This document shows positions 1 to 64,000 of a DNA stretch of 64,000 bases, one piece after another. The stretch spans positions 2,176,001-2,240,000 of the forward strand of contig CP084166.1 of NCBI GenBank assembly GCA_021513695.1. Reading direction: 5' to 3'. Position numbers and translations under genes: made by a program. The DNA comes from Candidatus Heimdallarchaeum aukensis (GTDB lineage: Archaea; Asgardarchaeota; Heimdallarchaeia; Heimdallarchaeales; Heimdallarchaeaceae). The notes below the pieces were generated by a model, which saw only the letters and a program-made list of their open reading frames with translations, was not told where the DNA came from and ran no database searches. How positions within the stretch are numbered: the stretch's first letter is position 1; every line of letters starts with the position of its first letter.

Positions 1-181
1 TCCTAAATTTCCTTCTTAAATATTTTTTCACCTCTAAACCTTTTTTCGAAAAATGAAAATAAAACTGAACTACAACAAATTTAAAATAGGCCTCTAATGT
101 CTTATTTACTTGGAGAAAACCGTGCGGTTAGTTAGCTATTTCCGCTTCCTTTCGGTAAATTATTCTCTGGACATTGTGTAG

Positions 182-883
182 GTGGTCTGTATGGCAATTG
201 AAAAAGGAACAATGCTTAAACTTAATTACATCGGAAAAAGAAAATCAGATAATTATGTGTTTGATACAACATTGGAAGATGTTGCAAAGAAAGAAGGAAT
301 TTATGATGAGAAAGTGATTTACAAACCTTGTCTAGTAGTAATTGGAAAGCATTGGATGCCTGTAGGGTTGGAAGAACAATTAATTGGACTTAACGAGGGC
401 GATAAGAAAACAATTGAAGTAGAGGCAAAGCAAGCTTTTGGACTTCACGATAGGTCTAAAATCCGTCTAATTCAGAGACGAGAGTTTCAAAAGTTAGATA
501 TTAAGCCAAAAGCTGGCATGGAGGTTGAGATTACTGGTCAAAAAGGGCGAATTATGAAAGTTGACTCTTCAAGAGTGAAGGTTGATTTTAACCACCCCTT
601 AGCAGGAGAGGATGTAGTGTATGAAGTAGAGATAGTAAAAATTATCACAGATGTAAAAGAACAATTTGTTGCGCTATTAGAACGAAGACTGCCTGGAATT
701 GACTTTTCTGGAACAAAAATTGAAATAGAAGGAAAGATTCTTGTAGTTGAACTTCCTCCTCATTCAAGGTTCCTTGAATATATTCAGTTTACAAAAAATG
801 CAGTAACACGCGATATATCAGAATTCGTTAAAAACAAAATAGATAAAGTAAAATTCATTGAATTCTATGATATCGATAAATGA
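182..883 (+). CDS. FKBP-type peptidyl-prolyl cis-trans isomerase (archaeal long-type FKBP/SlyD-like)
   Basis: The 233-aa ORF has an N-terminal FKBP fold signature (KGTMLKLNYIGK...VFDTT...IGKHWMPVGLEEQLIGLNEGDKKTIEV) followed by an insert-in-flap/C-terminal domain, typical of archaeal 26-kDa FKBPs. Confidence 0.8.
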   Translation: MVCMAIEKGTMLKLNYIGKRKSDNYVFDTTLEDVAKKEGIYDEKVIYKPCLVVIGKHWMPVGLEEQLIGLNEGDKKTIEVEAKQAFGLHDRSKIRLIQRREFQKLDIKPKAGMEVEITGQKGRIMKVDSSRVKVDFNHPLAGEDVVYEVEIVKIITDVKEQFVALLERRLPGIDFSGTKIEIEGKILVVELPPHSRFLEYIQFTKNAVTRDISEFVKNKIDKVKFIEFYDIDK

Positions 884-890
884 GCTGTTA

Positions 891-1334
891 CTATTCTTGT
901 TTTTCTACTTCCACTTCCACTAGATCATAGCCTAATGGGCAATCAACTTTTTTGAACTCTTTTTTTATCTTGACTTTTCTAAATCCTTGTTCAAGATCTC
1001 TAATACACTTTTCATAGTTTTCACAGAAAATCTCGTCACATTCAATTGGTTCTATTGTTAAAGTTAGTCCTTCCATCACTGGAAGATTCTTTTCTTTTTT
1101 TATTATTATAACCGGGTTTATTTCCTCAACTTTACAAACGACCATCTTTGTTTCATCAATAAGACAAACATGTTCCTTCTTCTTTATTTCAACCACTTTG
1201 TAATTTTTGCCTTTTACTAAAGCATCAATACAAACTGATCTCAGTTTACATTGGGCGCATTCTGGCAGTTCCCCAACATGAGAAAAAACGTAACCAAGGT
1301 TAGCAACGTTCTTTGGGATAAGTGTAATTTTCAT
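891..1334 (-). CDS. UPF0179-family small archaeal protein with conserved Cys pairs
   Basis: The 147-aa ORF reads MKITLIPKNVANLGYVFSHVGELPECAQCKLRSVC... with a C-terminal CxxxxC...CP pattern, resembling the archaeal UPF0179 family. Function is unknown. Confidence 0.45.
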   Translation of the reverse strand: MKITLIPKNVANLGYVFSHVGELPECAQCKLRSVCIDALVKGKNYKVVEIKKKEHVCLIDETKMVVCKVEEINPVIIIKKEKNLPVMEGLTLTIEPIECDEIFCENYEKCIRDLEQGFRKVKIKKEFKKVDCPLGYDLVEVEVEKQE

Positions 1335-1454
1335 GAATGGTTTTTTTGTAAAAATTTTATAAAGTTTAGGAAAGAAGGAAAATTAATTGAGTTTTTTATA
1401 GAAAAAAGAATAAAATCCGGTGATGACGGTTTTATAATTCTTATATGATGTCTC

Positions 1455-1520
1455 TACTAGACTATCAAGGACTATCGATAGTGATAGAGTACTATCAGAA
1501 CTATCATTGATATCATCATT
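1455..1520. promoter_or_regulatory. Array of direct ACTATC repeats plus inverted GATAG copies in the divergent intergenic region between the UPF0179 and PUA genes
   Basis: ACTATC occurs at 1461, 1471, 1491 and 1500, and GATAG (the reverse complement of CTATC) at 1477 and 1483. Spacings of about 10, 20 and 9 bp match helical phasing, and the array sits between two divergently oriented starts. Confidence 0.3.
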
Positions 1521-1617
1521 GAATTAATCTTTCTTTTGTGCAAAAAGTGAAATTTGTTTCTGTCGAAGAATATAAATACGTATCTTACTCCTTTTTTTTG
1601 AAATTAACAAATTAATT

Positions 1618-2127
1618 TTGTGTATTCCAATGAAGTTAAAGAAAAGAAATTTCTTATCAAATAAAGAAAAAAAGAAATTGTATGAAGAATTATCCTCTAC
1701 ATTTGGTGATAAAGCTTTTCACTTTTTTAATAAAAATGACAAACTTGAATCCGCTATCTCTGACAAAGGAGAAAAATTGATATTGAAAGATGGTAGGATC
1801 TGGTTTTTTTATTATAATGATAAGTTATATCCTACAATTCGATGTCTAAGAGGAACAGGAATTGATATTTCTTCAGCTGTTGTAGACATTGGAGCTATTA
1901 AATTTATTCTAAATGGTGCGGATATTATGGCTCCAGGAGTCATTTCTTTTGAAAGTGGGATAAAAGCTGGTGATTTTATTACTGTTAAAGAAGAAAAAGC
2001 TAAAAGCATCATAGCTGTTGGGCTATCTTTAATTAACTCGGAAGATTTTGATAAAGGAAAGAAAGGTAAGATAATAAAAAATCTTCACTCACTAAAGGAT
2101 GAATATTGGAACTTTCAACTAGATTAA
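1618..2127 (+). CDS. PUA-domain protein (MCT-1/Tma20-like, DUF1947+PUA)
   Basis: The 169-aa ORF has a C-terminal PUA-like segment (GADIMAPGVISFESGIKAGDFITVKEE...IAVGLSL). The true start may be the internal MKLKK at 1633. Confidence 0.55.
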   Translation: MCIPMKLKKRNFLSNKEKKKLYEELSSTFGDKAFHFFNKNDKLESAISDKGEKLILKDGRIWFFYYNDKLYPTIRCLRGTGIDISSAVVDIGAIKFILNGADIMAPGVISFESGIKAGDFITVKEEKAKSIIAVGLSLINSEDFDKGKKGKIIKNLHSLKDEYWNFQLD

Positions 2128-2205
2128 AACATCTTTTGTTTAATTTTTGCAATTTAAAACTTGGAATGAAAACTATTATAAGTTTAATAAATAAATAACT
2201 TTTGC

Positions 2206-3276
2206 ATGACAGATGTAATAAATGAGTTTAAACATGTTGAAATGCCTCAGCTCTTATCTCTTGGAAAAAACATGATTAGTGAATTCCCACAAATTTTGGA
2301 AATACTGAATATTGGCAAAAGTTGTGTCTTAATCACTGATAAATTTCTAAAGGATAAGTTTGCTAAACAAGCTAAAGAAATTCTTGAAAATAGTGGTGTA
2401 AATGTCACTCTATCTACAATTGATGACAGTACTTTAACAGAAGTTGACAAACAGCTTACTATTATCAATGAAACAAAATCAGAATTTGTTATCGGTATGG
2501 GTGGAGGAAGACCAATAGATGTCGCAAAATTATCTTCTTTTAAAGCTGGGTTAAGATTTATTTCTGTTCCTACTATCGCTAGTCACGATGGTATTGCTAG
2601 CTCCAGAGCTTCTCTAAAAGGGGTTAATGAAAGGCATTCTGTATCTGCAAGACCTCCAATAGCTGTAGTTGCAGATACAGAAATATTAGATAAATCACCT
2701 TATCGTTTTACCGCTGCTGGGTGTGGGGATATTTTAGCTAAAAAAACTGCAATCAAAGACTGGTTACTTGCGTACAGATTGAAATATGAACCAATTTCTC
2801 CAACAGCCATCTCTCTGTCAGAAATGACTGTACAGTCAATCACCGAAAATGCTAGCATAATAAGAAGTAAAGCAGAAGGATACAGTCGAATAGTTGTTAA
2901 TGCTTTGTTAAGCAGCTCTCTTGCTATGTGTGTAGCAGGTTCCTCAAGACCTGGAAGTGGTGCAGAGCATATGTTTAGTCATGCCCTCGATGAAATAGCT
3001 GAAAAACCAGCTCTACATGGAGAGCAAACAGCACTAGGATCCATCATAATGTCTTATCTCCACGAAGGAGAAAAAGGCTCTCAAAAACAAATAGAAACAA
3101 TGAAAATTATAGGCTTACCAGTAACTGCAAAGGAATTAGGAATAAAAGATGAAGAGATAATTAAAGCTCTAGAGATTGCTCACAAAATTAGACAAAGGTT
3201 TACAATTTTAGGCTCTGATGGTTTAACACATGAAGCTGCTGTTAATGCGGCTCTAAAAACAGGTGTTATTAGCTAA
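2206..3276 (+). CDS. egsA: Glycerol-1-phosphate dehydrogenase [NAD(P)+]
   Basis: The 356-aa ORF carries the GGGRPIDVAK nucleotide-binding motif and HDGIASSRASL, and has iron-containing ADH-like topology. This is the archaeal lipid-backbone enzyme family. Confidence 0.85.
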   Translation: MTDVINEFKHVEMPQLLSLGKNMISEFPQILEILNIGKSCVLITDKFLKDKFAKQAKEILENSGVNVTLSTIDDSTLTEVDKQLTIINETKSEFVIGMGGGRPIDVAKLSSFKAGLRFISVPTIASHDGIASSRASLKGVNERHSVSARPPIAVVADTEILDKSPYRFTAAGCGDILAKKTAIKDWLLAYRLKYEPISPTAISLSEMTVQSITENASIIRSKAEGYSRIVVNALLSSSLAMCVAGSSRPGSGAEHMFSHALDEIAEKPALHGEQTALGSIIMSYLHEGEKGSQKQIETMKIIGLPVTAKELGIKDEEIIKALEIAHKIRQRFTILGSDGLTHEAAVNAALKTGVIS

Positions 3277-3414
3277 CTAGATTAAATGTAGTTTGAAGTA
3301 TTTAAAATAGAAAAGTCTGGAAAATATACACTTTACTGAATAGTAAGCTTAAGGCAATTTTCACAAATAGTTAATTAGAGCTCCTTTAAACTCTCAAGTT
3401 GACTTTAATTTGTA

Positions 3415-4863
3415 CTAAAAAGCATCTGTGTAAAGTTTTTCTAATTTTACGATAAAATCAGACCCACTAGGATAATTGTCTTGAAGAAAAATTTCTCCTC
3501 CAAAAGTATCTAAAGTTATTTTGATGAGGAAAAGGTTCATACCCCCTTTGTATAATCTCTTTTTATAATCTCTATGAAAAATTTCTTTTTTTTCTTTACT
3601 TGGTATTCCAATACCGTTATCCTTCACATGTACGAAAACATAGTTTTCTTTTTCCTCAACTTCAATCCAAACTTTAGCATTCTCTCCCGCATGGTGAACT
3701 GCGTTGCTTATTAACCCATAAAAAACAGAAAAAAGGAATTTATTTGCTTTTACAAAGATTTCTTTGTCCAATCCATACACGCACACATTTTCGAAAGCTA
3801 CTGCTGCAGCTTGTAAAACTTTTAGACTTATTGGTTTAATTTTGTCATCTACTAAAAATCCTTCTACAGCACCGATGTTAAATATTTTCTCTCTCATTTT
3901 TTTAATTCTATCAATTATCATCTCTTTAAACATAGAATCATTAGATTCAGAAAACATTTCTATGGCCGTCTCTATTACTGCAAGATCATTACGTAAATCT
4001 TGTTTCATTACATTAGTAAATGTTACAAGTTGTTTATTTACTCTATCAAGTTCCTCATAAAGCAAACGATATTGCTGTCTTTCTTGAATTATAGCAGAGA
4101 CCGTTTTAAAATTTAGGATATTTTGTTTAGATAAGATAATCCCTATTAGAATTGTACCTAAATATAAAAGATTGAATCCCCTGTAAATTTGCAAAAATAT
4201 CTCTCTTTGAAAGATTAAATACTTGAAAAAATAATAATCGCTAACAGTGAGCATAAGGTATGAAATAATCAAAAGCCCCCAATAATTTTGAGATCTCTTT
4301 GAATATATTGTAAAAAGAATTAAGAGGAGAATAAAAAAGGTAAAATCAAAAACCAAGAAAACTAGTAAAATGAATAGATCAAATTTTATTAGATGGTTGT
4401 TAGAAGCTATTTGAGAAAAATTGTTAACAATTTGAACAAAAAAGTCAAGGTATTGAACACTTAACAATAAACCGATAAAAATAGTCATCAATATTTGCTC
4501 ATAAAGATTTTTAAAATCATTCACGATTTGCTGGAAAATGATGAATAAAACTGGTATATAGCTAATGAATAAAATAGAATTCGCTAAAGAAAAAGAAATA
4601 GAATTAGCAAAAATTGAACTAATGATGAGAGAAACTTGAGAAAGCAAAACAAAAAACATAGACATTCCCAAAGCTTTAACAAAAATTTTCAGATTTCTAT
4701 CATGTATTCTTTTTGTAGAAAGACCAAGAACGCAAGCAGTACAAGAAATTACTAGGGTGCTTAGAAACAAAATACAATTTCCAACATTTTTTTTAAAAAT
4801 GGCGCTTAAAACAGCAATAGTATAAAGTAATGAACTTATTATCAGTATAGTGATGCGTTTCAT
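3415..4863 (-). CDS. Membrane-bound sensor histidine kinase
   Basis: The 482-aa ORF has about 8 N-terminal TM helices, a coiled-coil/DHp-like segment and a C-terminal HATPase_c (LISNAVHHAG...VKDNGIGIP...GGMNLFLIK...GGEIFL). Confidence 0.7.
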   Translation of the reverse strand: MKRITILIISSLLYTIAVLSAIFKKNVGNCILFLSTLVISCTACVLGLSTKRIHDRNLKIFVKALGMSMFFVLLSQVSLIISSIFANSISFSLANSILFISYIPVLFIIFQQIVNDFKNLYEQILMTIFIGLLLSVQYLDFFVQIVNNFSQIASNNHLIKFDLFILLVFLVFDFTFFILLLILFTIYSKRSQNYWGLLIISYLMLTVSDYYFFKYLIFQREIFLQIYRGFNLLYLGTILIGIILSKQNILNFKTVSAIIQERQQYRLLYEELDRVNKQLVTFTNVMKQDLRNDLAVIETAIEMFSESNDSMFKEMIIDRIKKMREKIFNIGAVEGFLVDDKIKPISLKVLQAAAVAFENVCVYGLDKEIFVKANKFLFSVFYGLISNAVHHAGENAKVWIEVEEKENYVFVHVKDNGIGIPSKEKKEIFHRDYKKRLYKGGMNLFLIKITLDTFGGEIFLQDNYPSGSDFIVKLEKLYTDAF

Positions 4864-5292
4864 ACTATCATTTTGTATTCAATTTGGATTTTAATAGTCA
4901 AATAACTAAATAAAGTTACTGCTCTAAATTGAGAAAAAATAGACTATTGAGTTCAAATAAACTACTAATGGTACTTTTACCTTCTTTTTTTCTGTTGATA
5001 AACACTTTTTAGTCTAGTAAGGAATAAATTACTACTGAGTAAAAAGAAGACTCAAAGAATCTTATTATTAAAGAATTATCGCTGAATTAACTGAATTTTT
5101 TCAATAAATCTTAGATGTTTTGTTACAGGAAATTAGAAAATACACTACTATAGTACTATTTGCTTTAATTGAAAAATTCTCTATTATATAATTAAATCCA
5201 TTGAAACGATAAAGTGAACATAGTGAGGAGCAGAAGTAAAGAATTTGTTGTTTTTTAAAATACTTTAAATATTTATATTACTATTATGAATT

Positions 5293-5454
5293 ATGACCTT
5301 AGAGGTAATCGCTGTTCGTTTACCAGAAAAAATTGTTTCAAGATTAGACCTCCTAGTTTCTCAAAAAGGATATACCTCTCGTGGAGAAATTATACGCGAT
5401 GCTCTACGTTATTACTATATTAATCACTTTTCCAAAAAAAATGAAGAGAAATAA
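5293..5454 (+). CDS. Ribbon-helix-helix (CopG/NikR-like) small DNA-binding protein
   Basis: The ORF track's 60-aa cutoff hides a 53-aa ORF, MTLEVIAVRLPEKIVSRLDLLVSQKGYTSRGEIIRDALRYYYINHFSKKNEEK. It shows the classic RHH pattern: a beta-strand (IAVRLPE), helix A (RLDLLV), G, helix B (RGEIIRDALR). Confidence 0.45.
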   Translation: MTLEVIAVRLPEKIVSRLDLLVSQKGYTSRGEIIRDALRYYYINHFSKKNEEK

Positions 5455-5495
5455 AATTAATGTTAATTTTATTCTCGAACTTTTGCATTGTATTT

Positions 5496-6749
5496 TTATT
5501 TTGAGCCTAAGAACTTAGCCTTTTCTCCTAATTGTTCTTCTATTCTTAAAAGTTGGTTATATTTTGCAGTTCGTTCTCCTCTTGCCGGAGCACCAGTTTT
5601 TATTCTTTCTGCGCGAATAGCGACAGATAGATCGGCAATAAAAGTATCTTCTGTTTCTCCAGACCTGTGACTTATATTAATTCCCCAACCATCACTTCTT
5701 GCTAACTCTGCTGCCTTAATTGCTTCTGTTAAAGAGCCTATTTGATTGACTTTTAATAACAAATAATTAGCAGCTTTCTCTTTAATTGCCATCTTAATAC
5801 GTTCAGGATTTGTCACAGTTAGATCATCAGCAACTATTGATATTGATGGATGTTTTTTCAAAAGCTCTGCAAAAGATGTAAAGTCATTTTCATCGAATGG
5901 ATCTTCTAAGGATATAAGAGGATACTTTGTAATTAGTTCGCTATAGTAATCAATAAGTTCATCACTTGGGATTTTCTTTCCATCAATTTCATATAGACCA
6001 TTTTCATAAAACTCTGAAGCTGCAGCATCAAGACCTAGTGAGATTTCAGTTTTTGGTTCATATCCAGATTCTTCAATAGCTTTAATTAACATATCAATGG
6101 CTTCTGGTGCAGTATCAACAGGACTACCAAAACCTCCTTCATCACCCAAATTTATTGCTGATGGACCAAACTTTTTCAAATTCTTTTTTAGTGTTTGATA
6201 TACTTCACAAGATGAACGGAGAGCTTCTCGGAAACTTTTAAAACCATGAGGAATAAGCATGAATTCTTGTATCTTTAAGTTTCCCCCAGCATGTTTTCCT
6301 CCATTAATTACATTTAACATTGGAACAGGTAAAGTATATGCTTCACTGTTTAATGATTTATAAAGAGGTAACTTTTTACTATTGGCTGCTGCTACAGCAA
6401 CGGCTAGTGATACTCCCAAAATAGCGTTTGCACCTAATTTTGATTTGTTTGGTGTTCCATCAAGTTCTAACATTAACTTATCTATCTCTTCTTGTTTTGT
6501 GACTTCATAACCAATAATTTTTGGAGTAATGATCTCTTTAATATTGTTTATGGCTTTTAAAACTCCTTTTCCATGAAAACGGGAATCTTTATCTCTCAAC
6601 TCAAGAGCTTCATGTTCTCCAGTAGACGCACCCGATGGTACTTTAGCTCTTCCAAAAGCTCCGTTGTCACAATATATATCTACTTCAACAGTGGGGTTTC
6701 CACGGGAATCAATTATTTCTCTAGCAATAATTCTTTCAATTTTTGACAT
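5496..6749 (-). CDS. eno: Enolase (phosphopyruvate hydratase)
   Basis: The 417-aa ORF starts [24 protein letters not shown]... and contains SHRSGETED and [13 protein letters not shown], which are canonical enolase motifs. Confidence 0.95.
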
Positions 6750-6841
6750 GTATTAAAATTGATAAGCTAAAAATTAAAGTCTTTTGATTAATTTCCTTTT
6801 TAGTCAAACAGTTTAATAATGTTTAATATATTTTTAAACCA

Positions 6842-7846
6842 ATGAACTTTAAGAAAAAACTTAAGTTAAGTGATATCGGAGAAAAACAGTTCTTAAAAGA
6901 AATCTTTGCATATATTGATACCCCTTCTGTGCTTGAAGTAAATGATGACGCTTCAGCTTTTTCCATTTCAGAAAATAAAGTTCTCTTAATTAATGCAGAT
7001 ATGCTTGTGTCTGAAACAGATGTATTGCCCGGCACCTCTTTAAAACAAATAGGGAAAAAGGCAGTAACTATGTCAGTTAGTGATATAATTGCTAAAGGTA
7101 CTTTTCCTCTTGCTTGCCTTGCTAGTGTTTGTTTTCCACCCTCGCTAGATGTAACTGATGCAAATGAAATATTAATTGGAATTAAAGAAATGGCAACGGA
7201 GTACAATTCTCTTTTCTTAGGAGGAGACTTAAATCAAAGTAATGACATTATAATAGATATAATTTCATTTGGAATAACTCAACCTAATAATGTTATACCA
7301 AGAAAGGGTGTAGAACCAGGAGATGTTCTATTTACTACAGGAACATTTGGGTGGACAGCGCTGGGGTTTAAGATCCTTCTAGAAAATATGTGTGTGGAAG
7401 AAGAATATAAAATTAAATCACTAAAATCTGTCTATGAGCCAAGAGCAAAATTGGAATATGTAAAATTATTTGAATCTCTTCCAATTAAAGCAAGTATTGA
7501 TTCATCAGATGGGTTATACTCCTCAATTTATGAGCTATTATCTATTAATAATCTAGGATTTTCTTTAACTCATCTTCCAGTAGACAAAAATTTTGTTTCT
7601 TACTGTGAAAAAAAAGGGCTCAATCCCTTGGAACTTGCAATGAACGGTGGAGAAGAATTTGAAATATTATTTGCTGTTGACAAAAAAGATAAGGATAGTT
7701 TAATAAAAGAAGCAAAAAGAATGAATTTATCTCTGATAGAGGTGGGATATTTCACCTCTAACCCCTTAGAACTAAATATTGAAGATAAACTAGGCGAAAT
7801 TTACTCGTTTAGCAAAAAAGGTTTTATTCATTTCAAGAAAAGTTAA
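6842..7846 (+). CDS. AIR-synthase-related (PurM-like) protein, likely thiamine-monophosphate kinase ThiL
   Basis: The 334-aa ORF aligns motif-by-motif with ThiL: EVNDDASAF ~ GIGDDCALL, KKAVTMSVSDIIAKGT, FLGGDLNQS ~ LIGGDTT, SIDSSDGLYSSI ~ AIDLSDGL. Confidence 0.5.
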   Translation: MNFKKKLKLSDIGEKQFLKEIFAYIDTPSVLEVNDDASAFSISENKVLLINADMLVSETDVLPGTSLKQIGKKAVTMSVSDIIAKGTFPLACLASVCFPPSLDVTDANEILIGIKEMATEYNSLFLGGDLNQSNDIIIDIISFGITQPNNVIPRKGVEPGDVLFTTGTFGWTALGFKILLENMCVEEEYKIKSLKSVYEPRAKLEYVKLFESLPIKASIDSSDGLYSSIYELLSINNLGFSLTHLPVDKNFVSYCEKKGLNPLELAMNGGEEFEILFAVDKKDKDSLIKEAKRMNLSLIEVGYFTSNPLELNIEDKLGEIYSFSKKGFIHFKKS

Positions 7847-7949
7847 ATTTTTTATTGCTCATTTGTAAACCTCAGTAATCCAATTAGTTGTTCAAAATCA
7901 AAATATTTAAAATAAAACTTTTATCACTCGTACTTGGTTGTGATAAGAT

Positions 7950-8363
7950 TTGAGTACGAAGAGATATAGATTTCAAGGCTATACAATAGATGAATTAAAA
8001 GCAATGGCTTTAGATGAAGTATTACCACTATTACCTTCAAAAAGAAGAAGAAGCCTTTCAAGAGCAGAGTTCTGGACACCTAGACGAAAGAAATTATTAG
8101 AGGATATCAGAGAAGCTGCTGAAGCTTTACAACGTGGAGAAAAGAAAATTGTTAGAACCCATGTTAGAGATTTTCCAATTATCCCTGAGATGATAGGATT
8201 AACTATTGCCGTTTACAATGGTAAAGAGTTTATAGAAGTCTTAGTTCAGCCAGAAATGATTGGAATGGTCTTAGGTGACCTAAGTCCAACAACAAAAGTA
8301 GTAAGGCATGGAGCTCCTGGTATAGGTGCTACAAAATCATCATTATATGTTCCACTTAAATAA
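7950..8363 (+). CDS. rps19: 30S ribosomal protein uS19 (S15e)
   Basis: The 137-aa ORF ends ...VRTHVRDFPIIPEMIGLTIAVYNGKEFIEVLVQPEMIGMVLGDLSPTTKVVRHGAPGIGATKSSLYVPLK, the hallmark C-terminus of S19/S15e. The start appears to be TTG. The gene is isolated from any S10/spc-type cluster. Confidence 0.85.
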   Translation: MSTKRYRFQGYTIDELKAMALDEVLPLLPSKRRRSLSRAEFWTPRRKKLLEDIREAAEALQRGEKKIVRTHVRDFPIIPEMIGLTIAVYNGKEFIEVLVQPEMIGMVLGDLSPTTKVVRHGAPGIGATKSSLYVPLK

Positions 8364-8490
8364 CTTTTTACTTTCTTCTTTTCTAAAAGCGACAAAATTG
8401 GAAATTCTGGCAATTTATTTGAAATACTTTTTGTATATTTTTGTTTTTCGAGATTAATTTTAAAAGTGAGCTAGATATTGTAAGCTTATA

Positions 8491-8871
8491 ATGGTTCCGC
8501 CAAAAGAAGATGAATATACAGATAACCCAAGGTTAACTAAGGCTTTTAAACGATTAGAGAAAAAATTGACCATTGAAATACTCTTTCTTTGGGTGATTAG
8601 ACTTTTAAAAGATGGTCCTAAATATGCATATGAACTAAAACAAGAATTTCAAGACCGTTTTGGTTTTAGTCCTGCCACTGTAACAAATTATACTGTATTG
8701 TATCTATTAGAAAAAGAGGGTATAGTTAAACGAACCGAAGTTGTAGTAGATGATGAAAGAATTGATAGAAAATATTATGCATTAACAGAGTTAGGCGAAA
8801 AATTGTTTGATGAGTGCAAAATCTTTTTAGAGAATACATTTTCAGTCTTATTCTCTGACCTAAAGTCTTAA
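8491..8871 (+). CDS. PadR-family winged-helix transcriptional regulator
   Basis: The 126-aa ORF contains GPKYAYELKQEFQDRFGFSPATVTNYTVLYLLEKEGIVKRTEVVVDDERIDRKYYALTELGEKLF, the PadR signature (GYEL...G.lYP.L..LE..G...). Confidence 0.6.
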   Translation: MVPPKEDEYTDNPRLTKAFKRLEKKLTIEILFLWVIRLLKDGPKYAYELKQEFQDRFGFSPATVTNYTVLYLLEKEGIVKRTEVVVDDERIDRKYYALTELGEKLFDECKIFLENTFSVLFSDLKS

Positions 8872-8946
8872 ACCAAAATCACGAATAAACAGATTTTTAA
8901 ATATTCTCTCTTTTTTTTGCTCGATGACAATGCAGGTGATTTTTTA

Positions 8947-9225
8947 ATGCCAAAAAAGAGACGATCTGGAGGTAGAACAAGAGGGAAAAAAGGTATAGGA
9001 ACCCAAGTATCTTGTGCTGCTTGCGGACAACTTGTAGAAAAATCGAAAGCAAAGAAGTTTACCACTTATTCAAGTGGTATAGAATACAAGTTAGCCAAAG
9101 AAATACAAAGTGAAGGTGGATACATACCACGACAGAAGAAAGTTCAATATTATTGTGTTTCTTGCGCTATACACCGTCATAAAATTCGACCAGGTAGAAA
9201 AAGAGAAGAAAGAAAACGCAGATAA
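8947..9225 (+). CDS. rps26e: 30S ribosomal protein eS26
   Basis: MPKKRRSGGRTRGKKG...VSCAACGQLVEKSKAKKF...YYCVSCAIHRHKIRP is the S26e zinc-binding signature. The start is taken at MPKK rather than the upstream in-frame 8917. Confidence 0.85.
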   Translation: MPKKRRSGGRTRGKKGIGTQVSCAACGQLVEKSKAKKFTTYSSGIEYKLAKEIQSEGGYIPRQKKVQYYCVSCAIHRHKIRPGRKREERKRR

Positions 9226-9286
9226 TTGTTTTTCTTCAATTTTCTGCCTTTAACTTTGATCGATTTTTCTTTATTTCTGCATTTTT

Positions 9287-9892
9287 TTGGTGATATTCTT
9301 GGATAAATCATTAATATTTCTTCTACCCACTTTCTCCGTAAGGTGTACAGAGAAAAAAAGTTTGAAAGCGTTAACTGGCGGATTTGAAAGAGTAGATGTT
9401 TTAGCTCGTTGTTTGTTAAGCACTTTTAAGTGGAAACCGAGATTAAATTTTGATGTTATTTTTATGATATACTTTGCACATTCTGAAGAAAAAAAACTTT
9501 TACAGATAAAATTGTCAGATATTAATAGAAACATAGTAAGTGAGGTTGATGCTTTAGGCACATTGATAGATATTCTTAACAACGCTGTAAAAGAAAATAA
9601 ATTTGAAGAAATTTCGTTTAAAAAACTTTTAAGTTCTATATCTAAAAAACACTATGAACTTTTTTATCTAACCTCTGAAGGTCAAAAAATAGGCGTTGAA
9701 TTAAAGAGCGATGATTATGAAAAAAATTTGTGTTTTATTCTCGGGAGTCAGGATGATTTATCTTCTGATCAAGAAACCATCTTAGAAGCACTTAAAGCCA
9801 GGAAAATTAGTCTGGGCAATAAAGAATATCTCGCTTCTCATGTAATAACTATAGTCTGCCATCACCTCTCTTTGTTAGAGAATTTATCCTAA
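9287..9892 (+). CDS. SPOUT methyltransferase, TrmY-like (tRNA pseudouridine54 N1-methyltransferase family, DUF358)
   Basis: The 201-aa ORF contains GGFERVDVLARCLLSTF and a C-terminal ...YLASHVITIVCHHLS, resembling the TrmY/DUF358 core (GR.DL..RC...). This was recalled from memory, not searched. Confidence 0.45.
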   Translation: MVIFLDKSLIFLLPTFSVRCTEKKSLKALTGGFERVDVLARCLLSTFKWKPRLNFDVIFMIYFAHSEEKKLLQIKLSDINRNIVSEVDALGTLIDILNNAVKENKFEEISFKKLLSSISKKHYELFYLTSEGQKIGVELKSDDYEKNLCFILGSQDDLSSDQETILEALKARKISLGNKEYLASHVITIVCHHLSLLENLS

Positions 9893-9952
9893 CTTTCTTC
9901 TAGTATCCTTCCCAAAAGATATAAAGCACACAACCTTATCTAAAAACAACAA

Positions 9953-10777
9953 ATGAATGCTAATGATATAACTGTTTCTCAAAAATTAAAAAAATTAAAA
10001 CAAGAACTACAACTCATATTATCTGTTATGAATGAGGCCTATCAATTATTTCATGATCAAATCAATAAAGGACTTCAAACAAAATATAAAGCAGTTGATG
10101 ATCCAGTTACAATCTTGGATCTACTAATTGATGAATTTCTAAAAAGAAAACTTTTGACATTATTTCCTGATTACGGATGGTTATCTGAAGAAACAAAAGA
10201 TGATATAAAGAGATTAGAAAAAAAACAAGTTTTCATTGTTGATCCAATTGATGGAACAAGAGAATTAATACTCGGTTTACCAGAATATGCAATATCAGTA
10301 GCATTAGTTGAAGATAACTACCCAACTATTGGTGTGGTTTTAAATCCTGCAACAGGAGAAATTTATTATGCAATTAAAGGTTTTGGGGCTTTTCTGAATG
10401 GTAAACAAATTACTACTAGACCACATTCAGAAAATAAACCAATTATTATAGTTAGTCGTTCTGATGAGAAAAAAGGTAAATTTGAATTCTTAAAAAACAA
10501 AGCAGAAATCATGCCAGTTGGTTCAAGTGCTTATAAACTCTCACGATTAGCAAAAGGAGACGCAGATGCTGCTCTCACATTTCACCCTATGCATGAATGG
10601 GATATTGCTGCAGGTTTGTTAATTGCAGAAGAAGCAGGAGCAATTGTAACTAGTGTTGATGGAAAGAGTTTCACTTTTAATCGTTCTATAAACACTAAAA
10701 TAGACTCTTTTCTCGCAGTAACAAAAGAAAAAGAAAAAGAAATTAAACAGTTATTAAAGTATAAAAAAGAGAATTAG
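9953..10777 (+). CDS. Inositol-monophosphatase family protein (archaeal IMPase/FBPase-type)
   Basis: The 274-aa ORF contains WLSEET, FIVDPIDGTRE and WDIAAGLLIAEEAGA, the IMPase metal-binding and catalytic motifs. Confidence 0.75.
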   Translation: MNANDITVSQKLKKLKQELQLILSVMNEAYQLFHDQINKGLQTKYKAVDDPVTILDLLIDEFLKRKLLTLFPDYGWLSEETKDDIKRLEKKQVFIVDPIDGTRELILGLPEYAISVALVEDNYPTIGVVLNPATGEIYYAIKGFGAFLNGKQITTRPHSENKPIIIVSRSDEKKGKFEFLKNKAEIMPVGSSAYKLSRLAKGDADAALTFHPMHEWDIAAGLLIAEEAGAIVTSVDGKSFTFNRSINTKIDSFLAVTKEKEKEIKQLLKYKKEN

Positions 10778-11973
10778 AAGAAGGTGGGCTCATCTTCAAA
10801 AGTTCTTTTTGGAGTTTCCATTTCCATTGTTTCGCTTGCTGAAAGAATCTCAATTAATTCATAGGCTGAAGTCCCCATATTCATTTTTTCTCCCACCTGA
10901 ACGACCTCATAAGGATCCTTATATGGCCCATGTACCCTTGTGAAGGGGTGTAAATCTGGTGTTGTAAGATCTATATGCTTGATATAGGGAGGAATGTTTT
11001 TTTCGATTAATCCTTCTTTTTTTATTAAATCCAAGGAGGCGGTTTCAATAGCAATTATATCAGTTGAACCAAGAACACCAATATCATTAACTATGGGTGG
11101 TTGTCCCATTCCAAGACAATCACAATAAGTTGTAATATCTAGAAGAAAATTCATGAAGAAAACTTTTTCCTTGTCAAAGCTTTTAAGCACCTCATTAGCA
11201 GCTATTGCCATCATTTCTTGGAAAGCACTATAAGCTTCTCTTGGTAATTTTACAGCTCCAAGCCCTTGATCTATTTCTAAACATCTCATGCATTGATGAC
11301 AATCATGATAGTTCCTTCGTAGTTTATGTTTCTCCTCATTATAACTTAATGCGTGATATGGACATTCAGCAACTAGTTTTTTTGCTAATTCTGGAGTAAG
11401 TTTGTCTGGGTCATACATATCGTAAGCGTAATTTACTCCATGTATCTTTTTCCAACGTGTAGGCCCGGAATATCCTCCAAGAGCTAAGTTTTTTATTGCT
11501 CCACCGAAACCACACGCTCCATGCCCCTTAACATGAGATAAATCAACAAGCACATCTGCATCTTCAAGAGCCCCTGCCATACTTAAACTATCAACGTTTA
11601 GGAAATCTATTTTTTTCTCTTTGACATAGCCATCCTTTACCCCTGAAATAGGTATAATAGGGCATCCACATGTGTATTCAGTGTACCCACGATTAACTGC
11701 ATTATAAACTGAAGTGGGGTTATCAGTAATAAAAGGATAAGCACCTGTTTTTTTGATTCTTTCAACTATTCTTCTGACAAAAAAAACAGGAATTGTCTGA
11801 TAACCATCTCTAAATCCCAAATGCATTTTTATTGCTACTTTATCTTTTTTTTCAATTTTTATTTCTTCGATTAGTTTTTCAGTAATTATATCTACTTTTG
11901 CAGCAAAAGAAGCAAAACGAGCCATTTGACCTTGTTGAATTGAACCAAAATAAACCTTAGCTTTTTCTGACAT
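10774..11973 (-). CDS. DUF362-domain protein with an embedded 4Fe-4S ferredoxin-type motif
   Basis: The 399-aa ORF contains KGHGACGFGGAIKNLALG (the DUF362 core) plus CHQCMRC...CPYHAL (CxxCxxC...CP). Confidence 0.55.
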   Translation of the reverse strand: MSEKAKVYFGSIQQGQMARFASFAAKVDIITEKLIEEIKIEKKDKVAIKMHLGFRDGYQTIPVFFVRRIVERIKKTGAYPFITDNPTSVYNAVNRGYTEYTCGCPIIPISGVKDGYVKEKKIDFLNVDSLSMAGALEDADVLVDLSHVKGHGACGFGGAIKNLALGGYSGPTRWKKIHGVNYAYDMYDPDKLTPELAKKLVAECPYHALSYNEEKHKLRRNYHDCHQCMRCLEIDQGLGAVKLPREAYSAFQEMMAIAANEVLKSFDKEKVFFMNFLLDITTYCDCLGMGQPPIVNDIGVLGSTDIIAIETASLDLIKKEGLIEKNIPPYIKHIDLTTPDLHPFTRVHGPYKDPYEVVQVGEKMNMGTSAYELIEILSASETMEMETPKRTFEDEPTFF

Positions 11974-12082
11974 ATTATTCTTTACTCTTTTTCTTTAATA
12001 AACTCTTCGATAAATATTGTTTTTTAACGAAATTCTATATTGAAGAATATTAGATAAAAAATAAAAAGAATGAAGAAATAGT

Positions 12083-12661
12083 TTAAAAAGCTAACTTTGA
12101 GCCACAGTTAATGCAAAATTGAGCATCTTCTGGATTTTTGTGACCACAAAAAGGACAATAATATTCAATTTTTGTATTGTCTAATGATGCAGCAATTTGC
12201 TCTGCATGATGTTTGGTTGGGATCTTACTAAACACATCACTTTTTTGATATTGAACATTTTCTCCAAGTAACACCTCACCAGATTGTGCATCATACTTAT
12301 ATTGAAGTTTGCCCTTTATCCTTAAATGAAATAAAATTCTTATTAGTTCGTTTTCTCTTATTCCCAATTCTTTTGACATCGTTTCAATTCTAATTTTGTT
12401 GCTTGTTTGAGTAGAGATATACGCAAGAACCGCGTTTCTCATTCGATTATCATTAATCATTTCACTAATTGTTCCAGTAAACATAAAGAATGCAGGGATA
12501 AAAAGCCAGTAACCCCAATTTCTTAAACCAATAAAGTCAATATTCATCTTTTGAAAAATTAGTGAGAGTATTCCGACAGATGTGAAAAATAATGCTGTAC
12601 TTAGTGCAGAATAATTGCCTTTATAGCTCTTTTTGTAATAGTATCTAACTTTTGTCATCAA
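12083..12661 (-). CDS. Membrane protein with a C-terminal zinc ribbon
   Basis: The 192-aa ORF has 2-3 N-terminal TM helices and a C-terminal YYCPFCGHKNPEDAQFCINCGSKL. Confidence 0.4.
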   Translation of the reverse strand: MMTKVRYYYKKSYKGNYSALSTALFFTSVGILSLIFQKMNIDFIGLRNWGYWLFIPAFFMFTGTISEMINDNRMRNAVLAYISTQTSNKIRIETMSKELGIRENELIRILFHLRIKGKLQYKYDAQSGEVLLGENVQYQKSDVFSKIPTKHHAEQIAASLDNTKIEYYCPFCGHKNPEDAQFCINCGSKLAF

Positions 12662-12716
12662 GCTTAATAGTTATATCATTCTAATAAACGTTGACTTTTG
12701 GAAAAAAGAAAAAGAG

Positions 12717-14582
12717 CTAAATTCTTCTATCTATAAAATCTAACATCGCTTTGAATGTCCTGATTCTAAAATTGGGGTCACTGTATCCTCCATGACCAAT
12801 ATCACCAAACTCTATGTATTCATATGTTTTGCTCCCTTCTTTTCCTTCTCTCCACCCATTTCCCTTCAATTTTTCAATAAAAACTCTTGCTTGTGAAATA
12901 GGGCATCGAGGGTCGTTTTTTCCATGAATTATTAATAATGGACAACTCAAGTTTTGGGCATAATTAACAGGAGAACGCTCTTCATACAGTTTACTCTCCT
13001 CACTTGGTTTTCCTAAAAGTGAGTGCATATAATACTTAAAGTGGGGCATACTTTCGTTATATAATAATTTCCAATCTGTTATTCCTACTGACGCTACCCC
13101 TAATTTCCACATATCTGGCTTCTTTGTCGTTGCTAGATAAGTCATGTAACCCCCATATGAAGATCCAAAAATGCCAATTCGATTCTTATCAACAAATTCT
13201 AAACTTTTCAGATACTCTGCTCCAGCTACAATATCTTCTAAATCACCTCCACCTATGTCTTTGACGTTAAGTTCCCTAAATCGTTTTCCATATCCTGTAC
13301 TCCCGCGAAAATTAGGTCGTAAAAGAACATAACCTTTATTCACTAGTATTTGTGAAAAAATACTAAATGTTCTTAATACTTGAGCTGTTGGCCCTCCATG
13401 AACCTCAATGAGTGCTGGAAGTTTTTCACCTTTTTGAATATTTTTTGGTTTGTATAGAATTGCTCCTATAGTTAATCCGTCTTTGGAACGGTACTCAACA
13501 TATTCGTCCTCTACAAAAATTGATTTGTCAATTTCACCAATGTGGGCTGGTATAAGTTCCATTATTTCCTCATTTTCCAAATTATAAGAAACTAATGAAC
13601 TTGGGGACGTAGATGAATTTAATCTCAAAATAAGGTTTTTTCCATCAGCTGTTAACTTTGGTCCTGATACTACTCCAGGCGGAAAGTTTAGTGCCAGCTC
13701 TTCTCCTGAATCAATTCTATAAATTACAGGGCGAATGGTTGCCTTATAATTTCGAAGAGCAATTAAATATTTATTATCTCTTGAGATTTCAACAGCAAAT
13801 TCCTCGTATTTATTATCACCAAAAAATATTGATTCTTCAGTTTCAATATTAAAAATTCCTGCTTGAATATTACCTTTATAATCTGAAGAAATAGCTAAAA
13901 GTTTCCCATCTTCTGAAATATCACTTATTCCTTCCCTAGATCCTTCTCCTTTACTCAAAAGTTTCCTTTGTTCTGAACCATCAGTATTCATGATCCAAAC
14001 ATCAAGATTCTGCATGTTTTTTGTGTCATTATAGCCAAAAATAATAAAATCGTTTGTAGGAGACCATTTTATTCCTCCCATAACAGGTTTATTAAATCTG
14101 GTCAATTCAGTTACTTCTTTACTATTAAGATCTAATCTAAAAAGATTCATCTGACCGTTTCGAGTACTCCTAAAAAGCAAATATCTTCCATCAGGGCTTG
14201 TATCGACAGCATGTTCTTGAAAATTGGGTGTATCTGTTAATTGCTTTACTTCTTTTGTTGTGACGTTTAAAACAAAAAGATCATGTTTTTCATTACCATC
14301 TTTATCTTTTGCAAAGATTATCTCTTCGTCATTTCTTGTCCATACATATCCAGAACGAGGAGTCTTAGGTAATTCTCCTTCTGTTATTTGTTGAAGCTTC
14401 TTTGTTTCTAAATCTAAAAGATAGAATTCAACTCTGCCTGTTTTATCCCAGTAAAAAGAAACTTTATCTTTTGAATTATTTAACTTTACAAAAGAAAATT
14501 GAGGAATTCGGGATAATTTTTCCAAAATTTTCTCTAACATACTTGCATTGCTTATTATCTGTTGAAAAGTTTTTTTATTCAT
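12717..14582 (-). CDS. S9 family serine peptidase (prolyl oligopeptidase/acylaminoacyl-peptidase type) with an N-terminal beta-propeller
   Basis: The 621-aa ORF has an N-terminal WD40/TolB-like repeat region. The C-terminal alpha/beta hydrolase has GSSYGGYMT (the nucleophile elbow GxSxG) and downstream Asp and His (GDIGHGG). Confidence 0.75.
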   Translation of the reverse strand: MNKKTFQQIISNASMLEKILEKLSRIPQFSFVKLNNSKDKVSFYWDKTGRVEFYLLDLETKKLQQITEGELPKTPRSGYVWTRNDEEIIFAKDKDGNEKHDLFVLNVTTKEVKQLTDTPNFQEHAVDTSPDGRYLLFRSTRNGQMNLFRLDLNSKEVTELTRFNKPVMGGIKWSPTNDFIIFGYNDTKNMQNLDVWIMNTDGSEQRKLLSKGEGSREGISDISEDGKLLAISSDYKGNIQAGIFNIETEESIFFGDNKYEEFAVEISRDNKYLIALRNYKATIRPVIYRIDSGEELALNFPPGVVSGPKLTADGKNLILRLNSSTSPSSLVSYNLENEEIMELIPAHIGEIDKSIFVEDEYVEYRSKDGLTIGAILYKPKNIQKGEKLPALIEVHGGPTAQVLRTFSIFSQILVNKGYVLLRPNFRGSTGYGKRFRELNVKDIGGGDLEDIVAGAEYLKSLEFVDKNRIGIFGSSYGGYMTYLATTKKPDMWKLGVASVGITDWKLLYNESMPHFKYYMHSLLGKPSEESKLYEERSPVNYAQNLSCPLLIIHGKNDPRCPISQARVFIEKLKGNGWREGKEGSKTYEYIEFGDIGHGGYSDPNFRIRTFKAMLDFIDRRI

Positions 14583-14782
14583 TTATAATTCAATCCCTTC
14601 CAATAATTTGTTCAATAATTTTGTAATTATTATTGAATATAAAAACGGAACAATTTCTTTGGATTCATTTCTTTCTGTAAAATGGGGCTAGGCTTTGGAA
14701 AACTTCGTTACAAAAATTTTTATAGTAGTGCCGTTGTTTAACTCTCAACCGTTATATCTATTTCATCTATGGTGTTATTATT

Positions 14783-17700
14783 ATGTTAGCTAATGTAGGG
14801 ATCAATATAGGTTCTGTGTCCGTAAATTTTGTTTTCGTAGACACAGATGGAACAATCCATAAATGTAAAAAACCTCATATGGGAAAACCACAAGAAGTAT
14901 TAACTGAAATTATTAAAGAGAATATTCCTGAAAGCAAAAAGTGCGCTTTTGCTACTTCTGGGTCTTTTGGTAACATATCAGAGATTGCAGCTATTGAGAG
15001 AGGGTTAAAATCATATCCTGATGAAAAATTTGATATTGTTTTATCTTTAGGTGGAGAATCTTTTGTTTTATATGTTATAGATGAGGAAAATAATATTGTT
15101 AATATTTTATCGCATGACAAGTGTGCTGCTGGTAGCGGAGAATTTTTCCTTCAACAGATAGGTAGGTTAGGTCTGTCCTTAAATGAGGCAATAGAACGAG
15201 CAAAAAATGGAAAAAAAATTCAGTTGGCCTCTCGCTGTTCAGTTCACTGTAAATCTGATATAACTCATAAGTTAAATAAGGGTGAAGCATCGATCGATGA
15301 TATCCTTACTTCTGTTTTATCAAGTATGGTGAATAAAGTCTTACATCTAATTATGCAATCGCGAGTGAACGTGAAAAGATTATTAGTAATTGGAGGAGTA
15401 ACTCTTAATGATACTTTTGTTCAACTATTAAGGGAGGAATTACCAGATGTTGATGTTGTAATCAAAGATGTAAGTAGTGTTTTTGAAGCATATGGAGCAT
15501 CATTAATGGTTAGTGATAATCCTCTATCATTTCCAAACAAACCTGTATTAAAAACAGAAAAAAGTTTTGCAACTCTTCCTCCATTAAAAGAATTTAGAGA
15601 GCAAGTAACAATCATAGAACCTAAACCTCCAAAAACAGATTTTGATGAATCGACAATATTTGTATTAGGTGTTGATGTTGGTTCTACGACAACAAAAGCC
15701 GTTTTAATGGATTATTCGGATAATGAAATTGTTGCTTCCTATTATGGTCGAACTCAAGGGAATCCAGTAAACGCGGCAAAGAAGTGTATTACAGAAATAA
15801 TAAAACAAGTCGGAAATCAAAGGGTACAGTTGATTGGTGTAACTGGCTCTGGCAGACAAATTGTTGGCGCTTATCTGGGCACTCCAGCTATATACAATGA
15901 GATATCAGCTCATTCAACAGGTGCAGTTCATTTTGATGATGAGGTTGATACAATTTTCGAGATTGGAGGACAAGATTCAAAATATATGCTAATTAAAAAT
16001 GGAGTTCCTATAGATTATGCGATGAATGCAAGTTGTTCTGCAGGAACAGGTTCCTTTTTAGAAGAATGCTCAAAAGGAGATCTAGGAATATCTGTTTATG
16101 ATATCGCTTCTGTAGCAATGCAAGCAGAAAACCCTGTTCGTTTTAAAGCTGATTGTGCTGCTTTCATAAATTCAGATATTCGTACTGCTCTTCAAGAGGG
16201 GTATAGCCGTACAGATATAGTAGGAGGTTTAGTTTACTCTATTGTAAATAATTATGTTGAAAAAGTTAAGGGGTCGCGAGAAGTAGGTAAAAAGATCTTC
16301 TTTCAAGGAGGAGTTGCTAAAAACACATCTGTGGGTTACGCATTTGCACAAGCAACTGGAAAACATATTATTATACCTCCAAATCCCGAATTGGTGGGAG
16401 CTTTTGGTGTTGCACTAATTGCAAAAGAGAAGTATGAACTTAATGAAATTGGATTAATGCCAGAAAATACTTCTCTTGAGCATCTTATAAAAGAAGAAAT
16501 GAAGCATCTTGGACATTTTATTTGTAAAGCTTGTAACAACTATTGTCAAATTGAGAGATATGAGGTGGGTGGTAGGCGCTTTCCATTTGGAGGACGATGT
16601 AGTAGGTATGAACACCAATGGCGTAGAACTGAAAAAATAAAAGAGAAAGAGGATTTAGTTCAAAAGAGAAATGACCTCATTTTTGAAAATGTTATAGAAG
16701 AGACAAAAACAAATACAAATACTGAGAAAATAGGTATACCTCGAGCATTGTTAACTCATAGCCTTTTCCCTCTTTATTCTACTTTCTTCAAAGAAATTGG
16801 TTTTGAAGTTGTTCTCTCATCCATTGATGAAGAAAAAGAATTGTTAACTAATGCTCCATTCTGTTATCCAGTTCAAATTTTACACGGAGCAGTAAATGAT
16901 CTAATCAAAAAGGGAATAAAATTAATATTTTTACCACATATCAGAAGTTTGCCAAAGAATAAATCCTGGTTTGATTCTACTTTCTGTCCAATAACACAAG
17001 GAAGCTCCTATTATATTCCTACAACGTTTTCTCCAGTTGAAATACTGAATCCAGTATTAGATTTTGAGGAAGGATACGAATACGATACTTCATTAGTTGA
17101 TTATGTCGTGAAAAAACTTGGTATACCAAAGTCCAAAGCTAATCGTGCCTATATACATGCCGTAAAAAAACAAAAAAAGGTTGAACAACAATTTATTGAG
17201 TGGGGAAAAGAAGCACTTAAGAAACTAGACGAAACAAATGAAACAGCTATAGTGCTAGTCGGAAGAAGTTATAATGCATTTCCACCTGAAACATCACAGC
17301 TGATTCCAAAAAAACTGGCAAGTATGGGTGTAACTGTTATTCCTTTCGATTTTCTTGAAAAAGTAGAAAGCGAAGAAGACATTCCTTGGTACTTCATCAA
17401 TTATATTAACATTGCTGCAGATCTTGTACAAAAGAAGAAAAACTTGTTTTTATTATATATTACAAACTTTAGTTGTACCATTGATGGATTTAATCAACAA
17501 CTAGTAAGAACAAAGATGAAATCTAAACCCTATTTGATATTAGAGTTAGATGCCCACACAGCTGATGCGGGAACACAAACTAGACTAGAAGCTTTTCTTG
17601 AGATAATTAAAAATTATCGGGCTGTAGAAAAGCAAGAAGAAGAAAAAGAGTTTAAAGTTTGTCAAGTCAAAAGAAGAAATGGAAAAACTGTTGTTTTCAC

Positions 17701-18970
17701 TTCAAAAGGTGAAATGTTAAGCATTAGAGACCCAAGAGTAAAACTTTATTTTCCAAGTTTTTCAAAATACCATACTGATGCTTTAAGTAAAGTCTTTAGT
17801 CTCCTAGGTTATAATACAGGTAAAGTTACAGATATTAGACTAGATTATCCTGTAACTGGATTACAGTACAGTTCTGGAAAAGAATGCATACCTCTGGCGG
17901 TTGTTTTAGGACATATTTTGCATTTAGTTAAACAAAGAAAGCCAGGAGAAGTAATAGGCTATTATATGATCAGAGGTGGGTCACCTTGTGCTGTTTATAG
18001 TTACTTCCATTATATTGAGCGATTTCTGAAAGAAAATAAGATAGAAGATGTATTTGTTTTCAGATTTGACTACCTTACAAACTTTATGGATACTAGTTTA
18101 TTGGATGTCATGCGTTACTTTCCACAAACACTCATAATTGCTGATTTGATGAATGAGATAGAAAGTGCTCTTCATGTGGTAGGGGATGAGAAAGGTTTAG
18201 AACAATTACATAGTTATTGGAAAGAATATCTAACAGAAGCCAATACGTTAAAGAAATACAAAAAACTTGTTCCTAAACTAGTGGAAAAAATAGCCAGTAT
18301 TGAACGCAAGGGAGATCCTAAAACTTATTCAAAAGTACTAATAAGTGGAGATTTTTATGTTCGTTTTAGTCCATTTTTCATTGGAGAACTAAGGGATATG
18401 TATAAAGTACATGACATTATTGTGAAATCGCATGATCTGTGGGAACTTGTTCTTTATAGTGTTTACAGCACAAAAATAGCTATTGCACAACGATGGAAAA
18501 AAGGTCCAAATAAATTTTCAACCTTAATATATGCATTTTCGAAAATATTTGACAAAAGGGCGCAAACTTATCTTCTCTGCATTTTCTCTATTCCACTACT
18601 TGAATGGATTGAAAAGAGACAACGAAAGGCATTTAGAAAAACGGGTTTACTATACGCTGGTGTTAATAAATTAAAACCCATTTTCCGCTTCTCGAAACCA
18701 TATATCAGTCCATTAATTGTCGGAGAAGCAATACCTACTGTAGGAAAAGGAATCGAAACATTAACACATAATGGGTATGATTCTTTAATTTTAACAGGTC
18801 CAATGAATTGTTTGCCTTATAAAGTCTCTCAAGCAATATTAAAGCCAATATTTCTGGAGAACAGAGTACCTTTCTTAGTCTTTGATGTGGACATCTCTTC
18901 TATGTCAACAAACATGAAACGTTTAGTGCATGCAAATATAGAACAGATAAAAAAGAGAAATATAAATTAG
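14783..18970 (+). CDS. Giant fusion protein: two BadF/BadG/BcrA/BcrD-type ATPase (HgdC-like activase) domains plus a 2-hydroxyacyl-CoA dehydratase-like (HgdB/DUF2229-like) C-terminal module
   Basis: The 1395-aa ORF has a first ATPase domain (GINIGSVSVNFVFVD...DKCAAGSGEFF) and a second (LGVDVGSTTTKAVL...SCSAGTGSFLEE...FFQGGVAKN), then a Cys cluster (CKACNNYCQ...GGRCSRYE). The long C-terminal region has dehydratase-component-like topology. Confidence 0.6.
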   Translation: MLANVGINIGSVSVNFVFVDTDGTIHKCKKPHMGKPQEVLTEIIKENIPESKKCAFATSGSFGNISEIAAIERGLKSYPDEKFDIVLSLGGESFVLYVIDEENNIVNILSHDKCAAGSGEFFLQQIGRLGLSLNEAIERAKNGKKIQLASRCSVHCKSDITHKLNKGEASIDDILTSVLSSMVNKVLHLIMQSRVNVKRLLVIGGVTLNDTFVQLLREELPDVDVVIKDVSSVFEAYGASLMVSDNPLSFPNKPVLKTEKSFATLPPLKEFREQVTIIEPKPPKTDFDESTIFVLGVDVGSTTTKAVLMDYSDNEIVASYYGRTQGNPVNAAKKCITEIIKQVGNQRVQLIGVTGSGRQIVGAYLGTPAIYNEISAHSTGAVHFDDEVDTIFEIGGQDSKYMLIKNGVPIDYAMNASCSAGTGSFLEECSKGDLGISVYDIASVAMQAENPVRFKADCAAFINSDIRTALQEGYSRTDIVGGLVYSIVNNYVEKVKGSREVGKKIFFQGGVAKNTSVGYAFAQATGKHIIIPPNPELVGAFGVALIAKEKYELNEIGLMPENTSLEHLIKEEMKHLGHFICKACNNYCQIERYEVGGRRFPFGGRCSRYEHQWRRTEKIKEKEDLVQKRNDLIFENVIEETKTNTNTEKIGIPRALLTHSLFPLYSTFFKEIGFEVVLSSIDEEKELLTNAPFCYPVQILHGAVNDLIKKGIKLIFLPHIRSLPKNKSWFDSTFCPITQGSSYYIPTTFSPVEILNPVLDFEEGYEYDTSLVDYVVKKLGIPKSKANRAYIHAVKKQKKVEQQFIEWGKEALKKLDETNETAIVLVGRSYNAFPPETSQLIPKKLASMGVTVIPFDFLEKVESEEDIPWYFINYINIAADLVQKKKNLFLLYITNFSCTIDGFNQQLVRTKMKSKPYLILELDAHTADAGTQTRLEAFLEIIKNYRAVEKQEEEKEFKVCQVKRRNGKTVVFTSKGEMLSIRDPRVKLYFPSFSKYHTDALSKVFSLLGYNTGKVTDIRLDYPVTGLQYSSGKECIPLAVVLGHILHLVKQRKPGEVIGYYMIRGGSPCAVYSYFHYIERFLKENKIEDVFVFRFDYLTNFMDTSLLDVMRYFPQTLIIADLMNEIESALHVVGDEKGLEQLHSYWKEYLTEANTLKKYKKLVPKLVEKIASIERKGDPKTYSKVLISGDFYVRFSPFFIGELRDMYKVHDIIVKSHDLWELVLYSVYSTKIAIAQRWKKGPNKFSTLIYAFSKIFDKRAQTYLLCIFSIPLLEWIEKRQRKAFRKTGLLYAGVNKLKPIFRFSKPYISPLIVGEAIPTVGKGIETLTHNGYDSLILTGPMNCLPYKVSQAILKPIFLENRVPFLVFDVDISSMSTNMKRLVHANIEQIKKRNIN

Positions 18971-19189
18971 TTTACTCTTTTAAAGAAGAAGGTTCCTTTT
19001 TTTCATTTTTTTTAACGAATTGCATAATATACTTTTTTACGCCAAAAGCTAAACTTTTTAGTTAGTGGATGTATTAGGCCAATAGCAGGCCAAAAGCACA
19101 TTTGAATGAATAAAAAATACATTGAATATTGGGTGAGTGGCACAACTTTTCCGCGGTTTTTATATACACAATTCTCATTTATCTGTTGT

Positions 19190-19316
19190 CTTGAGCTAGA
19201 TGCTTAAAGACGTAGGTTATCTGTCCTACGACACCCGGTCTTCCCTCTGGGAGTGATGAGTGTCCGGGATCAGGAGATGAAGCCGTTAGGGAATACTATT
19301 ACAGACTGTGTCTTTG
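19190..19316. ncRNA. Candidate structured ncRNA: a GC-rich island in an AT-rich convergent intergenic region, preceded by a TATA-like box
   Basis: A TTTTATATA box at about 19158-19167 lies about 25 bp upstream. The segment is locally above 50% GC, with hairpins CGTAGG...CCTACG and CCCGG...CCGGG. It has no coding potential. The strand is unresolved. Confidence 0.25.
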
Positions 19317-19407
19317 TGTTCTCTTAGCCCAGTCCTCACAAATATCTAAATGTTTGTTGACTGGTCGGGTAGAGTCCTGAAGAAATTACGTAAAATTTCA
19401 ACTCATA
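19317..19407. repeat. Copy 1 of a duplicated ~90-nt noncoding element (the second copy is at 47893-47980)
   Basis: tgttctcttaGCCCAGTCCTCACAA...GGGTAGAGTCCTGAAGAAAtTACgTAAAATTTCAACTCATA is about 80% identical to 47893-47980 across about 90 nt. Indels break any shared reading frame. Confidence 0.5.
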
Positions 19408-19543
19408 AACTGTATCTAAACTTTACAATAAACAAGATGTCTCATAGCGTTTTCTTTTGCCTTCCTTTTTTATCTCTTTGTCTCTAAATTCAACTTAAAC
19501 AAAAGAATTTACAAAAAAAAGAAAGGAAAAAACTAATAATCTT

Positions 19544-21340
19544 TTATAGAAGATAAAATTCAGTAGCCCAAAGGATTCCATTATCATCCTCAATATAGGT
19601 ATACTTTATGTTGTCACCCACATCTGTTAAAACAACATCGTTCCAGTGAGTCTCATTTAAATAGTCTCTAGAACAACGGATTGTTCGACTATCATTCAGA
19701 GAAAAAACAAAAATGCTATTGCCGTCCTTAACATAAGTTCCTACTTTTTCAACTTGAGCGTAATTATAAATTTCCTCTGGTTTGTTTCCTGAAAAGAAAG
19801 ATTTGTAAGTCAATCTTGCTTCTTTTACTGCCTCTGAACCTGTTAATCCTTCAGCATTGGTTATGGCAATATAACTTGTTTCCTTTGCATCTAAAATACA
19901 TATGTGTGATAACCTTTGAACTGTTCCACTTTCCCAGTAAATGGGAATGAACCAAACTAGTCTATTACCTAGAGAAGTATTTAATGTGAATGGAACTGGC
20001 ATTTGGACAATGTAACTTCCTTCATTAGGAACAGTTAACTGGCCTTTTGCAATTTGAGCTGCAGTACTAGCAGAAATAAACCCTTCATTGCGTAAATCAT
20101 AAAAAGTAACATTTGTTTTTGTAACTACTCCAATTCCTGCAAGAGTTTCAGGAGCGTTAAGAGGGTGAGTTGCAAAAAAAGCGAAACTTGAGTTTTTACG
20201 AAAAACATAACGTATATCTTCCACTCCTTCACCATAGAAGCCAATTCTATCAGGACTATAATTAGGAAAACCGCTGAATAATCTTATATTGTCAGGAGCA
20301 CTAAGGTCTCTTTTAATACCCCATTTTTTGATCCAGTAATCTTCTAGAAGAGTTTCAGAGTAAACTTGGAGAACATAGTCAGGTGTTTGCCCAAGTTCTT
20401 CTGGTCCATAATGCTTAATTAAATCTCCTGTTCTTATATCAACTATATCAACACCATCAGAATACCAAGCCCCATAAATGTTACGTGTGGTACGTGTGAC
20501 AACATAAACCCACTTTTCTCCAGTCCAAGCGGGATATGAGCGATAATATTTAGCAGTTTGACTTCTGCGATAAGATTTAAGGTTGACATTATGGTTACGC
20601 CAAAGATCCTCTGCGTAATTGAAGGTTCCATCAGGAAATTCAATAATAATGGGCTCGGCATTGGGATTATTTACGTCGATGAGAATTAAACCTAAAACCT
20701 TATTGAACAAACCCGGTTGCCAAAATTGCGCACTAAATCGAGGGGCGTAAACAATACACCAATAAAGTGTATTATTAACTAGGATTACGTTAGCTTGGAT
20801 ATACATAACATTTGAGCCAAAGATGGCTTTATTTTGTTCAGCTCGGCTAATAGCAAATTCTTTTGTGACTAATCTTATAGAGTTATCTATTTCTCTAACT
20901 TCATCTGAAACAATAAACGGTAGGGTTGAATATTCTACTGTTACCATCTCTTCAAAAGTTCGTGCACTTTGAAGTGTCTTGTTGATATTTAATAAAGAGT
21001 TTAGCAAAATTACCGTAATAATAATAAAAACAAGAGCAGAAGTAATTTTTTTCCTAAATCTTCTACGAGTAGTCAATTCGTTTATTATTTTTCCAGTAAA
21101 GAGTTCAAAGATAATAACGAGTATAATGTTGATCGTTCCTACAAGGATTAAATGCTCGATTGCTCCTGCATATATTGTCCTAGCAATAAAACCAAAAACC
21201 CAAACAAAAAACAACAAAATACAATAAAAACCTATGGCCATTCCTCCAAGTGTGCTATTCTTCTTGTAAAGACGAACGACTATCCAAAGTAAAGGAAGAT
21301 AAGCTAAAAAAAGTAAAAGCGTTATACCAATATATGACAT
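19544..21340 (-). CDS. Large membrane protein (N-terminal TM bundle plus a large extracytoplasmic domain), function unknown
   Basis: The 598-aa ORF has about 4-5 N-terminal TM helices and a roughly 450-aa soluble C-terminal region. No recognisable catalytic motif was seen. Confidence 0.4.
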   Translation of the reverse strand: MSYIGITLLLFLAYLPLLWIVVRLYKKNSTLGGMAIGFYCILLFFVWVFGFIARTIYAGAIEHLILVGTINIILVIIFELFTGKIINELTTRRRFRKKITSALVFIIITVILLNSLLNINKTLQSARTFEEMVTVEYSTLPFIVSDEVREIDNSIRLVTKEFAISRAEQNKAIFGSNVMYIQANVILVNNTLYWCIVYAPRFSAQFWQPGLFNKVLGLILIDVNNPNAEPIIIEFPDGTFNYAEDLWRNHNVNLKSYRRSQTAKYYRSYPAWTGEKWVYVVTRTTRNIYGAWYSDGVDIVDIRTGDLIKHYGPEELGQTPDYVLQVYSETLLEDYWIKKWGIKRDLSAPDNIRLFSGFPNYSPDRIGFYGEGVEDIRYVFRKNSSFAFFATHPLNAPETLAGIGVVTKTNVTFYDLRNEGFISASTAAQIAKGQLTVPNEGSYIVQMPVPFTLNTSLGNRLVWFIPIYWESGTVQRLSHICILDAKETSYIAITNAEGLTGSEAVKEARLTYKSFFSGNKPEEIYNYAQVEKVGTYVKDGNSIFVFSLNDSRTIRCSRDYLNETHWNDVVLTDVGDNIKYTYIEDDNGILWATEFYLL

Positions 21341-21456
21341 AAGAAATATTACGTGCTGGAATATAAAAAACTATTTTAGAAAATTAGAGCAGTTAACAGA
21401 AGAAGATGCTCACTGTGAAGAAAAATAATTTAAATTAAAAGAAAAAATATTCATAG

Positions 21457-21777
21457 ATGGAAGAAAAAGATATACAGATAGAGATTAAAGAAAAAGAAAG
21501 AGAGTACGAAAAAGTTTTATCAAAAAAATTTATCCAACTAAGTTTTGCTGTACCTGTAATTTTAGCTTTAGCGGGTATGGGAATAGGTTATCTGGCAACA
21601 ATAAATAGGCCCGCAACTATTCAAAAGATAGCATTAATTATAGGGACTTTTGCAGGTTTATTTCTATCAGTATGTTATGGCTTTATTGTAGAATACGTTG
21701 TGAAAAGAAAAATCGTTAACTTAAATAAAGAAAAAGAGGAAAATGAAACAAAAGAAAATAATAAAAACTCGAAATAA
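21457..21777 (+). CDS. Small membrane protein (2 TM), hypothetical
   Basis: The 106-aa ORF has an acidic N-terminus and two hydrophobic helices. Confidence 0.35.
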   Translation: MEEKDIQIEIKEKEREYEKVLSKKFIQLSFAVPVILALAGMGIGYLATINRPATIQKIALIIGTFAGLFLSVCYGFIVEYVVKRKIVNLNKEKEENETKENNKNSK

Positions 21778-21788
21778 GAGCACAGTTA

Positions 21789-22538
21789 ATGATATTCTTA
21801 TCTCCTTCAAATAAAAAAGATGTAAAAGAGCTATTAAAAGAAATAAAATTATTGATGATTGATTTTGATGGAACATTAGTAGAATTTGAAAAAGCAGAGA
21901 AAAAAGCGTTAAAACGATTTCTCAAAAAACATAACATTAAACCTAGTAAAAGAAAAGAAGTAGCAAAATATTACGATGAAATTAACAAACAATTATGGCG
22001 AAAATTCGAGAAAAAAGAATTAACTCTAGACGAAGTGAGAAAATCTAGGTTTTTAGCATTAATAGAGAAATACTGTCTACGAGGAGAACCTGAAGAGCTA
22101 GACAAAGAATATCTTCAATTCCTAATAGATTGTACAAAAACGACAAAAAAAACCTTACTTTTTCTAGAAAAATTAAGAGAAAAATACAAAGTATATATTA
22201 TTACAAACGGAATACACTATGTACAAGTTGACAGATTAGAAAGAACTGGAATAATGAACCTAACTGATGGTTTTGTAACGAGCGAAAAAATTGGTGCCCC
22301 AAAACCTGAAAGTGATATGTTTAACCATATTCTTGAAAAGGAACATGTAAAACCTGAACAGGCATTTGTTGTGGGTGACTCCTATAAAGCAGACATTATA
22401 GGTGCAAAAAAACTGGGAATAAAGTCATGTCTAATAATTAAAGATAAAAGAAAACGAAAAGAATTTGATGAAAAAGAAAAACCAAATATGATTGTTAAAA
22501 GTTTTGTAGAGTGGGCAAAATTCTTGCTATCAAAGTAA
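21789..22538 (+). CDS. HAD-superfamily hydrolase (subfamily IA-like)
   Basis: LMIDFDGTLVEF is DxDxT motif I, followed by a cap domain and VVGDSYKADIIGAKKLG (motifs III/IV). Confidence 0.7.
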   Translation: MIFLSPSNKKDVKELLKEIKLLMIDFDGTLVEFEKAEKKALKRFLKKHNIKPSKRKEVAKYYDEINKQLWRKFEKKELTLDEVRKSRFLALIEKYCLRGEPEELDKEYLQFLIDCTKTTKKTLLFLEKLREKYKVYIITNGIHYVQVDRLERTGIMNLTDGFVTSEKIGAPKPESDMFNHILEKEHVKPEQAFVVGDSYKADIIGAKKLGIKSCLIIKDKRKRKEFDEKEKPNMIVKSFVEWAKFLLSK

Positions 22539-22708
22539 AAAATAAAAGTCATACTATAAATTCGAAGAAAAAACAGAAAACCTATTTTTCCATTAAAACT
22601 TAAAGAAAAAATAAGAAATTCTTGAAGAAATCAGAAATTTTAAAAGAGAACGAGAGTAGGTCGACCAGAAACTGTTAAGTAACAGTAAAGTTGAAGTGAG
22701 GGTACAAA

Positions 22709-24037
22709 ATGACTTCAAGAATAAGAATTTTAATAATGGGTGCAGCAGGAAGAGATTTTCACAACTTTAACACAACCTTTAGAGATAATGAACAGTATGA
22801 AGTAGTAGCTTTTACCGCTACACAAATTCCTGATATAGTTGATAGAAAATATCCAGCTGAATTAGCAGGAAAATTATATCCTGAAGGAATACCAATTTAT
22901 GACGAAAAGGATCTACCTCGTCTAATAAAGGAACTAAATGTGGATGAAGTAGTATTCTCTTATAGCGATGTTCCACACACATACGTTATGCACAAAGCAG
23001 CATTAGTAAATGCTTGTGGAGCAAAATTCTCTATGATGGGAACAAAATACACACAAGTAAAAACAGACAAACCACTAATTAGTGTATGTGCTGTTAGAAC
23101 TGGATGTGGAAAATCACAAACAAGTAGAAAAATAGTTGACACCCTACATAAAGCAGGAAAGAAAATAGTTGCGATAAGACATCCAATGCCATATGGAGAT
23201 CTAGTAAAACAAAAAGTCCAAAGATTCGCAACATATGAAGACCTAGATAAACATGAATGTACAATCGAAGAAAGAGAAGAATATGAACCATACATTGATA
23301 GAGGACTAGTAATTTACGCAGGAGTAGACTATGAAGCAATATTAAGAGAAGCAGAAAAAGAAGCAGACGTAATATTATGGGATGGTGGAAATAATGACTT
23401 TCCATTCTATACATCAGACCAACACTTGAACATTGTAGTAGCTGATCCACACAGAGTAGGACACGAAAAATCTTACTATCCTGGAGAAACAAACGTAAAT
23501 CTAGCAGATGTAATAGTAGTAAATAAAGTAGTAACAGCAAAATACGAAGATATACTAAAATTAGAGGAAAATCTAAGAGAGATAAATCCCAATGCAACAA
23601 TTATAGAAGCAGCATCACCAATATTCGTAGAAAAACCCGAACTAGTAAAAGGAAAAAGAGTACTAGTAATAGAAGATGGACCTACACTCACTCATGGAGA
23701 GATGAAATACGGAGCAGGAATAGTTGCTGCAAAAAGATTCGGAGCAAAAGAAATTATAGACCCAAGACCATGGTTAGTAGGTTCACTAAAAGAAACATTC
23801 GAAAAATACCCAGAAATAGGAACACTATTACCAGCAATGGGATACTTTGAACAACAACTAAAAGACCTAGAAGAAACAATAAATGCAGTAGATTGTGACG
23901 TAGTAGTATCCGCAACACCAATAGACTTGACAAGATTAATAAAAATAAACAAACCAGTAGTTCGTGTAAGATATGAACTAGAAGAGATAGGTTATCCAAA
24001 GTTAGAGGATATACTTAAAGAAAAAGGCTATCTCTAA
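22709..24037 (+). CDS. P-loop protein of the COG2403 family (cyclic 2,3-diphosphoglycerate synthetase-like)
   Basis: The 442-aa ORF has the N-terminal ILIMGAAGRDFHNFN and an internal P-loop VRTGCGKSQTS. The family assignment is from memory only. Confidence 0.4.
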   Translation: MTSRIRILIMGAAGRDFHNFNTTFRDNEQYEVVAFTATQIPDIVDRKYPAELAGKLYPEGIPIYDEKDLPRLIKELNVDEVVFSYSDVPHTYVMHKAALVNACGAKFSMMGTKYTQVKTDKPLISVCAVRTGCGKSQTSRKIVDTLHKAGKKIVAIRHPMPYGDLVKQKVQRFATYEDLDKHECTIEEREEYEPYIDRGLVIYAGVDYEAILREAEKEADVILWDGGNNDFPFYTSDQHLNIVVADPHRVGHEKSYYPGETNVNLADVIVVNKVVTAKYEDILKLEENLREINPNATIIEAASPIFVEKPELVKGKRVLVIEDGPTLTHGEMKYGAGIVAAKRFGAKEIIDPRPWLVGSLKETFEKYPEIGTLLPAMGYFEQQLKDLEETINAVDCDVVVSATPIDLTRLIKINKPVVRVRYELEEIGYPKLEDILKEKGYL

Positions 24038-24202
24038 ATTTTTTCCTATTTTTTGTTTCAAAATATATTTTTAGTTACTTAATTCTGTCATTATAAGACA
24101 AAATAAAGTGAAATGATAAAATCAAAGAGAAAAAAATAAAGGAAAAAAAACTTTAAAAACAAAGGAAAAATAGAAGAAACGTAAAAGGAAAACAAAAACA
24201 TA

Positions 24203-24320
24203 GCCGCGATAGCTTAGTCGGTAGAGCATTCGGCTGTTAATCTTAAGATTTGAATGCACTACGGGTGCGCAAGAGCAGCGCACCGAAAGGTCGTAGGTTC
24301 GAGTCCTACTCGCGGCGCCA
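24203..24320 (+). tRNA. tRNA-Asn(GUU) with a canonical 37/38 intron of about 42 nt and encoded CCA
   Basis: Acceptor GCCGCGA/TCGCGGC, D-arm GCTT-AGTCGGTA-GAGC, anticodon stem TTCGG/CCGAA, loop CTGTTA|intron|A, T-arm GTAGG-TTCGAGT-CCTAC, then G-CCA. Confidence 0.75.
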
Positions 24321-24527
24321 GATTTATATCTATCTTGTTTGCAATAATGAGTTTTTTACTCAACAAATTTTTGTAAAATTTCATAGTGGGCACTTTTACA
24401 ATTACATTAGAGTCCCTTTCGTTTTCACTTCCTATACCAGTTGATATATTACTTATTCTTTTTCTATTTTTTTCGATTCCTTAAACTTAAGTTTAAATAA
24501 TCAAATATTTTTATTCTTTCAGATTAT

Positions 24528-26915
24528 ATGAGCCATTTTTCAGTGTTAACTCTTTCTGTTCGCGAGCTTGTTGAGTATTCATTACGTTCTGGAAGTATTC
24601 AATCTAGTTTTTTTTCTTCTTATCGAATGCTTGATGGGATTGAAGGTCATAAATATGTTCAGAAAAAACGTCCTTCTACATATAAGAGTGAGGTTACTAT
24701 CTCTGGAAATATTTCTTTTCAAGGTTATTCTTTTACTCTTAGAGGGCGAATTGATGGGTTATTTCGTTCTTTAGATTATTTCGTTTTGGAGGAGATTAAG
24801 ACTACCTCCCGCCCTTTGTCCTCTATTACTCGAGATGATAATCCTCATTATTGGGCTCAGGCTAAATGTTACGCTTACCTTTATTCCAAAGAACACGATC
24901 TTTCCTCTATTGTTGTTCAACTTTGTTATTTTAATATTGATACAAAAAAAGAAAAAGCATTTTCTGAAGTTTACAATATTAAAGAGTTAGAGACTTTTGT
25001 TTTTTCCTTACTTGAGGAATATTTATCATGGATTAAACTTGTTATTAATGAGCGAGAAAAACGCGACTTATCTCTTTCTTCTTTTCTCTCTTTCCCTTTC
25101 CCTCAGTTCAGAAAAGGGCAGAAACAAATGATTGACTTTGTTCGTTCTCATATCTCTTCTGGTCAGATAGCCTTTTGTCAAGCTCCTACAGGTATAGGAA
25201 AAACCATTGCTGTGTTATATCCTGCCATAGAGTATCTTCAATCTGATCCCTCTGCTCAAATTTTTTATCTTACATCAAAGACAACGCAGAAAGCAATTGC
25301 TGAAAAAACCTTAGATCTCTTACGTAAAAATGGGTTGAAAATAAAATCTCTTACTCTTACCGCTAAGTCTCAGATTTGTTTTAAGGAAAAAAGTGTTTGT
25401 GATCCATCTTTATGTGAGTACGCTGATGGTCATTTTGATAGAATTAATGATGCGATAAAAGATATATTCCCTAAAGATTCTTTTACTAGAGAAAGAATTA
25501 CTAAATATGCTCAAAAGCATCGTGTTTGCCCTTTTGAGTTTTCTTTAGATCTTTCACTCTTTTCAGATTGTATAATTTGTGATTATAATTACCTTTTCGA
25601 TCCTCGGGTTAAATTAAAACGCTTTTTTGATTTTAATTCTGGTTCCTATGTTTTTCTTATTGATGAAGCACATAATTTGGTTGAACGTGCAAGAAACATG
25701 TTCTCTGCAGAGTTAAATAAACGAACTTTTTTGCTTTTAAAACGTAAAACAAAAGAGATTTTACCTCATATTTCAAAACTTTTGGGTGCTTTAAATAAAC
25801 ATATGATTAATTTCAGAAAAGATTGTGAGCAGAAAGGAAAAAGAGATATTGCTCTCCTTTCTCCGCCTAAAAAAGATTTTATTCGCGATCTTAAGAAATT
25901 CATTGTTGAAAGTGAAAAATGGTTGGCATTAAATATATTGACAGATTTTAGAGAAGAACTTTTGGAATTATATTTTGATGTTAGGAGTTTTCTTAACATT
26001 GCTGAATTGTATGACTCTAACTATGTGACTTATTACTCTAAGCAATCTAAAGGTGATCTATTAGTCAAGCTTTTCTGTATCGACCCTTCGATTCTAGTAA
26101 ATAAAGAATTAAAGAAAGGCCATTCTTCTATTTTCTTCTCTGCGACGCTTACTCCTTTAGATTACTATGTTAACTTACTTGTTGGCGAGCGAAGAAAAAA
26201 TATTCTCGAACTAGATTCTCCCTTTCCCCCAGAAAATTTTCTTGTTCTAATTAACGATACTATTTCTACAAAATATAAGGATAGAAATGAAACATTTAAT
26301 GAAATTGTTGAAGCTATTGTTTCTTTTATTGAAACAAAAAAAGGAAATTTCATGGTTTATTTTCCATCATACGAATATATGCAAAAAGTTGTTCCTTATG
26401 TAAAAGAGTATGAAAGAACTAGAGGAATGGAAATTATTGTTCAGGATAAAGAGATGAACGAAAGCGATAGAGAAATTTTTCTCAAGAAATTTCATAAACA
26501 TGGAAAAAGGACATTAGTTGGTTTCGTTGTTTTGGGCGGAGTTTTTGGTGAGAGCATAGATCTGGTTGGAGAAAAGTTGTCTGGAGTTGTAGTTGTTGGA
26601 GTAGGTTTACCAAAAATATGTTTTGAGAGAGAATTAATGAAGAACTACTTTGATGCAAAACTGAAACAAGGTTTTCACTATTCTTATACCTTTCCTGGGT
26701 TAAATAGAGTTCTTCAAGCAGTTGGAAGGTTGATAAGAACTGAAAAAGATAGGGGGGTAGTTTTATTAATCGATGATCGTTTCACAAACCCCACATACAA
26801 ACGACTTTTACCTTGTTATTGGAAAAACGTTATGATCGTAAAGAATAGTAGAGAAATAAGTATACACGCTCTAGAATTCTGGGAGAAAAAAAGAAAAAAA
26901 AAGAAAGTTGAATAG
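24528..26915 (+). CDS. XPD/Rad3/DinG-family Fe-S helicase fused to an N-terminal Cas4/RecB-like PD-(D/E)xK nuclease domain that lacks the Cys cluster
   Basis: The N-terminus has SVRELVEYSLRSG (Cas4-like motif I with Cys replaced by Ser), GRIDGLF (D), LEEIKT (ExK) and WAQAKCYAY (QhxxY). The helicase part has AFCQAPTGIGKT (Walker A), the 4-Cys Fe-S domain C..CDPSLCEYADGHF.., DEAHN (Walker B) and a C-terminal helicase_C_2 (VVVVGVGLP). Confidence 0.7.
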   Translation: MSHFSVLTLSVRELVEYSLRSGSIQSSFFSSYRMLDGIEGHKYVQKKRPSTYKSEVTISGNISFQGYSFTLRGRIDGLFRSLDYFVLEEIKTTSRPLSSITRDDNPHYWAQAKCYAYLYSKEHDLSSIVVQLCYFNIDTKKEKAFSEVYNIKELETFVFSLLEEYLSWIKLVINEREKRDLSLSSFLSFPFPQFRKGQKQMIDFVRSHISSGQIAFCQAPTGIGKTIAVLYPAIEYLQSDPSAQIFYLTSKTTQKAIAEKTLDLLRKNGLKIKSLTLTAKSQICFKEKSVCDPSLCEYADGHFDRINDAIKDIFPKDSFTRERITKYAQKHRVCPFEFSLDLSLFSDCIICDYNYLFDPRVKLKRFFDFNSGSYVFLIDEAHNLVERARNMFSAELNKRTFLLLKRKTKEILPHISKLLGALNKHMINFRKDCEQKGKRDIALLSPPKKDFIRDLKKFIVESEKWLALNILTDFREELLELYFDVRSFLNIAELYDSNYVTYYSKQSKGDLLVKLFCIDPSILVNKELKKGHSSIFFSATLTPLDYYVNLLVGERRKNILELDSPFPPENFLVLINDTISTKYKDRNETFNEIVEAIVSFIETKKGNFMVYFPSYEYMQKVVPYVKEYERTRGMEIIVQDKEMNESDREIFLKKFHKHGKRTLVGFVVLGGVFGESIDLVGEKLSGVVVVGVGLPKICFERELMKNYFDAKLKQGFHYSYTFPGLNRVLQAVGRLIRTEKDRGVVLLIDDRFTNPTYKRLLPCYWKNVMIVKNSREISIHALEFWEKKRKKKKVE

Positions 26916-26935
26916 TTAAAATTTGTTTAATTTTT

Positions 26936-27586
26936 TCACTTAATGAATCTTTTTCTTAGTTCTGAAGCATTAATTTGAGTTATCACTTCGATGTCTTTTT
27001 CTTTTAATCCTGCACCTAAAATGAGATCGGAAACTCTTTTCTGAGAAAGCATGTCTGAAGGAGCATGTGTGTCTGAATTTACTAACATCTTGGCATTATA
27101 TTTTTTAGCTAGTCTGGCTACATGACCATTAGTAAAACTATGTCCCTTTCTTCCAGAAAGTTCGAGGAAAACATCGTTTTCAACAGCGAGCTTGACTTCT
27201 TCTTCAGTAATTAAACCTGGATGAGCAAGGATATCAACATAACCCGAATTTAAAGCAGCAAAATTCGTTCCTTTTCTAACAGGTTCAACTATTGTTTCAC
27301 CATGAACAACAACCAGTAAACCAGCTTGCTTTGCTTTTTTAGCTAACTCTGGTATTCTAGACGGAAGAACGTGTGTGATTTCTACCCCTGGAATAACTTC
27401 TATCATATCACTTTCGTTTAACATCTTGGAAAGCTCAATTATAACACGATCAATAGTTGAAACATCAACATGGTCTGTTATAGCTATGGAAGTATAACCA
27501 TTTGCTTCTGCTCTACGAACAAGTTCTGAAGGAAGTAAAAAACCATCCGAAAGAATGGTGTGCATATGAAAATCTGTAAAGGACAT
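26936..27586 (-). CDS. PHP-domain phosphoesterase
   Basis: The 216-aa ORF starts MSFTDFHMHTILSDG...ITDH and has downstream His/Asp ligands (VHGE, DTHAPSD). Confidence 0.7.
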   Translation of the reverse strand: MSFTDFHMHTILSDGFLLPSELVRRAEANGYTSIAITDHVDVSTIDRVIIELSKMLNESDMIEVIPGVEITHVLPSRIPELAKKAKQAGLLVVVHGETIVEPVRKGTNFAALNSGYVDILAHPGLITEEEVKLAVENDVFLELSGRKGHSFTNGHVARLAKKYNAKMLVNSDTHAPSDMLSQKRVSDLILGAGLKEKDIEVITQINASELRKRFIK

Positions 27587-27672
27587 AAAAAAAAATTTGG
27601 AGCTAACTAATTAATATTTTCATCAGTAATAAGAGAGAAAAATGAGGAACAATAAAAAAAGAAAGATTCGTG

Positions 27673-28647
27673 CTATTCGTATATTTTTTTAATATGATAC
27701 GTTAGGTTAGTATCCGAGTTTTTTACATGACTGGTGTGTCTAACAATTAGTTCTGTCATGAAACCTGAAAGCAAGAATTGGAAACCAGATAAGCCAAGAA
27801 GTAAAGTCAGTAGTAGTAAAGGACGGTCACCTATATCTTGCCCTAATGCATATTTAACTATTAACAAGTAAGTACCTAAAGAAAAAGCTGTTAGTAAGAA
27901 TAAAAACCCAATTTGAGCAAATAATCGAATTGGTTTTTGATTATAATTGGATAAGAGTTTAATCATAAACAAGTCAAAAAAACCAGAAAAAAGACGATTG
28001 AAGCCATATTTACTCTTTCCTTTAGCACGAGGACGATGATGAACTTTAACTTCAGAAATATTAAAACCTTGATGATGCAATATTGCAGGAATAAAACGGT
28101 GTTCTCCTCGCATCAAAGAAAGGTTCTTTACCGCTTCTATACGATATAGCCGAAGAGTACAGCCACTATCATGAATAGTCAAGTGATTGAGTTTTCGGTT
28201 GAGAAAATTAGAAAAACGAGAGGGAAGAATTTTGCGAAAGAAAGGATCATGACGGGGATGACGCCAACCACAAACAACATCAACATCTTCAGTCATAGCA
28301 TTTAGTAATAAGGGAATATCATGGGGGTCATTTTGACCATCGGCATCAAGAGAAAGAACTAAATCCCCACGAGCATGCTGAAAACCAGCTAGGAGAGCCG
28401 CTGTTTGACCAAAATTTCGACGAAAGTCAATGATTCTGACATGGGATTGATCATTGGAATAGATGTCTTTTAAAACAGATAAACTGTTATCTGTAGAACC
28501 GTCATTAATGAAAATAATTTCATAAGGAGTATTTAGTGAAGGAAGAACTTCCTGAATCTCAGAATAGAGTGAATAAAGAGATTCTTCTTCATTATAGACT
28601 GGAATAACAATAGAAAGCATTGAAAGAAGTAAGAATGAAGAGAACAA
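27673..28647 (-). CDS. Family-2 glycosyltransferase with C-terminal TM anchors (dolichyl/polyprenyl-phosphate sugar synthase-like)
   Basis: IVIPVYNEEESL, INDGSTDNS and a DADGQNDP (DxD) motif, with 2 C-terminal TM helices. Confidence 0.75.
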   Translation of the reverse strand: MFSSFLLLSMLSIVIPVYNEEESLYSLYSEIQEVLPSLNTPYEIIFINDGSTDNSLSVLKDIYSNDQSHVRIIDFRRNFGQTAALLAGFQHARGDLVLSLDADGQNDPHDIPLLLNAMTEDVDVVCGWRHPRHDPFFRKILPSRFSNFLNRKLNHLTIHDSGCTLRLYRIEAVKNLSLMRGEHRFIPAILHHQGFNISEVKVHHRPRAKGKSKYGFNRLFSGFFDLFMIKLLSNYNQKPIRLFAQIGFLFLLTAFSLGTYLLIVKYALGQDIGDRPLLLLTLLLGLSGFQFLLSGFMTELIVRHTSHVKNSDTNLTYHIKKIYE

Positions 28648-28749
28648 TAAACTTTTCGAAAAAAATCATAAACTGTAATAAAAGAAAGTAAATATTGAAG
28701 CTATAAACTTGCTTTTTCAATAACAAATAACAAAAGTTGTTAAAATTGT

Positions 28750-28859
28750 TGGTGGACTGGGGGGGATTTTCAGATTCAGCGCACACAGCGCCGGAAAATC
28801 TATTGAACCCCCGGCCTCTTCGGTGCAAGCGAAGCGTTCTTCCTCTGAACTACCAGCCC
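28750..28859 (-). tRNA. tRNA-Ala(UGC) with the G3:U70 identity pair, a roughly 35-nt intron in the T-loop and encoded CCA
   Basis: Reverse complement: GGGCTGG-TA-GTTC-AGAGGAA-GAAC-G-CTTCG-CTTGCAC-CGAAG-AGGCC-GGGGG-TTCAA[TAGATTTTCCGGCGCTGTGTGCGCTGAATCTGAAA]AT-CCCCC-CCAGTCC-A-CCA. G3 pairs with T70. Confidence 0.7.
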
Positions 28860-29236
28860 ACGCCTTGTTTTTGTTTTCTATTCTTTAAACACTTTGTGTT
28901 AATTATCTTTTTTTTGTTCCTTTTTTTAAACTTTCGATTTGTAGCATCAATTTGATTTTTGTACTTTTTTTGAATACAATGCTCGCACTTGGATGAGTTC
29001 AGAGGAAAAAAATACCTATTATTGAGCAAGAGGTAATGATTGAGTTCTTCTTGACAACAGAAATCAGAAACAATTGGTGTTTCTTCTAATATAGGAAAGG
29101 AAGATGAGAAGTTTGAGAATTAAAGAGTGGAAGCGAGTTTTTTTATTTTTTAAAAGAAATACTATGAGGTTGTCAAGTCATTGATAGCCTTAAACCAACA
29201 TTTTTTGATTCTTTTTCTTATTAGTCTTATTATTTT

Positions 29237-29938
29237 TTATATGGCTTTGAAATAGTATTTTTTGGGTTCGTATATATCTCCATTTTTTATCAGTGTTTGT
29301 ATAGCTTTTTCTACTTTTTCTCTTTCTTCACCTATTTTATCCAGTATTTCTTCCATACTTAATGCATCATCAGTTTCTTGTAAAAGTATTAACACTTCTG
29401 CAGTAATTTTGTTTAATGATTCTTGTTCTTCACTTTCTTCAAAAGTTTGTTTTTCTTCTTTTATTTTCATTCCTTTTTTTGTATATCTTTTTGCTCGAAC
29501 TAATCTCAGATATATTTCTTTATCTATATTTTCTACCTTCATGGGTATTTCTGGAAGTATGAAAATCTCTTCATCATTCCCTCTTGGTTTCCCAATTACG
29601 TCTATTTGTTCACCTTTTTCGAATCTATTAAGTTCAGCTGCACTCAATTCCCAAGCTTTGACTGCAATTACACCTGTTCCATCATCTACTGATAACATAG
29701 TGTAATCTTTCTTTCCTTCCATTCCTTCAGAATGATACTTATCTATGATTGTTCCAACTATTCTTACTCTTTCAATCAATTCTCCGTTTTTCGTAAGAAT
29801 AGCCATTTGGAAAGGATTTTCAGGGTCTGCTCTTAGTGTACCATTGACCAAATCATAAATATAAACAATTATAGCAGGTGGTGATACGTATTGACTCATT
29901 GTTAAACTTCTTGTCATTCTGTTTAAAATGTTTGCCAC
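29237..29938 (-). CDS. OB-fold nucleic-acid-binding protein with a C-terminal winged-helix (RPA32/Stn1-like architecture)
   Basis: The 233-aa ORF has a central OB segment (VRIVGTIIDKYHSEG...GVIAVKAWE...IDVIGKP) and a C-terminal wH-like helix-turn-wing region (ITAEVLILLQE...ILDKIGEE...IQTLIKNGDIYEP). Confidence 0.4.
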   Translation of the reverse strand: MANILNRMTRSLTMSQYVSPPAIIVYIYDLVNGTLRADPENPFQMAILTKNGELIERVRIVGTIIDKYHSEGMEGKKDYTMLSVDDGTGVIAVKAWELSAAELNRFEKGEQIDVIGKPRGNDEEIFILPEIPMKVENIDKEIYLRLVRAKRYTKKGMKIKEEKQTFEESEEQESLNKITAEVLILLQETDDALSMEEILDKIGEEREKVEKAIQTLIKNGDIYEPKKYYFKAI

Positions 29939-30256
29939 TATTACACCATTTCATTATTTTAATTATCTATTCTTGAAGTGCTCTCTAATGTGTTATTCTT
30001 TAACTTCAATCTTTTTTAAGATTTAATGAAAATTTTTAATAATAGTACTTTTTTTCCACAGAAACTGCTATAGCACGTACTCTTTTAATTTTTCTAGATT
30101 TTTATGAGAAAAATAGACCATAAAAAAATAAACTTACCCCCTACTTAATTATGGAAATCACTTTTTGGAATAATTGTAATATAATGTTAATCTTTATTTT
30201 GTTTTAAATTTGGGCTTTAAAGTTTAAAATCTATTAAAATAAAATCTTTAGAATTT

Positions 30257-30377
30257 TGGAGCCCTGGGCGTGATTTGAACACGCGACAACTGGATTGCTG
30301 CACAAGTGCTGAAACAATTTAGTTTTTCAGCGTTTTTGGTTCTTCAGTCCAGCGCTCTCCCGCTAAGCTACCAGGGC
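30257..30377 (-). tRNA. tRNA-Phe(GAA) with a roughly 46-nt intron at 37/38 and encoded CCA
   Basis: Reverse complement: GCCCTGG-TA-GCTT-AGCGGGA-GAGC-G-CTGGA-CTGAAG[intron]A-TCCAG-TTGTC-GCGTG-TTCAAAT-CACGC-CCAGGGC-T-CCA. Confidence 0.75.
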
Positions 30378-30652
30378 ATCTTTTTTGTTTTCGGACTTAA
30401 AACACTGTTTTACTTGAATTCTTCTTTCCTCGTGTTTTGTCCCGTTTTCTATAGATTTTTTTTCTTTTAAAAATTTTTCCAAAGAAAACGAAAAGAATGC
30501 ATTTTTGAATTTTATTTTTCTTTTTAGTCTTTCGTGAGCGGTTAGTTCTTCTTCTATGAACTTTCCCAAGAGTAAGATTGACGTACAACAATTTGTATAA
30601 AAATCAAGTTGATCTCACTATTTTAATAAGTGTTCTATATTACTTTATTTTA

Positions 30653-31384
30653 ATGAGCACAGAGTTTATTCGGGTAGAAAACCTTTGTAAAACCTATATT
30701 TCTCCAGCAGAACGTTTGGAAGTTCTTCGTGGCTGTTCTTTCACGATTTTCTCTGGTGATGTTGTTTGCCTTTTAGGTGTTAGTGGCTCTGGTAAGACTA
30801 CTCTTTTAAATCTTATTTCTGGTCTTGATTCTCCTACTTCTGGAGAAATCTATTATGATGGCGTTCCTCTTCATTCTCTAACTTTGGACCAGATTTATGA
30901 TTTTCGTCTAAAAAATATCGGTTTCATTTTTCAAGATTTTCACCTTTTAGAGCATTTTACAGCTCTTGAAAATGTTATGTCTCCTCTCCTTCTTCAAGGT
31001 CATTCAGAGTCTTTTTCTCGTTCGGTATCCTTTGATCTAATCTCTCGAGTTGGCTTATCCGACAAGGTAGATAGTTATCCTGATCAACTTAGCTCAGGTC
31101 AAAAACAACGTGTTGCTATTGCTCGTTCACTTGCAAAAGTTCCTCTTCCACGTCTTCTTATTGCTGATGAACCCACAGGTACACTTGACTCTCGTACTGG
31201 TGATTCTATTATGGAACTTATTCTTGGTCTTTCTTCTGAACATAACCTTACTACTATTTTTACAACACATGAACTATTTGTTGCTAAACTAGCATCTCGT
31301 ATTTTTCTACTCCGTGATGGCAAGATTACATCTCTTTCTCCCTCTGATTTAAATAATGAGTCTTTTATTTCTTCCCTTGTATAA
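30653..31384 (+). CDS. ABC transporter ATP-binding protein (MacB/LolD-like)
   Basis: Walker A GVSGSGKTT, signature LSSGQKQRVAIARSL, Walker B LLIADEPTGTLD. The start is taken at MSTEFIRVENL rather than the upstream 30578. Confidence 0.85.
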   Translation: MSTEFIRVENLCKTYISPAERLEVLRGCSFTIFSGDVVCLLGVSGSGKTTLLNLISGLDSPTSGEIYYDGVPLHSLTLDQIYDFRLKNIGFIFQDFHLLEHFTALENVMSPLLLQGHSESFSRSVSFDLISRVGLSDKVDSYPDQLSSGQKQRVAIARSLAKVPLPRLLIADEPTGTLDSRTGDSIMELILGLSSEHNLTTIFTTHELFVAKLASRIFLLRDGKITSLSPSDLNNESFISSLV

Positions 31385-31434
31385 TTTGAAAATTTAAATA
31401 GTGTAGATACAATAAATTAATGTAGGATAGTAAA

Positions 31435-34296
31435 ATGACCTCTCTTCCCTCTTCTTCAATTGTTCCCTCTCGTTTACGTTACTATTTCAGACGTTTATTT
31501 TTTCATCTTACAATAATTTTTAAGAATATTTCAAGTAGGAAGCTTAATAGCCTTATCGTCATTTTCGGTTTAGTTTTTTCTCTTACTTCTCTTTTTGTTT
31601 CCAGTATTTGGATTGAAACTAATAAATCCCTTATTTCCGATCAATATATTGAAAGTTTAGATTACGAGATGTACATTACTTCTTACATGCCTTATCGTAT
31701 GAATGAAATCTATGAGTTTGTAATCTCTGATCCTCTTGTTTCCCATGTTGATTATATTTATCAAACTGAAGCACTTTTCAATTTTGAAGATAAATCTCCT
31801 GAATATAGGTTTTTCCCAGAAAATAACCAAGAAGATCCTTCTAATCCTATTTCTATTACTTCTGCTATTCTTCTACCCTCTTCTTCAATAGATCGTATTG
31901 GTGTCAATTTCAATTTTGAAGGGAATTTGAGCCTTCGTTCTAATGAGATTCTGATAAGTGATCTTGAAGCGAGAGAGTTAGAACGTATTTACAATCGTTC
32001 TATTGTGCCAGGTACTACTATTAATCTAGCGGTAACAAAACGTATCCCTTATACCGATGGTGGTGAAGTTTACCTTAAATACTTTGATCTTAATATCTAT
32101 TCCAACTTTACAGTTTCAGCAATCTACACTACTAATTCTGCTCGAACTATCCTCAACAAGCTTTTAGGTGGCTTTGGCTCTTCTCCAAGTCCTCTAGATG
32201 ATTCAATTATTTTTCCTCTAGAAGCTTTTTCTTCTTCTGATCTTTATACTTTAGAACGAAATGGTCTACTACCTAAACTTCTTGTTAAAACCCGTGCTGA
32301 TAAGATGCGTGAAAATGGAATATCTCTGATGGTTGATTCTTTAGCTGCTTTACGTGACCGTGTAACTGCTCGATTTTATTTCAGCAATTGTATTTTGCTA
32401 GATGATGAAATACAATCTATGGTTGATGAGTACGGACGTATTTCCAAATCATTAGTTCTTTTTATTCCTTCTATTATTGTTTCTGTGCTTCTTGTAATAG
32501 TTTCTTCCAATATAACTATTAATCAACGGCGAGAAGAAGTAGGTATTTTACGGGTGAAAGGAGCACTACCCTATCAAATTATTCTGTTGTTTTTCTCTGA
32601 ATTTGTAGTTCTCAGTTTTATCTCGTTAGTTATAAGTTTCGGTCTAAGTATTCTCCTTTCAGGGATACTAACAGGTACTGCTAATTTTTCTCTTTTTTAT
32701 GGTTACCTACAGATACCTGTTTCCAGTATTGAATTAAATACTATTATTGTTCTAGGGATTTATCTAGTTTCAATGTTCCTCAAACTTTATTCTTTTATCA
32801 GTCAAGAAGTAAAAGAAAGTTTTATTATTTCTACACGTGGTCGTAAAGCGATCAACAAAAGTTTATTTATATTTATTTTTATTCTGCTTATAGTAGGCTT
32901 TATTTTTGAACTTCTTGATTTTAAGGAAAGTACGGATAATTATTCTCGTTCATTTTCTTCAATGATTTTAAGCGTAAGACTCTTTCTATTATTCATCGGA
33001 CTTTGCCTTATTTCACTTTATTTGGTGGCTTTGATATTGAACTTTATCCTTATTAAAATTAAACCTATTTACTCATTATTGTTGAAAAAATCAAGTTTCT
33101 TTATTCATAAAAACATCCAACGACCCCGTAAATCTTTTTCCTCTCTAACACTTTTCCTTCTCATTGCTTCTTCTTTATTGAGTTTTACTTTAGCACTACA
33201 AACTTCTCTTCTCAAAAACATAGCTGATGAGCAATATTATTTACAGGGAGCAGATCTTCGAATCATTTCTCATTCTACTAACATTAGTTCTTTTGAAGAA
33301 AAAATTGAGCGAATAAATGGAATTGAACAAGCTATGGGGATTTATTCTACCACAGCTAAAATTGCTTCTCTTACTATTGAACTATTTGGTGTTGACCCCT
33401 TGAAGTATTTAGACATCGGTAGATGGATTGATGTGAGTTTTGTTAACTCTTCTGCTTTGGAAGCTCTTCAGAAACTAGATTCTGATCCTTTTGGAATTTG
33501 TATAAGTGACTATTTGGCAGAAAGATTAGGTTTCAGTATTGACCAATCTATCTATATTTCAGACTTTTTTGGAAGGGCTTCTTTTCTCTCTTTTAATATT
33601 TCCTCTTTAATTCGCTCTGCTCCGGGGCTTGGATTTGCTCACGGGGTTAATTCAAAAGTTGGTCGATATGTTGAAGAATACATATTACTTAACAAGGATA
33701 TTCTATCTAATTATTTGGGCGTATCAAACGGTACATTATTTTTTGCCTCTGTTTCCGAACCAAAGAAAATAGAATCGATAAAAGAACAGCTTTTACAGTT
33801 GGACGAAGTTGTTAGTGTGAACCCAGAAAAAATTAATCCTAATTATATAGGCTATTTCATTTTACAGTTTGTTCCAGATGTATGGGCAATTCTAACCATT
33901 TCTGTGACCTTTATCTTGATTATAAGCGTTGTATATATATTTATGTCAACTAATTATATTTTACAACAAAGAAGAGAAGAGTATGCATTGCTATTAGCTT
34001 TAGGAGCTAATCCTAAGAAAGTTCGTAAGATGATTTTCTTTGAATTAAACATATATATCTTGTTTACTCTGTTTTTTGGCATGTTTTTTGGCATCTTAAG
34101 TGCTTTAGGTTCACTGTATTTTGTCAAACCCTTGTTGATCACGCAAGAGATAATACCTCTGAGACTTCATGTAAACTCTATTCTGATGCTATTAATTATT
34201 GTTGTTTTCTTATTTACTACTCTCCTTAGCTCTCTCTCGATAATTAGAGCACAAACAAAAACAGATATTATTAATGAATTAAGAATAGAGAAATAA
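31435..34296 (+). CDS. ABC transporter permease, FtsX/MacB-like, with two FtsX TM bundles and large extracytoplasmic domains
   Basis: The 953-aa ORF has two 4-TM clusters (around residues 330-450 and 830-950), each preceded by a long soluble domain. It sits immediately downstream of the ABC ATPase. Confidence 0.7.
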   Translation: MTSLPSSSIVPSRLRYYFRRLFFHLTIIFKNISSRKLNSLIVIFGLVFSLTSLFVSSIWIETNKSLISDQYIESLDYEMYITSYMPYRMNEIYEFVISDPLVSHVDYIYQTEALFNFEDKSPEYRFFPENNQEDPSNPISITSAILLPSSSIDRIGVNFNFEGNLSLRSNEILISDLEARELERIYNRSIVPGTTINLAVTKRIPYTDGGEVYLKYFDLNIYSNFTVSAIYTTNSARTILNKLLGGFGSSPSPLDDSIIFPLEAFSSSDLYTLERNGLLPKLLVKTRADKMRENGISLMVDSLAALRDRVTARFYFSNCILLDDEIQSMVDEYGRISKSLVLFIPSIIVSVLLVIVSSNITINQRREEVGILRVKGALPYQIILLFFSEFVVLSFISLVISFGLSILLSGILTGTANFSLFYGYLQIPVSSIELNTIIVLGIYLVSMFLKLYSFISQEVKESFIISTRGRKAINKSLFIFIFILLIVGFIFELLDFKESTDNYSRSFSSMILSVRLFLLFIGLCLISLYLVALILNFILIKIKPIYSLLLKKSSFFIHKNIQRPRKSFSSLTLFLLIASSLLSFTLALQTSLLKNIADEQYYLQGADLRIISHSTNISSFEEKIERINGIEQAMGIYSTTAKIASLTIELFGVDPLKYLDIGRWIDVSFVNSSALEALQKLDSDPFGICISDYLAERLGFSIDQSIYISDFFGRASFLSFNISSLIRSAPGLGFAHGVNSKVGRYVEEYILLNKDILSNYLGVSNGTLFFASVSEPKKIESIKEQLLQLDEVVSVNPEKINPNYIGYFILQFVPDVWAILTISVTFILIISVVYIFMSTNYILQQRREEYALLLALGANPKKVRKMIFFELNIYILFTLFFGMFFGILSALGSLYFVKPLLITQEIIPLRLHVNSILMLLIIVVFLFTTLLSSLSIIRAQTKTDIINELRIEK

Positions 34297-34328
34297 AATT
34301 TCTAATAGGTAGATTTTATCTTCTTTTG

Positions 34329-35513
34329 TTAGACAATGAGTAGTTCCTCTCTAGCTTTCTTCAACACTTCTTCAACCATAAATTCAAATGAATCTTTCCA
34401 TGAGAGGGTCCTGAAAGAAAAATTCCTTGGGTCAAAACTTTTTGTGATGTAACTTTGTGGGTCGATTACCATTATTTGAAGAGCAGGGAACATTGACCAG
34501 AGTAGGTTTATTAGTCGCATTTTTTCACTAGGCGGAAGAAGAATCTTCCACAAAAACCCATCATCTGTCTGCCTAAAGTCAGAATCAAAGGGTAATGAAA
34601 GATTCTGAAGAAGATACACAATTTTGGTTAGTGCTCTAGTACCACAAATCACTTTAAATATAAGATCATCCTGCAAACCGTAAAATTGTGGGTCAAATTT
34701 TACCAAATAGTTTCGGATGACATTTTCTTGAAGAAACTTTATTCTTCGTGATAGAGTATATTCTGGAATGTCTAATTCTTTAGCAATGTCTGCATTTTTC
34801 TTATTTGTATCTTCCAATAATTCTTTTAAAATCTGAAAATCCTCGTAATGCATCCTTGAAAGGATATTTTTTGCTTTCTCTCGGATTATTTTTTGAAGAG
34901 AAAAAAAAGCTGGTACATAATCTACACTATCAATATTCTTCTCCCATAGATCCCAGTTAAAATTAGTGAATTCGTTAGTTTTAGGGTCCCAATATTCAAG
35001 GTTTAATCTAGTTTTAATTCCATTACCAATATAATAAGAGTGGACAATTTCTTTGATAAGATCATGGATTTTTAAGTACTCTAAGAAAGTAAAAATGTTA
35101 TCAACAGAATTAGCTGGAATATGAACCTTTAACATTATACCGTTTATTGCACCATAGCACCTACTCTGTTGAACTAGATAAGGTTGAAACTGCAAAACTC
35201 GTTCTAAAACTTGTAATTTATCTCTAGATTCAACTCGAAGTAGAAAAATATGACTTTCTAGACCTAAGGCCTCAGGATAATATTCAGCATGAAAACCTTT
35301 GATAAAACCTTTCTCCATCAAAGAATTTAGCTTTTTTTTGACAGTAGGTGGGCTAAGATTAACTTCTTTTGCCAATTTTGAGTAAGAAAATTTTGGCTCT
35401 TGAAATATACTCTTTAATATGGTATACTCGTCTTCTGAAAGATATTTAGACGCAAAAGAGCTCATTTTTAGACAAAGGGAGAGAAATTTAATGTTTTTAT
35501 TCTTTGTCCACAA
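34329..35513 (-). CDS. Transcriptional regulator with two Lrp/AsnC-type HTH modules
   Basis: The HTH segments are YSKLAKEVNLSPPTVKKKLNSLMEKGFIKGF and NADIAKELDIPEYTLSRRIKFLQENVIRNY. Confidence 0.45.
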   Translation of the reverse strand: MWTKNKNIKFLSLCLKMSSFASKYLSEDEYTILKSIFQEPKFSYSKLAKEVNLSPPTVKKKLNSLMEKGFIKGFHAEYYPEALGLESHIFLLRVESRDKLQVLERVLQFQPYLVQQSRCYGAINGIMLKVHIPANSVDNIFTFLEYLKIHDLIKEIVHSYYIGNGIKTRLNLEYWDPKTNEFTNFNWDLWEKNIDSVDYVPAFFSLQKIIREKAKNILSRMHYEDFQILKELLEDTNKKNADIAKELDIPEYTLSRRIKFLQENVIRNYLVKFDPQFYGLQDDLIFKVICGTRALTKIVYLLQNLSLPFDSDFRQTDDGFLWKILLPPSEKMRLINLLWSMFPALQIMVIDPQSYITKSFDPRNFSFRTLSWKDSFEFMVEEVLKKAREELLIV

Positions 35514-35545
35514 AAAGAAAGAGAATAAACAAAAACAAAATGAGA

Positions 35546-35992
35546 TTAGGCGTATCCGGCCTTGGTCTCATCATCGCCATTTAAAAGTTTCTTAAATAAC
35601 TGAACAAAAGGCTTCTTACCAACAGCGCCAACAACATTACCGAGGTACTTACCATTTTGGAAAACTAGGAAGTTTGGTATAGATGATATTCCAAAACGCA
35701 TGGCAGTTCTCCTGTTCTCGTCAACATTGAGCTTACCAATATGAACGCCTTTATCAGCCCACTCTTTTGCTAGTTGGTCCATAATGGGTGCCATTGTTCT
35801 ACATGGCATGCACCAAGCTGCCCATGTATCTACTACGACTATTCCATCCTGTTTTACGAATTCGTCGAAATCGTCGTCAGTTAAGTTTACAGCTACTCCT
35901 GTGGGGAACTTTGCTGCTTGTTGATTTGCATTTAATAATTCTTCCATTTTCTTTTTTCTTAATTCTTCCAATGTCTCATCGTCTTGTATCAT
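35546..35992 (-). CDS. Thioredoxin-family protein with a CMPC active site
   Basis: VVVDTWAAWCMPCRTMAPIMDQLAKEW is the thioredoxin fold with a WC(M)PC dithiol motif. Confidence 0.75.
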   Translation of the reverse strand: MIQDDETLEELRKKKMEELLNANQQAAKFPTGVAVNLTDDDFDEFVKQDGIVVVDTWAAWCMPCRTMAPIMDQLAKEWADKGVHIGKLNVDENRRTAMRFGISSIPNFLVFQNGKYLGNVVGAVGKKPFVQLFKKLLNGDDETKAGYA

Positions 35993-36266
35993 AGAGTTTC
36001 ACCTATTATGTTCACATTTTTCACACACCTTATAAAATCTTCCATTTGGCAAATATGTCCGCCTAAGCACTAGAAATAAGAAACTAGTTGCAGTTTTGTG
36101 TTAATTAATTTCTTCATTTTCGCAATAATAGCATTATTTTTGTCTTTTTCTCTGTAATAGCCTAAACCAAGATAAGTTTTATTTAATATGCTTTTTTCAC
36201 TCAAAAGGCTTATTAATAAAAAAGGACAAAAGAAGAATGTAAAGAGATAGTTGAGGTTTTCTATTA

Positions 36267-37100
36267 ATGAGTGAAGTTTCAAGTCAGAAATGTCCTAGTT
36301 GCGGTGAATCTGTTCCTTTAGAATACTCTGTTTGTCCATTTTGTGGTTTTGGTATTCACGAATACGAGTTAAAACAATTTTCATATAAGCCTAAGCGAAG
36401 AGAAGTGATAGAACGTGCTATATCATTTTACCGTTCTCCTTTTAAGACAAGTGGAGAATTGGGTGTAGCAACTGAAACTAGAGGGGCTAATATGTTTCTC
36501 TATTTCTTCTCCGTTTTTCTTTCTCTGCGATTGTTTTTTACGATAATAAAAGCTGGATTTTCCTTTTCTCTGGCTATTGCTATTGGTTCTGTGGGGGATC
36601 CTCCTCACCCTTTTATAACCCTTAAGTTAGGTTTTATACTATTCTTTGTAAACCTGTTAATTCTTCCTTTAGTTATATATTTGATATATAAGATTCTTTT
36701 CGTTCTTGGATCTTGGTTGATTACCCGTGTTGCTGGATTAATGGGCGCAGAAATAAAAACGAAACAAGTAAAAACTATAATGGCTTACTCAATTATTCCC
36801 GTGGTCTTAGGAGAATTTCTAGGTATATTCTTTACACTCATTGGTCCTTCTGGTGGATTAGGAGATACTGCTTCTGTCACTTTTAACGAAATTTTGTCAT
36901 TTATGGAATCTTTCTATTCTTCTGGAGTGATGATAGCTTTTAAGTTTCTCATGCTGCTCGCGTGGATCGTAACGCTTGTTTACTCTACAATTGGCGTCCG
37001 TACTGTAGGTAAAATGGCTTGGGTAAATGCGGCACTCACAATGTTACTACCTTTAGGAACTTATGTTTGGTTCTTTTATATCACAGGAATGTTTGGATAG
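36267..37100 (+). CDS. Yip1-like multi-pass membrane protein with an N-terminal zinc ribbon
   Basis: CPSCGESVPLEYSVCPFCG is followed by 5 TM helices. Confidence 0.4.
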   Translation: MSEVSSQKCPSCGESVPLEYSVCPFCGFGIHEYELKQFSYKPKRREVIERAISFYRSPFKTSGELGVATETRGANMFLYFFSVFLSLRLFFTIIKAGFSFSLAIAIGSVGDPPHPFITLKLGFILFFVNLLILPLVIYLIYKILFVLGSWLITRVAGLMGAEIKTKQVKTIMAYSIIPVVLGEFLGIFFTLIGPSGGLGDTASVTFNEILSFMESFYSSGVMIAFKFLMLLAWIVTLVYSTIGVRTVGKMAWVNAALTMLLPLGTYVWFFYITGMFG

Positions 37101-37125
37101 ATTTTTTATTTCCAATTTTTCTTTT

Positions 37126-37605
37126 TTAACCTGTATAGCTTAATTTCACTTTGTCTCCATCACTAAGATAATAATTGCTCACTCCTACCTCTGAATAAAT
37201 CCAAGCTAGGTTCTCACTATCAAAATAATAAAATGCCCAATAGTTTGGAGGTTGTTCTTCAAATCCATTTACTGCTCTAATATATACTCCAAATGGATAC
37301 TGTACAACATCTAATGAAGCGACTTCTGAAAAAGCATCAAAAGCTGTACTTCCATCTTTTATTGTAATATTATATTCTTCAATTGTATTATTATTTAAAG
37401 TCCCATATTCAATTATTACTTGACATTGAATCTCTTGTTCAGATTGATTAGAAATATTGAGAAATTTGAAATAATACACAGTTCCTCCAATTATAGATGC
37501 AATTAGAACGAAACCAATGAAAGCAAAAAACAGACGATATTTCTTCACCTTCTCATTCCTCTTTTTCAGTTCTATTTTTTGAAGCAGCGACCTTTTTATT
37601 TTCAA
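37126..37605 (-). CDS. DUF4430-like secreted/anchored protein
   Basis: The 159-aa ORF has a signal anchor and a domain ending ...FGVYIRAVNGFEE...YWAFYYFDSENLAWIYSEVGVSNYYLSDGDKVKLSY (the DUF4430 pattern, from memory). Confidence 0.35.
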   Translation of the reverse strand: MKIKRSLLQKIELKKRNEKVKKYRLFFAFIGFVLIASIIGGTVYYFKFLNISNQSEQEIQCQVIIEYGTLNNNTIEEYNITIKDGSTAFDAFSEVASLDVVQYPFGVYIRAVNGFEEQPPNYWAFYYFDSENLAWIYSEVGVSNYYLSDGDKVKLSYTG

Positions 37606-38242
37606 AAAATCCGAGTGAGATATAATCTATCCCCTTATAATTAAAAGCTATCTTAATCCAATTTATTATTTCCTTTAAAGAGCTAAATATTATGAAGTTT
37701 CCTAAAATGTGCACTACTGTAAAAGGTATTCCAAAGACTATAACTGTAAAAAGATAAGCTAATGTTATATTTTCTTGTAGGATTATTAATTGTCCTCCTA
37801 CCGTTGTGACAATATCATAAAATAAGGCAAAAACCCCCCCAAATATACCAATTTCCCAAAAGGAAAGGTGATCTATGATCTTTCTTAAAATCATGGTTGT
37901 TAAGACAAGAATCAAATAACATACCATCTTAAATAAAATCAATATTCCTGACGATCCATAAATTGGAGTTACAATTAATTCATAAATTAAAGAGATAGAA
38001 ATCATACTAAAAAGTCCTGTAGAGAAACCAAACAAAATTGTTATTAAAAAAATTGTAAATGATATAAATTCCACATTAGGAATTAATACTGTTATTGATG
38101 AAAGAACAATCCCTAATGCAGAAAGAGAAGAAGCTGTTGTAATTTTTAATATGTTTTTTATTTCAGTTTCATCCCTTTTTTTAGCGTTAAAATTGTCTCT
38201 TTTTGTATTAATGTTACTGTTATTAGACTGCACTGTTATCAC
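37553..38242 (-). CDS. Multi-pass membrane protein, possibly an ECF-type transporter S-component
   Basis: The 229-aa ORF has about 6 TM helices. It sits immediately upstream of and overlapping the DUF4430 ORF, a pairing seen with ECF S-components in bacteria. Confidence 0.3.
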   Translation of the reverse strand: MITVQSNNSNINTKRDNFNAKKRDETEIKNILKITTASSLSALGIVLSSITVLIPNVEFISFTIFLITILFGFSTGLFSMISISLIYELIVTPIYGSSGILILFKMVCYLILVLTTMILRKIIDHLSFWEIGIFGGVFALFYDIVTTVGGQLIILQENITLAYLFTVIVFGIPFTVVHILGNFIIFSSLKEIINWIKIAFNYKGIDYISLGFFENKKVAASKNRTEKEE

Positions 38243-38294
38243 TTTTGCATCGTGAAGAAATGTTACTTTTCTGTTTCTCTTTTTTTATATTTTA

Positions 38295-38771
38295 TTAATC
38301 CTCTTCTTGTATTGAAAGTAGGGACTTTGCAATATAAATTGGTGCATTATTAAGTAATCCTAATAACACTGAGTGACTAGGGATCATTTGAAAATGTAGT
38401 AAACCTTCTATTCCCTCTAATTTAATTTCAACAGAAGCTTGATAGGCATTAGAATATGGTACTATAGCATCAATTACTACTTTATTTACGATGCATATTT
38501 CAGATACTAAATCTGCAATAGTCAATCTTGAATCAATCTCTCTTACATTGGATAAAATTTTCGCTATCTCAATTGCAATATGTCTTGGTATGCTTGACAT
38601 TAAAAAATTTGATCCATCCTCTAATTCAAAATTTAGTAGAGGTATCTCTGCAAAAAAATCTAGTTGATCTATGTCACTGCTTTGCATATTTGGAGTAGCA
38701 GTTAAAACATCAATTCGTATAACTTTCAACAAATTTGCATGTTCTTCCTTTGAGTCTTTTTCCATTATCAT
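38295..38771 (-). CDS. Hypothetical protein (weak DUF151/bifunctional-nuclease-like resemblance)
   Basis: The 158-aa ORF has no strong motif. Confidence 0.3.
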   Translation of the reverse strand: MIMEKDSKEEHANLLKVIRIDVLTATPNMQSSDIDQLDFFAEIPLLNFELEDGSNFLMSSIPRHIAIEIAKILSNVREIDSRLTIADLVSEICIVNKVVIDAIVPYSNAYQASVEIKLEGIEGLLHFQMIPSHSVLLGLLNNAPIYIAKSLLSIQEED

Positions 38772-39119
38772 TAAATTGGTTTTTAATGTAAAAAATTTTT
38801 GTGTAGACTCAGAATTATAACCCTCTTTTTTCCATTAAATTTTTATAACATAGTATTTTTCTTCCTTTGGAGCTGATTAAGTGGACGATTCAGGGGATAG
38901 AGAAATGCTTGTTTGATTATTTACGATGCGAACAAATAAACAGTAGATTATCCTATACTATATTCCCTTCAAAATTAAATGTCCTAGTCTTTTATCGGAT
39001 GATTTTTAATTGTTCTTCAGACTGTAGTTTACCTCCTAAGTTGCCCTATTATCAAGCTCGATCCCAATTCAATAATTATATCTCTTAACTTAATTATAAA
39101 AACACTGAACATCTAAGAG

Positions 39120-41219
39120 GTGACAGAATTGAATAAAAGAAATAAAGAAAAATATGTAGTAACATGTGCATGGCCCTATGTAAATACCATACCTCATTTG
39201 GGTACTTTTTTACACTTGCTTAGTGGTGATATTATAACTAGATATTTAAAAATAAAAGGCGATGAGGCTATTTATGTAAGTGGTTCCGACACACATGGAA
39301 CACCTGTAATTGTTGCAGCTGAAAAAGAAGGAATCCCCCCTAAAGATTTGGCTTTTAAATATCATAACATTATTCTCAGATTATTAAAAGAATGGAATAT
39401 AGATTTTACTAACTATACTCATACTCATAATGAAGTTCACATAGAATTTGTTCAAGAATTCTATAAAAAAGTACATGAAAATGGTTATTTTACGTTACAA
39501 GAATCCAAACAGTTTTTCTGTGATCATTGTAATAGATTTTTGCCAGATAGATTTGTGGAAGGAACTTGCCCTCATTGCCATCATCAGGGAGCACGTGGCG
39601 ATCAATGTGTTAATCCTGAATGTGGAAAAATATTGAAACCAATAGAGTTGATTAATCCATATTGTGCAACATGCAAAAATCCTCCAGTATTGAAAAAAAC
39701 TGAACATTGGTATTTTGATTTACCCAAATTTGAAAAACAGTTAAAGGATTTCATTGTTTCTACTCCCCATATTCCTGCAAATGCAAAGCCAAAAATGCTT
39801 GATATGATCAATGAAGGTCTGGTAGCTAGACCTTTCACTCGAGATCTTAAATGGGGAATCCCCGCTGGTCCAATTTTTGGAGAAAAATTCAAAGATAAAG
39901 TTCTTTATGTTTGGACTGAAGCAGTATTGGGCTATTTAAGTGCTGTAAAAGAATGGGCAATTAAAGAAAATAAACCTGAATTGTTTGAATACTTCTGGAA
40001 GGATAAGAATACAAAAACAGTTTTCTGTATAGGGAAAGACAATAATATTTTCCATATTATACTGTTTCCTGCATTATTAATGGCTGTAAATGATGGCTAT
40101 CCTTTACCATATGCAGTTTCTACAACACAATTCATAATGTTCAGAGAAAAGGCTTTCTCAAAATCCCAAGGAATAGGGTTGTGGGCTGATGAAGCAACTG
40201 CAATACTTCCTGCCCCATATTGGCGTTATTATCTGATATATACTCGACCAGAACTTAAAGACTCAAACTTTGAATGGAGTGAATTCACAAAAATCGTTAA
40301 TAGTAACCTGAACGACACTATTGGTAATTTTATTCATAGGACTATATCTTTTATTACAAGATCATTTGATGGCAAAATTCCTGTAAGGTGTAAATTGACC
40401 CCAGATGAGAAAAAACTTTTGCATGATGTGGAAGAAAGTACCCAAGATTACATCAAAGCAATGGATAATTTTAAACTTAAAGACGCTGCAACAATCGTTT
40501 CTGACATTGCGAGAAAAGGAAATCAGTACTTATCAAGTGCACAACCTTGGCACACAATTAAAGAAAATAAAGAAGCTGCAGGGACTACACTTAATATTTG
40601 TGCTAAAATAACTGAAATATTAGCAATACTTTTGTGGCCAATAATCCCTGAAGTTAGTGAAAAAGTGTGGAAAGCTTTGGGTTTTCAAGAAGGGATCTTA
40701 GAAAAAGGAATTTTATCTATTGACATAAAAAATACTTTAGAAGGTCAAAAAATCCAAGCAATAAAACCTTTATTTCATAAGATAAAAGAGGATGAATTAA
40801 TTAAGAGTCTAAATGATTTTAGAAAATCAAAACAAAAACAAAGTAAGCAAAAAGAGGAGAAAAAAATGGTTGAAAGCAAACAAGAAGAAAGTGGAAACAA
40901 AATAGATTACAAAACATTTCAGAAAGTAGAACTCAAAGTCGCAACAATAATAGAAGCTGAATCAATTGAAAACAGTAAGAAATTAATTAAATTACAAGTA
41001 GACTTAGGAACAGAAAAAAGGCAAATCATTGCTGGTATTAAACAATACTATAAACCAGAGGAGCTAGTAGGGAGACAAATAATTGTTGTAACAAACTTAA
41101 AACCGGCAAAACTAATGGGGCATGAATCTAATGGGATGCTTCTAGCTGCAGATATTGATGGAGAACCTATATTACTAAAACCAGATAAAGATGTACCCAA
41201 CGGTACCCCAATACGTTAA
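39120..41219 (+). CDS. metG: Methionyl-tRNA synthetase with a C-terminal EMAP/Trbp111-like tRNA-binding domain
   Basis: The ORF has a GTG start, PYVNTIPHLGT (HIGH-class motif), a CxxC...CxxC zinc knuckle, AFSKSQG (KMSKS) and a C-terminal OB tRNA-binding domain (KVELKVATIIEAE...VVTNLKPAKLMGHESNGMLLAA). Confidence 0.9.
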   Translation: MTELNKRNKEKYVVTCAWPYVNTIPHLGTFLHLLSGDIITRYLKIKGDEAIYVSGSDTHGTPVIVAAEKEGIPPKDLAFKYHNIILRLLKEWNIDFTNYTHTHNEVHIEFVQEFYKKVHENGYFTLQESKQFFCDHCNRFLPDRFVEGTCPHCHHQGARGDQCVNPECGKILKPIELINPYCATCKNPPVLKKTEHWYFDLPKFEKQLKDFIVSTPHIPANAKPKMLDMINEGLVARPFTRDLKWGIPAGPIFGEKFKDKVLYVWTEAVLGYLSAVKEWAIKENKPELFEYFWKDKNTKTVFCIGKDNNIFHIILFPALLMAVNDGYPLPYAVSTTQFIMFREKAFSKSQGIGLWADEATAILPAPYWRYYLIYTRPELKDSNFEWSEFTKIVNSNLNDTIGNFIHRTISFITRSFDGKIPVRCKLTPDEKKLLHDVEESTQDYIKAMDNFKLKDAATIVSDIARKGNQYLSSAQPWHTIKENKEAAGTTLNICAKITEILAILLWPIIPEVSEKVWKALGFQEGILEKGILSIDIKNTLEGQKIQAIKPLFHKIKEDELIKSLNDFRKSKQKQSKQKEEKKMVESKQEESGNKIDYKTFQKVELKVATIIEAESIENSKKLIKLQVDLGTEKRQIIAGIKQYYKPEELVGRQIIVVTNLKPAKLMGHESNGMLLAADIDGEPILLKPDKDVPNGTPIR

Positions 41220-41308
41220 AATATATCTTAATTTTTTTGCAAATTTTGACTGCTTTCTATCCTTTTCTTTCTTGTTAAAGTCAAGGAAAAAAATACAGAA
41301 ATAACTTG

Positions 41309-41386
41309 TGGCGGGCCAGGCAGGATTTGAACCTGCGATACCCTGCTCCGAAGGCAGGTGCCTTATCCATGCTAGACTACTGGCCC
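41309..41386 (-). tRNA. tRNA-Arg(UCG), intron-less, encoded CCA
   Basis: Reverse complement: GGGCCAG-TA-GTCT-AGCATGGATA-AGGC-A-CCTGC-CTTCGGA-GCAGG-GTATC-GCAGG-TTCAAAT-CCTGC-CTGGCCC-G-CCA. Confidence 0.85.
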
Positions 41387-41508
41387 AATCAATTAGGAAA
41401 GCATGTCACAATTGATTTTTCTATTATCTAAATAAATTATTCGATACTCATTTTCTTATTTTTATTATTTTCACTAAAAGAACAGTTTTTTTCTCTTTCT
41501 CGTAGAGC

Positions 41509-42765
41509 TTATCTCGGTAACCCATTATTTATCCATGTTGTTAATAAACGCTTAAATTCTTTTTTCTTGTGAATCCCTTGAGTTTGGTAAGAGTAAATTT
41601 GACTCATCGCTAACCCTCCTAGTTCAATATATGCTTCATCCATGTCGCAAATTGCTGATATTCTAGCCTTAAAATTTTCGTCACTATCTGCTTCGTCCAC
41701 GTAATTGATAAATAATTTTAGTATCTTTTCTATCTTTGGTGGTACTTGTTTCTCTTCTTTTGAAACAGGTTTTGAACTGATATCAACTTTTTCTTTTTCT
41801 TGGACTTTAGTTTCTGGTTTTGGTTCAGCTTTTGGTTCAGGTTCTGGTTTTGGTTCAGCTTTTTCTTCAATTGCTTTTTCTTCAATTGCTTTTTCTATTT
41901 CTTCTTCATCTGCAAAAAGTTTTTCCTTAATTACAGGCCTTGACGGCTTTTCAGTTTCTTTAACTTCTATCTTTGCTTTGGGTTTCTCTTCTTTCTCTTC
42001 TATTCTAGTTTCAGTTTTTGGTATAGTCTGTTTTACTTTAGGAATACTAGATGCACTTGCGCTCTTAAAACCAAAACTTATCTGATCTGGAGAAATAGTT
42101 ACTTCTGATTTTTCTTCTTTTGCTGGAACAGCTTTTTCCTTTTCTTCTATTTCTGGAAGTTCGTCAACTATTAAACTCTCTGGTATCTCAAATTTTGTTT
42201 CTTTTGGAATTTCTTGTCCTTCAACTACTGTATCAAGAAATTGATTAATATCTTGGCATATTGGTTGAATTTTTGGTATTTTACTACTGATTTCTCTCAT
42301 TTTTTCTTTTAATGTTTCAACGCCCGCAATCATTACATTTATTTTGCGCTTTAGTTCTTGATTTTCTTTTATTATTTCTTGTTCTTCTTCTTCAGTCATT
42401 CCCATTTCCTGCATAGATTCCATGAGAGCATTCATTTGTAATTTTAATTCTTCGCGCTCTGCTTGAAATAGTTCTTCTTGCAATCTTTTTTCTTCTATTT
42501 CTTTATCCAAAGCTTCTTTTTCAGCTTTTAGATCCTCAAGTATTTTTGTAAGTTGATCAAGTTCTTTTGTCAACTCGTCTACTTTTTCACTGGGCTGCGT
42601 CTGCTTCAACTTTTCTTCTAACTTTTCGTATAATTGAATTCTTCTCATTGCAAGCTGAGGAGTTATGTTTCTTTTTTTCATGAAATTTAAAATAAAATCT
42701 AACTCGTGTAATGGTATCTTATATTTTTTTACAAGTTCCTCAGCGCTAAGACTTGTCTCTGTCAT
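41509..42765 (-). CDS. Coiled-coil, Lys/Glu/Pro-rich repeat protein, hypothetical
   Basis: The 418-aa ORF has long heptad-like KE-rich segments and tandem peptide repeats (EEKAIEEKAIEEKAEPKPEPEPKAEPKPETK). Confidence 0.4.
   Translation of the reverse strand: MTETSLSAEELVKKYKIPLHELDFILNFMKKRNITPQLAMRRIQLYEKLEEKLKQTQPSEKVDELTKELDQLTKILEDLKAEKEALDKEIEEKRLQEELFQAEREELKLQMNALMESMQEMGMTEEEEQEIIKENQELKRKINVMIAGVETLKEKMREISSKIPKIQPICQDINQFLDTVVEGQEIPKETKFEIPESLIVDELPEIEEKEKAVPAKEEKSEVTISPDQISFGFKSASASSIPKVKQTIPKTETRIEEKEEKPKAKIEVKETEKPSRPVIKEKLFADEEEIEKAIEEKAIEEKAEPKPEPEPKAEPKPETKVQEKEKVDISSKPVSKEEKQVPPKIEKILKLFINYVDEADSDENFKARISAICDMDEAYIELGGLAMSQIYSYQTQGIHKKKEFKRLLTTWINNGLPR
41815..41900. repeat. 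Short tandem nucleotide repeats inside the KE-rich gene
   Basis: ggttcagcttttggttcaggttctggttttggttcagc and ttcttcaattgctttttcttcaattgctttttc are near-perfect tandem units of 12-18 nt. Confidence 0.45.
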
Positions 42766-42879
42766 AGTTCTCTAAATATTATAGGTTTTCTATGATTTTA
42801 ATAACTTTTGGTAGTATTGTCTTTAAAGAAATACGAAGCTTTTTTTAGGAGATAAGCTATTTTGAAAATGGTGTAATAA

Positions 42880-43905
42880 TTGCCAGATTTGAGAGGCTTG
42901 ATGGTTAACCGTTTAATTGTTCTAATCCAGATAATTGCATTTCCGGTATATTTTTACTTATGGGCCTTTTTTGGACCAATGAAGGATATGACTTTAGCAA
43001 AATTCTTCTTTTGGCGAACAAGTGATGTTTCACCCTTTTCACCACAAGCAGAGATGGTAATCTTAAAAATAATTGCTCCATTAATCTTTGCTCTTCCATT
43101 TACTTTAGGTTCTATAGTTCGAGCTACTAGAATAGCTGATTCTTATACTCTTATGTGGAGAGCTTTAGGGAAAGTAAGGATAGATACAAAATTATTCTAC
43201 CTCGTGAATGCTATTTTCTCTTTGTTTTTCTTCATTTTACCCTTCGGTTCTCCAATTCTTGCAATTTTTGGTTCATTTTTTGCAGTTAAGTTAATCATGT
43301 ATGCTTTTGGATGGAAAAAAAATATTCCTGCTATTTTCATAGTAATTCCAGGACTATTTCTTAGTGCAATTCCTATCATGGTTACTATTGCTTTTTATAG
43401 TGAGTATTCAGCAGTTATTGTTCCCATTTGGCAGTTTTGGGCTAAATATTCTCCAATTTTCTATGGTATTGTGTTAACTCTTGCATGTGCAATGGCAATT
43501 GGTAACTTCTTCATCTTAATGCAAGAGGGTGCTGCTCAAGTTTCCAGAACTGAAGTAAATGAAAGAGTAGGAATTTTAGTAAAAGCTTTCTTGTTTGCTA
43601 CTTTTATGCTTCTATACTGGCTAGTTTCAAAATGGGATGCGAGTCATTTATCGATGTTCATTATAAACATTATAGCTGTTGTTTTAAGTACATTAGAAAC
43701 ACTTATTCGCTGGAGAAAGGGCTTAAGGCGTGAAGACAATACAAATGGAGGAGCTTTAATGGTACCAATCTTTATAGCCGCTAACTTCTTTGCTCGGTAT
43801 TGGAATGGAGCAATCACTATTGTAGTTTCAATTTCTGCATTGTTGTTCTTTGTTTTATTTATACTGGCTTATTATTATGCAACAGATGAAACTTTGTTTG
43901 AATAA
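42880..43905 (+). CDS. Polytopic membrane protein, hypothetical
   Basis: The 341-aa ORF has about 9 TM helices and no motif. Confidence 0.35.
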   Translation: MPDLRGLMVNRLIVLIQIIAFPVYFYLWAFFGPMKDMTLAKFFFWRTSDVSPFSPQAEMVILKIIAPLIFALPFTLGSIVRATRIADSYTLMWRALGKVRIDTKLFYLVNAIFSLFFFILPFGSPILAIFGSFFAVKLIMYAFGWKKNIPAIFIVIPGLFLSAIPIMVTIAFYSEYSAVIVPIWQFWAKYSPIFYGIVLTLACAMAIGNFFILMQEGAAQVSRTEVNERVGILVKAFLFATFMLLYWLVSKWDASHLSMFIINIIAVVLSTLETLIRWRKGLRREDNTNGGALMVPIFIAANFFARYWNGAITIVVSISALLFFVLFILAYYYATDETLFE

Positions 43906-44062
43906 AATCATTTTATTTCTCTTTTTCATTCTGTTTTTCTTCATTTCTACGGTCTGATTTTTTCTATTTAAAAGGGATAATTGATAAACATTCAACCATA
44001 ACTTTTTTAATATAAATATAAACTGACGAATAACAAAAGAAGACACTACGGAGTTTCCTCAT

Positions 44063-44692
44063 ATGACCGGAGAAAATGAGAGTCTGGAAATAATTACAAA
44101 AATTAAAGAGAAAACAGAGAAAAGAATTCAACAACTTCTGAAGGAAAAAGAAGAAGAAATTGCCAAAATTGAGGCTAAAGCGGAAGAGGAAATCAAGAAA
44201 AGAAGAGAAGCACTAATTGCTAAAGCAAAAAAAGAAGCAGAAACAGCCTTAGCCAAAGAAAAAGCTATTCAAAAATTAGATCTTGACTTAAAACTCTCTA
44301 AACAAAGAGAGGAAATAATTGATGAATTTATTAATAAAGCTAAATCGATCATTGAAGAGAAGGTAAAAACGAAAGAGTATGAGAAAAGCCTTACAAAGAT
44401 CATTATAGAAAGTGCATTAATATTAGATGAACCATCTCTTGTGATATTCTGTAAAGAAGAAGATAAGAAAATTATGTCTCCTAGCTTTCTCAATAAAATT
44501 TCAGAAAAAATAAAAAAAGAACACAAGAAAGAAGTAAATTTCTCAATAGCTGATACTTTTATAAATACAATCGGTGGAGTAATCGTAGAAACTCAAGATA
44601 AGTCTATTCGTGTTAATAATACTTATGAAAAACGAATTGAACGAGCAGTAGATGATTTAAAAAGAGAAATTGGAACAATGTTGATTTCTTAA
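44063..44692 (+). CDS. atpE: A/V-type ATP synthase subunit E
   Basis: The 209-aa ORF has a long N-terminal KE-rich coiled coil and a C-terminal globular domain ...INTIGGVIVETQDKSIRVNNTYEKRIERAVDDLKREI, matching the AtpE C-terminus pattern (GG.i.E..dg...dnT.e.rl). Confidence 0.6.
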   Translation: MTGENESLEIITKIKEKTEKRIQQLLKEKEEEIAKIEAKAEEEIKKRREALIAKAKKEAETALAKEKAIQKLDLDLKLSKQREEIIDEFINKAKSIIEEKVKTKEYEKSLTKIIIESALILDEPSLVIFCKEEDKKIMSPSFLNKISEKIKKEHKKEVNFSIADTFINTIGGVIVETQDKSIRVNNTYEKRIERAVDDLKREIGTMLIS

Positions 44693-44709
44693 AATAGAGA
44701 TGATCGAAG

Positions 44710-45297
44710 ATGAATATCATAAGGAAATTTCAATTTATTTTAATTATAGGATTATGTATTTCTTCCTTTGCTTTTTCAGTAAGAGCTGAAAACGAAATTC
44801 AAGTATATGATGACCAAATCACAGATACAAAAATATACAGAAATTCCATCATTAATGTGTTTGCAACCATCGTGAATCTTGGGAACAAAACCATTTTAGT
44901 TCACTCGCTAAATGCAGAGTTCATAAATGCTGATGGATTATCGAAATACAATAAATTATATTCAGAAAAATATGATACTGATCACCGTGAACTAGGTGCA
45001 GGAGAAAGTTTAACTGGTACTTTACGCTTTAAGGTGGTTAACGCAGAAGGAACTTATAATGTTAGTATCTTTTTTAAAGCAACAGATGTTTATTCTGAAG
45101 ATAATCCTTTGGGTGAAGCGCCTATTCTTAATTACACAACAGGAAGAATTTTCACAGTAAAAGTATATGAACAAACAAATGCTTCTGGTATTATAGCAGG
45201 CATCAGTTTCACTTTTCTAGGCCTTGTAGGTGTGGTAGTTATATTCATATTTTATGGCTGGTTAAAAGAGCGAATTGCAAAAAAGAAATATGAATAA
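44710..45297 (+). CDS. Secreted protein with a C-terminal TM anchor, hypothetical
   Basis: The ORF has a signal peptide, a beta-rich domain and a C-terminal hydrophobic helix followed by KK. Confidence 0.35.
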   Translation: MNIIRKFQFILIIGLCISSFAFSVRAENEIQVYDDQITDTKIYRNSIINVFATIVNLGNKTILVHSLNAEFINADGLSKYNKLYSEKYDTDHRELGAGESLTGTLRFKVVNAEGTYNVSIFFKATDVYSEDNPLGEAPILNYTTGRIFTVKVYEQTNASGIIAGISFTFLGLVGVVVIFIFYGWLKERIAKKKYE

Positions 45298-45435
45298 TTT
45301 TTCTATTACTCTTCTTTTTCTTTTCTTAAATATTTACCAAGAATTACTAGAGTAGGAACTTCTCTTTTATTTTGATTTTTACTAATGTTATTAATTGTTT
45401 TTTATTTTGTTGGTAAGATAAAGTTAAAGAGCATT

Positions 45436-46245
45436 CTATTCATCAAAAACTGCAGTTTTTCTAGCAAACATCAAGTATCCCGTGTGAGCGACATATTGCC
45501 ATGTCTTTGGTCTAATAGCATTTTCTTTTAACTGCATTTCTCGTTCGATTAATTCTATAGCTTTTATGTCAGTAAAATTGTTTTCTTTTAAGCTGATGTA
45601 TGTTTTTTCTAATTGATTAGCAGTAGGAATGAAAAGTGTTATCGTTCCGGATGGTTTTAATGATTCCTTTGCAAATGGAATAATTTCCCATGGATCTGCT
45701 AGATCCAAGAAAACACAATCGACATTCCTCTCTTCAAATCCTTTTTTTGCATCGGCCAATTTGAAGGTTATATACTCTGATAGCCCTAACCCTAATCTTT
45801 CTATGTTTTTCTTTGCAATGTTGTGTGCTTGTTCTCTGACCTCATAAGTAAAAACATGTCCTGTTGGTTGGACATATGTTGCTAGAACCGAAGTTAATGC
45901 TCCGCTTCCAGTTCCAGCTTCAATAATTCTTGTACCTGGCTTAATTCCGCTGTTTAAAATGATATATCCTAAATCTTTGGGGTAAATGATCTGTGATTTA
46001 AATTCAAAGTGATGAAGATAATCAGTGAGTAAAGGTTTGTAAATAAATAGTCTAATCCCTTTGTTAGTAACTATGGAAAGACCATAAGGTTTCCCAATAA
46101 TGTCATTAAATTCGAAAAAACCTTTATTGCAGTGAAATTTTTTATTTTCTTCGACTTTCCTTATCCATTTTCTTCTATTATCAAATACAATCAACACTCG
46201 GTCATTGTTTTTTATGCAATTGTTTTTTTTACAATCTTCGCTCAA
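45436..46245 (-). CDS. trmI: tRNA (adenine57/58-N1)-methyltransferase TrmI
   Basis: IIEAGTGSGALTSVLATYV is SAM motif I. VFLDLADPWE and the overall 269-aa GCD14/TrmI layout are present. Confidence 0.75.
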   Translation of the reverse strand: MSEDCKKNNCIKNNDRVLIVFDNRRKWIRKVEENKKFHCNKGFFEFNDIIGKPYGLSIVTNKGIRLFIYKPLLTDYLHHFEFKSQIIYPKDLGYIILNSGIKPGTRIIEAGTGSGALTSVLATYVQPTGHVFTYEVREQAHNIAKKNIERLGLGLSEYITFKLADAKKGFEERNVDCVFLDLADPWEIIPFAKESLKPSGTITLFIPTANQLEKTYISLKENNFTDIKAIELIEREMQLKENAIRPKTWQYVAHTGYLMFARKTAVFDE

Positions 46246-46357
46246 GTTTCCACCTTAACATTTCTTTTCTGAACTAGTTTTTTAGTTTTTCAATCATTGT
46301 GTGAGAATTTTCAGATTAAACGAAATGCTTTTGTAAGTTTAAGGCTGTCTTTTTTTA

Positions 46358-47788
46358 ATGATAAAGGTATATAATACTCTCACTAGAAAGCTAGAAGAAT
46401 TTAAACCCATAAACGAAGGAAAAATCCATTGGTATCATTGTGGTGTAACTGTATACTCTAGAAGCCACCTAGGCCACGCTAGGAACCTAATAGCTTTTGA
46501 TACAATCAGACGCTATTTAGAATACAGAGGCTATGAAGTCAGGTATGTTCAGAACTTTACTGATGTAGATGACAAAATGATTGCTAGAGCAAATGAAGAA
46601 GGAGTGTCAATTATAGAATTAGCAGAGAGAAATATATATGACTATTACGAAGATCTGGATAAGCTTAATGTAAAAAGACCTACTTTAGCACCAAGAGCAT
46701 TGTTGCATATCAACCATATGATAAAAGATATCCAAGTTCTAATAGAAAAAGGGTTTGCTTACGTGGCTGATAATGGGGATGTTTATTTTGATGTTCGAAA
46801 ATGGAAAGAATATGGCAAACTTTCCAAGCAGAAGTTAGAAAATATACTAGAGCATACAGAGGACACAGAGAATCCAAATAAACGTTTTCCTGCAGATTTT
46901 GCATTGTGGAAAGCTAAAAAAGAAGGAGAACCTTCTTGGCCTTCTCCATGGGGAGAAGGAAGACCAGGTTGGCACATTGAATGTTCTACCATGTCTATGA
47001 CTTACCTTGGAGAAACATTTGATATTCATAGCGGTGGTCAAGATTTAATCTTTCCCCATCATGAAAATGAAATTGCTCAGTCTGAATGCCTTACTGGAAA
47101 ACCTTTTGCTAATTATTGGTTACACAATGGGTTCGTAAAAATTGATGCAGAAAAAATGTCAAAATCCATTGGTAACATAATAAACATAAACACCATTTTG
47201 AAGAAATATTCTCCTGATAGTGTAAGGCTATACATTCTCCTTACTCATTATCGCCAACCTATTGATTTCACAGAAGACGGATTAGAACAAGCAGAAATTA
47301 CGGCAGAGAGACTATTCAATACTATTGTTCTCCTAAAAAGTTTTGCAGAAGATGGCGAAGAAACTAATGCAGTCACGGAAGAAGATAAAACTATGATACA
47401 AAAGATTGAAAATGCTAGGACTAAGTTTATAGAAGCAATGAATGAAGATTTTAATACAAGTAACGCTTTAGCAGCTGTATTTGATATTTCTAAGGATATA
47501 AACGACTATTTGAGGAAAACCGATGAAATTAATTCAATAGTGATACGTAAAGCAAACGAATTATTCGATGAATTTAGGCTTGTTTTAGGGTTGTTTAGTG
47601 ATATTGATCGCTATATCACAATGGATAAAGTCAAGAATTTAGTTAACTTACTTATAGATCTTCGTCAAGAATTTAGAAAAAATAAAAACTGGGAAAAGAG
47701 TGATAAAATACGCGATACACTAAAAGATTCTGGAATAATTCTTGAGGATAATCCAAAGCGAGTACTATGGAAATTGGTTACTAAGTAA
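46358..47788 (+). CDS. cysS: Cysteinyl-tRNA synthetase
   Basis: HLGHARN is the HIGH motif and KMSKSIGN is the KMSKS motif. The 476-aa class I layout with a DALR-like C-terminus is present. Confidence 0.9.
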   Translation: MIKVYNTLTRKLEEFKPINEGKIHWYHCGVTVYSRSHLGHARNLIAFDTIRRYLEYRGYEVRYVQNFTDVDDKMIARANEEGVSIIELAERNIYDYYEDLDKLNVKRPTLAPRALLHINHMIKDIQVLIEKGFAYVADNGDVYFDVRKWKEYGKLSKQKLENILEHTEDTENPNKRFPADFALWKAKKEGEPSWPSPWGEGRPGWHIECSTMSMTYLGETFDIHSGGQDLIFPHHENEIAQSECLTGKPFANYWLHNGFVKIDAEKMSKSIGNIININTILKKYSPDSVRLYILLTHYRQPIDFTEDGLEQAEITAERLFNTIVLLKSFAEDGEETNAVTEEDKTMIQKIENARTKFIEAMNEDFNTSNALAAVFDISKDINDYLRKTDEINSIVIRKANELFDEFRLVLGLFSDIDRYITMDKVKNLVNLLIDLRQEFRKNKNWEKSDKIRDTLKDSGIILEDNPKRVLWKLVTK

Positions 47789-47892
47789 CCTCTTTTTTTA
47801 CTCTTTTATTTTGATAATTTAAATATAATTCCTTTATTCGAATTGTTTTTTTCTCTTACTACAAAAGAAAAAAGTAGTTATAATGTTTACAT

Positions 47893-47980
47893 GTTCTCTT
47901 AATTCAGTCCTCACAATCGTATCGATGTGTTGGCTGGTTGGGTAGAGTCCTGAAGAAACTACTTAAAATTTCAACTCATA
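47893..47980. repeat. Copy 2 of the duplicated ~90-nt noncoding element (see 19317-19407)
   Basis: About 80% identity to 19317-19407. It lies about 60 bp upstream of the small tail-anchored protein gene. Confidence 0.5.
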
Positions 47981-48042
47981 GTGTAGCTCAAGACAGCATC
48001 TCAGAAAAAAGTTTTTGTATTTCAGTGTATTTGCTAACAATA

Positions 48043-48204
48043 ATGAGTGACGATAAGATTAATGAAGAAAAACTTGAGGACGAAAAAATAGATGATGAAG
48101 AAGAATATGTTGGTAGAGACTGGAATAAAATTTTGATGGGCGTCTTATTTGTCTTTGCTGCGACTGTAACCTGGTATGTTATTCAAGCAATTCTTGGAAA
48201 TTAA
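48043..48204 (+). CDS. Small tail-anchored membrane protein (acidic N-terminus plus a single C-terminal TM), possibly Sec61beta/SecG-like
   Basis: MSDDKINEEKLEDEKIDDEEEYVGRDWNKILMGVLFVFAATVTWYVIQAILGN. The start is taken at the internal ATG because the upstream part of the tracked ORF overlaps the repeat element. Confidence 0.3.
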   Translation: MSDDKINEEKLEDEKIDDEEEYVGRDWNKILMGVLFVFAATVTWYVIQAILGN

Positions 48205-48302
48205 ACTTTTTTCGTGTATTTTTTATGTTTTTAATTTAAGTAAAAAATTTATTAGAATTTGTAATAAAAAATCTTTTTAATTAGTTATTTTTTGCTATTA
48301 TT

Positions 48303-48995
48303 ATGCTGAAAAGAATAGTTTTTACTAACTTAGTTTTCTTGCTGTTCAGTTCTGTTCTAATACACGCAGGGTCCAGTTATAGTGTCGTTCCTTCAGATTA
48401 CTTGATCTATAATGTTGTAGACTCAAGTTCAACAACAAACTATTTTTACGGTGCGTGGCCTCCTGGACATTATTTTGGAACATGGTCTGTTGAAGCAGGA
48501 GATAAAATAATGTTCAATGTTACTTCGGTAACAGACATGACAATTAATGGTACTTTGACTCTTGGGAATATCACTTTCACTGATGTGCGAAATATAGACA
48601 TAGGAAGCGCTTTAGCATTAAGTATATACCCTTGGATGGGCGGTCTTATTGCAAATTCTTCTGATTGGACTAACATCGAACAATTAGTTGAAAATACTAA
48701 CACTACCATATCTGTAGAGCAAATAACTTACTCTGTAAATGGCAACAACATCACATTAATTGCAAGAATTTTTGAAGTTTCAAATTATTATGGGCAGTTC
48801 TCTAGGTTAATCTATGATAATAATACTGGTATTTTGCTGGAGGGTACAACAAGTTTTGGTAATTACCGCTTAAGTCTATCTTTAGAATTTACATCTGTTG
48901 AACTTAATACACAAACTCAAAAAACAGTATGGTCCCCTCTACTATTATCTGTCTTCTCTGTTGTTATAGTCGTGATAATATTAAGAAAGCGTTAA
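48303..48995 (+). CDS. Secreted beta-rich protein with a C-terminal TM anchor, hypothetical
   Basis: The ORF has a signal peptide, N-x-T/S-rich stretches and a C-terminal hydrophobic helix plus RKR. Confidence 0.35.
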   Translation: MLKRIVFTNLVFLLFSSVLIHAGSSYSVVPSDYLIYNVVDSSSTTNYFYGAWPPGHYFGTWSVEAGDKIMFNVTSVTDMTINGTLTLGNITFTDVRNIDIGSALALSIYPWMGGLIANSSDWTNIEQLVENTNTTISVEQITYSVNGNNITLIARIFEVSNYYGQFSRLIYDNNTGILLEGTTSFGNYRLSLSLEFTSVELNTQTQKTVWSPLLLSVFSVVIVVIILRKR

Positions 48996-49067
48996 TTTTC
49001 AATTATTTTTTCATTTTTTATAAAAAAAAGCAAAAACTTTTAGAATAACGAGCTTAGAATGTAATAT

Positions 49068-49862
49068 ATGTCTGAAGAAGAAAAAACAGTTCAATATAAA
49101 AAAGTAGGTAAAAATAACAATGTAATTCTTATTACTTTTCACAGGCACAAAGATCTAAACGCGTTCAATTCGCAAATGTTGGAAGAATTTGAGGAAGTTT
49201 TGTTAAAAATAAAACAAGAAAAAGATATTCGTTGTGTAATTATCACTTCTGAAGGTAAATCATTTGTAGCTGGTGCAGATCTTAAATGGATGTCCACACT
49301 TAATGAGGAAAATTATAACAATTTAATTGCTAAAGGACAAGAAGTTTTTGAATTAATTGAATCTTTGCCAATTCCTGTAATTGCTGCAGTAAATGGATAC
49401 GCTTTAGGAGGAGGAATGGAACTTTCTTTAGCGTGTGACATTAGAATTGCTAGCTCAAAAGCAGTTTTCGGACAACCAGAAGTTACATTAGGTTTACCAC
49501 CAGGATGGGGAGGAACGGTTCGTTTACCCCTTATCGCAGGATTAGGTGTAGCAAAAGATCTTATTCTTACTGGTAGAAAAATAAGTGCTGATGAAGCTCT
49601 AAAACTAAATATAGTTTCTGCAGTTTATCCTCCAGAAGAATTACTAGATAAAGCTTTAGAACTTGCAGAAACGATTGCATCAAATGCTCCTATTGCAGTA
49701 AGAGAAGCAAAAAAAGTTTTTACATCAACATTTCAAGAGAAAGTTAAAGAGGGATACCGAAAAGAACAAGATGCAGCAAAACCATGTTTTGCATCAAGTG
49801 ACTTAAAAGAAGGAATTGATGCATTGTTTAACAGAAGAAAACCAGAATTTAAAGATAATTAA
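49068..49862 (+). CDS. Enoyl-CoA hydratase/isomerase (crotonase) family protein
   Basis: AVNGYALGGGMELSLACDIRIAS is the crotonase oxyanion-hole signature. Confidence 0.75.
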   Translation: MSEEEKTVQYKKVGKNNNVILITFHRHKDLNAFNSQMLEEFEEVLLKIKQEKDIRCVIITSEGKSFVAGADLKWMSTLNEENYNNLIAKGQEVFELIESLPIPVIAAVNGYALGGGMELSLACDIRIASSKAVFGQPEVTLGLPPGWGGTVRLPLIAGLGVAKDLILTGRKISADEALKLNIVSAVYPPEELLDKALELAETIASNAPIAVREAKKVFTSTFQEKVKEGYRKEQDAAKPCFASSDLKEGIDALFNRRKPEFKDN

Positions 49863-49886
49863 TTTTTTTTAGTTGTGTCTAATTCC

Positions 49887-51035
49887 TTACCTTTTTTTGA
49901 ATTTATTATTTTTACAATATGGACAGCCAAATTCTTTTAGTTCTTCAATTGTCTTTATTTTCTCATTTTTGCCAATTGTAATTTCGTTTTTACAATTTAT
50001 ACAAACATAAATCCTGTTTTTAGGATTGAAATCACCAGTATAAAGCTTATCGAGATATTGTCCTTTAATTATTGGTGTTAGGGGTGGAAGAGTTTCTAAT
50101 CTATATAGAACAGACTCTCCAGCTAAAATTTGTGCTCCTATATATTTATTAAATCGAGGTAGAACATGAGTGATTAAACAATTCATTGCAAGAAGATCTT
50201 TCTGAATGCTTAGCATTTCTTGAGGTGGTTTTTGACCAAAAGAAAGGTAGACAACACCTCCAATAGATGGATTTAGAATTTCTAAGGCTCTAGACACAAA
50301 TACTGATACTCCATGTCTAGTATATGGGGGGTCTGTGAGTACTATGTCAAAGATCCCTTGATAGGAGCTAGGAATAGGATTCCTAAAGTCGTGATGAACA
50401 AATTTAATATTAGTACCGTTGTCTTTATTATATATATCAATAATTTCTTTTAGTCTTTCATCAATGTCAAATACTACAATTTGTTGGTCACTTTTAAGAA
50501 ACTGAGAAAGAAGTAAACTCGTTAAATCACTATCTCCAATGAACGCATAATTATCTTTTATCAGATCATAGTTGTGAATCATAAATAATATTCTTCTTAA
50601 ATTTGTTTCAGCTGTAGCAAAAGACTGATCAATTACAGTTTTAGGCGCACCTCTCATCGATGCATAATATTTGAATTTTTCTAGTTCTTTTTCAAACTTA
50701 TTTTCTTCAAATATAAACCCAATTCCATCACATTCTTTGCATGTTAAGTCAAAATTAACTTTTGTAAGTTCTTTGACTGCTTCAATTCCCGTGAATGAAA
50801 GTTTGTTCCCTTTCGGTGTTTTTTCACACCATCCTATCTTTATCAACTCATTTTTTATTGCAACACTTATTGGAGTGGGAAAACCGCTTTTTTGCGCAAC
50901 AAATTTTATTGGTTTGTTTGGGTATCTGTCTAAAACAGCTAAAAAGCGCTTTATTCCGTTAATTCCCTCTTTTATTTTGACTTTTTTTGTAATTTCATTG
51001 ATCTGTTTAATTATCTCTTCCCTATTCGTATTCAA
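49887..51035 (-). CDS. DUF43-family aminopropyltransferase-like protein (BpsA-like branched-chain polyamine synthase family) with a C-terminal zinc ribbon
   Basis: FIGDSDLTSL and VLTDPPYT motifs lie within a Rossmann-like core. The C-terminus has CINCKNE...CPYCKN. Confidence 0.45.
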   Translation of the reverse strand: MNTNREEIIKQINEITKKVKIKEGINGIKRFLAVLDRYPNKPIKFVAQKSGFPTPISVAIKNELIKIGWCEKTPKGNKLSFTGIEAVKELTKVNFDLTCKECDGIGFIFEENKFEKELEKFKYYASMRGAPKTVIDQSFATAETNLRRILFMIHNYDLIKDNYAFIGDSDLTSLLLSQFLKSDQQIVVFDIDERLKEIIDIYNKDNGTNIKFVHHDFRNPIPSSYQGIFDIVLTDPPYTRHGVSVFVSRALEILNPSIGGVVYLSFGQKPPQEMLSIQKDLLAMNCLITHVLPRFNKYIGAQILAGESVLYRLETLPPLTPIIKGQYLDKLYTGDFNPKNRIYVCINCKNEITIGKNEKIKTIEELKEFGCPYCKNNKFKKR

Positions 51036-51136
51036 CTTACCTATTTTATAATATCTCTCTTCTAAAATTTTGTTATTAATATCTCAAATATTTCTTCGTA
51101 AGAAAAATTTTTCAATAGATTGAAAACTGTAAAATT

Positions 51137-52411
51137 GTGAAAAATTTAATTTCTTCATTTTCTTATCTAGATTATAAAACTAATCTACTTACTCTAAATA
51201 ATATCCCACTTAATGAGCTAATAAAAGATGTCGATACACCTTTTTTTCTTTATTTACCTAAACGATTCGAGCAAAACTATTTAGCACTTAAAAATTCATT
51301 ATCAAAGTATTTACCTAATTTTCAGATTTTTTATGCCGTAAAAGCCAATTATTTAGGAAAAATATTGTTAGATGCAAAAAAACTTGGTTTAGGACTAGAG
51401 GTTATGTCTTTATTTGAGCTTTTGCTAGCTAGAAAAACCGAATATTCTTTTGATAACCTTGTTTTTAATGGACCAGCTAAAACAGAAACAGAGTTAACTA
51501 CTTATTTAGATAATAGTTCAGATGCAAGAATTAATGTAGAATCGTTAAATGAATTAATTTTGATCGAAAAAATTGCTAAAAAAATGAAAATAAAACCAAG
51601 AATAACTGTGAGAATTCATCCTCATTTAAGTAAAAAAACTGAAAAAAGAATGTTAATTAAAAAAAGTAGTAAATTAGGTATAGATTATGAAAGGGCAAAG
51701 AAACTTTTTTCTTTTGCTAAAGATTCTGAATTCTTAGAACCCGTAGGAGTTCACGTGCATGTAGGCACAAATCTTTCATCTCATGAGTTTTTTGATGAAC
51801 TGTTTGATTTTATGAATGGCTACATTGAAAGTTTAAGAAAAATCGGTATCGAGATTAAAGAAGCAAACCTTGGAGGCGGGTTAGCTCCCCCAAATATCTT
51901 AATTAGAAAGGATTTTAGCCTATACCGCTTTGCTGAGCAAGTAGCTACAAAATTTGAACACTACAAAGATATTCTTTTTCTTTTTGAACCAGGGAGATAT
52001 TTGGTTTCAGATAGTTTTATTGCTATAACTAAAATCCTACAAACAAAGAAAAGCTGGGGAAGAAAATGGGCTTTTACTGATATCGGGGCTAACTCTCTTG
52101 TTCCTTTAAGATATAGTATTTATTCTGTTGTTCCCCTAGTTTTTAAGGGAAAAGGTCAATACTGCAATCTCGGAGGGCCATTATGTTTACCTGTTGATAT
52201 CATAACAAAAGAAGCGGTTGATTTTGTAGTAGAAAATAATGATTTGTTGGCGGTGCTAAATTGCGGTGCATATACGCTCTCTATGAGTGAACAATTCGGT
52301 TATCCACGCCCTCCAGTTTATGAGTTAAATGAGAAAGGAAAGTTAAGATTGATCAAGCCTTCTGATGATATAGAAAGAATGGTTGAAGAGAATTTTTATA
52401 ATCTTGAATAA
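51137..52411 (+). CDS. PLP-dependent decarboxylase of the Orn/DAP/Arg decarboxylase (alanine-racemase fold) family
   Basis: FYAVKANY is the PLP-lysine motif. The TIM-barrel plus beta-sandwich layout, GGG motif (EANLGGGLA) and C-terminal CGAYT (NCGAYTLSM) are present. Confidence 0.7.
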   Translation: MKNLISSFSYLDYKTNLLTLNNIPLNELIKDVDTPFFLYLPKRFEQNYLALKNSLSKYLPNFQIFYAVKANYLGKILLDAKKLGLGLEVMSLFELLLARKTEYSFDNLVFNGPAKTETELTTYLDNSSDARINVESLNELILIEKIAKKMKIKPRITVRIHPHLSKKTEKRMLIKKSSKLGIDYERAKKLFSFAKDSEFLEPVGVHVHVGTNLSSHEFFDELFDFMNGYIESLRKIGIEIKEANLGGGLAPPNILIRKDFSLYRFAEQVATKFEHYKDILFLFEPGRYLVSDSFIAITKILQTKKSWGRKWAFTDIGANSLVPLRYSIYSVVPLVFKGKGQYCNLGGPLCLPVDIITKEAVDFVVENNDLLAVLNCGAYTLSMSEQFGYPRPPVYELNEKGKLRLIKPSDDIERMVEENFYNLE

Positions 52412-52419
52412 GAATTTAG

Positions 52420-52920
52420 GTGAAACATTTGACTTCTTCTGAATCCACTAAAATATGTAGAGACACATGTAAAAGTAAATGTTGTAAAAGTACTCCTCCT
52501 GCTTTAACCTCGGAAGATTTAACTAGAATTAGTAATGTTTTTATGATGAAAAAAGAAGAGTTTGCAAATAAAAAGACTAAGTGGTTTTTTGTTAAAAAAA
52601 GAGAAAATAGCAGTGATTGCTATTTTTTGTCAGATGAAGGAGAATGTAAGATTTATACTTCTCGTCCGTTAGATTGTCAACTATTCCCAATTTTATTTAA
52701 GATCAAAAAAGTAGATTCTTCATATGTAATAAAATGGTACATATGGTATTGTCCTTTAACAGATTTTTTCACTCCTAAATATCTAATAGAAAAAGCAAAA
52801 AAAATAATTGTTAGCTATTTAGAAAAAAACCCAAAAATTTTGTTTGAATATCAATCCGCAATGTATGAAACTGGAGGGTATAAAAGGAAACATTTTCTCT
52901 TTGCAGAGAAGTTACCCTAA
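52420..52920 (+). CDS. YkgJ/UPF0153-family Cys-cluster (CxxCxxCC) protein
   Basis: CRDTCKSKCCKS...CYFL...GECKIYTSRPLDCQLFP. Confidence 0.55.
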   Translation: MKHLTSSESTKICRDTCKSKCCKSTPPALTSEDLTRISNVFMMKKEEFANKKTKWFFVKKRENSSDCYFLSDEGECKIYTSRPLDCQLFPILFKIKKVDSSYVIKWYIWYCPLTDFFTPKYLIEKAKKIIVSYLEKNPKILFEYQSAMYETGGYKRKHFLFAEKLP

Positions 52921-53040
52921 ATTAAAGAATACTGTGTAAATCTTTTTCTTTAAGACAAAAATCCCTAAATAAAAAAATTTTATAAATACTCTATTTTCTG
53001 TCTCAATATTCCTAATTATTATTCGATTAAATAACAAAAG

Positions 53041-53988
53041 GTGTACAAGATGAAGGAGGATTTGATTGTCATCGCTCTTGGAGGAAATATGATCCTACAA
53101 AGAGGACAAAAAGGAACATTTGAAGAACAAATGGAAAATACACAAAAAGCTTCTATGGTTATAGCTGATTTAGTAGAACAAGGATATAAATTAGTTCTAA
53201 CTAGTGGAAACGGGCCGCAAGTCGGAAATATTTTGGCTCAACAAAATTATGAAGACGCACCTTCTATGCCCCTATATGTGTGTGGAGCTATGAGCCAAGG
53301 GCAGATAGGTTATATGATCTCTATGACCCTTCAAAATGAATTTAAAAAGCGCAATAAGGATGTTGATGTTGTCACTTTATCTACTCGTGTGATAGTAGAT
53401 AAAAATGATCCTGGTTTTTCTAATCCTACCAAACCAATCGGTAGATTCTATACAAAGGAACAAGCAGACAAATTTAATGAAGAAGGTAAAGGACCTTATA
53501 TGGATGATGCAGGTCGAGGATATAGGTTATTTGTTGCTTCTCCTCAACCTCTAGAGATAGTAGAAAAGAAAGCGATACAAACATTGGCGGATAGTGGTAT
53601 GCTTGTGTATTGTGTTGGGGGAGGAGGAATTCCTGTTATAAAAAACGAGGATGGAACACTTGAAGGAGCAATGGCTGTCATCGATAAAGACAGGGCTTCT
53701 GCAGTTTTAGCAGAGCAAATTGACGCAGGCATCCTCATGATACTTACTGATGTTCCTCATGCTTGCTTGAATTACAAAAAAGAGAATGAAAAACCGTTAG
53801 GAGAAATAAGTTTGGCTCTCGCTATGCAATATTACGAAGAAGGACATTTTATTAAAGGAAGCATGGGGCCAAAAATTGAAGCAGCAATTAGGTTTGTTAA
53901 AAATACTCAAGGCAAGGCAATAATTACTAATCCAGAAAACGCAATTAACGCGATTAAAGGTGAAGCTGGTACAATTGTTGTCCCCTAA
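53041..53988 (+). CDS. arcC: Carbamate kinase
   Basis: The 315-aa ORF starts IVIALGGNMI and contains LTSGNGPQVG and CVGGGGIPV, with the amino-acid-kinase-family layout typical of ArcC. Confidence 0.8.
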   Translation: MYKMKEDLIVIALGGNMILQRGQKGTFEEQMENTQKASMVIADLVEQGYKLVLTSGNGPQVGNILAQQNYEDAPSMPLYVCGAMSQGQIGYMISMTLQNEFKKRNKDVDVVTLSTRVIVDKNDPGFSNPTKPIGRFYTKEQADKFNEEGKGPYMDDAGRGYRLFVASPQPLEIVEKKAIQTLADSGMLVYCVGGGGIPVIKNEDGTLEGAMAVIDKDRASAVLAEQIDAGILMILTDVPHACLNYKKENEKPLGEISLALAMQYYEEGHFIKGSMGPKIEAAIRFVKNTQGKAIITNPENAINAIKGEAGTIVVP

Positions 53989-54108
53989 GGAAAACACTTT
54001 TTTTCTTTTCAAATTTTTTCTTAAACCCTTTTTTTTGTTGTTCTGAAATGGGTAATACCGTGCAATTTAAAAAGACAAAGGATAAATTTCTAGTGTTGTA
54101 AAAACTAG

Positions 54109-56271
<2,163 letters not shown>

Positions 56272-56278
56272 GGTGTAG

Positions 56279-60091
<3,813 letters not shown>

Positions 60092-60130
60092 TTTCGGTTA
60101 ATCTTTATATATTTTGACCACCTTTTTTAT

Positions 60131-62014
60131 TTGAAATATATGCTACCAATTTTGAATAGTTTGGAAGTAACTGAAATTATACCTATATCAGAATCAGCTA
60201 CACGAAGGTTCCAGTTTTATGCTGGGATAAACGCAATGGTCGCAGAAAATGCTAAAGGAAAAACAACTTTATGTGATATTATTGAGCGTTCAATTTGTTC
60301 AGATGCTCATGCTCAGCGTTATTCTGCTTTTGCAAGAAAAAGAAAAACAAAAGAAGCTTATATCAAGAGCTCATGGTTGATGGATAATGAAGTGCAAATT
60401 CATCAAGCTTTGACTGATGCAGGAATAAGAACAACAGTAATAGATCGCGGTGGAGGAAAGAAGACACTTACAAAACAAGAATATTCTAATTTTTTTAGTC
60501 GAAAACTCCATTTAACCTTAAACGAGTTTCAAGAACTTTTTCAGAGTTTATATTATAAAAGAGAAGATGATTTTTCTCTTCTGGGAAGAACTGAAGAAAC
60601 AGACCCACAATTATTGGCCTTTTTTAAGTTATTAAACAAGTTTACTTCTGGTTCTCCTGACGATATTAGATTAAGACAAGAAATTAACCAGAAAAAAATA
60701 GAAAAAAAAGATCTACAAGATAAACTGCGTAAAATTGAGGAAGAAGAAAATAAGATTAGAACAGTTATGAATACTATTGGTATTTCAGAGGTAAGCGAAG
60801 CCATACTTGATGCAAAATATGATGATTTATCAAGAAAAATTACAGAAAAAAAGAAAGAACTGGAAAATATTGAAAAAGTGAAAAGCCAGATAGAAGAAGA
60901 AATAGACAAAGAAACTGATGAGTTATACAATGTTAAAGATGAACACTTTCTCAACGCAGTAAAAGAGCTAGAAAAAATAAAATCAGAGTTGAGTTTAAAG
61001 AAAAAAGAAAGAGTTCAAGTACAAAGAGAAATAGCCGCTGCATCAAAAGTAGGTAATGAAAAATATGATTACTTGAAAGAAAAAGTATCCAGAAAGCCTA
61101 AATGCGAATTTTGTGGTACAAATTTAGCTGAAGAATGGAATAATAGGTTACAAATAGGTTGCCCACTATGTGGAACAGAATGGGCGAAGTTATCAAGAGA
61201 ATTAAGAGAAGGATTATTTGCTGAACCAGAAAAGCCTGATACTGCAAGCTTGGAATTAAAGTTAGAAGAGATCGATCTTGAGATAAAACAAATAGAAAAT
61301 GAAATCAGAAAAAAAGAAGTAGAAGTTAATGAAGTTAAATCGGCGGAAAGAAAAATCCAAAATAAGATAATAGAACTAAAAACTAAATTAAAGATGAGAG
61401 AAAAAGAAATTAAGAGTTTAACCCAGACAATTCACTCCCTAACAAATCAACGAACTTCCATAAAAACAGAAAAAGAATTTTTAACAACAAAAGTTAATCT
61501 ACAAGAATTATTAAGAAAAAAACTGGACATGCAAAAAAGAATAGACGAAAAACAAGATGAACTTGAAGAATTATTAAAACTACAAAATGTATCACATGAA
61601 CGGAATCAGATATTAGAGAACTTTCAGCAAGCAACACTGGAAATTTTTGGTTATGGAATATTAGTAAATCCAAAGGAGATGTCAATAACACTAATGGTTG
61701 ACCACTCGACTAGAGCATATGAAAGCTTATCAGGAGGAGAAAAATATTTCATAGATATCTGTTTAAGAATAGCAGTATGGAAGTATCTTTTAAAGAATGG
61801 ATTTACAAGACAAGGGATGTTAATTATTGATTCCCCTGAAAACTCACTAGATAATGAAAGACTAGGCTTGTTAGCTGAAGTTTTAAACTCTGAGAAAGAA
61901 AATTTTCTGTTTATTGTTACAACAAGGAATCAAGAGTTCTATGAAAAGTTGGACGCACAAATTATAGATAGCGGAAAATTTGTACAAACATCACTGTTCG
62001 ACTTCATAAAATAA
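60131..62014 (+). CDS. SMC/Rad50/SbcC-like ABC-type ATPase with a central coiled coil carrying a CxxC...CxxC zinc ribbon
   Basis: The N-terminus has GINAMVAENAKGKTTL (Walker A). Residues of about 180-520 are coiled-coil (EKLKKE...) with CEFCGT...CPLCGT near the middle. The C-terminus has LSGGEK (ABC signature) and LIIDSPE (Walker B/D-loop). Confidence 0.55.
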   Translation: MKYMLPILNSLEVTEIIPISESATRRFQFYAGINAMVAENAKGKTTLCDIIERSICSDAHAQRYSAFARKRKTKEAYIKSSWLMDNEVQIHQALTDAGIRTTVIDRGGGKKTLTKQEYSNFFSRKLHLTLNEFQELFQSLYYKREDDFSLLGRTEETDPQLLAFFKLLNKFTSGSPDDIRLRQEINQKKIEKKDLQDKLRKIEEEENKIRTVMNTIGISEVSEAILDAKYDDLSRKITEKKKELENIEKVKSQIEEEIDKETDELYNVKDEHFLNAVKELEKIKSELSLKKKERVQVQREIAAASKVGNEKYDYLKEKVSRKPKCEFCGTNLAEEWNNRLQIGCPLCGTEWAKLSRELREGLFAEPEKPDTASLELKLEEIDLEIKQIENEIRKKEVEVNEVKSAERKIQNKIIELKTKLKMREKEIKSLTQTIHSLTNQRTSIKTEKEFLTTKVNLQELLRKKLDMQKRIDEKQDELEELLKLQNVSHERNQILENFQQATLEIFGYGILVNPKEMSITLMVDHSTRAYESLSGGEKYFIDICLRIAVWKYLLKNGFTRQGMLIIDSPENSLDNERLGLLAEVLNSEKENFLFIVTTRNQEFYEKLDAQIIDSGKFVQTSLFDFIK

Positions 62015-62019
62015 AGTGT

Positions 62020-62418
<399 letters not shown>

Positions 62419-62425
62419 CTAAAAA

Positions 62426-62734
<309 letters not shown>

Positions 62735-62763
62735 GTTGAAAAAACGGAATTTTAGCAGACAAC

Positions 62764-63051
<288 letters not shown>

Positions 63052-63072
63052 GTTTTTTGAGAAAGGTTATAA

Positions 63073-64000
<928 letters not shown>

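Follow-up and report, generated by a model that had tools for sequence, protein, structure and literature searches.

The spacer between two divergently transcribed genes of Candidatus Heimdallarchaeum aukensis holds a short and dense array of ACTATC and GATAG repeats. The question raised by this locus is whether the repeats form a site for a multimeric DNA-binding protein, as the original prediction proposed, or whether they serve another function, or none. The window analyzed is the whole 64-kb stretch of DNA in which the array lies. The genome of Ca. H. aukensis has been described in a paper without binding or expression data (PMC8813620), and nothing was found in a literature search for Heimdallarchaeum promoters and transcriptomes.

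Flanking Genes and Layout of the Spacer

The two genes predicted to border the array were both confirmed. The UPF0179 gene (891–1334, minus strand, start at 1334; PF03684, E 9e-30) diverges from the gene of a DUF1947+PUA protein (1630–2127, plus strand; PF01472 and PF09183), which begins with the ATG at 1630 and encodes 165 aa, the length called for the product in the orthologous loci too. The relatives of the PUA protein in the PDB include PH0734, APE0525, human MCTS1 (E 9e-14) and eIF2D, and the protein is homologous to MCT-1/Tma20 of eukaryotes and to the N-terminal part of eIF2D. As predicted, the array (1462–1514, no strand assigned) is non-coding and lies between divergent genes. The array is not symmetric between the two genes: it is part of a conserved block on the PUA side, and toward UPF0179 the spacer sequence has diverged. 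The PUA gene is the most likely target of any control exerted by the array.

Several promoter-like elements accompany the array. On its left, a TATA-like box, TTTTATAA (1430–1437, plus strand), was assigned by consensus and conservation as a candidate upstream promoter, P1. The letters TTTTAT of this box (1430–1435) are invariant in the three lineages compared below, inside an otherwise diverged stretch, and start 26–32 nt 5′ of the first CTATC. At the usual archaeal distance between TATA box and start site, a transcript from this box would begin at about 1459–1462, the edge of the array. On the right, a less conserved spacer (1515–1545, no strand assigned) lies between the array and the PUA core promoter block. 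Within this spacer is a T-rich run, TTTCTTTT (1530–1537), which could terminate a short transcript and which is weaker in the other lineages (CTTCTTTG and CTCTTTAG).

The second conserved block (1546–1629, plus strand, 92% identity) contains promoter elements assigned by consensus. It opens with the invariant GTGAAATTTGTTT (1546–1558), followed by a purine-rich, BRE-like CGAAGA (1564–1569) and by the PUA TATA box, ATATAAATA (1570–1578). These two make a good BRE/TATA pair, and the array lies 56 bp upstream of this TATA box. By the same consensus the PUA start site is predicted near 1600, with a leader of about 30 nt, and the array would occupy about −138 to −86 relative to it.

Anatomy of the Array

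The stretch 1455–1520 reads TACTAGACTATCAAGGACTATCGATAGTGATAGAGTACTATCAGAACTATCATTGATATCATCAT. The four plus-strand copies of ACTATC were found exactly where they had been predicted (1461, 1471, 1491 and 1500), as were the two inverted copies of GATAG (1477 and 1483), with start-to-start spacings of 10, 6, 6, 8 and 9 bp. The complement of the full hexamer ACTATC occurs on the plus strand at 1477. The array as a whole consists of seven CTATC(A)/(T)GATAG units in 53 bp. Units 1 and 2 (1462–1466 and 1472–1476) read CTATC, units 3 and 4 (1477–1481 and 1483–1487) read GATAG, units 5 and 6 (1492–1496 and 1501–1505) read CTATC again, and unit 7 (1509–1514) is a degenerate GATATC palindrome, which gives the orientations − − + + − − +/− along the plus strand. 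When all of them are written in a single orientation, units 1–4 are cttGATAGtct, atcGATAGtcc, atcGATAGtga and agtGATAGagt, units 5–7 are tctGATAGtac, aatGATAGttc and attGATATcat, and the consensus of the seven is TGATAGT.

The core centers lie at 1464, 1474, 1479, 1485, 1494, 1503 and 1511.5, so the spacing from center to center is irregular (10, 5, 6, 9, 9 and 8 bp), and the spacers within inverted core pairs measure 0, 3 and 4 bp. The longest family of direct repeats in the array is 9 nt long, and the constrained cores are 5–6 nt long. Alternatively, the array can be described as an imperfect inverted repeat centered on 1489/1490, with TATCGATAGTGATAG as its left arm and CTATC-aga-ACTATC-att-GATA as its right arm, plus one additional direct copy at 1462.

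Conservation in Heimdallarchaeum Lineages

The array was compared among orthologous loci of three lineages. The aukensis-like loci were those of the window, L084 and L085; the endolithica loci were those of Ca. H. endolithica PR6 and of near-identical MAG and metagenome contigs (L001, L081–L083 and L087–L089); and the third lineage was represented by L086, from an ENA metagenome, with a UPF0179 protein 88% identical. The original prediction had proposed looking for the array at orthologous PUA/UPF0179 loci, and it was retained there in all three Heimdallarchaeum lineages recovered. It was absent from 79 PUA loci of other archaea, where the adjacency of UPF0179 was absent too, and therefore it is not ancient.

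Between the window and PR6, the array (1462–1514) is 94% identical (50/53), versus 66% (292/443) at the fourfold-degenerate sites of five flanking genes. The binomial probability of at least 50 identities in 53 positions at the neutral rate of 0.66 is 1e-6. In the same comparison, the PUA core promoter with its leader (1546–1632) is 92% identical, the stretch directly after the array (1515–1545) 68%, and the UPF0179 side of the spacer (1335–1425) 52%, with indels; spacers without evident constraint (the egsA–kinase spacer and the region 5′ of the kinase gene) reach 46–54%. Across the three lineages and the L084 variant, the variable positions of the array are 1469, 1471, 1472, 1498, 1499 and 1500. 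Variation thus affects 5 of the 17 positions between cores versus 1 of the 36 core positions (Fisher p = 0.010), and the change G1469A in L084 is an intraspecific polymorphism within the array.

These comparisons establish, at the level of sequence, that this non-coding element is under selective constraint, with purifying selection acting on its cores. As a cis-element it has statistical support, is constrained in evolution and is confined to the genus Heimdallarchaeum. Since the substitutions sit between the motifs and not inside them, CTATC(A)/(T)GATAG, in seven copies, is the constrained unit. The original prediction had taken the hexamer ACTATC as the unit, but its leading A varies among A, G and T in the lineages; as read from the aligned loci, the constrained unit is the pentamer CTATC, mostly with a trailing A (equivalent to TGATAG).

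The same alignment bears on the possibility that the repeats are a by-product of Tyr codons in a small ORF (1445–1510, MMSLLDYQGLSIVIEYYQNYH*), acting as a uORF or encoding a micro-peptide before the MCT-1 homolog. In the aukensis and endolithica lineages this frame has an ATG and is open, one frame accommodates three of the four ACTATC copies, and two of the three array substitutions between the window and PR6 are synonymous (GGA>GGG and CTA>TTA). Against this, L086 lacks any in-frame ATG, the ATGs of PR6 and L081 differ and are non-homologous owing to a 1-nt indel, and the two synonymous changes are outnumbered by non-synonymous ones (N>F in L086, G>R in L084, Q>H and D>S/C). Moreover, there is no ribosome-binding site, the gene callers omit 1445–1510 on long contigs, and coding would leave the inverted GATAG copies unexplained. 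A coding origin is very improbable, and by its sequence L086 already largely refutes it.

Clustering and Helical Phase

The hexamer ACTATC is not enriched in the 64-kb window as a whole, with 35 copies found versus 29.7 expected; it is the local density that sets the array apart. The array holds six copies of CTATC/GATAG within 60 nt, versus three at most elsewhere in the window, and eight copies of TATC/GATA within 60 nt, versus five at most elsewhere. When every 5-mer or every 6-mer was scored with an adjustment for its own frequency, so as to allow for free choice of the word, the array was the top cluster of the window for both word lengths.

These counts also bear on the view that the array is a chance cluster, or a recent local duplication without function. 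In its favor, when no adjustment for frequency was made, at least six copies of some pentamer within 55 nt were obtained in 13 of 200 second-order Markov simulations (6.5%). The frequency-adjusted extremeness of the array, by contrast, was reached in only 1 of 100 such simulations, and the excess of identity over the neutral rate described above, seen in three lineages with diverged flanks, already contradicts this view, which can hardly be credited.

The copies on the same strand follow a period of 9.6–9.8 bp (R 0.96–0.98, Monte Carlo p about 0.01–0.02); at 10.5 bp their R is 0.58–0.78, and for all seven centers at 10.5 bp it is 0.33. The claim that the repeats are helically phased holds for the same-strand copies, at a period of about 9.7 bp, but not for the inverted copies, which are out of phase.

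Proposed Protein Binding at the Array

The array is predicted to bind a protein and to serve the MCT-1/Tma20-like PUA gene as an operator or upstream element, a reading to which we give about an even chance. One sequence-specific DNA-binding protein would recognize the core (T)GATAG / CTATC(A), with several protomers on a composite site, and with same-strand cores every 9–10 bp these protomers would lie largely on one face of the DNA, possibly bound cooperatively. The array might then act as an upstream element that modulates the recruitment of TBP/TFB at the PUA promoter, or the bound protein might occlude the start site of the upstream promoter (1430–1437) in the usual manner of archaeal repressors. 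That a protein binds here is inferred, as are the promoters assigned above and the direction in which regulation would go. The original prediction had seen in the array the signature of a multimeric binding site; the anatomy does fit several protomers, but the Lrp and TrmB families named with it were not supported. The best anatomical fit would be a ribbon-helix-helix (RHH) or winged-helix protein, as a candidate, bound as multiple dimers.

A site at the DNA level is favored by the period of about 10 bp among same-strand copies, by the contiguity of the array with a conserved promoter, and by short cores of mixed orientation without a single stable fold; copies in both orientations suit reading by dimers. 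The invariance of the cores, set against the variability of the spacers, likewise argues for a protein site, although it does not distinguish this reading from an RNA one because a bulged hairpin would equally show invariant cores and variable spacers. Against it, no single dimer geometry accounts for all the units, given the irregular core spacing and the inverted-pair spacers of 0, 3 and 4 bp. A position 86–138 bp upstream of the predicted start site lies beyond that of most characterized archaeal operators, which argues against an operator.

Operators built of repeats are ordinary and familiar features of promoter regions that leave current understanding unchallenged, and the array is predicted to be a new instance of such a feature, most likely an operator or upstream binding array. 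To our knowledge, experiments have yet to define a transcription-factor binding site in any Asgard archaeon. Because the array is sharply delimited and constrained, with cores distinguishable from spacers, the region of about 1455–1520 is a ready probe for Asgard transcription-factor binding experiments. MCT-1/Tma20, the eukaryotic counterpart of the likely target, acts in the reinitiation of translation and the recycling of ribosomes.

Possible Transcription and Folding of the Array

As the main alternative, the array might be transcribed rightward from the TATA-like box at 1430–1437 and act as an RNA-level element. It would then be either a non-coding sRNA of about 60–75 nt, ending at the T-rich run (1530–1537), or the 5′ portion of an extended leader of the PUA gene, with the CUAUC/GAUAG units forming an extended imperfect hairpin, mutually exclusive hairpins, or repeated sites for an RNA-binding protein. 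We regard this as possible but doubtful.

The invariant TTTTAT upstream and the T-rich run downstream of the array both suit such a transcript. However, the TATA-like box is weak (TTTATGAG in two lineages) and without a clear BRE, and the other lineages carry a short, degraded T-run. RNAalifold gave a hairpin of 21–22 pairs centered on 1489/1490 (−10.7 to −12.2 kcal/mol), with the variable positions 1498–1500 in predicted bulges, and the PR6 version folds at z = −1.98. The corresponding z-scores for the window are −0.31, −0.78 and −1.18 to −1.36, and the minimum-energy structures vary among the lineages. Folding that is not clearly better than that of shuffled sequence, into structures that differ by lineage, leans toward a DNA site.

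The covariation in the three lineages was also considered. The inner 16 pairs are invariant and hence uninformative, and in the outer stem there are wobble changes on one side of a pair as well as some broken pairs. A predicted pair is also broken by A1500T in L086. Two of the changes, A1471G (facing U1516) and C1517U (facing G1470), are wobble-compatible when read on the plus strand but not on the other, which lends the RNA reading slight support. On the other side, double compensatory changes were found in 0 of 22 pairs, and the covariation term, +0.24, is unfavorable. In an Rfam cmscan over 1–4000, with E values up to 10, only noise was obtained at the array, the best match being nse_sRNA (24 bits versus a gathering score of 75; E 0.48). 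The lack of compensatory base-pair changes in these three lineages and of an Rfam family match leans the same way.

Known classes of small RNA were examined as well. ARAGORN detected no tRNA or tmRNA at the array. For a C/D-box sRNA (C box RUGAUGA, D box CUGA, guide spacing of about 12 nt), the minus strand offers AUGAUGA (1513–1519) and CUGA (1495–1498), 14 nt apart and with no terminal D box; the boxes are mutated in PR6 (AUGAUAU and AUGA) and are not kept in PR6 or L086, and this candidate was rejected. An H/ACA sRNA was also rejected, with no ACA found 3′ of the hairpin in any lineage.

A more specific form of this idea would be an undescribed sRNA or leader, starting from the 1430–1437 box, that forms exclusive hairpins or a multi-site platform for an RNA-binding protein, with the PUA MCT-1/Tma20 homolog as a conceivable partner. 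This form is improbable. If it were true, and with the PUA protein as the partner, it would amount to an autoregulatory RNA–protein loop around a factor for translation reinitiation or recycling, in an archaeon closely related to eukaryotes.

Search for Further Copies of the Array

The original prediction had envisaged a regulon defined by further copies of the motif, and no sign of one was seen in the sequence covered. Of the 30 ACTATC copies outside the array, 4 are non-coding, in line with the 14% of the window that is non-coding. No cluster of at least four cores was found elsewhere in the 64-kb window, and its other intergenic regions contain no paired cores and no enrichment of the hexamer. 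In 20.5 kb of the endolithica-like lineage (L087), the orthologous array was the only one detected. A metagenome scan with a pattern of 20 specified bases yielded only one further endolithica-like orthologue, in a collection that is not exhaustive: the JGI contig behind L084, of the same sequence, was missed by the scan. Viral copies were also considered, and a 17-mer matched 17 contigs; these are apparently unrelated and without extended similarity, and the candidate was dropped. As far as could be seen, the array is not a repeated or mobile element.

The absence of a second site in the 64 kb of the window and the 20.5 kb of the sister lineage disfavors a protein site, and it would be unusual for a regulator to be devoted to one remote target. 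A single-copy locus would suit an RNA gene better than a regulon operator. It is also consistent with another function of a unique DNA site, for example in segregation (as a centromere-like site), in the binding of a nucleoid-associated or architectural protein, or as an intrinsically bendable or cruciform-prone insulator of both promoters. Two further features point in this direction: the long imperfect palindrome, and the short repeats phased at about 10 bp, which resemble the iterons of plasmid centromeres (as in ParR/parC systems). By contrast, no gene for a partition ATPase, Orc1/Cdc6 or a recombinase was found among the ORFs scanned, and the immediate gene neighbors of the array are those of FKBP, UPF0179, PUA, G1P dehydrogenase and a histidine kinase. 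Origin-recognition boxes and Xer/dif sites are far longer than the 5–7 bp units of the array, and the contiguity with a conserved promoter block points to gene regulation. Such a function is, on this evidence, rather unlikely.

Comparison With Known Operators

If the array is an operator, the closest systems by architecture appear to be the RHH multi-subsite operators. RHH operators use very short subsites (5–8 bp) in mixed orientation, bound cooperatively by multiple dimers over several helical turns. The operators compared were those of omega of pSM19035 (WATCACW heptads, direct and inverted), MetJ (met-boxes), P22 Arc and CopG. The array shares with them several very short subsites in both orientations, with seven direct and inverted subsites of 5–7 bp in 53 bp, or about five helical turns. 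It differs in register, which in RHH operators is strict and contiguous at 7 or 8 bp, whereas the core centers of the array are 5–10 bp apart. RHH operators also overlap the regulated promoter and usually adjoin the gene of the regulator, and the array does neither.

The Lrp/AsnC and TrmB families, to which the array had been attributed, were then compared with it. The Lrp/AsnC operators (the three-box operator of Ss-LrpB, the UAS of Ptr2, and FL11) offer a parallel in that several sites over an archaeal promoter, or upstream of it, are bound cooperatively, and Ptr2 is a precedent for an upstream activating position. However, Lrp-type boxes are AT-rich palindromes of 13–15 bp placed 2–3 helical turns apart, and in the array no 13–15 bp box recurs and the units, of 5–7 bp, are 5–10 bp apart; this attribution was discarded. 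The TrmB-family glycolytic motif of Thermococcales has the half-site letters TGATA/TATCA in common with the array, but the full motif, TATCAC-N5-GTGATA, is absent from it even at three mismatches: 34 sites with up to three mismatches were found in the window, which is the chance level, and none of them within 1440–1530. The TrmB attribution failed likewise.

The closest system by sequence, as far as the letters go, is the Tn10 tet operator, the TetR half-site TGATAG being identical to that of the array. The operator tetO1 reads ACTCTATCATTGATAGAGT. The array segment 1501–1513 (CTATCATTGATAT) and the tetO core CTATCAnTGATAG agree at 12 of 13 positions and share a central spacing of 3 nt, and AGTGATAGAG (1480–1489) is common to the array and tetO2, whose sequence, TCCCTATCAGTGATAGAGA, was confirmed in the literature (e.g., bioRxiv 10.1101/2022.10.12.511941). 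The differences are several. tetO is an isolated palindrome, whereas the array has seven units and only one pair with the TetR geometry (1501–1513), which is mismatched at a contacted G; the other six units lack this geometry. Sites resembling CTATCA-N-TGATAG are at chance level across the window (5 found versus 3.3 expected), no match to the TetR family (PF00440) was detected among 40 ORFs scanned in the window, and the host of the array is an archaeon. The likeness is probably a coincidence of a short half-site.

Candidate Regulators

The three regulators named in the original prediction do exist in the window. The PadR gene lies at 8491–8871, and that of the double Lrp-like protein, a double wHTH/AsnC-type protein of 394 aa, at 34329–35513, 33 kb from the array. 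The gene of the RHH protein (CopG family, 53 aa; PF01402, E 8e-9) lies at 5293–5454, 3.8 kb from the array. No regulator gene adjoins the array, the nearest being this one, and this disfavors a protein site and suits an RNA-level or other unique-site function. Conversely, the sister endolithica lineage has both the RHH gene (in L087) and the PadR gene at the corresponding positions, which favors a protein site. In the endolithica lineage, the gene of an ArsR-type wHTH protein (L087, 1694–2128) was also found about 8 kb upstream. UPF0179 was weighed as a DNA-binding candidate too, and no relative with a solved structure was found for it.

Finally, an autoregulatory site of the RHH protein was sought upstream of its gene. 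The palindrome ATAGTACTAT (5150–5159) was considered for this role and rejected, as it is deleted in the sister lineage. This palindrome and the array have the 8-mer AGTACTAT in common.

The UPF0179/PUA gene pair and its intergenic region

The divergent arrangement of the UPF0179 gene (window 891-1334, minus strand) and the PUA gene (ATG at 1630, plus strand) was found only in Heimdallarchaeum when 80 PUA-gene loci from diverse archaea were compared, and both this arrangement and the array of CTATC(A)/(T)GATAG units between the two genes (1462-1514) are genus-specific. The pattern scan of metagenome contigs missed L084, an aukensis-like locus (JGI contig Ga0366835_1002646), despite an exact match to the pattern on it; therefore, a negative result from that scan is no proof of absence. 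The UPF0179 protein is rich in cysteine, with a CxxC motif and further Cys pairs, and no relative of solved structure was found for it (best E 0.39).

Gene calls run across the intergenic region in the relatives, and these are spurious or over-extended: a 63-aa ORF in Ca. H. endolithica PR6 (L001, 2687-2878), a called gene of 73 aa that passes through the array on a short ENA contig (L082, 3-224), and, in the third lineage, UPF0179 as called with a 35-aa N-terminal extension (L086, 432-980).

Additionally, the sequence GTGAAATTTGTTT (1546-1558), which sits just ahead of the PUA gene's BRE/TATA elements, was unchanged across all three lineages (aukensis-like, endolithica and L086), and is a candidate for a second regulator site, distinct from the array.

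Other elements in the window

Upstream of the CopG-family RHH gene (5293-5454), the sequence ACTACTATAGTACTAT (5143-5160) contains the perfect palindrome ATAGTACTAT and has the 8-mer AGTACTAT in common with the array. The segment carrying it is missing by deletion in the endolithica-like lineage (L087), and it is therefore probably not a site related to the array.

The stretch at 61-181, ahead of the FKBP-type gene (ATG at 192), showed 90-100% identity to H. endolithica (L001, 1405-1527), reaching 97-100% in three of its four 30-nt blocks, so that its conservation is at least as high as that of coding sequence (about 90%). This stretch, possibly a structured 5' leader or regulatory element, includes the TATA-like AAATTTAAAATAGG; the leader after it, about 75 nt long, carries a pair of small CCG...CGG hairpins and the ribosome-binding site GGTGG.

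Follow-up and report, generated by a model that had tools for sequence, protein, structure and literature searches.

A single-chain PlsA/Ger-family protein of 1395 residues in the Asgard archaeon Candidatus Heimdallarchaeum aukensis

The 64,000 nt stretch of the Candidatus Heimdallarchaeum aukensis genome that was analysed (hereafter the window) contains a gene whose product joins ATP-dependent activase domains and a dehydratase-like module in one polypeptide. The locus raises the question of whether such a fusion represents an unusual radical enzyme with an unknown substrate, as an initial annotation made from the DNA letters had proposed, or belongs to an enzyme family that has already been described.

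The ORF listing of the window gives an uninterrupted frame for this gene, with an ATG start and 1395 codons for amino acids, and its product is 100% identical to the deposited protein 'acyl-CoA dehydratase activase [Candidatus Heimdallarchaeum aukensis]'. More than 100 full-length homologues, each of around 1400 aa, are collinear with it, and identity across the Asgard phyla is 55–65%. Because the frame is intact, matches the deposited record and has this many collinear homologues, a misassembly of two ORFs, raised as a possibility in the initial annotation, can be excluded. The anatomy outlined there (two HgdC-like activase domains, then a Cys-rich linker and a HAD/BCR-like module, all in one polypeptide) was read correctly, the order being two activase domains, a 4-Cys linker and two HAD/BCR-like reductase halves (Table 1). 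The genome had also been called small and AT-rich; it is AT-rich (GC around 32%), but at around 3.1 Mb it is not especially small. An archaeal origin of the DNA is borne out by two long tRNA matches in the window (115 and 118 nt), read as intron-containing, and by a gene for glycerol-1-phosphate dehydrogenase.

Table 1. Features of the PlsA/Ger-family gene, in window coordinates
Feature	Residues	Coordinates	Strand	Remarks
Whole gene, single-chain PlsA/Ger-family enzyme	1-1395	14783..18970	+	End coordinate includes stop codon
Activase domain 1	1-285	14783..15637	+	ASKHA/HgdC-type fold; cluster Cys C114, C152
Activase domain 2	286-560	15638..16462	+	Canonical GVDVGSTTTK and EIGGQDSK; cluster Cys C418, C458
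Cys-rich linker	576-612	16508..16618	+	C581-x2-C584-x3-C588-x17-C606
Reductase half 1	641-945	16703..17617	+	DUF2229 and HGD-D tail; invariant C694, C735, C898
Reductase half 2	991-1395	17753..18967	+	Counterpart of C. perfringens PlsR; invariant C1035, C1069, C1343

Both activase domains are recognisable by profile. Pfam BcrAD_BadFG (PF01869) matches two stretches (1.1e-56), the better of which covers residues 295-547 in domain 2, and NCBIfam CoA_E_activ likewise matches two stretches (4.4e-73). Domain 2 aligns with the solved activases HadI, HgdC, MbdQ and DCCP-R in the PDB with E-values from 2e-31 to 4e-22, the two Cys motifs lying in register, and is the region most like Thermotoga maritima Ger (56% identity). 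On its own, domain 1 still hits HadI (E=5.6e-17), along with DCCP-R, HgdC and MbdQ/P. Its ATPase motif is degenerate, with G-I-N-I-G-S-V-S-V replacing G-x-D-x-G-S-T-T-x-K, as is its second motif, in which S-L-G-G-E-S-F replaces E/D-x-G-G-Q/E-D-x-K. The domain 1 motifs are degenerate in 110 of the 110 full-length close homologues, while those of domain 2 are canonical in all 110. With the catalytic acidic residues (Asp/Glu) missing, as they are in the validated T. maritima Ger, domain 1 is probably a non-hydrolysing partner. The two Cys per domain that characterise the HgdC and HadI activators are present here, both motifs being aligned and invariant in both ASKHA domains. In HgdC a [4Fe-4S] cluster bridges the two ASKHA domains through those Cys.

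In the first reductase half, Pfam DUF2229 (PF09989) is matched over its full profile by residues 649-857 (E=1.5e-55), followed by an HGD-D tail at residues 877-942 (3.3e-07, 30.6 bits, just over the 28.4 needed for gathering). Only this 66-residue tail of the 342-position HGD-D profile (PF06050) is matched, and by sequence the protein is not recognisable as an HGD-D member. The Pfam scan gave no further HGD-D or DUF2229 match in residues 940-1395; the count of HGD-D matches depends on threshold, the validated T. maritima Ger itself giving none at E<=0.1 in our own scan. Half 1 shares 38% identity with T. maritima Ger, and half 2 is the least conserved region of the protein (21.6%). The two halves can be aligned weakly in register (hhalign E=0.0095), C694 with C1035 and C735 with C1069, and the Cys spacing of half 2 (34/274) is close to that of BzdO Cys95/128/380 (33/252).

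The top-of-list fold matches for residues 551-1395 were only HAD, BCR and DCCP catalytic subunits, with HadBC, BzdNO and MbdON as the closest solved folds. Beyond the HGD-D tail, no sequence similarity to HAD/BCR catalytic halves was detectable, and a 57-sequence profile searched against the PDB retrieved no HAD or BCR catalytic chain (best E=1.4, a DCCP tail). As such, the likeness to HAD/BCR catalytic subunits is at the level of fold only. The initial annotation had allowed that a C-terminus lacking both an HgdA/B–BcrB/C fold and conserved Cys would be a non-catalytic scaffold, yet the fold is present, and so are three invariant Cys in each half. Double-cubane cluster proteins (DCCP) carry a 7-Cys motif that supplies six ligands for an [8Fe-9S] cluster per subunit (PMC7317905). 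Membership of this group was considered for the Heimdallarchaeum protein and rejected, since each of its reductase halves has three invariant Cys, unlike DCCP/DCCP-R of Carboxydothermus hydrogenoformans (PDB 6ENO, 7YYL).

All 14 Cys of Table 1, distributed as 2+2 in the activases, 4 in the linker and 3+3 in the reductase halves, are invariant in both validated enzymes of the family and in around 70 representatives, the most distant of which has 26% identity. The 3+3 pattern would correspond to [4Fe-4S] clusters of the HadB/C and BzdO type, with an open iron site. In the linker, 4/4 Cys are invariant in sets of 21, around 70 and 42 sequences, down to 25% identity and with both validated enzymes included. 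No match to this 4-Cys linker was found among solved HAD/BCR chains in sequence searches. The predicted model shows it as beta-rich at lower confidence (pLDDT around 54–71), and a relay [4Fe-4S] cluster or a different metal may be bound there.

By these sequence comparisons the protein belongs to the described PlsA/Ger family: it is new as a member, but not as a type of enzyme. PlsA/PlsR is an anaerobic plasmalogen synthase and Ger a glycerol ester reductase, and heterologous expression has validated both (PMC13159169, PMC12838417); Ger has also been called 'modified PlsA' (Sahonero-Canavesi et al. 2022, Sci Adv, PMC13159169). Two N-terminal PF01869 activation domains, a DUF2229 'reduction' domain after them and a conserved Cys set presumed to bind Fe-S clusters (14/14) are all found in the Heimdallarchaeum protein, together with full-length collinear homology to Ger and to PlsA plus PlsR. 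Against T. maritima Ger (AGL49404.1) a single collinear alignment spans 1,377 columns with 36% identity, 55% positives and 788 bits. This accession is the protein also designated Tmari_0479 and P0412. Residues 1-942 match PlsA of Clostridium perfringens (29% identity, E=7e-97) and residues 1026-1385 match its PlsR (22% identity, E=2e-8, BLASTP), in the same order as the genes. In E. faecalis, L. cremoris and B. longum, by contrast, one gene encodes PlsA (PMC12838417). The C. perfringens genes (CPE1194/CPE1195) were recovered through the published cloning primers.

A 'BBD' core of two BcrAD_BadFG domains and DUF2229 is kept in all alkyl-ether producers, the architecture of T. maritima Ger is given as BBDHDDH with small C-terminal HGD-D/DUF2229 matches, and Loki- and Heimdallarchaeota had been listed as carrying Ger homologues by 2022 (PMC13159169). 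A large sequence cluster of the FldB/C family has been described that consists of archerase–reductase subunit fusions of 420–1800 aa (PMC7317905), and for the reductase module we counted 2,265 cluster representatives. The fusion, which the initial annotation regarded as unusual, is thus common, and the substrate it left blank is known as a class from the validated PlsA/PlsR and Ger.

T. maritima Ger shares the layout: it too is one chain of around 1400 aa with its parts arranged alike, the 14 Cys are in common and the gene stands alone. Its domain 1 also has degenerate ATPase motifs (GVCIGSSSV, SAGGENTI), although its phosphate-1 residue is Cys where the Heimdallarchaeum protein has Asn, and both proteins carry an extra Cys in a 'CSV[HF]CKSD' motif. 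C. perfringens PlsA/PlsR shares the domain order, collinearity and the 14 Cys. However, it is split over two genes (Jackson et al. 2021), both ATPase domains of its PlsA are canonical and its product is a vinyl ether. Primary sequence cannot at present separate Ger from PlsA, for which there is as yet no diagnostic signature (PMC13274423). Identity was 25.0% between Ger and PlsA/PlsR, 36.1% between the Heimdallarchaeum protein and Ger, and 25.3% between it and PlsA/PlsR. In a neighbour-joining tree the Heimdallarchaeum protein branches off the path between the two, PlsA/PlsR being the most distant branch. It falls in subfamily I (Asgard, Nitrospirota, Opitutaceae, Acidobacteriota, Gemmatimonadota), for which no characterised member was found, whereas T. 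maritima Ger falls in subfamily IIa, both subfamilies being well supported; bootstrap values were 100/100 for the clade of I and II and 100/100 for subfamily I. Judged against one validated sequence of each kind, both overall identity and the degenerate domain 1 place the Heimdallarchaeum protein nearer to Ger than to PlsA.

The protein is proposed to be a self-contained, oxygen-sensitive, ATP-dependent iron-sulfur reductase, and, judging from its validated relatives, which bracket it in the tree, it probably reduces the sn-1 acyl ester of a glycerolipid, giving an ether. A saturated 1-O-alkyl ether, as with Ger, would be a more probable product than a vinyl ether, as with PlsA. Ger is specific for the sn-1 position (PMC13159169). 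The described PlsA/Ger enzymes convert membrane lipids from the ester-linked to the ether form.

For the cofactors and electron path we infer the following. A low-potential donor would reduce a [4Fe-4S] cluster held between the fused activase domains (C114/C152, C418/C458), by homology with HgdC and HadI. The electron would be driven uphill by the conformational switch of an 'archerase', powered by ATP binding and hydrolysis; in subfamily I only domain 2 should be able to power this switch, since domain 1 has lost the catalytic Asp/Glu. By way of the 4-Cys linker the electron may then reach a pair of [4Fe-4S]-type clusters; with three Cys ligands apiece (694/735/898 and 1035/1069/1343), each would keep an iron open, like the clusters of HadB/HadC and BzdO, a step suggested by Cys count, Cys spacing and fold. 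Following the PlsA/Ger literature, the open iron would bind the ester carbonyl, one-electron reductions would proceed through a ketyl-type radical, and protonation and dehydration would yield an alk-1-enyl ether, which Ger-type enzymes would reduce further to the alkyl ether.

Gene context was compared across nine Asgard and two bacterial loci. The neighbourhood is not conserved and the gene stands alone in variable contexts, which fits the finding that a single ger or plsA gene suffices in E. coli (PMC13159169, PMC12838417). Genes for CoA-transferase or 2-hydroxyacid metabolism are absent from the window, from seven other Asgard loci and from the two bacterial loci. The sole exception is Promethearchaeum syntrophicum MK-D1, whose orthologue adjoins genes for a thiolase, an acyl-CoA dehydrogenase, a MaoC dehydratase and two CoA-transferase subunits. 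The initial annotation was right that CoA-metabolism genes are missing apart from a distant crotonase, which is real (49068-49862). Their absence is to be expected, since membrane glycerolipids, rather than CoA thioesters, are the substrates of the validated relatives.

Host lipids complicate the picture. Unlike the host of T. maritima Ger, Heimdallarchaeum is an archaeon with a glycerol-1-phosphate dehydrogenase, the gene for which lies in the window. According to the genome paper, both Heimdallarchaeum species reportedly lack 1-acyl-glycerol-3-phosphate acyltransferase (PlsC). Counting in favour of the sn-1 ether function, some Asgard genomes do encode PlsY/PlsC orthologues, and PlsC and PlsY are both present in another Heimdallarchaeote. 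The search of approximately 50 annotated ORFs of the window turned up neither protein. In the one cultured Lokiarchaeon analysed only archaeal isoprenoid lipids were detected, by a method possibly blind to ester lipids. From the lack of PlsC, the glycerol-1-phosphate dehydrogenase and the isoprenoid-only lipids of the Lokiarchaeon, the presumed substrate may be scarce or different in Heimdallarchaeum. These three points, the CoA-related neighbours in P. syntrophicum, the want of a known characterised member in subfamily I, an overall identity to Ger of only 36% (21.6% in half 2) and the present inability to tell Ger from PlsA by sequence all count against the sn-1 ether function.

A rival reading, possible but rather unlikely, is that the Asgard subfamily applies the same chemistry to a different ester and not to the sn-1 position of diacyl phospholipids. 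A candidate would be 1-acyl-glycerol-phosphate made by PlsY alone, on a G3P or G1P backbone, or some other acyl ester; the resulting 1-O-alkyl(enyl) glycerol phosphate could enter a hybrid archaeal/bacterial lipid. Beside the reported lack of PlsC, the sn-1 specificity of Ger, the divergence of half 2 and the separate, fully supported clade of subfamily I speak for such a shift, as does the acceptance of both glycerol-phosphate stereoisomers by PlsY and PlsC, as stated in the title of PMC13400652. However, every catalytic-looking residue that could be compared, namely the 14 Cys with the motifs around them, is shared with the validated enzymes.

Still less probable is an enzyme of fermentative acyl-CoA metabolism, a fused counterpart of 2-hydroxyacyl-CoA dehydratases or enoyl/aryl-CoA reductases, which is close to the initial annotation. 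The closest solved folds do belong to CoA-ester enzymes, 3+3 Cys is the HAD pattern and the P. syntrophicum orthologue sits among acyl-CoA genes, yet those neighbours are fatty-acyl metabolism genes equally compatible with a lipid role, and they are lacking at the other loci. In HadBC with HadI, HgdAB with HgdC, BzdNOPQ and MbdONPQ the parts are separate proteins and the substrates CoA thioesters, and HAD/BCR systems have a CoA-metabolism gene context, unlike the Heimdallarchaeum gene. Profile searches failed to detect HAD/BCR catalytic subunits, whereas Ger aligns over its full length. A DCCP-type reductase of a small molecule or unknown substrate, or a decaying, non-functional gene, is highly improbable. 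Three invariant Cys per half do not agree with the 6–7-Cys motif that defines the former; against decay, domain 1 is strongly conserved in its degenerate form and has a degenerate counterpart in the active Ger, and purifying selection is suggested by the identity retained across Asgard phyla together with the 14 invariant Cys. The reading we prefer remains that the enzyme reduces the sn-1 ester of a glycerolipid.

The ORF listing shows the coding sequence as one ORF that begins with ATG. A protein deposited as 'acyl-CoA dehydratase activase' of Candidatus Heimdallarchaeum aukensis, encoded on a 3.08 Mb contig, matches its translation with 100% identity, and over 100 homologues of ~1400 aa are collinear with the protein over its full length. 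Because the ORF is intact, the deposited protein identical and the homologues collinear, a misassembly of two adjacent ORFs is ruled out, and the single-polypeptide fusion proposed in the initial annotation is confirmed. The host was described by Wu et al. 2022 (PMC8813620). The window itself is archaeal and has a GC content of ~32%. Two long Rfam tRNA matches are read as intron-containing; neither gene was called by ARAGORN run with bacterial settings. The gene for EgsA, the canonical archaeal lipid-backbone enzyme, is located 12 kb upstream of the PlsA/Ger-like gene.

Features of the window (nucleotide positions) and regions of the 1395-aa protein (residues), with invariant cysteines and percent identity to Ger and to PlsA+PlsR
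Feature	Position	Strand	Remarks
NAD(P)-dependent glycerol-1-phosphate dehydrogenase (EgsA)	2206-3276	+	NCBIfam NF002022, 415.9 bits vs equivalog cut-off 413
S9 peptidase	12717-14582	-
Candidate TATA-like element TTTTTATAG	14717-14725		found by eye; 58 nt upstream of the start codon
PlsA/Ger-like gene	14783-18970	+	overall identity 36.1% / 25.3%
Domain 1 (activase)	residues 1-285		C114, C152; 34.6% / 27.6%
Domain 2 (activase)	residues 286-560		C418, C458; 56.1% / 35.2%
Linker	residues 576-612		C581, C584, C588, C606; 37.5% / 16.7%
Reductase half 1	residues 641-945		C694, C735, C898; 37.9% / 26.7%
Reductase half 2	residues 991-1395		C1035, C1069, C1343; 21.6% / 17.6%
ORF, 598 aa	19544-21340	-	convergent with the PlsA/Ger-like gene; N-terminus hydrophobic by eye
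tRNA	24203-24317	+	115 nt
XPD/Rad3-type helicase, 795 aa	24528-26915	+	DEAD_2, HBB, Helicase_C_2
tRNA	30260-30377	-	118 nt
Gyrase B	54157-56271	+
Gyrase A, 1269 aa	56282-60091	+	intein at about residues 76-515

Within the protein, Pfam finds BcrAD_BadFG twice (1.1e-56) and DUF2229 at residues 649-857 (1.5e-55), together with a short HGD-D tail at residues 877-942 that is barely over the gathering score. NCBIfam also finds the acyl-CoA dehydratase activase domain twice, and the double HgdC-like activase recognized earlier is therefore seen with both collections. Domain 2 matches the solved activases HadI, HgdC, MbdQ and DCCP-R with E=2e-31 to 4e-22, while domain 1 taken alone matches HadI with E=5.6e-17. 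Alignment with Asgard homologues, bacterial homologues and Clostridium perfringens reveals 14 invariant cysteines, all of which are kept in ~70 full-length cluster representatives, at identities down to 26%, and in both experimentally validated enzymes. Together they form a 14-Cys signature by which the entire fused family is defined.

The same domain architecture is known from two described enzymes, the anaerobic plasmalogen synthase PlsA/PlsR and its relative Ger, the glycerol ester reductase. Thermotoga maritima Ger has been described as containing PF01869 twice and PF09989 once, then small PF06050/PF09989 matches (Sahonero-Canavesi et al. 2022, PMC13159169). When this gene or its D. alkenivorans counterpart is expressed in anoxic E. 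coli cultures, 1-O-alkyl glycerol monoethers are formed (PMC13159169), and the single-gene PlsA of E. faecalis, L. cremoris and B. longum subsp. suis produces plasmalogens in E. coli (PMC12838417). The initial annotation regarded the fusion as unusual and the substrate class as unknown. However, archerase and reductase fusions were described years ago (PMC7317905), the family has validated members that act on lipids, and Ger homologues have been published from Heimdallarchaeota and from Lokiarchaeota, including P. syntrophicum (PMC13159169). A specialist would find the existence of such a protein unsurprising. The reductase module is represented by 2,265 cluster representatives when the threshold is E<=1e-3, and by 334 when it is tightened to E<=1e-30.

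Both validated enzymes were available for direct comparison. The C. perfringens plsA-plsR operon was taken from a metagenome contig by means of the gene-specific part of a published cloning primer. Residues 1-942 of the window protein match its gene 1 (29% identity, E=7e-97) and residues 1026-1385 match gene 2 (22% identity, E=2e-8), in the same order. The Ger sequence was reached with a Thermotogae homologue as bait, which led to a cluster containing AGL49404.1 of T. maritima MSB8, the Ger accession according to bioRxiv 10.64898/2026.06.23.733905. The window protein aligns to it in a single collinear segment with 36% identity and 55% positives over 1,377 columns (788 bits), while the mutual identity of Ger and PlsA+PlsR is 25.0%. 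The published forward primer for E. faecalis plsA had no exact match in the genome collection, and D. alkenivorans Ger was not named among the best 120 matches to a Desulfobacterales homologue used as bait. According to workers in the field, Ger and PlsA are not yet distinguishable by primary sequence (PMC13274423).

A labelled neighbour-joining (distance) tree with bootstrap resolved five groups. Subfamily I (bootstrap 100/100) holds the window protein within an Asgard clade of Heimdall, Gerd, Thor, Loki and Kari lineages (also 100/100), along with Nitrospirota, Opitutaceae, Terracidiphilus and a second 'Heimdall' group; partial matches from Thermoanaerobaculaceae and Gemmatimonadota, with identities in the subfamily I range, were left out of the trees. 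Subfamily IIa comprises Thermotogae, including the validated Ger, Desulfobacterales, Bacillota, Methanosarcinales and Nanoarchaeota, and IIb comprises Spirochaetes, Smithella, Myxococcota, Leptospira and the eukaryote Anaeramoeba. Subfamily III contains Brocadiia, other Planctomycetota and Zixibacteria, and C. perfringens PlsA/PlsR forms the most distant branch. Asgard proteins and certain bacteria thus make up their own subfamily, apart from those with the validated Ger and PlsA. Since I and II are joined with a support of 100/100, the window protein branches off the path connecting the two validated enzymes, both of which act on membrane glycerolipids by reducing the sn-1 ester. The main argument for the proposed function is this bracketing, as inferred from a distance tree. 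No characterised member of subfamily I was found, and the window protein is an uncharacterised member of the PlsA/Ger family in a subfamily that lacks a characterised representative.

Several features of the distribution deserve mention. The second 'Heimdall' group (proteins P0071 and P0074) falls on the bacterial side of subfamily I, adjoining bacterial members. Homologues from Methanosarcinales and Nanoarchaeota (loci L098 and L078) sit in the bacterial-type IIa, far from the Asgard clade, which suggests that archaea obtained the gene more than once, independently. Subfamily I bacteria (loci L022-L028) include Nitrospira, Terracidiphilus, Opitutaceae and Gemmatimonadota, lineages usually regarded as aerobic or microaerophilic. 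Their presence is of note, since the published description limits Ger to anaerobes and its activity to conditions free of oxygen (PMC13159169).

By sequence, the dehydratase-like character that had been assigned to the C-terminal region is barely detectable; it is borne out by the fold and the invariant cysteines, which also rule out a non-catalytic scaffold. A 57-sequence profile found no HAD/BCR catalytic chain in the PDB, the best being the DCCP tail at E=1.4, and retrieved activases only, the divergence of the catalytic halves being too great for them to be recognised by sequence. Within the superfamily, subunits with six cysteines, such as DCCP and BzdN, use them to bind an [8Fe-9S] double cubane, and those with three, such as HadB, HadC and BzdO (Cys95/128/380), hold a [4Fe-4S] cluster that leaves an iron site open (PMC7317905; PMC11971306). 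With three invariant cysteines per half, the window protein has the HAD-like rather than the double-cubane pattern, and the spacings in half 2, 34 and 274 residues, are close to the 33 and 252 of BzdO. The two halves align weakly with each other, yet in register, C694 pairing with C1035 and C735 with C1069 (hhalign E=0.0095, probability 4%). An internal duplication is only weakly supported by this alignment, although an old alpha/beta duplication would be expected to look like this.

The two activase domains are not equivalent. In 110 of 110 full-length close homologues domain 2 has the canonical motifs G-x-D-x-G-S-T-T-T-K and E-I-G-G-Q-D-x-K, whereas domain 1 reads G-[IV]-N-I-G-[SA]-[VL]-[ST]-V and S-L-G-G-E-[SA]-F. 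Domain 1 therefore lacks the acidic residues of the ASKHA phosphate-1 and phosphate-2 motifs, which in this fold are presumably needed for Mg-ATP hydrolysis, and has kept both cluster cysteines despite their loss. Domain 2 is canonical throughout the subfamilies compared. At the phosphate-1 Asp position of domain 1, subfamily I has Asn, IIa has Cys (the validated T. maritima Ger reads GVCIGSSSV and SAGGENTI), and IIb has Asn or Asp with a second motif that is also degenerate, while in III and in C. perfringens PlsA the position is Asp and both domains are canonical. A pseudo-ATPase domain 1 is thus not an Asgard novelty, being found in the bacterial members of subfamily I and, in other forms, in IIa and IIb. 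Because the validated Ger has one, a degenerate domain 1 does not preclude the conversion of ester to ether, which is proven for that enzyme. The state of the Asp tracks the subfamilies and could mark mechanism or product type, with the comparison of alkyl and vinyl ethers resting on one validated sequence of each kind.

On balance the protein probably carries out the canonical PlsA/Ger reaction, the conversion of a glycerolipid sn-1 ester to an ether, though we hold this with considerable reserve. For this reaction, a cluster would bridge the two activase domains, domain 2 would supply the ATP-driven electron push, and the electron would travel by way of the four-Cys site to two [4Fe-4S] clusters, each held by three cysteines and with an open iron. 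Stepwise reduction of the ester carbonyl would be followed by dehydration; the scheme proposed for PlsA, in the outline given in PMC8788747, comprises two one-electron reductions in sequence, a protonation and a dehydration. Of this picture, the analysis establishes the architecture, the fold, the set of cysteines and the homology, while the cofactors, the path of the electron, the substrate and the product are inferred. Our reserve stems from three points: both Heimdallarchaeum species lack the second acyltransferase PlsC according to their genome paper (PMC8813620), the glycerol-1-phosphate dehydrogenase is archaeal, and the one study of lipids from a cultured Lokiarchaeon detected none but archaeal ones. 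However, a 2026 paper holds that the method of that study could have missed ester lipids, and some Asgard genomes do encode orthologues of PlsY and PlsC. The reported absence of PlsC speaks for the same chemistry on a different ester, such as a mono-acyl glycerol phosphate, which we consider unlikely.

A function on CoA esters draws on the P. syntrophicum MK-D1 orthologue (CP042905.2, locus L012, 6161-16089), which lies directly after genes for a thiolase, a 199-aa ORF, an acyl-CoA dehydrogenase and a MaoC dehydratase and is followed on the opposite strand by two CoA-transferase subunits. This linkage is not conserved, because seven further Asgard and two bacterial loci have entirely different neighbours without the acyl-CoA cluster, and we regard such a function as quite improbable. 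No conserved synteny was found across the nine Asgard and two bacterial loci examined. In the window the neighbours are the S9 peptidase, a zinc-ribbon protein, a DUF362 protein, an inositol monophosphatase, a HAD-superfamily hydrolase and the 598-aa ORF, which had no Pfam or NCBIfam family match and is separated from the gene by a 570-bp gap with no credible ORF. The distant crotonase that had been noted as the only acyl-CoA neighbour is indeed present, 30 kb away. Gene neighbourhood yields no clue to function. A stand-alone gene fits an sn-1 ester reductase, validated members of which need only one gene in E. coli.

A more specific version, that the Asgard enzyme was anciently acquired and vertically kept and, where PlsC is absent, might act on mono-acyl or non-canonical glycerol esters, possibly with a G1P backbone, seems doubtful to us. 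If it were true, fatty-alkyl or fatty-alkenyl ether lipids would be produced beside isoprenoid lipids in those archaea that are most closely related to eukaryotes, a concrete biochemical route to 'hybrid' membranes that would bear on the archaeal-to-bacterial lipid transition in eukaryogenesis. Any production of such ethers by the Heimdall enzyme would mean that Asgard archaea can turn bacterial-type ester lipids into ether lipids with a single gene, bearing on the 'lipid divide' and the origin of the eukaryotic membrane, and would add archaeal sources to ether lipids that serve as environmental biomarkers. Bacterial-type ether lipids in Asgard archaea are a question of real interest that the literature has already posed, and for Loki- and Heimdallarchaeota the idea has been raised in published work. 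New here are the placement of the Asgard subfamily, the 14-Cys signature, the pattern of the degenerate domain 1 and the uninformative neighbourhood. Of these, the degenerate domain 1, present here and in the validated Ger and not in C. perfringens PlsA, offers a testable marker of mechanism or product type.

The anaerobic eukaryote Anaeramoeba flamelloides encodes a fused full-length homologue (P0169, KAJ3428733.1) of 1491 aa with ~34% identity and all 14 cysteines, indicating that eukaryotes can carry the enzyme. It is encoded on an 11.8 Mb contig, and a near-identical protein is found under a second accession on another contig. In the tree this copy falls into bacterial subfamily IIb, away from the Asgard clade. 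Among the papers searched, none mentions Anaeramoeba together with plasmalogen. Elsewhere in the window, the XPD/Rad3-type helicase has a PD-(D/E)XK nuclease-like region at its N-terminus, and the intein of gyrase A, whose gene follows that of gyrase B, contains a LAGLIDADG homing-endonuclease domain.

Follow-up and report, generated by a model that had tools for sequence, protein, structure and literature searches.

What is the G+C-rich island that lies between two convergent genes of Candidatus Heimdallarchaeum aukensis, and does it belong to this place in the genome? H. aukensis is an Asgard archaeon with a closed 3.08-Mb genome. The island was noticed in a stretch of 64,000 nucleotides (contig CP084166.1, positions 2,176,001 to 2,240,000), which in its whole length we call the window. 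The original prediction described it as an unannotated stable RNA gene, and the setting in which it was placed has proved correct. The upstream gene (+ strand) ends at 18970 and codes for a fused acyl-CoA dehydratase activase of 1395 aa; the downstream gene (- strand) ends at 19544 and codes for a protein of 598 aa without Pfam domain. The gap between them measures 573 bp, and the flanking proteins are UJG40122.1 and UJG40123.1.

The island (19195-19316) has a G+C content of 49.2% vs the window mean of 32.4%, in agreement with the first description. Equally G+C-rich segments of 122 nt make up 0.35% of all such segments in the window, and the remaining ones fall in four tRNA genes and one 5S-like island. 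Since every other island of this kind in the AT-rich window is a tRNA gene or a 5S-like gene, the G+C signature supports the RNA reading. The first of the reported hairpins, CGTAGG (19211-16) with CCTACG (19225-30), does have 8 nt between its arms. The arms of the second, CCCGG (19234-38) and CCGGG (19264-68), are also present, but they are spaced by 25 nt, not 23. The TATA-like box reported upstream was found as TTTTTATATA at 19157-19166. The island was said to have no coding potential, and indeed single-base indels between the copies described below interrupt all frames. A coding remnant of the TnpB C-terminus was considered and rejected: the consensus keeps frame 2 open over some 38 codons, and several copies have indels that break it. 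A protein database search with the peptide translated from the island returned no TnpB tail, only spurious ORF calls on other copies.

The same gene pair encloses 573 bp in the window vs 181 bp in H. endolithica (L003), and the 181-bp gap is also found in endolithica-like MAG contigs (L005-L008). In the alignment of the gaps, left homology extends up to about 19011-19022 and resumes after about 19410; some 385 bp are extra in H. aukensis. The complete unit to which the island belongs is missing from the orthologous gap in L003, L005 and L007, and the site is filled in aukensis-like metagenome contigs (L029-L032), which differ from the window by three substitutions and one 1-nt deletion. In these close strains the orthologous copy has 2 substitutions and 1 deletion at otherwise invariant RNA positions, so the copy at the window locus may be decaying. 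The original prediction had allowed that the G+C-rich patch could be a 3' UTR of the 1395-aa gene. This alternative falls with the empty gap of the sister genomes, because the sequence is an insertion.

How far does the inserted sequence extend, and where else does it occur? A 19-mer from the 90-nt element that adjoins the island has seven matches in the H. endolithica chromosome. Six of them are complete units (corresponding to ~19020-19406, 81-84% identity), the seventh being cut by the edge of the extracted stretch. A 26-nt pattern from the 5' end of the island found eight further copies on JGI metagenome contigs, and copy L028 surfaced via a spurious ORF call. The window unit aligns end to end, with 81-85% identity, to copies from H. 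endolithica (L009, L011, L012-L015) and from metagenome contigs (L016-L023, L028). The repeat unit is thus present at at least 15 sites besides the window locus. Flanks are unlike in all copies except L011 and L016, which represent one locus in two strains. Conservation in relatives, proposed earlier as a check, is therefore strong, but it is found at non-syntenic sites. Island and 90-nt element are contiguous in every full copy, which makes them two parts of one unit. The duplicated element does adjoin the island (19317-19407), as was stated; it is not a separate element, since it and the island lie in one conserved segment, of which it forms the 3' portion.

The features of the unit, and of a second copy in the window, are as follows.

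19023-19406, + strand: complete repeat unit, about 380 bp (~384 bp), with CAT at 19023-25 and 19404-06
19026-19065, + strand: left end, with terminal AATATAC and then near-terminal palindromes
19066-19136, + strand: AT-rich variable spacer, with hairpin GGCCAATAGCAGGCC at 19077-19091
19141-19166, + strand: promoter region, with conserved box CACAACTTTTC (19141-51) and TATA-like box TTTTTATATA (19157-66)
19188-19406, + strand: predicted conserved structured-RNA module, ~220 nt, ten predicted helices, extending to the last base of the unit
19195-19316, + strand: the island within the module, containing P1-P3 and the 5' strands of the long-range helices
19188-96/19202-11, + strand: helix P1 of the consensus structure
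19212-16/19225-29, + strand: helix P2 of the consensus structure
19234-38/19264-68, + strand: helix P3, with inner stem 19240-45/19249-53
19317-19406, + strand: 3' part of the module, the 90-nt duplicated element of the original prediction
19288-94, + strand: predicted to pair with GUUCUCU in the 3' part of the module
19329-38/19355-64, + strand: variable hairpin in the 3' part of the module
19382-87/19394-99, + strand: right-end hairpin GAAAUU/AAUUUC, followed by AACTCAT
47892-47979 (47980 in blastn), + strand: truncated second copy, which retains no more than the 3' 90 nt of the module

The truncated copy (47892-47980) has 84% identity to 19317-19407 in blastn, with sharp alignment edges, and corresponds to model positions 127-220 in nhmmer (E 1e-21). 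In the nhmmer scan of the window for diverged copies, only 19187-19406 and 47888-47979 matched. Decayed and truncated copies are thus among the family members. The neighbourhoods of the copies have no common neighbour type and no common orientation; several copies are intergenic, beside gene starts or ends. As far as seen, the family is specific to Heimdallarchaeum and Heimdallarchaeaceae, and IMG/VR pattern scans and blastn searches for a viral, plasmid or phage origin gave no match.

From left to right, the unit consists of the left end, the AT-rich spacer, the box CACAACTTTTC, the TATA box and the conserved block; a pattern for its two ends is CAT|GAGATAC...TTTCAACTCAT. The left-end consensus is CAT followed by (G/A)A(G/A)ATAC and the palindrome TTTTTTACGTAAAAAA, to which subfamily 1 adds AACTAAATTTTTAGTT. 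The window copy has the left-end palindromes TTTTTTACGCCAAAAG and CTAAAC-TTTTTAG, and most copies have TTTTTTACGTAAAAAA instead of TTTTTTACGCCAAAAG. The right end is formed by the hairpin GAAATTACGTAAAATTTC and then AACTCAT at the boundary, with the palindrome 7 nt from the terminus. Near-terminal palindromes are therefore present at both ends on the same strand. Compared with the right end in reverse complement, the left end also agrees in 16/21 positions (ATGAG-N10-ACGTAA, read from the consensus), partly because the palindromes are self-complementary. The ends can thus be read either as one-strand near-terminal palindromes or as an imperfect inverted repeat.

The insertion sites have little in common beyond a trinucleotide. 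Among the filled sites, CAT is present on the right in 13/13 and on the left in 13/15, the exceptions being GAT in L017 and AAT in L023. No target duplication longer than 3 nt was detected among 12 site pairs. Two empty sites could be reconstructed (L013 and L014); each has a single CAT, and its filled counterpart has CAT at both junctions. In L013 the unit splits a TauE/SafE gene. Excision with one CAT kept gives an ORF of 309 aa, and the restored junction ARFHYPWLKPF (HYPW) is the same as in intact orthologues, with 97% identity to a sister MAG and 88% to H. aukensis. In L014 the unit lies inside an IS605, 4 nt after the ATG of tnpA, with the left-end hairpin of the IS upstream and intact tnpA and tnpB downstream. 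Here excision with one CAT kept restores the tnpA ATG and the MPxGY start, with which the homologous TnpA proteins of 132 aa also begin. A relationship of the L014 unit to this IS605 was considered and rejected: the ends are unrelated, and the unit was inserted into that IS. Such an arrangement of CAT would be left by a TCAT-ending element that inserts 3' of a short target motif, as in the IS200/IS605 scheme with one transposon-adjacent and one transposon-encoded motif; a 3-bp CAT or 2-bp AT duplication that has since mutated would also leave it.

Which part of the unit has been under the strongest constraint? To answer this question we compared the two subfamilies. Their identity is 0.87 at 19187-19316, 0.80 at 19317-19407 and 0.65 at the left end; in the spacer it is 0.41, which makes this part effectively unalignable. 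The core TTATA(T/C)A of the TATA box is retained in 15/15 aligned copies, in both subfamilies and at constant distance from the conserved block. The centre of the box lies about 26 nt upstream of G19188, the first base of this block, and a TATA-to-start spacing of about 26 nt is the typical archaeal promoter geometry. It is strongly indicated that the conserved TATA box drives rightward transcription of a predicted G+C-rich, multi-helix RNA of ~220 nt (19188-19406).

Folding calculations have provided additional support for this suggestion. The 221-nt segment 19187-19407 has on the + strand an MFE of -71.4 kcal/mol (z -3.48), which none of 200 shuffles equalled, vs a z of -1.46 against shuffles on the - strand. 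The same segment of copy L012 gives a z of -3.54. The island folded by itself (19185-19345) has a z of -1.0 on both strands, no more stable than shuffles. The island being unremarkable alone and the whole segment strongly folded, the original coordinates evidently split one molecule in two. The ten-helix RNAalifold consensus includes P1-P3, two long-range helices, three internal hairpins and the right-end hairpin, and its long-range helices AGGA/UCCU and CCC/GGG join the island to the 90-nt element. Standard pairs make up 98.3% of pair cells, and 37 cells are G-U, which on the opposite strand would give A-C mismatches. The motifs GACA, GAUGAA and AGAG are unpaired and invariant. A K-turn at GAUGAA/UAGAG was rejected, since the loop is out of canonical K-turn register (by hand, alignment columns 86-98 and 182-193). 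A further possible pairing, of AUGAGU (19256-61) with ACUCAU (19401-06), appears in the MFE structure of the window copy; in the one informative copy (L018) the two sides do not covary.

Covariation, which the original prediction named as another check, is thin. Compensatory double changes occur in 2 of 56 pairs, both in the variable hairpin (CG to AU in three copies, GC to AU in one), because the copies are about 91% identical in the RNA module. Variable columns are 26 of 112 among paired positions vs 58 of 111 among unpaired ones (Fisher p 9e-6), a comparison which is partly circular, as the structure was predicted from the same sequences. It is also strongly indicated that no other part of the unit is as well conserved as the RNA, that the RNA folds on the + strand alone, and that its structured segment stops precisely at the right-hand boundary. 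There is no run of at least 5 T at 19188-19406, and the first T runs come 45-65 nt past the unit. With no oligo-T terminator inside the unit, the predicted transcripts should continue into flanking host DNA. What remains of the "unannotated stable RNA gene" is a transcribed-looking structured non-coding RNA with its own archaeal-type promoter; what does not remain is a stand-alone single-copy gene.

Does this RNA belong to a family already described? No Rfam family reaches its threshold, in line with the earlier failure to match the island by eye to SRP RNA, RNase P RNA or a C/D box sRNA. The Rfam search of the gap gave nothing at gathering threshold, with SRP RNA, RNase P RNA, C/D and H/ACA sRNAs and tRNA-like RNAs among the families considered, and chance-level matches only at E <= 10; the best one in the island was Ocean-VII, whose 18.5 bits (threshold 53.5) fall to 13 when another copy is scored. 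The omega/sotRNA/HEARO models matched neither the window gap (E <= 10) nor L012 (E <= 5), and group I and group II intron models had no match in the gap. A C/D box sRNA was rejected by inspection as well: the C-box-like GUGAUGA (19253-59) has no CUGA D box at the required downstream spacing and reads GUUAUGA in most copies.

Partner proteins were also sought. No transposase or TnpB-like gene with related ends stands beside any copy or elsewhere in the ~0.25-0.3 Mb searched, and the right ends of the IS605 in L014 and of a TnpB fragment in L010 are unrelated to those of the unit. A fuzzy TIR search of the window and ~0.25 Mb of further loci found only the unit's own ends. In the literature search no description of the repeat or of the RNA was found. 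For the repeats catalogued in the Heimdallarchaeum genome paper the cut-offs were 95% identity and 100 bp, and only transposase and integrase families are listed there (PMC8813620); the identity cut-off misses a repeat family at ~82% identity. A 2026 survey of archaeal IS does not cover the family (PMC13343696).

The unit is dispersed, polymorphic for presence and absence in sister genomes, found interrupting genes, palindromic at its ends and sited at CAT. The reading we prefer is that the island is the front part of an RNA gene within a mobile element, i.e., that a mobile element carries a conserved RNA gene; we give this a probability of roughly 0.85. A non-autonomous transposon with an RNA cargo is an element of known kind; the predicted fold of this RNA has not been described.

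Could the element be mobile and the RNA without function? A MITE of the common TIR type, mobilised by a DDE transposase, would account for several features: the unit is short, non-coding and multi-copy, its ends form the imperfect inverted repeat (16/21), and the CAT flanking filled sites, with one CAT in each of the two empty ones, could be a 3-bp target duplication. The G+C-rich core would then be a cis-acting DNA feature (transposase binding, ssDNA or cruciform) or merely young sequence, and the TATA box would be incidental or an outward promoter for neighbouring genes. The weak covariation also agrees with this explanation. However, it leaves unexplained why the core has an identity of 0.87 between two subfamilies that cannot be aligned in the spacer (0.41), and why the TATA box keeps a constant distance in all copies. 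The strand asymmetry of folding and the G-U pairs point to a single-stranded molecule of the + strand, and variable columns avoid the stems. In addition, the left GAT with right CAT of L017 and the left AAT of L023 fit poorly with perfect duplication, and no IS with these TIRs is present among the sequences searched. We therefore consider a MITE with no functional RNA unlikely. Slightly less probable again is the converse case, in which the copies are dispersed genes of a host regulatory small RNA, either a domesticated mobile element or SINE-like, whose RNA regulates host targets in trans or a neighbour gene in cis and does not serve the element. The predicted promoter and conserved structured RNA would suit such a gene, as would the intergenic position of copies near gene starts or ends at several loci, and the invariant unpaired GACA, GAUGAA and AGAG could be interaction sites. 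But the disruption of TauE and tnpA is selfish behaviour, the same locus is filled or empty between sister species, neighbour type and orientation are not shared by the copies, and decayed and truncated copies exist.

Two other explanations are much weaker. A single-copy housekeeping stable RNA native to the gap (SRP, RNase P, C/D or H/ACA) was suggested by the G+C-rich hairpins with a TATA box upstream and by the resemblance of GUGAUGA at 19253-59 to a C box. It is refuted by the absence from the orthologous site and by the multi-copy distribution; the lack of any Rfam family at threshold (Ocean-VII being the best in the island), the missing D box at the required spacing and the GUUAUGA of most copies also speak against it, so that we leave it practically no weight. 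An intron-like element would be removed from transcripts by self-splicing or by bulge-helix-bulge (BHB) splicing, and its genic insertions would be harmless. Both genic insertions are indeed in gene orientation, and their precise removal restores the frame; any recent insertion, however, would show such restoration. Most copies are intergenic, no group I or group II model matched, and pairing of the two ends gives helices of 5 bp and 10 bp with a 6x6 internal loop between them, which is not a BHB. An intron is thus very improbable, if marginally less so than the housekeeping RNA. The mobile element with a conserved RNA gene remains our explanation.

To which class of elements does it come nearest? 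PATEs, MITEs and small mobile repeats (SMRs) of archaea were defined by Dyall-Smith 2011 (PMC3119063); a PATE in this sense derives from an IS605-type element, has palindromes close to its termini and leaves the target unduplicated. Omega RNAs are frequently encoded by PATEs, and TnpB has to use them in trans (Meers 2023, bioRxiv 10.1101/2023.03.14.532601). Like the PATEs derived from IS200/IS605 and IS1341-type elements, our unit is too short for a protein, multi-copy and insertion-polymorphic. It shares with them the same-strand near-terminal palindromes at both ends, the lack of long target duplication, a short conserved oligonucleotide at the left (CAT) with a similar right terminus (TCAT), and the habit of nesting in other mobile elements, here an IS605. 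As in PATEs with an omega RNA (sotRNA), the structured RNA takes up the right-hand portion of the unit as far as the boundary. In contrast to PATEs, our unit has ends that double as an inverted repeat and a putative target motif of only 3 nt, and neither an IS605-type parent with these ends nor a TnpB partner occurs in the sequence searched. The RNA also differs from omega RNA in having its own TATA promoter, vs processing from the tnpB transcript, and it has no similarity to the Rfam sotRNA families.

PATE is therefore the nearest archaeal class, while the inverted-repeat ends fit a MITE or small mobile repeat instead. MITEs and the small mobile repeats of Haloquadratum (PMC3119063) are likewise non-coding, a few hundred bp long, dispersed and furnished with TIRs, and like our unit they insert into genes and other mobile elements. 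The interior of MITEs is normally filler, whereas here a promoter lies in it, together with a segment of ~220 nt that is more strongly constrained than the ends; moreover, MITEs have related transposase-encoding IS, and none is known for this unit. The bridge RNA/seekRNA of IS110/IS1111 offers a third comparison, as a structured non-coding RNA in the non-coding end of a mobile element with no conventional target duplication and a short core sequence at both junctions. However, IS110 targets share at least 10 specific bases and the sites of the unit share only CAT; the unit has no DEDD recombinase gene, and no match of an internal loop to the flanks was seen. An IS110-type bridge RNA was rejected for this reason, the twelve reconstructed sites having only CAT in common.

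The absence of a transposase, the palindromic ends, little or no target duplication and a structured right-end RNA predicted to read into the flank together resemble the architecture of IS200/IS605-type PATEs with an omega (TnpB-type) guide RNA, and from this comes the following proposal. In a blended form, the unit is a non-autonomous PATE/MITE-like transposon with its own RNA gene, whose RNA is perhaps an omega-type guide, and this we regard as somewhat probable. The element would be mobilised in trans. Its RNA might serve as guide or scaffold for some nuclease or recombinase whose gene lies at another place in the genome, the flank-derived 3' tail might be the guide, and such a guide RNA could help the element to be retained or copied. 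This guide-RNA mechanism, taken by itself, is tentative, and the analogy with PATEs makes it conceivable rather than probable. In the most far-reaching version, the unit would be a self-promoted selfish element consisting of a guide RNA only, whose structured RNA reads into the flank and hijacks an RNA-guided nuclease or recombinase from elsewhere. We think this quite improbable, below even the host small RNA. If true, RNA-guided mobile-element systems would gain a new member, found in the archaeal lineage nearest to eukaryotes and with a fold unrelated to any described omega or bridge RNA.

Heimdallarchaeum provides closed reference genomes for an archaeal group that is placed closest to eukaryotes. 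In this miniature transposon the strongest constraint falls on a predicted promoter-driven structured RNA, which suggests unannotated RNA-dependent transposon biology in Asgard archaea, possibly in the form of guide RNAs working in trans. The family gives a concrete RNA to seek in metatranscriptomes and a bait for its protein partner. It also has practical effects: it breaks short-read assemblies, as in contigs L001 and L002, which terminate inside the family, it spawns spurious ORFs (calls P0148 and P0149 on repeat copies), and it inactivates TauE and tnpA.

A separate observation concerns 62454-62672, the sole other non-tRNA G+C island in the window. On the - strand it reads as a 5S rRNA with swapped halves:

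62618 down to 62498, - strand: candidate permuted 5S rRNA, with positions ~48-117 (62618 down to 62549), then a UUCG loop by which helix I is closed, then positions 1-47 (62544 down to 62498)

Rfam gave two sub-threshold 5S matches at 62454-62672, in permuted order. When rejoined, the 117-nt 5S sequence is predicted to fold into the canonical three-way junction. The termini of the permuted form make a 4-bp helix (CAGG/CCUG) with AAA bulges on opposite strands, which resembles a BHB, and the predicted junction is GAACCUGA joined to AAGUUAAGCC. According to the genome paper, 5S rRNA was not predictable in Heimdallarchaeum genomes (PMC8813620), and our literature search found no permuted or circular archaeal 5S. 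The sequence of the candidate is 99.6% identical in four related MAG contigs.

The mobile repeat unit interrupts the following features at two Heimdallarchaeum endolithica loci:

L013 1173-2481, a gene of the TauE/SafE sulfite-exporter family, split by the repeat unit
L014 3900-5884, an IS605-type element, G+C-richer, with intact-looking tnpA and tnpB

In L013 the unit has broken the TauE/SafE gene into open reading frames of 172 and 90 amino acids. Its orthologues are unbroken in H. aukensis and in a sister MAG that is 97% identical, which makes this a recent disruption. The unit entered the gene between the arms of a 9-bp inverted repeat (AAGGTTTCA...TGAAACCTT), in its loop. In L014 the unit was inserted 4 nt past the tnpA start codon, inactivating the IS605-type element, whose right end adjoins a MazG-like ORF. 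The only near-identical TnpA in the protein database is a truncated call from that very copy, and the next-closest relative has 74% identity; for this reason the L014 element seems to be single-copy.

Another copy of the unit, on a metagenome contig, is incomplete:

L028 4988-5170, unit copy whose RNA module has lost about 37 nt from its interior

The short-read contigs L001 and L002, which both bear the 598-aa gene, terminate exactly inside the right end of the unit, so assemblies break at this repeat. The database "proteins" P0148 and P0149 are ORFs called spuriously on two island copies.

The flank of the truncated second copy in the window (47892-47979) itself appears to be related to the repeat family. 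Directly 3′ of this copy lies the following segment:

window 47984-47998, TAGCTCAAGACAGCA

Read on the opposite strand, it gives the RNA module's initial 12-15 nt (TGTTGTCTTGAGCTA, 19184-98). At about 48005-48020 there follows CAGAAAAAAGTTTTTG, which, when reverse-complemented, is similar to the CACAACTTTTCAG box. Together these two stretches look like the decayed remnant of a second unit in the opposite orientation, which copy 2 appears to have struck at the CAT in the remnant's own P1 loop. If the RNA of the unit does run on into its flank and use this tail as a guide, then the "guide" that copy 2 takes from its flank would complement the 5′ end of its own repeat family.

How might the 3′ end of the unit be recognized or concealed? 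The motif AUGAGU (window 19256-19261) is part of the P3 helix's internal loop, has the same sequence as the left-end terminus of the unit, and is a perfect complement of its final six bases, ACUCAU (19401-19406). The minimum-energy fold of the window copy pairs these two motifs. They could form a pseudoknot or a switch hiding the 3′ end, or represent a recognition site common to both ends. Covariation between them was absent in the metagenome contig L018, the sole informative variant.

Elsewhere in the window, the analysis pointed to an RNA gene of a different kind:

window 62498-62618, minus strand, candidate 5S rRNA gene in circularly permuted form, flanked by stems at about 62455-62665

The 5S rRNA could not be located in these genomes according to the Heimdallarchaeum genome paper (PMC8813620). 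Here, Rfam gave two sub-threshold 5S matches, of 25.2 and 13.6 bits, whose order is swapped. The candidate gene starts with the 3′ two-thirds of 5S, continues with a UUCG loop that closes helix I, and ends with the 5′ third. When the parts are rejoined, the resulting 117-nt sequence is predicted to fold into the canonical 5S three-way junction. The predicted transcript termini pair as CAGG/CCUG with AAA bulges on either side, on opposite strands. Such BHB-like termini suggest excision and ligation, which would rebuild loop C. Four Heimdallarchaeaceae contigs carry the region at 99.6% identity, and our literature search yielded no permuted 5S from archaea.

ARAGORN and Rfam differed on these tRNA genes of the window:

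24203-24317, plus strand, Rfam tRNA match of 115 nt, no ARAGORN call
28786-28860, minus strand, tRNA-Ala called by ARAGORN, not listed by the Rfam gathering scan
30260-30377, minus strand, Rfam tRNA match of 118 nt, no ARAGORN call

The two Rfam matches are probably intron-containing tRNA genes.

Follow-up and report, generated by a model that had tools for sequence, protein, structure and literature searches.

The locus described here raises the question of why a stretch of noncoding DNA should occur twice in one archaeal genome, in similar but not identical form. The host, Candidatus Heimdallarchaeum aukensis, is an archaeon of 32% G+C with intron-bearing tRNA genes. It belongs to the Heimdallarchaeia, a group that ranks among the archaea most closely related to eukaryotes; accounts of its mobilome have dealt mainly with proteins. 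A preliminary description of the window, by which we mean the whole 64-kb stretch of DNA that was analysed, reported the repeat as a unit of about 90 nt. It left the nature of that unit undecided between a small RNA family, a miniature mobile repeat and a remnant of a tRNA-targeting integrative element.

Pairwise alignment confirmed an identity of about 80% between the two segments over approximately 92 nt, with indels, and the window contains two occurrences of an exact 19-mer, GGGTAGAGTCCTGAAGAAA, where 0.02 would be expected. The family to which the segments belong is the sole genuine dispersed repeat of the window. The genomic contexts were also described correctly. The first segment (copy 1) lies in a convergent intergenic region between ORFs ending at 18970 and 19544. 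The second (copy 2), located after cysS, lies 63 nt upstream of a 53-aa ORF (ATG at 48043) and is partly covered by the mechanically called ORF 47938-48204. The unit size and boundaries, on the other hand, had to be revised. When loci of Ca. Heimdallarchaeum endolithica PR6 are aligned, similarity to copy 1 runs about 300 nt farther upstream and comes to a sharp stop at ...CAACTCAT; the segment first noticed makes up only the last quarter, on the 3′ side, of an element of 384 nt (19023-19406). The profile built from the complete unit fits this stretch over its whole length (profile positions 1-380, E = 3e-118), and fits 47888-47979 at profile positions 287-380 only (E = 1.4e-22). Judged by sequence, the first of these is an intact copy and the second a 5′-truncated, 92-nt relic of the same family. 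The relic is 81% identical to copy 1 and 78-85% identical to copies in other genomes; because it is no closer to copy 1 than to those, it derives from a separate insertion. The same fragment is found in other assemblies of the window's organism, and at the orthologous site the contigs of relatives begin at the small gene or are without synteny. An internal direct repeat, AGTCCTCA/AGTCCTGA, to which attention had been drawn at first, is lost in most other copies, which have AGTCTTCA instead.

The family was recovered by means of an invariant 18-mer, GGGTAGAGTCCTGAAGAA. The preliminary description had named the existence of only these two copies as a finding that would speak against its proposals; instead, many were obtained. 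We found 14 copies of 342-384 nt, all of them protein-less and all in Heimdallarchaeaceae. They include at least seven in the complete genome of Ca. Heimdallarchaeum endolithica PR6 (counted as exact sites of the invariant 18-mer), five further full copies from metagenomes, and two more, one in a MAG and one on a short contig. No ORF is conserved between any of the 14 copies. Pairwise identity between copies is 88% in a module at the right end, 64% in the spacer and 23% in the flanks. Among viral and MGE contigs, two invariant blocks gave 0 matches and a 16-mer gave 70 chance matches, none fitting the profile, and BLASTN of plasmid and phage collections gave no match to the element. The family is not described in the account of the Heimdallarchaeum genome (PMC8813620), in the 2024 study of Asgard mobile elements (PMC11529989) or in the 2026 survey of archaeal IS (PMC13343696). 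The copy at L104 5875-6216 (Heimdallarchaeaceae MAG GCA_054384295.1) has a 36-nt internal deletion that takes away the P6 helix and an inner hairpin, and from its sequence it is probably a dead copy.

Evidence on the nature of the repeat comes from what is left when a copy is removed. In locus L012 of PR6, the element sits seven nucleotides inside an IS200/IS605 tnpA; its deletion, with one CAT kept, restores a 132-aa TnpA ORF (MPSGYDANLTNVHFIGYHFVWCPKYRRK...) that matches Pfam Y1_Tnp at 1e-38. Once the copy in L011 is deleted, two ORF fragments become one TauE/SafE protein of 309 aa, which shows a single-stretch match across the junction (6e-43). At the site of copy 1, relatives with a 93% identical flanking protein have an intergenic region of 181 nt, compared to 573 nt in the window. 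Removing copy 1 in silico makes the intergenic regions of the window and the relatives collinear, meaning that the relatives carry an empty site. Contigs assembled from short reads of the window's organism break at the repeat, which was also the sole outcome of strain-level look-ups with exact proteins. With at least 14 copies, two ORF-restoring removals and one empty orthologous site, the option of a miniature mobile repeat has proved correct, and we have very little doubt that the family consists of non-autonomous transposable elements of about 365-385 nt.

We also see nested insertions in L012 (3600-5960, minus strand of PR6), where the element lies within tnpA of an IS200/IS605 (tnpA 132 aa, tnpB 403 aa) that in turn splits a MazG-like ORF (...FRDER / DWKKYHTPKNL...). 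The 9-mer AGACGAGAG is present on both sides of this IS, which is unusual, as the IS200/IS605 family is said to produce no target duplication.

These observations bear directly on two explanations that do not involve an element of this kind. The first is that the copies form a non-mobile host small-RNA gene family, or that they are the shared 5′ UTR of paralogues, as the position of copy 2, 63 nt upstream of a small ORF, might suggest. A different gene lies downstream of every copy, and these genes are unrelated to one another, ruling out the shared UTR that had been considered at the outset. Copy 2 itself lacks the putative promoter and more than half of the fold described below, so that a full fold is impossible there. 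The two ORF-interrupting copies and the empty orthologous site in relatives refute a non-mobile family, to which we assign only a very small probability. The second explanation, a remnant of a tRNA-targeting integrative element or a tRNA-derived SINE, had its origin solely in a visual impression of a D-arm in the stretch GGGTAGAG. Neither ARAGORN nor Rfam (RF00005) finds a tRNA at either copy, no copy abuts a tRNA gene at its insertion site, and the flanks are unrelated. In the consensus fold, the partners of GGGTAGAG are ACCC and AGGA, within long-range helices. A tRNA origin is improbable in the extreme, and we have abandoned this part of the preliminary description.

What, then, is the organisation of the mobile unit? 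From left to right, the element comprises a left terminus of 26 nt, a variable spacer, a TATA-like box and a module of 207-219 nt whose end coincides exactly with that of the element (Table 1). The left terminus contains a degenerate form of the palindrome TTACGTAA and a T6 tract. The TATA-like box is situated about 26 nt upstream of the module start, in a putative promoter region that is 78% identical between copies; for comparison, tRNA genes in the window have boxes of the TTTAAA/TTTAAG type.

Table 1. Positions in the window of the element, its parts and the truncated second copy.
Feature	Position	Strand	Basis
Full-length element, 384 nt	19023..19406	+	Profile match; alignments with 11 other copies; empty site in relatives
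Left terminus, CAT-AATATAC-TTTTTTACG..AAAAG	19023..19048	+	First ~26 nt 78% identical, spacer 64%
Second left-end palindrome, AGCTAAA..TTTAGTT, with T5 tract	19047..19063	+	Major subfamily only
TATA-like box TTTTTATATA (TTTATATA), putative internal promoter	19157..19166	+	Conserved in 10/12 copies
Structured module, putative RNA, 219 nt, 10 helices	19188..19406	+	Mean column identity 91%, pairwise 88%
Loop AUGAGU, complement of the 3′ tail ACUCAU	19256..19261	+	Paired in MFE
Variable hairpin P7, conserved base CCAGUC/GACUGG	19329..19364	+	Per-copy folds, compensatory pairs
Invariant 18-mer GGGTAGAGTCCTGAAGAA, 3′ strands of long-range helices P5 and P4	19367..19384	+	Identical in all copies
Right subterminal palindrome/hairpin, GAAATT-ACGTAA-AATTTC	19382..19399	+	Consensus helix 196-213
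Right terminus AACTCAT, sharp end of all copies	19400..19406	+	
Copy 2 relic: P6 3′ strand, P7, invariant 18-mer, right palindrome, terminus	47888..47979	+	

The junctions were compared between copies. The left junction is CAT in 10 of 11 copies and GAT in the remaining one, with a left flank that ends in (C/A)CAT; at the right junction all copies have CAT, the end of the element being CTCAT. The dinucleotide AT is common to both junctions in 12/12 copies. Insertions always have one orientation relative to the (C)AT at both junctions, and beyond it the flanks are unrelated and A/T-rich. The first CAT of copy 1 (19023-19025) may be target-derived. With (C/A)CAT on the left and TCAT on the right, the junctions fit TAM/TEM motifs, a 2-3-bp duplication or a crossover core alike, even with empty sites at hand. 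The transposition chemistry could be that of a Y1 transposase with TAM/TEM, of a serine recombinase with an AT core, or one that leaves a 2-3-bp duplication. An element bounded by AT...AT and inserted without duplication was rejected, as it would leave tnpA of L012 out of frame.

Closer to the termini, the palindrome TTACGTAA is found at the same distance of 16 bp from the shared AT at both ends. A TIR-like match, ATGA..T....TTTTACGTAA, is weak (up to 16/23 positions), and a classical TIR/TSD MITE was rejected for this reason. Modelled as ssDNA, the subterminal palindromes TTTTTTACGTAAAAAA and GAAATTACGTAAAATTTC give folds of -0.5 to -4.9 kcal/mol (z -1.6 to +0.8), and the right subterminal palindrome is weak, at -2.6 kcal/mol with z ~0. 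The A/T-only terminal palindromes fold no better than shuffles, and the left one is degenerate in several copies. At the right junctions of L005, L011 and L014, the terminal ...CAT together with a flanking G makes an ATG, which in L005 (1483-1755) starts a 90-aa ORF; the creation of this ATG in three copies is probably coincidental.

The right-end module was then considered as a putative RNA. The consensus fold has 57 pairs in 10 helices, with 98% of cells paired, compared to 33-51% when the partners are slid. Three hairpins lie in its 5′ part; they are followed by a multi-branch domain, which AGGA/UCCU and ACCC/GGGU close, and on the 3′ side by a further hairpin, 7 nt short of the boundary. 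On the + strand the predicted MFE is -70.9 kcal/mol (z = -3.30, 0/200 shuffles), as against z = -1.50 on the - strand, and the presence of several G-U pairs also favours the + strand. The P7 hairpin is paired in 13/13 copies, including copy 2, at -5.6 to -14.3 kcal/mol, and its apical stem varies in sequence and length between subfamilies. The examination of covariation that had been suggested for the repeat gave a mixed answer: double changes are seen in two pairs (columns 146/175 and 151/170), but covariation is weak overall, since most pairs are invariant, and there is too little variation to prove the fold. The loop AUGAGU (19256-19261) and the tail ACUCAU (19401-19406) may form a pseudoknot beside a putative guide. 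The 6 bp are kept in 10/12 copies, with no covariation and a chance expectation of about 7%.

In 12/12 copies the module has 0 tracts of five or more T, and T5-T6 is confined to the left 40 nt and the vicinity of the TATA-like box. This absence is only weakly informative, as about 0.5 tracts are expected per copy and the copies are related; the layout nevertheless fits an insulated transcript that would be free to run into the flank. Rfam, which holds few omega RNA models, gave no family match to the element at gathering or permissive thresholds; a hit of Ocean-VII at 19257-19306 scored 18.5 bits against a cutoff of 53.5 and was taken as chance. A C/D-box sRNA was also rejected, as GUGAUGA is present in only 3/12 copies (UUAUGA in most) and no Rfam snoRNA match rises above noise. 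The conserved C/D (RUGAUGA/CUGA) or ACA boxes with a K-turn that mark archaeal C/D-box or H/ACA sRNAs were not found. Overall, we somewhat favour the view that the module is a functional RNA. As far as the conserved 3′ module is concerned, a small RNA family, as suggested earlier, is a plausible reading, given the strand-specific fold, the kept hairpin and the TATA-like box.

A simpler possibility is that we are dealing with a plain non-autonomous transposon, in which the right 220 nt are cis-acting DNA, providing binding sites or a ssDNA fold for a transposase or recombinase that acts in trans, and the TATA-like box is incidental. Mobility is solid in any case, and the placement of TTACGTAA 16 bp from the shared AT at both ends, together with the weak TIR-like match, suggests a dimeric DNA-binding protein. 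A functional ssDNA fold would moreover keep G-T wobbles and compensatory changes just as an RNA would. However, the sites recognised by known transposases extend over tens of nucleotides, not over some 220 nt at 88% identity with 10 helices, and the left end, which would also need to be recognised, keeps just ~26 nt. The TATA-like box at a fixed distance and the missing terminator tracts fit transcription. We regard a purely cis-acting role as unlikely.

If the module is indeed an RNA, its position is informative. A structured RNA at the right end, directed outwards and stopping at the boundary, in a TIR-less element that inserts beside a short motif, is the signature of the omega RNA/reRNA of IS200/IS605 and IS607 elements. 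Our preferred reading is that this is a PATE-type element whose RNA would serve as an omega-RNA-like guide for a TnpB acting in trans. It is the best explanation overall, and we give it a probability of roughly 40%. Under this reading, a transposase encoded elsewhere would move the element in trans, and an internal TATA-type promoter would transcribe the right module rightwards into a structured RNA. This RNA, which has no oligo-T terminator, would run into flanking DNA, so that its 3′ extension would copy the flank. A TnpB-type nuclease would be loaded with the RNA in trans and, after excision of the element, would cut the empty site consisting of (C)AT plus flank, whereupon recombination would restore the element. 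Selection for such a guide role would account for the RNA module being conserved more strongly than any other part. The carriage of an omega-RNA-type guide for use in trans, argued here by analogy, is put forward only tentatively.

A partner was sought in several ways. Two TnpB genes were found in PR6, a full-length one in L012 and a partial one in L006, and the right ends of these two loci show no similarity to the element. Apart from the unrelated IS that is interrupted in L012, a linked tnpB, iscB or transposase was present at 0/14 copies, and tblastn of the PR6 TnpA and TnpB against the window gave no match. A 33-codon frame runs across the module and is broken in about half of the copies. 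Among 5.8 billion protein clusters and 1.84 billion representatives, none has a C-terminus that matches this frame, and no autonomous relative came to light in this way. Word-indexed protein matches were limited to two tiny spurious ORFs from other copies, and a full HMMER search of the 1.84 billion representatives yielded a further spurious ORF as well as a repetitive protein of 2135 aa that matched by chance.

An RNA that is unconnected with TnpB must also be weighed. Such a mobile element could carry a regulatory or antisense sRNA, an outward promoter by which adjacent genes are activated or silenced, a new ribozyme or, for its own insertion, a recombinase guide resembling a bridge RNA. The evidence for a structured RNA applies equally here, and no link to a nuclease was found. 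Several copies face a neighbouring gene and would read into it, in sense or antisense, and the conserved loop, as the complement of the terminal ACUCAU of the element itself, might serve to recognise the donor end. Yet the neighbouring genes are unrelated, which leaves no common regulatory target, and Rfam gives no ribozyme match. The loop-tail complementarity has a chance expectation of ~7% and is not accompanied by covariation, and the flanks share (C)AT only, not a long target as for IS110-type bridge RNAs. We consider roles of this sort doubtful. Another reading would see the element as an 'RNA-only' selfish gene, that is, a mobile guide-RNA cassette that has its own promoter, lacks a linked protein and would survive by hijacking an RNA-guided nuclease or recombinase of the Asgard host or of other IS elements. 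Its scaffold may then belong to a class that is non-homologous to known omega, tracr or bridge RNAs. This is a rather improbable proposal; if true, a partner protein and a programmable activity remain to be found in the archaeal lineage closest to eukaryotes.

To place the element among known systems, its features were compared with those of several mobile element types. PATEs, or palindrome-associated transposable elements, are protein-less IS200/IS605 derivatives, many of them with an omega RNA (Dyall-Smith et al. 2011, PMC3119063; Meers et al. 2023, PMC10055086), and they 'often encode omega RNAs' that TnpB must use in trans (Meers et al. 2023, PMC10055086). The element resembles them in its size of a few hundred nucleotides, its lack of ORFs and its presence in multiple copies. 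It shares with them defined left and right ends with subterminal palindromes and no long TIRs. It likewise has a single orientation beside a short motif, with a similar motif at the right end ((C)AT and TCAT, TAM/TEM-like), and a conserved, structured, RNA-like module at the right end that points outwards. It differs in having no sequence homology to any known IS200/IS605 end. Its palindromes consist of A/T alone and are unstable as ssDNA; the hairpins of the genuine IS605 in L012, by contrast, are rich in GC. A further difference is that its module has a putative TATA-like promoter of its own, and the window and ~56 kb of PR6 loci yielded no cognate tnpA/tnpB element whose ends match. Ends shared with an IS200/IS605 element were thus not observed in these data, and those of the L012 IS605 are unrelated.

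The likeness to the omega RNA or reRNA of TnpB lies in the right-end position, the putative outward orientation and a scaffold of ~200 nt with a multi-helix fold. It extends to a terminal hairpin placed a few nucleotides ahead of the boundary, to the lack of a terminator ahead of the flank, and to a possible pseudoknot with the last nucleotides. In contrast to such RNAs, the module adjoins or overlaps no tnpB in 14 copies and has no detectable relic of a TnpB C-terminus.

IS607 elements, which carry TnpB and an omega RNA at the right end and have a serine-recombinase TnpA, offer another comparison. Here too there is no TIR, and the dinucleotide at the two junctions is identical (AT in this element, 12/12 copies), a feature that is not unique to IS607. 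IS607 elements prefer GG-type cores, and no serine recombinase partner was identified for the element. Archaeal MITEs, such as the Sulfolobus SM elements derived from IS with DDE transposases, are similarly small, non-coding, multi-copy and mobilised in trans, but MITEs have clear TIRs and variable TSDs, while the TIR-like match of the element is weak and its (C)AT is invariant and non-palindromic. No MITE is known to retain a structured module of 220 nt. The bridge RNAs of IS110/IS1111 are structured RNAs inside TIR-less elements with a short core at both junctions, as is the case here. However, the target specified by a bridge RNA is long and its recombinase gene lies alongside, whereas the element's flanks share (C)AT only and no recombinase is linked; an IS110 bridge-RNA reading was rejected as there is no long conserved target at the insertion flanks. 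By analogy, the element would appear to work most like a PATE carrying an omega RNA, and to represent a new family within a known kind of element.

If this holds true, the family would be a naturally occurring case in which guide RNA and nuclease have become separated. It would also give a handle on which Asgard TnpB-type (Fanzor-related) enzyme it served and which adjacent motif was used. As the family disrupts genes and breaks short-read assemblies, its annotation improves the curation of Asgard genomes.

Some observations were made on the surroundings of the two copies. Two tRNA genes of the window (24203-24317 and 30260-30377) have introns of ~43 nt and are found by Rfam and missed by ARAGORN; a tRNA-Ala at 28786-28860 is called by ARAGORN and is absent from the Rfam gathering list. 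The account of the Heimdallarchaeum genomes (PMC8813620) reports that existing models predict no 5S rRNA gene in them. Directly upstream of copy 1, positions 14783-18970 encode a 1395-aa fusion of a BcrAD/BadFG ATPase, DUF2229 and HGD-D, resembling an activase plus a dehydratase. The 53-aa protein encoded downstream of copy 2 (48043-48204) is acidic, with a C-terminal hydrophobic segment, and is identical on 8 contigs from several samples; the order of its gene and the following 230-aa gene is kept at a locus that is 91% related.

Follow-up and report, generated by a model that had tools for sequence, protein, structure and literature searches.

In archaeal tRNA splicing, the endonuclease EndA recognises the bulge-helix-bulge (BHB) motif wherever it is located and an RtcB-type ligase joins the exons (PMC6379350, PMC4090602). 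Position 59/60, within the T-loop, is one of the listed non-canonical positions of archaeal tRNA introns (PMC4090602), and the 59/60 intron of ARMAN-2 tRNA-Cys, which is of the hBH form, has served as an enzymatic substrate (PMC5829648). Thermoproteales and Crenarchaeota carry non-canonical as well as multiple tRNA introns, with gain, loss and transposition (PMC4090602). The non-canonical introns of Asgard genomes have been tabulated already, and Asgard archaea are reported to possess an (alpha-beta)2 EndA with an L1 loop (PMC5829648). Since position 59/60 and Asgard non-canonical introns are both already described, the tRNA-Ala intron reported here adds an example, not a mechanism, and leaves the understanding of how archaeal tRNA introns work unchanged.

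The window, by which we mean the whole stretch of 64,000 nt that was analysed (G+C 32%), comes from the Asgard archaeon Ca. Heimdallarchaeum aukensis (Heimdallarchaeia), whose lineage is among the closest known archaeal relatives of eukaryotes. An earlier note on this DNA, made from the sequence alone, had presented non-canonical introns as typical of Thermoproteales and some DPANN archaea; the host is instead an Asgard archaeon. The PHP-domain protein encoded beside the tRNA gene (26936-27586) is 99% identical to its counterpart in Ca. Heimdallarchaeum endolithica, and another protein of the window has an exact match in the host species:

62020-62373: DUF5752 protein, exact match to UJG40155.1 of Ca. 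Heimdallarchaeum aukensis

At this locus lies a genuine alanine tRNA gene whose T-loop is broken by an intron of 35 bases. The earlier note had proposed just this, a tRNA-Ala(UGC) with a BHB-type T-loop intron of about 35 nt, and the strict motif, the intron of a sister species and covariation all support it. The gene is made up as follows:

28750..28859, minus strand: whole pre-tRNA-Ala(UGC) gene, 110 nt, with an encoded 3′ CCA (28752..28750), from the sequence read and the MFE fold
28802..28859, minus strand: exon 1, pre-tRNA nt 1-58, with the acceptor 5′ strand, D-arm, anticodon arm, variable loop and T-stem 5′ strand
28767..28801, minus strand: predicted intron, 35 nt, AGAUUUUCCGGCGCUGUGUGCGCUGAAUCUGAAAA, at tRNA position 59/60, a strict hBHBh′ match unique in the window
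28750..28766, minus strand: exon 2, pre-tRNA nt 94-110, with U60, CCCCC (28765..28761), CCAGUCC, A73 and CCA

Read in order, the precursor consists of GGGCUGG, UA, the D-arm GUUC-AGAGGAA-GAAC, a single G, the anticodon arm CUUCG-CUUGCAC-CGAAG with the anticodon UGC at 28827..28825, the variable loop AGGCC, the T-stem 5′ strand GGGGG (28812..28808), 42 nt, CCCCC, CCAGUCC, A and CCA. The acceptor stem GGGCUGG/CCAGUCC has 7 bp and contains the pair G3:U70 (U70 at 28756, in exon 2), the discriminator is A73, and exon 1 ends, after GGGGG, with T-loop nucleotides 54-59 (UUCAAU). Between its two strands, GGGGG and CCCCC, the T-stem encloses 42 nt, the standard being 7. The MFE fold of the 110 nt (RNAfold) is a cloverleaf with a hairpin inside the T-loop, at -44 kcal/mol (z = -2.78; 0/200 shuffles as stable), and together with the sequence read it bears out the perfect cloverleaf, G3:U70 and 42-nt T-loop that had been described for this locus before.

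Within this enlarged loop, the T-loop bases and the intron form a strict helix-bulge-helix-bulge-helix (hBHBh′) motif, the parts of which are, from 5′ to 3′ along the transcript:

28804..28807, minus strand: helix H 5′ strand, T-loop U54 U55 C56 A57 (UUCA), pairing with UGAA at 28772..28769
28801..28803, minus strand: 5′ bulge B1 (A58 U59 / intron A1), predicted 5′ cleavage between 28802 and 28801
28797..28800, minus strand: helix h′ 5′ strand GAUU, pairing with AAUC at 28776..28773
28796..28794, minus strand: UUC bulge preceding the distal hairpin
28777..28793, minus strand: distal intron hairpin CGGCGC-UGUGU-GCGCUG, from the MFE fold, partly conserved in Ca. H. endolithica
28773..28776, minus strand: helix h′ 3′ strand AAUC, pairing with GAUU
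28769..28772, minus strand: helix H 3′ strand UGAA, within the intron, pairing with T-loop UUCA
28766..28768, minus strand: 3′ bulge B2 (intron A, A / U60), predicted 3′ cleavage between 28767 and 28766

The two bulges, AUA and AAU, have 3 nt each and lie on opposite strands with 4 bp (UUCA/UGAA) between them; of the flanking helices, for which at least 2 bp suffice, h is the T-stem (5 bp) and h′ consists of GAUU/AAUC plus U.G (5 bp). A strict hBHBh′ scan of the whole gene gave a single sensible match (h = 5, h′ = 5, product 75 nt), the other strict match being meaningless in that its excision would delete the tRNA core. When the 42-nt insert was shuffled 200,000 times, the strict motif appeared in the fixed register, which is the sole register restoring a 7-nt T-loop, in 0.5% of shuffles if h′ was required to have 2 bp or more and in 0.08% if 4 bp or more were required, the observed h′ being 5 bp. 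The splice position follows from the rule that EndA cleaves after the second base of each bulge, which places the end of exon 1 at U59 (28802) and the start of exon 2 at U60 (28766), that is, at 59/60. We tested the rule on the 37/38 intron of a tRNA-Ala orthologue (L143, below), where nt 32-35 form H, one bulge is made of 36, 37 and I1, and the other of I, I and 38. Of the boundary given in the earlier note, the length of 35 nt stands, while its 58/59 junction gives way to 59/60 (UUCAAU/AGAUU...GAAAA/U); similarly, the GGCGC/GCGCU hairpin that it took for a BHB-like motif does exist, as the distal tip of the intron, and is not itself the BHB. The BHB fold is computed at -40.1 kcal/mol, 3.9 kcal/mol higher than the MFE of -44.0, which favours UAGAUU/AAUCUG over UUCA/UGAA; it appears less stable because nearest-neighbour energies penalise bulges.

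Other classes of insert do not fit. The relaxed hBH and HBh′ classes are ruled out for the window intron, as neither bulge is disrupted. Self-splicing group I and group II introns have a ribozyme core of hundreds of nucleotides; the insert has 35 nt, and positions 28650..28960 match no Rfam intron family at E <= 10. The archaeal tRNA-Trp intron has an embedded C/D-box guide RNA, and in this intron there are two CUGA motifs and no C box (RUGAUGA), 35 nt also being too short.

Standard tools do poorly on the interrupted gene. On the unspliced DNA, ARAGORN makes a forced 75-nt call at 28786..28860 in which acceptor pairs are mismatched, the T-stem consists of wobble pairs throughout and the T-loop has 9 nt, whereas once the 35 nt are taken out it returns a flawless 75-nt tRNA-Ala(UGC) with a 7-nt T-loop, accepting the 59/60 and 58/59 versions equally. 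The best intron-free alignment to the Rfam tRNA model scores 28.8 bits (gathering score 29), compared with 55-63 bits for the other tRNAs of the window and 63.8 bits for an intron-less orthologue (L008, below). Taken alone, the finding is chiefly relevant to annotation, as an essential tRNA-Ala of Heimdallarchaeum is overlooked or wrongly called by ARAGORN and Rfam, a case of the "missing tRNA" problem that has been noted before for Asgard genomes (PMC5829648).

The same gene is present in Ca. H. endolithica (CP084167.1, L003), where it has 114 nt and its T-stem encloses 46 nt, and this version recurs in two independent Logan contigs (L004, L006) and a metagenome contig (L137). The insert of 39 nt occupies the same site, and its 3′ two-thirds align with the window intron, so that the intron is homologous in both Heimdallarchaeum species. 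Helix H is UUCA/UGAA in the window and UUCG/CGAA in Ca. H. endolithica, a compensatory change (A57:U to G57:C, found in Ca. H. endolithica, L137 and L136), and the anticodon stem differs by two further compensatory pair changes (CUUCG/CGAAG versus AUUCA/UGAAU). Compensatory pair changes between species argue that the gene is selected for tRNA function. In the Ca. H. endolithica intron the 3′ bulge AAU is intact and the MFE fold itself contains the T-stem, H and this bulge; the 5′ side, there and in L137, has no clean 3-nt bulge and represents the relaxed hBH form. The strict (Ca. H. aukensis) and relaxed (Ca. H. endolithica) 59/60 introns make up a substrate pair for the specificity of Asgard EndA.

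Heimdallarchaeia that are less closely related show other intron states at the same place. In the window, tRNA-Ala(UGC) stands directly upstream of a GT2 gene. Two loci with a GT2 that is 63% identical (L008, L009) have a syntenic tRNA-Ala without an intron directly upstream of the same GT2 gene, and five more (L143-L147; GT2 57-58% identical; assemblies GCA_025960485.1, GCA_030626525.1 and GCA_023705985.1) have a syntenic tRNA-Ala in which a 27-nt intron lies at 37/38 and the T-loop is uninterrupted. As the versions with no intron, with a 37/38 intron and with a 59/60 intron all lie upstream of the same GT2, they represent one orthologous gene that has undergone intron turnover. One syntenic tRNA-Ala in three intron states across Heimdallarchaeia offers a natural series for the study of intron gain and loss.

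The surroundings of the gene are less stable. A 1.3-kb segment with GT2 and tRNA-Ala (window 27648..28970, L003 8596..9909) is inverted relative to Ca. H. endolithica and shows 81% identity to it, versus 98% for the adjacent PHP-XPD region. Four loci (L007, L138-L140) have a GT2 of the window type, at 97-98% nucleotide identity over the GT2-PHP-XPD region, and no tRNA upstream; from its absence at this site in such close strains it follows that the location of the gene is not fixed. The region adjoining tRNA-Ala is thus a local rearrangement hot spot. As a synteny marker the PHP-domain gene was poor, its homologues being scattered across bacteria, although its three closest matches still gave useful loci. 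The XPD/Rad3-type helicase gene (24528..26915, plus strand; DEAD_2, HBB and Helicase_C_2 domains), which encodes an N-terminal PD-(D/E)XK nuclease-like domain, is kept in related loci. Upstream of tRNA-Ala there is a conserved A-rich block and downstream there are T-runs, a promoter not being confidently assignable.

T-loop introns at the same position occur in tRNA-Ala(UGC) genes of other archaea. Searching metagenomes by pattern for a tRNA-Ala(UGC) whose T-loop holds an insert retrieved eight loci (L130-L137), of which L137 is of the Ca. H. endolithica type; the others, all with a 59/60 intron, are:

L130, 153-245: tRNA-Ala(UGC) with 59/60 T-loop intron
L131, 704-796: tRNA-Ala(UGC) with 59/60 T-loop intron
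L132, 3941-4058: tRNA-Ala(UGC) with 59/60 T-loop intron
L133, 362-453: tRNA-Ala(UGC) with 59/60 T-loop intron
L134, 752-840, minus strand: tRNA-Ala(UGC) with 59/60 T-loop intron
L135, 4674-4768, minus strand: tRNA-Ala(UGC) with 59/60 T-loop intron
L136, 401-492, minus strand: tRNA-Ala(UGC) with 59/60 T-loop intron

These introns are 17-42 nt long. In the first six loci (L130-L135) the tRNA-Ala lies in the 16S-23S spacer of archaeal rRNA operons with 50-60% G+C, and the L136 contig has 40% G+C. Five introns of 17-23 nt (L130, L133, L134, L135, L136) are strict hBHBh′ at 59/60, given a search pattern that fixed TTCR...YGAA and the 3′ register and left h′ and B1 free. The tRNA sequence of L131 equals that of L130. 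The intron of L132 is relaxed, with a disrupted 5′ bulge. L132 comes from a Thermoplasmatota archaeon, its SAM synthetase sharing 96% identity with the protein of a Thermoplasmatota MAG; Euryarchaeota have been described as having introns at the canonical position only (PMC4090602). A genome-contig scan with a pattern that was too general (GGGCNGGTAGTTCAG...TTGCA......AGGNC) gave no Heimdallarchaeia among the matches listed, which were tRNA-Ala genes of Bathyarchaeia and Nitrososphaeria. Two Nitrososphaerales tRNA-Ala(UGC) genes of 97 and 95 nt (L039, minus strand, match 3635-3682; L046, plus strand, match 1192-1239) have an insert of about 20 nt beside the T-stem 5′ strand, GCGGG-AGGCCCGAAAGGGUCCGCGAG-UUCAAUU.

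We measured covariation over seven distinct T-loop-intron tRNA-Ala sequences in a composite alignment of 34 columns, which comprised the T-stem, H, B1 and the first 3 bp of h′ per side, joined by a fixed GAAA linker. The set was partly selected for the motif, in that the search pattern prescribed H in part, as well as the register on the 3′ side. Pairing holds in 95.2% of cells, double-sided changes affect 6 of the 12 pairs and none of 500 shuffles reaches the score; the signal is destroyed when the partner is slid by 1-3 columns. The three scored pairs of h′ all covary among the seven sequences. The single compensatory change in H is weaker evidence, because the pattern allowed R and Y independently. 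One idea is that 59/60 introns arise repeatedly, in Heimdallarchaeum and in the rRNA-operon tRNA-Ala of Thermoplasmatota, because UUCR in the T-loop provides a ready-made half of helix H; an alternative idea is that such introns break the attachment sites of mobile elements that target tRNA genes.

Taken together, this is very probably a functional tRNA-Ala(UGC) gene, from whose 110-nt precursor the strict-BHB intron is excised at 59/60 to give a 75-nt tRNA. We infer cleavage, ligation and the order of events from established EndA biology. The locus would be transcribed as a 110-nt precursor, in which T-loop U54-A57 would pair with UGAA close to the 3′ end of the intron to form the strict motif. 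EndA would then cleave two bases into each bulge, leaving U59 as the last base of exon 1 and U60 as the first of exon 2, and an RtcB-type ligase would join the exons into a 75-nt tRNA with the T-loop UUCAAUU, the predicted mature junction for 59/60 being ...GGGGGUUCAAU-UCCCCC; the 35-nt intron would be released, probably as a circle. With U54-A57 locked in helix H, neither the U54-A58 pair nor the D-loop contacts could form before splicing, and because these T-loop contacts are blocked by the intron, splicing would precede final L-shape folding and T-loop modification. Two methyltransferase genes of the window belong to families that act on the T-loop, the part interrupted by the intron: a TrmI/GCD14-type tRNA methyltransferase (45436..46245, minus strand), whose family carries the annotation m1A58 methyltransferase, and an RNA methyltransferase of PF04013 (9287..9892, plus strand), which we take to be TrmY-like, a pseudouridine-54 N1-methyltransferase.

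The same intron might be spliced one nucleotide earlier, at 58/59 (UUCAA/UAGAU...CUGAAA/AU), although we regard this as improbable. Its product would have the T-loop UUCAAAU, identical with the T-loop of the intron-less orthologue L008, ARAGORN favours neither spliced version over the other, and the -1 register also passes the strict scan in two of the metagenome loci (L130, L135). In the window, however, only the 59/60 register passes, since in the -1 register G53 would be opposite an A and the central helix of 4 bp is lost. Moreover, when applied to L143 the cleavage rule used here recovers the canonical 37/38 site, and position 59 of the T-loop is not conserved.

Splicing at 59/60 also accounts better for the locus than the two readings in which nothing is spliced at all. 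If the gene were dead, the 35 nt would never be removed and a second tRNA-Ala(UGC) elsewhere would do the work. The failure of standard tools (the forced ARAGORN call; 28.8 bits in Rfam) and the rearrangement of the locus between strains could be read in this way, but the exons are perfectly compatible with a cloverleaf, three stem pairs (two in the anticodon stem and one in H) have changed in a compensatory manner between species, a homologous insert is kept in two species, and the strict BHB lies in the sole register that restores a 7-nt loop, all of which makes a dead gene very unlikely. Least credible, and only just worth entertaining, is that the insert is the scar or attachment site of a mobile element integrated in the 3′ part of the tRNA gene. 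Heimdallarchaeum genomes do contain many elements integrated at tRNA genes (PMC8813620), and between the two species the segment with GT2 and tRNA-Ala differs in orientation and shares only 81% identity; yet within the 64 kb there is neither a duplicated tRNA 3′ end nor a second copy of the insert, no integrase is found among the neighbours, and duplication of an att site does not produce 35 nt with a strict BHB.

Two more tRNA genes of the window, both missed by ARAGORN, contain introns in the anticodon loop, confirming what the earlier note had said of tRNA-Asn and tRNA-Phe:

24203..24317, plus strand: tRNA-Asn(GUU), 115 nt, anticodon-loop intron with CUGU/GCAG and a 4-nt 3′ bulge
30260..30377, minus strand: tRNA-Phe(GAA), 118 nt, anticodon-loop intron with no perfect 4-bp H in register

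The earlier note had held that the tRNA-Ala intron requires a relaxed-specificity endonuclease. Its strict motif does not by itself demand one, but the genome needs a relaxed-specificity EndA anyway, because the introns of tRNA-Asn and tRNA-Phe depart from the strict form. The earlier remark that no endA was seen in the window agrees with our scan, in which none of 40 of the 49 window ORFs of at least 90 aa had a tRNA-intron-endonuclease Pfam domain and none was recognised as an RtcB-type ligase; the nine ORFs outside the scan are a 102-aa ORF at 8917-9225 and eight proteins of at least 476 aa.

A second candidate for unusual RNA processing lies near the end of the window:

62497..62617 (flanks to about 62480 and 62640), minus strand: circularly permuted 5S rRNA gene, from the sequence read, fold and alignment

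The 3′ two-thirds of the 5S sequence come first (62617..62549, AGUUAAGCC...GGGAAGGGCCAUUCGCUGCGA), followed by UUCG and by the 5′ third (62544..62497, UCGCGGCCAUAGCGGCAGGGUAACACUCAGACUCAUUCCGAACCUGAA). In a permissive scan, Rfam gave a weak 5S match at 62546..62640 (minus strand; 25.2 bits, threshold 38). When the two parts are put back in their usual succession, the resulting 117 nt adopt the three-way fold of 5S rRNA and are colinear with a bona fide archaeal 5S rRNA, at 76% over 102 nt; in the genomic order, the alignment consists of two swapped blocks. The same permuted arrangement is found in six further independent assemblies (L244-L248, L250), which differ by one or two substitutions, one of them keeping a helix II pair as G.U. 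Pattern scans of viral contigs for a permuted 5S gave chance matches only, and no relative beyond about 98% identity was retrieved. The leader (GUGGU-CAGG-AAA) and trailer (CCUG-AAA-ACCAC) can form an h-B-H-B structure (hBH motif), which alone is weak evidence because other hBH matches arise by chance in this A/U-rich region. Cutting after the second bulge base and ligation would give CCUGAA-AGUUAAGCC, the usual 5S sequence, and would rebuild a normal 5S as a circle closed by the UUCG loop.

No 5S gene was found in the closed Heimdallarchaeum genomes by Wu et al. (PMC8813620), permuted 5S genes are known, in the literature that we searched, from organelles only (PMC4267664), and a recent paper has archaeal 5S as not circularised (PMC12918454). 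The T-loop intron may be one sign of an unusually wide use of BHB motifs, EndA and ligase for RNA cutting and rejoining in Heimdallarchaeum, a suggestion that we put forward tentatively. If it is true, Heimdallarchaeum assembles a ribosomal RNA via the tRNA-splicing machinery, which would explain the absence of an annotated 5S gene in its closed genomes. The permuted 5S is probably of more interest than the T-loop intron.

Also in this part of the window, a GyrA-like topoisomerase subunit of 1269 aa (56282..60091, plus strand) contains an intein with a LAGLIDADG homing-endonuclease domain. According to domain lists, three related contigs (L244-L246) encode a 646-aa GyrA-like product without intein domains and a fourth (L247) the 1269-aa form; the intein may be a presence/absence polymorphism among related contigs. 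Elsewhere, at 22605..22688 (plus strand), there is a sub-threshold Rfam match to RAGATH-30 RNA (36.6 bits versus 59.5; E = 0.0028 in the whole-window search).

Among described systems, the pre-tRNA-Cys(GCA) of ARMAN-2 (Ca. Micrarchaeum) is one of those closest to the tRNA-Ala gene. Both have an intron at 59/60 in the T-loop, the T-stem as outer helix and the T-loop as half of H, and in both an EndA-type cleavage is inferred. The ARMAN-2 intron is a relaxed hBH that needs a broad-specificity enzyme (epsilon2 or alpha-beta), whereas that of the window is a strict hBHBh′ in tRNA-Ala(UGC) of an Asgard host. With Thermoproteales and Crenarchaeota the locus shares an intron outside 37/38 and the variation of intron presence and place among related lineages. 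It differs in phylum and in giving no sign of intron families common to different tRNAs: the tRNA-Ala intron has no second copy in the window, and the three introns found there are without obvious similarity when compared by eye. The canonical 37/38 introns (Asn and Phe in the window, Ala in L143-L147) have the same plan, namely a 7-nt loop on a 5-bp stem, an intron inserted behind base six of the loop, loop bases one to four in H and the last loop base in the 3′ bulge. Unlike them, the intron described here uses the T-loop and not the anticodon loop, and its agreement with the strict motif is closer than that of the Asn and Phe introns of the same window.
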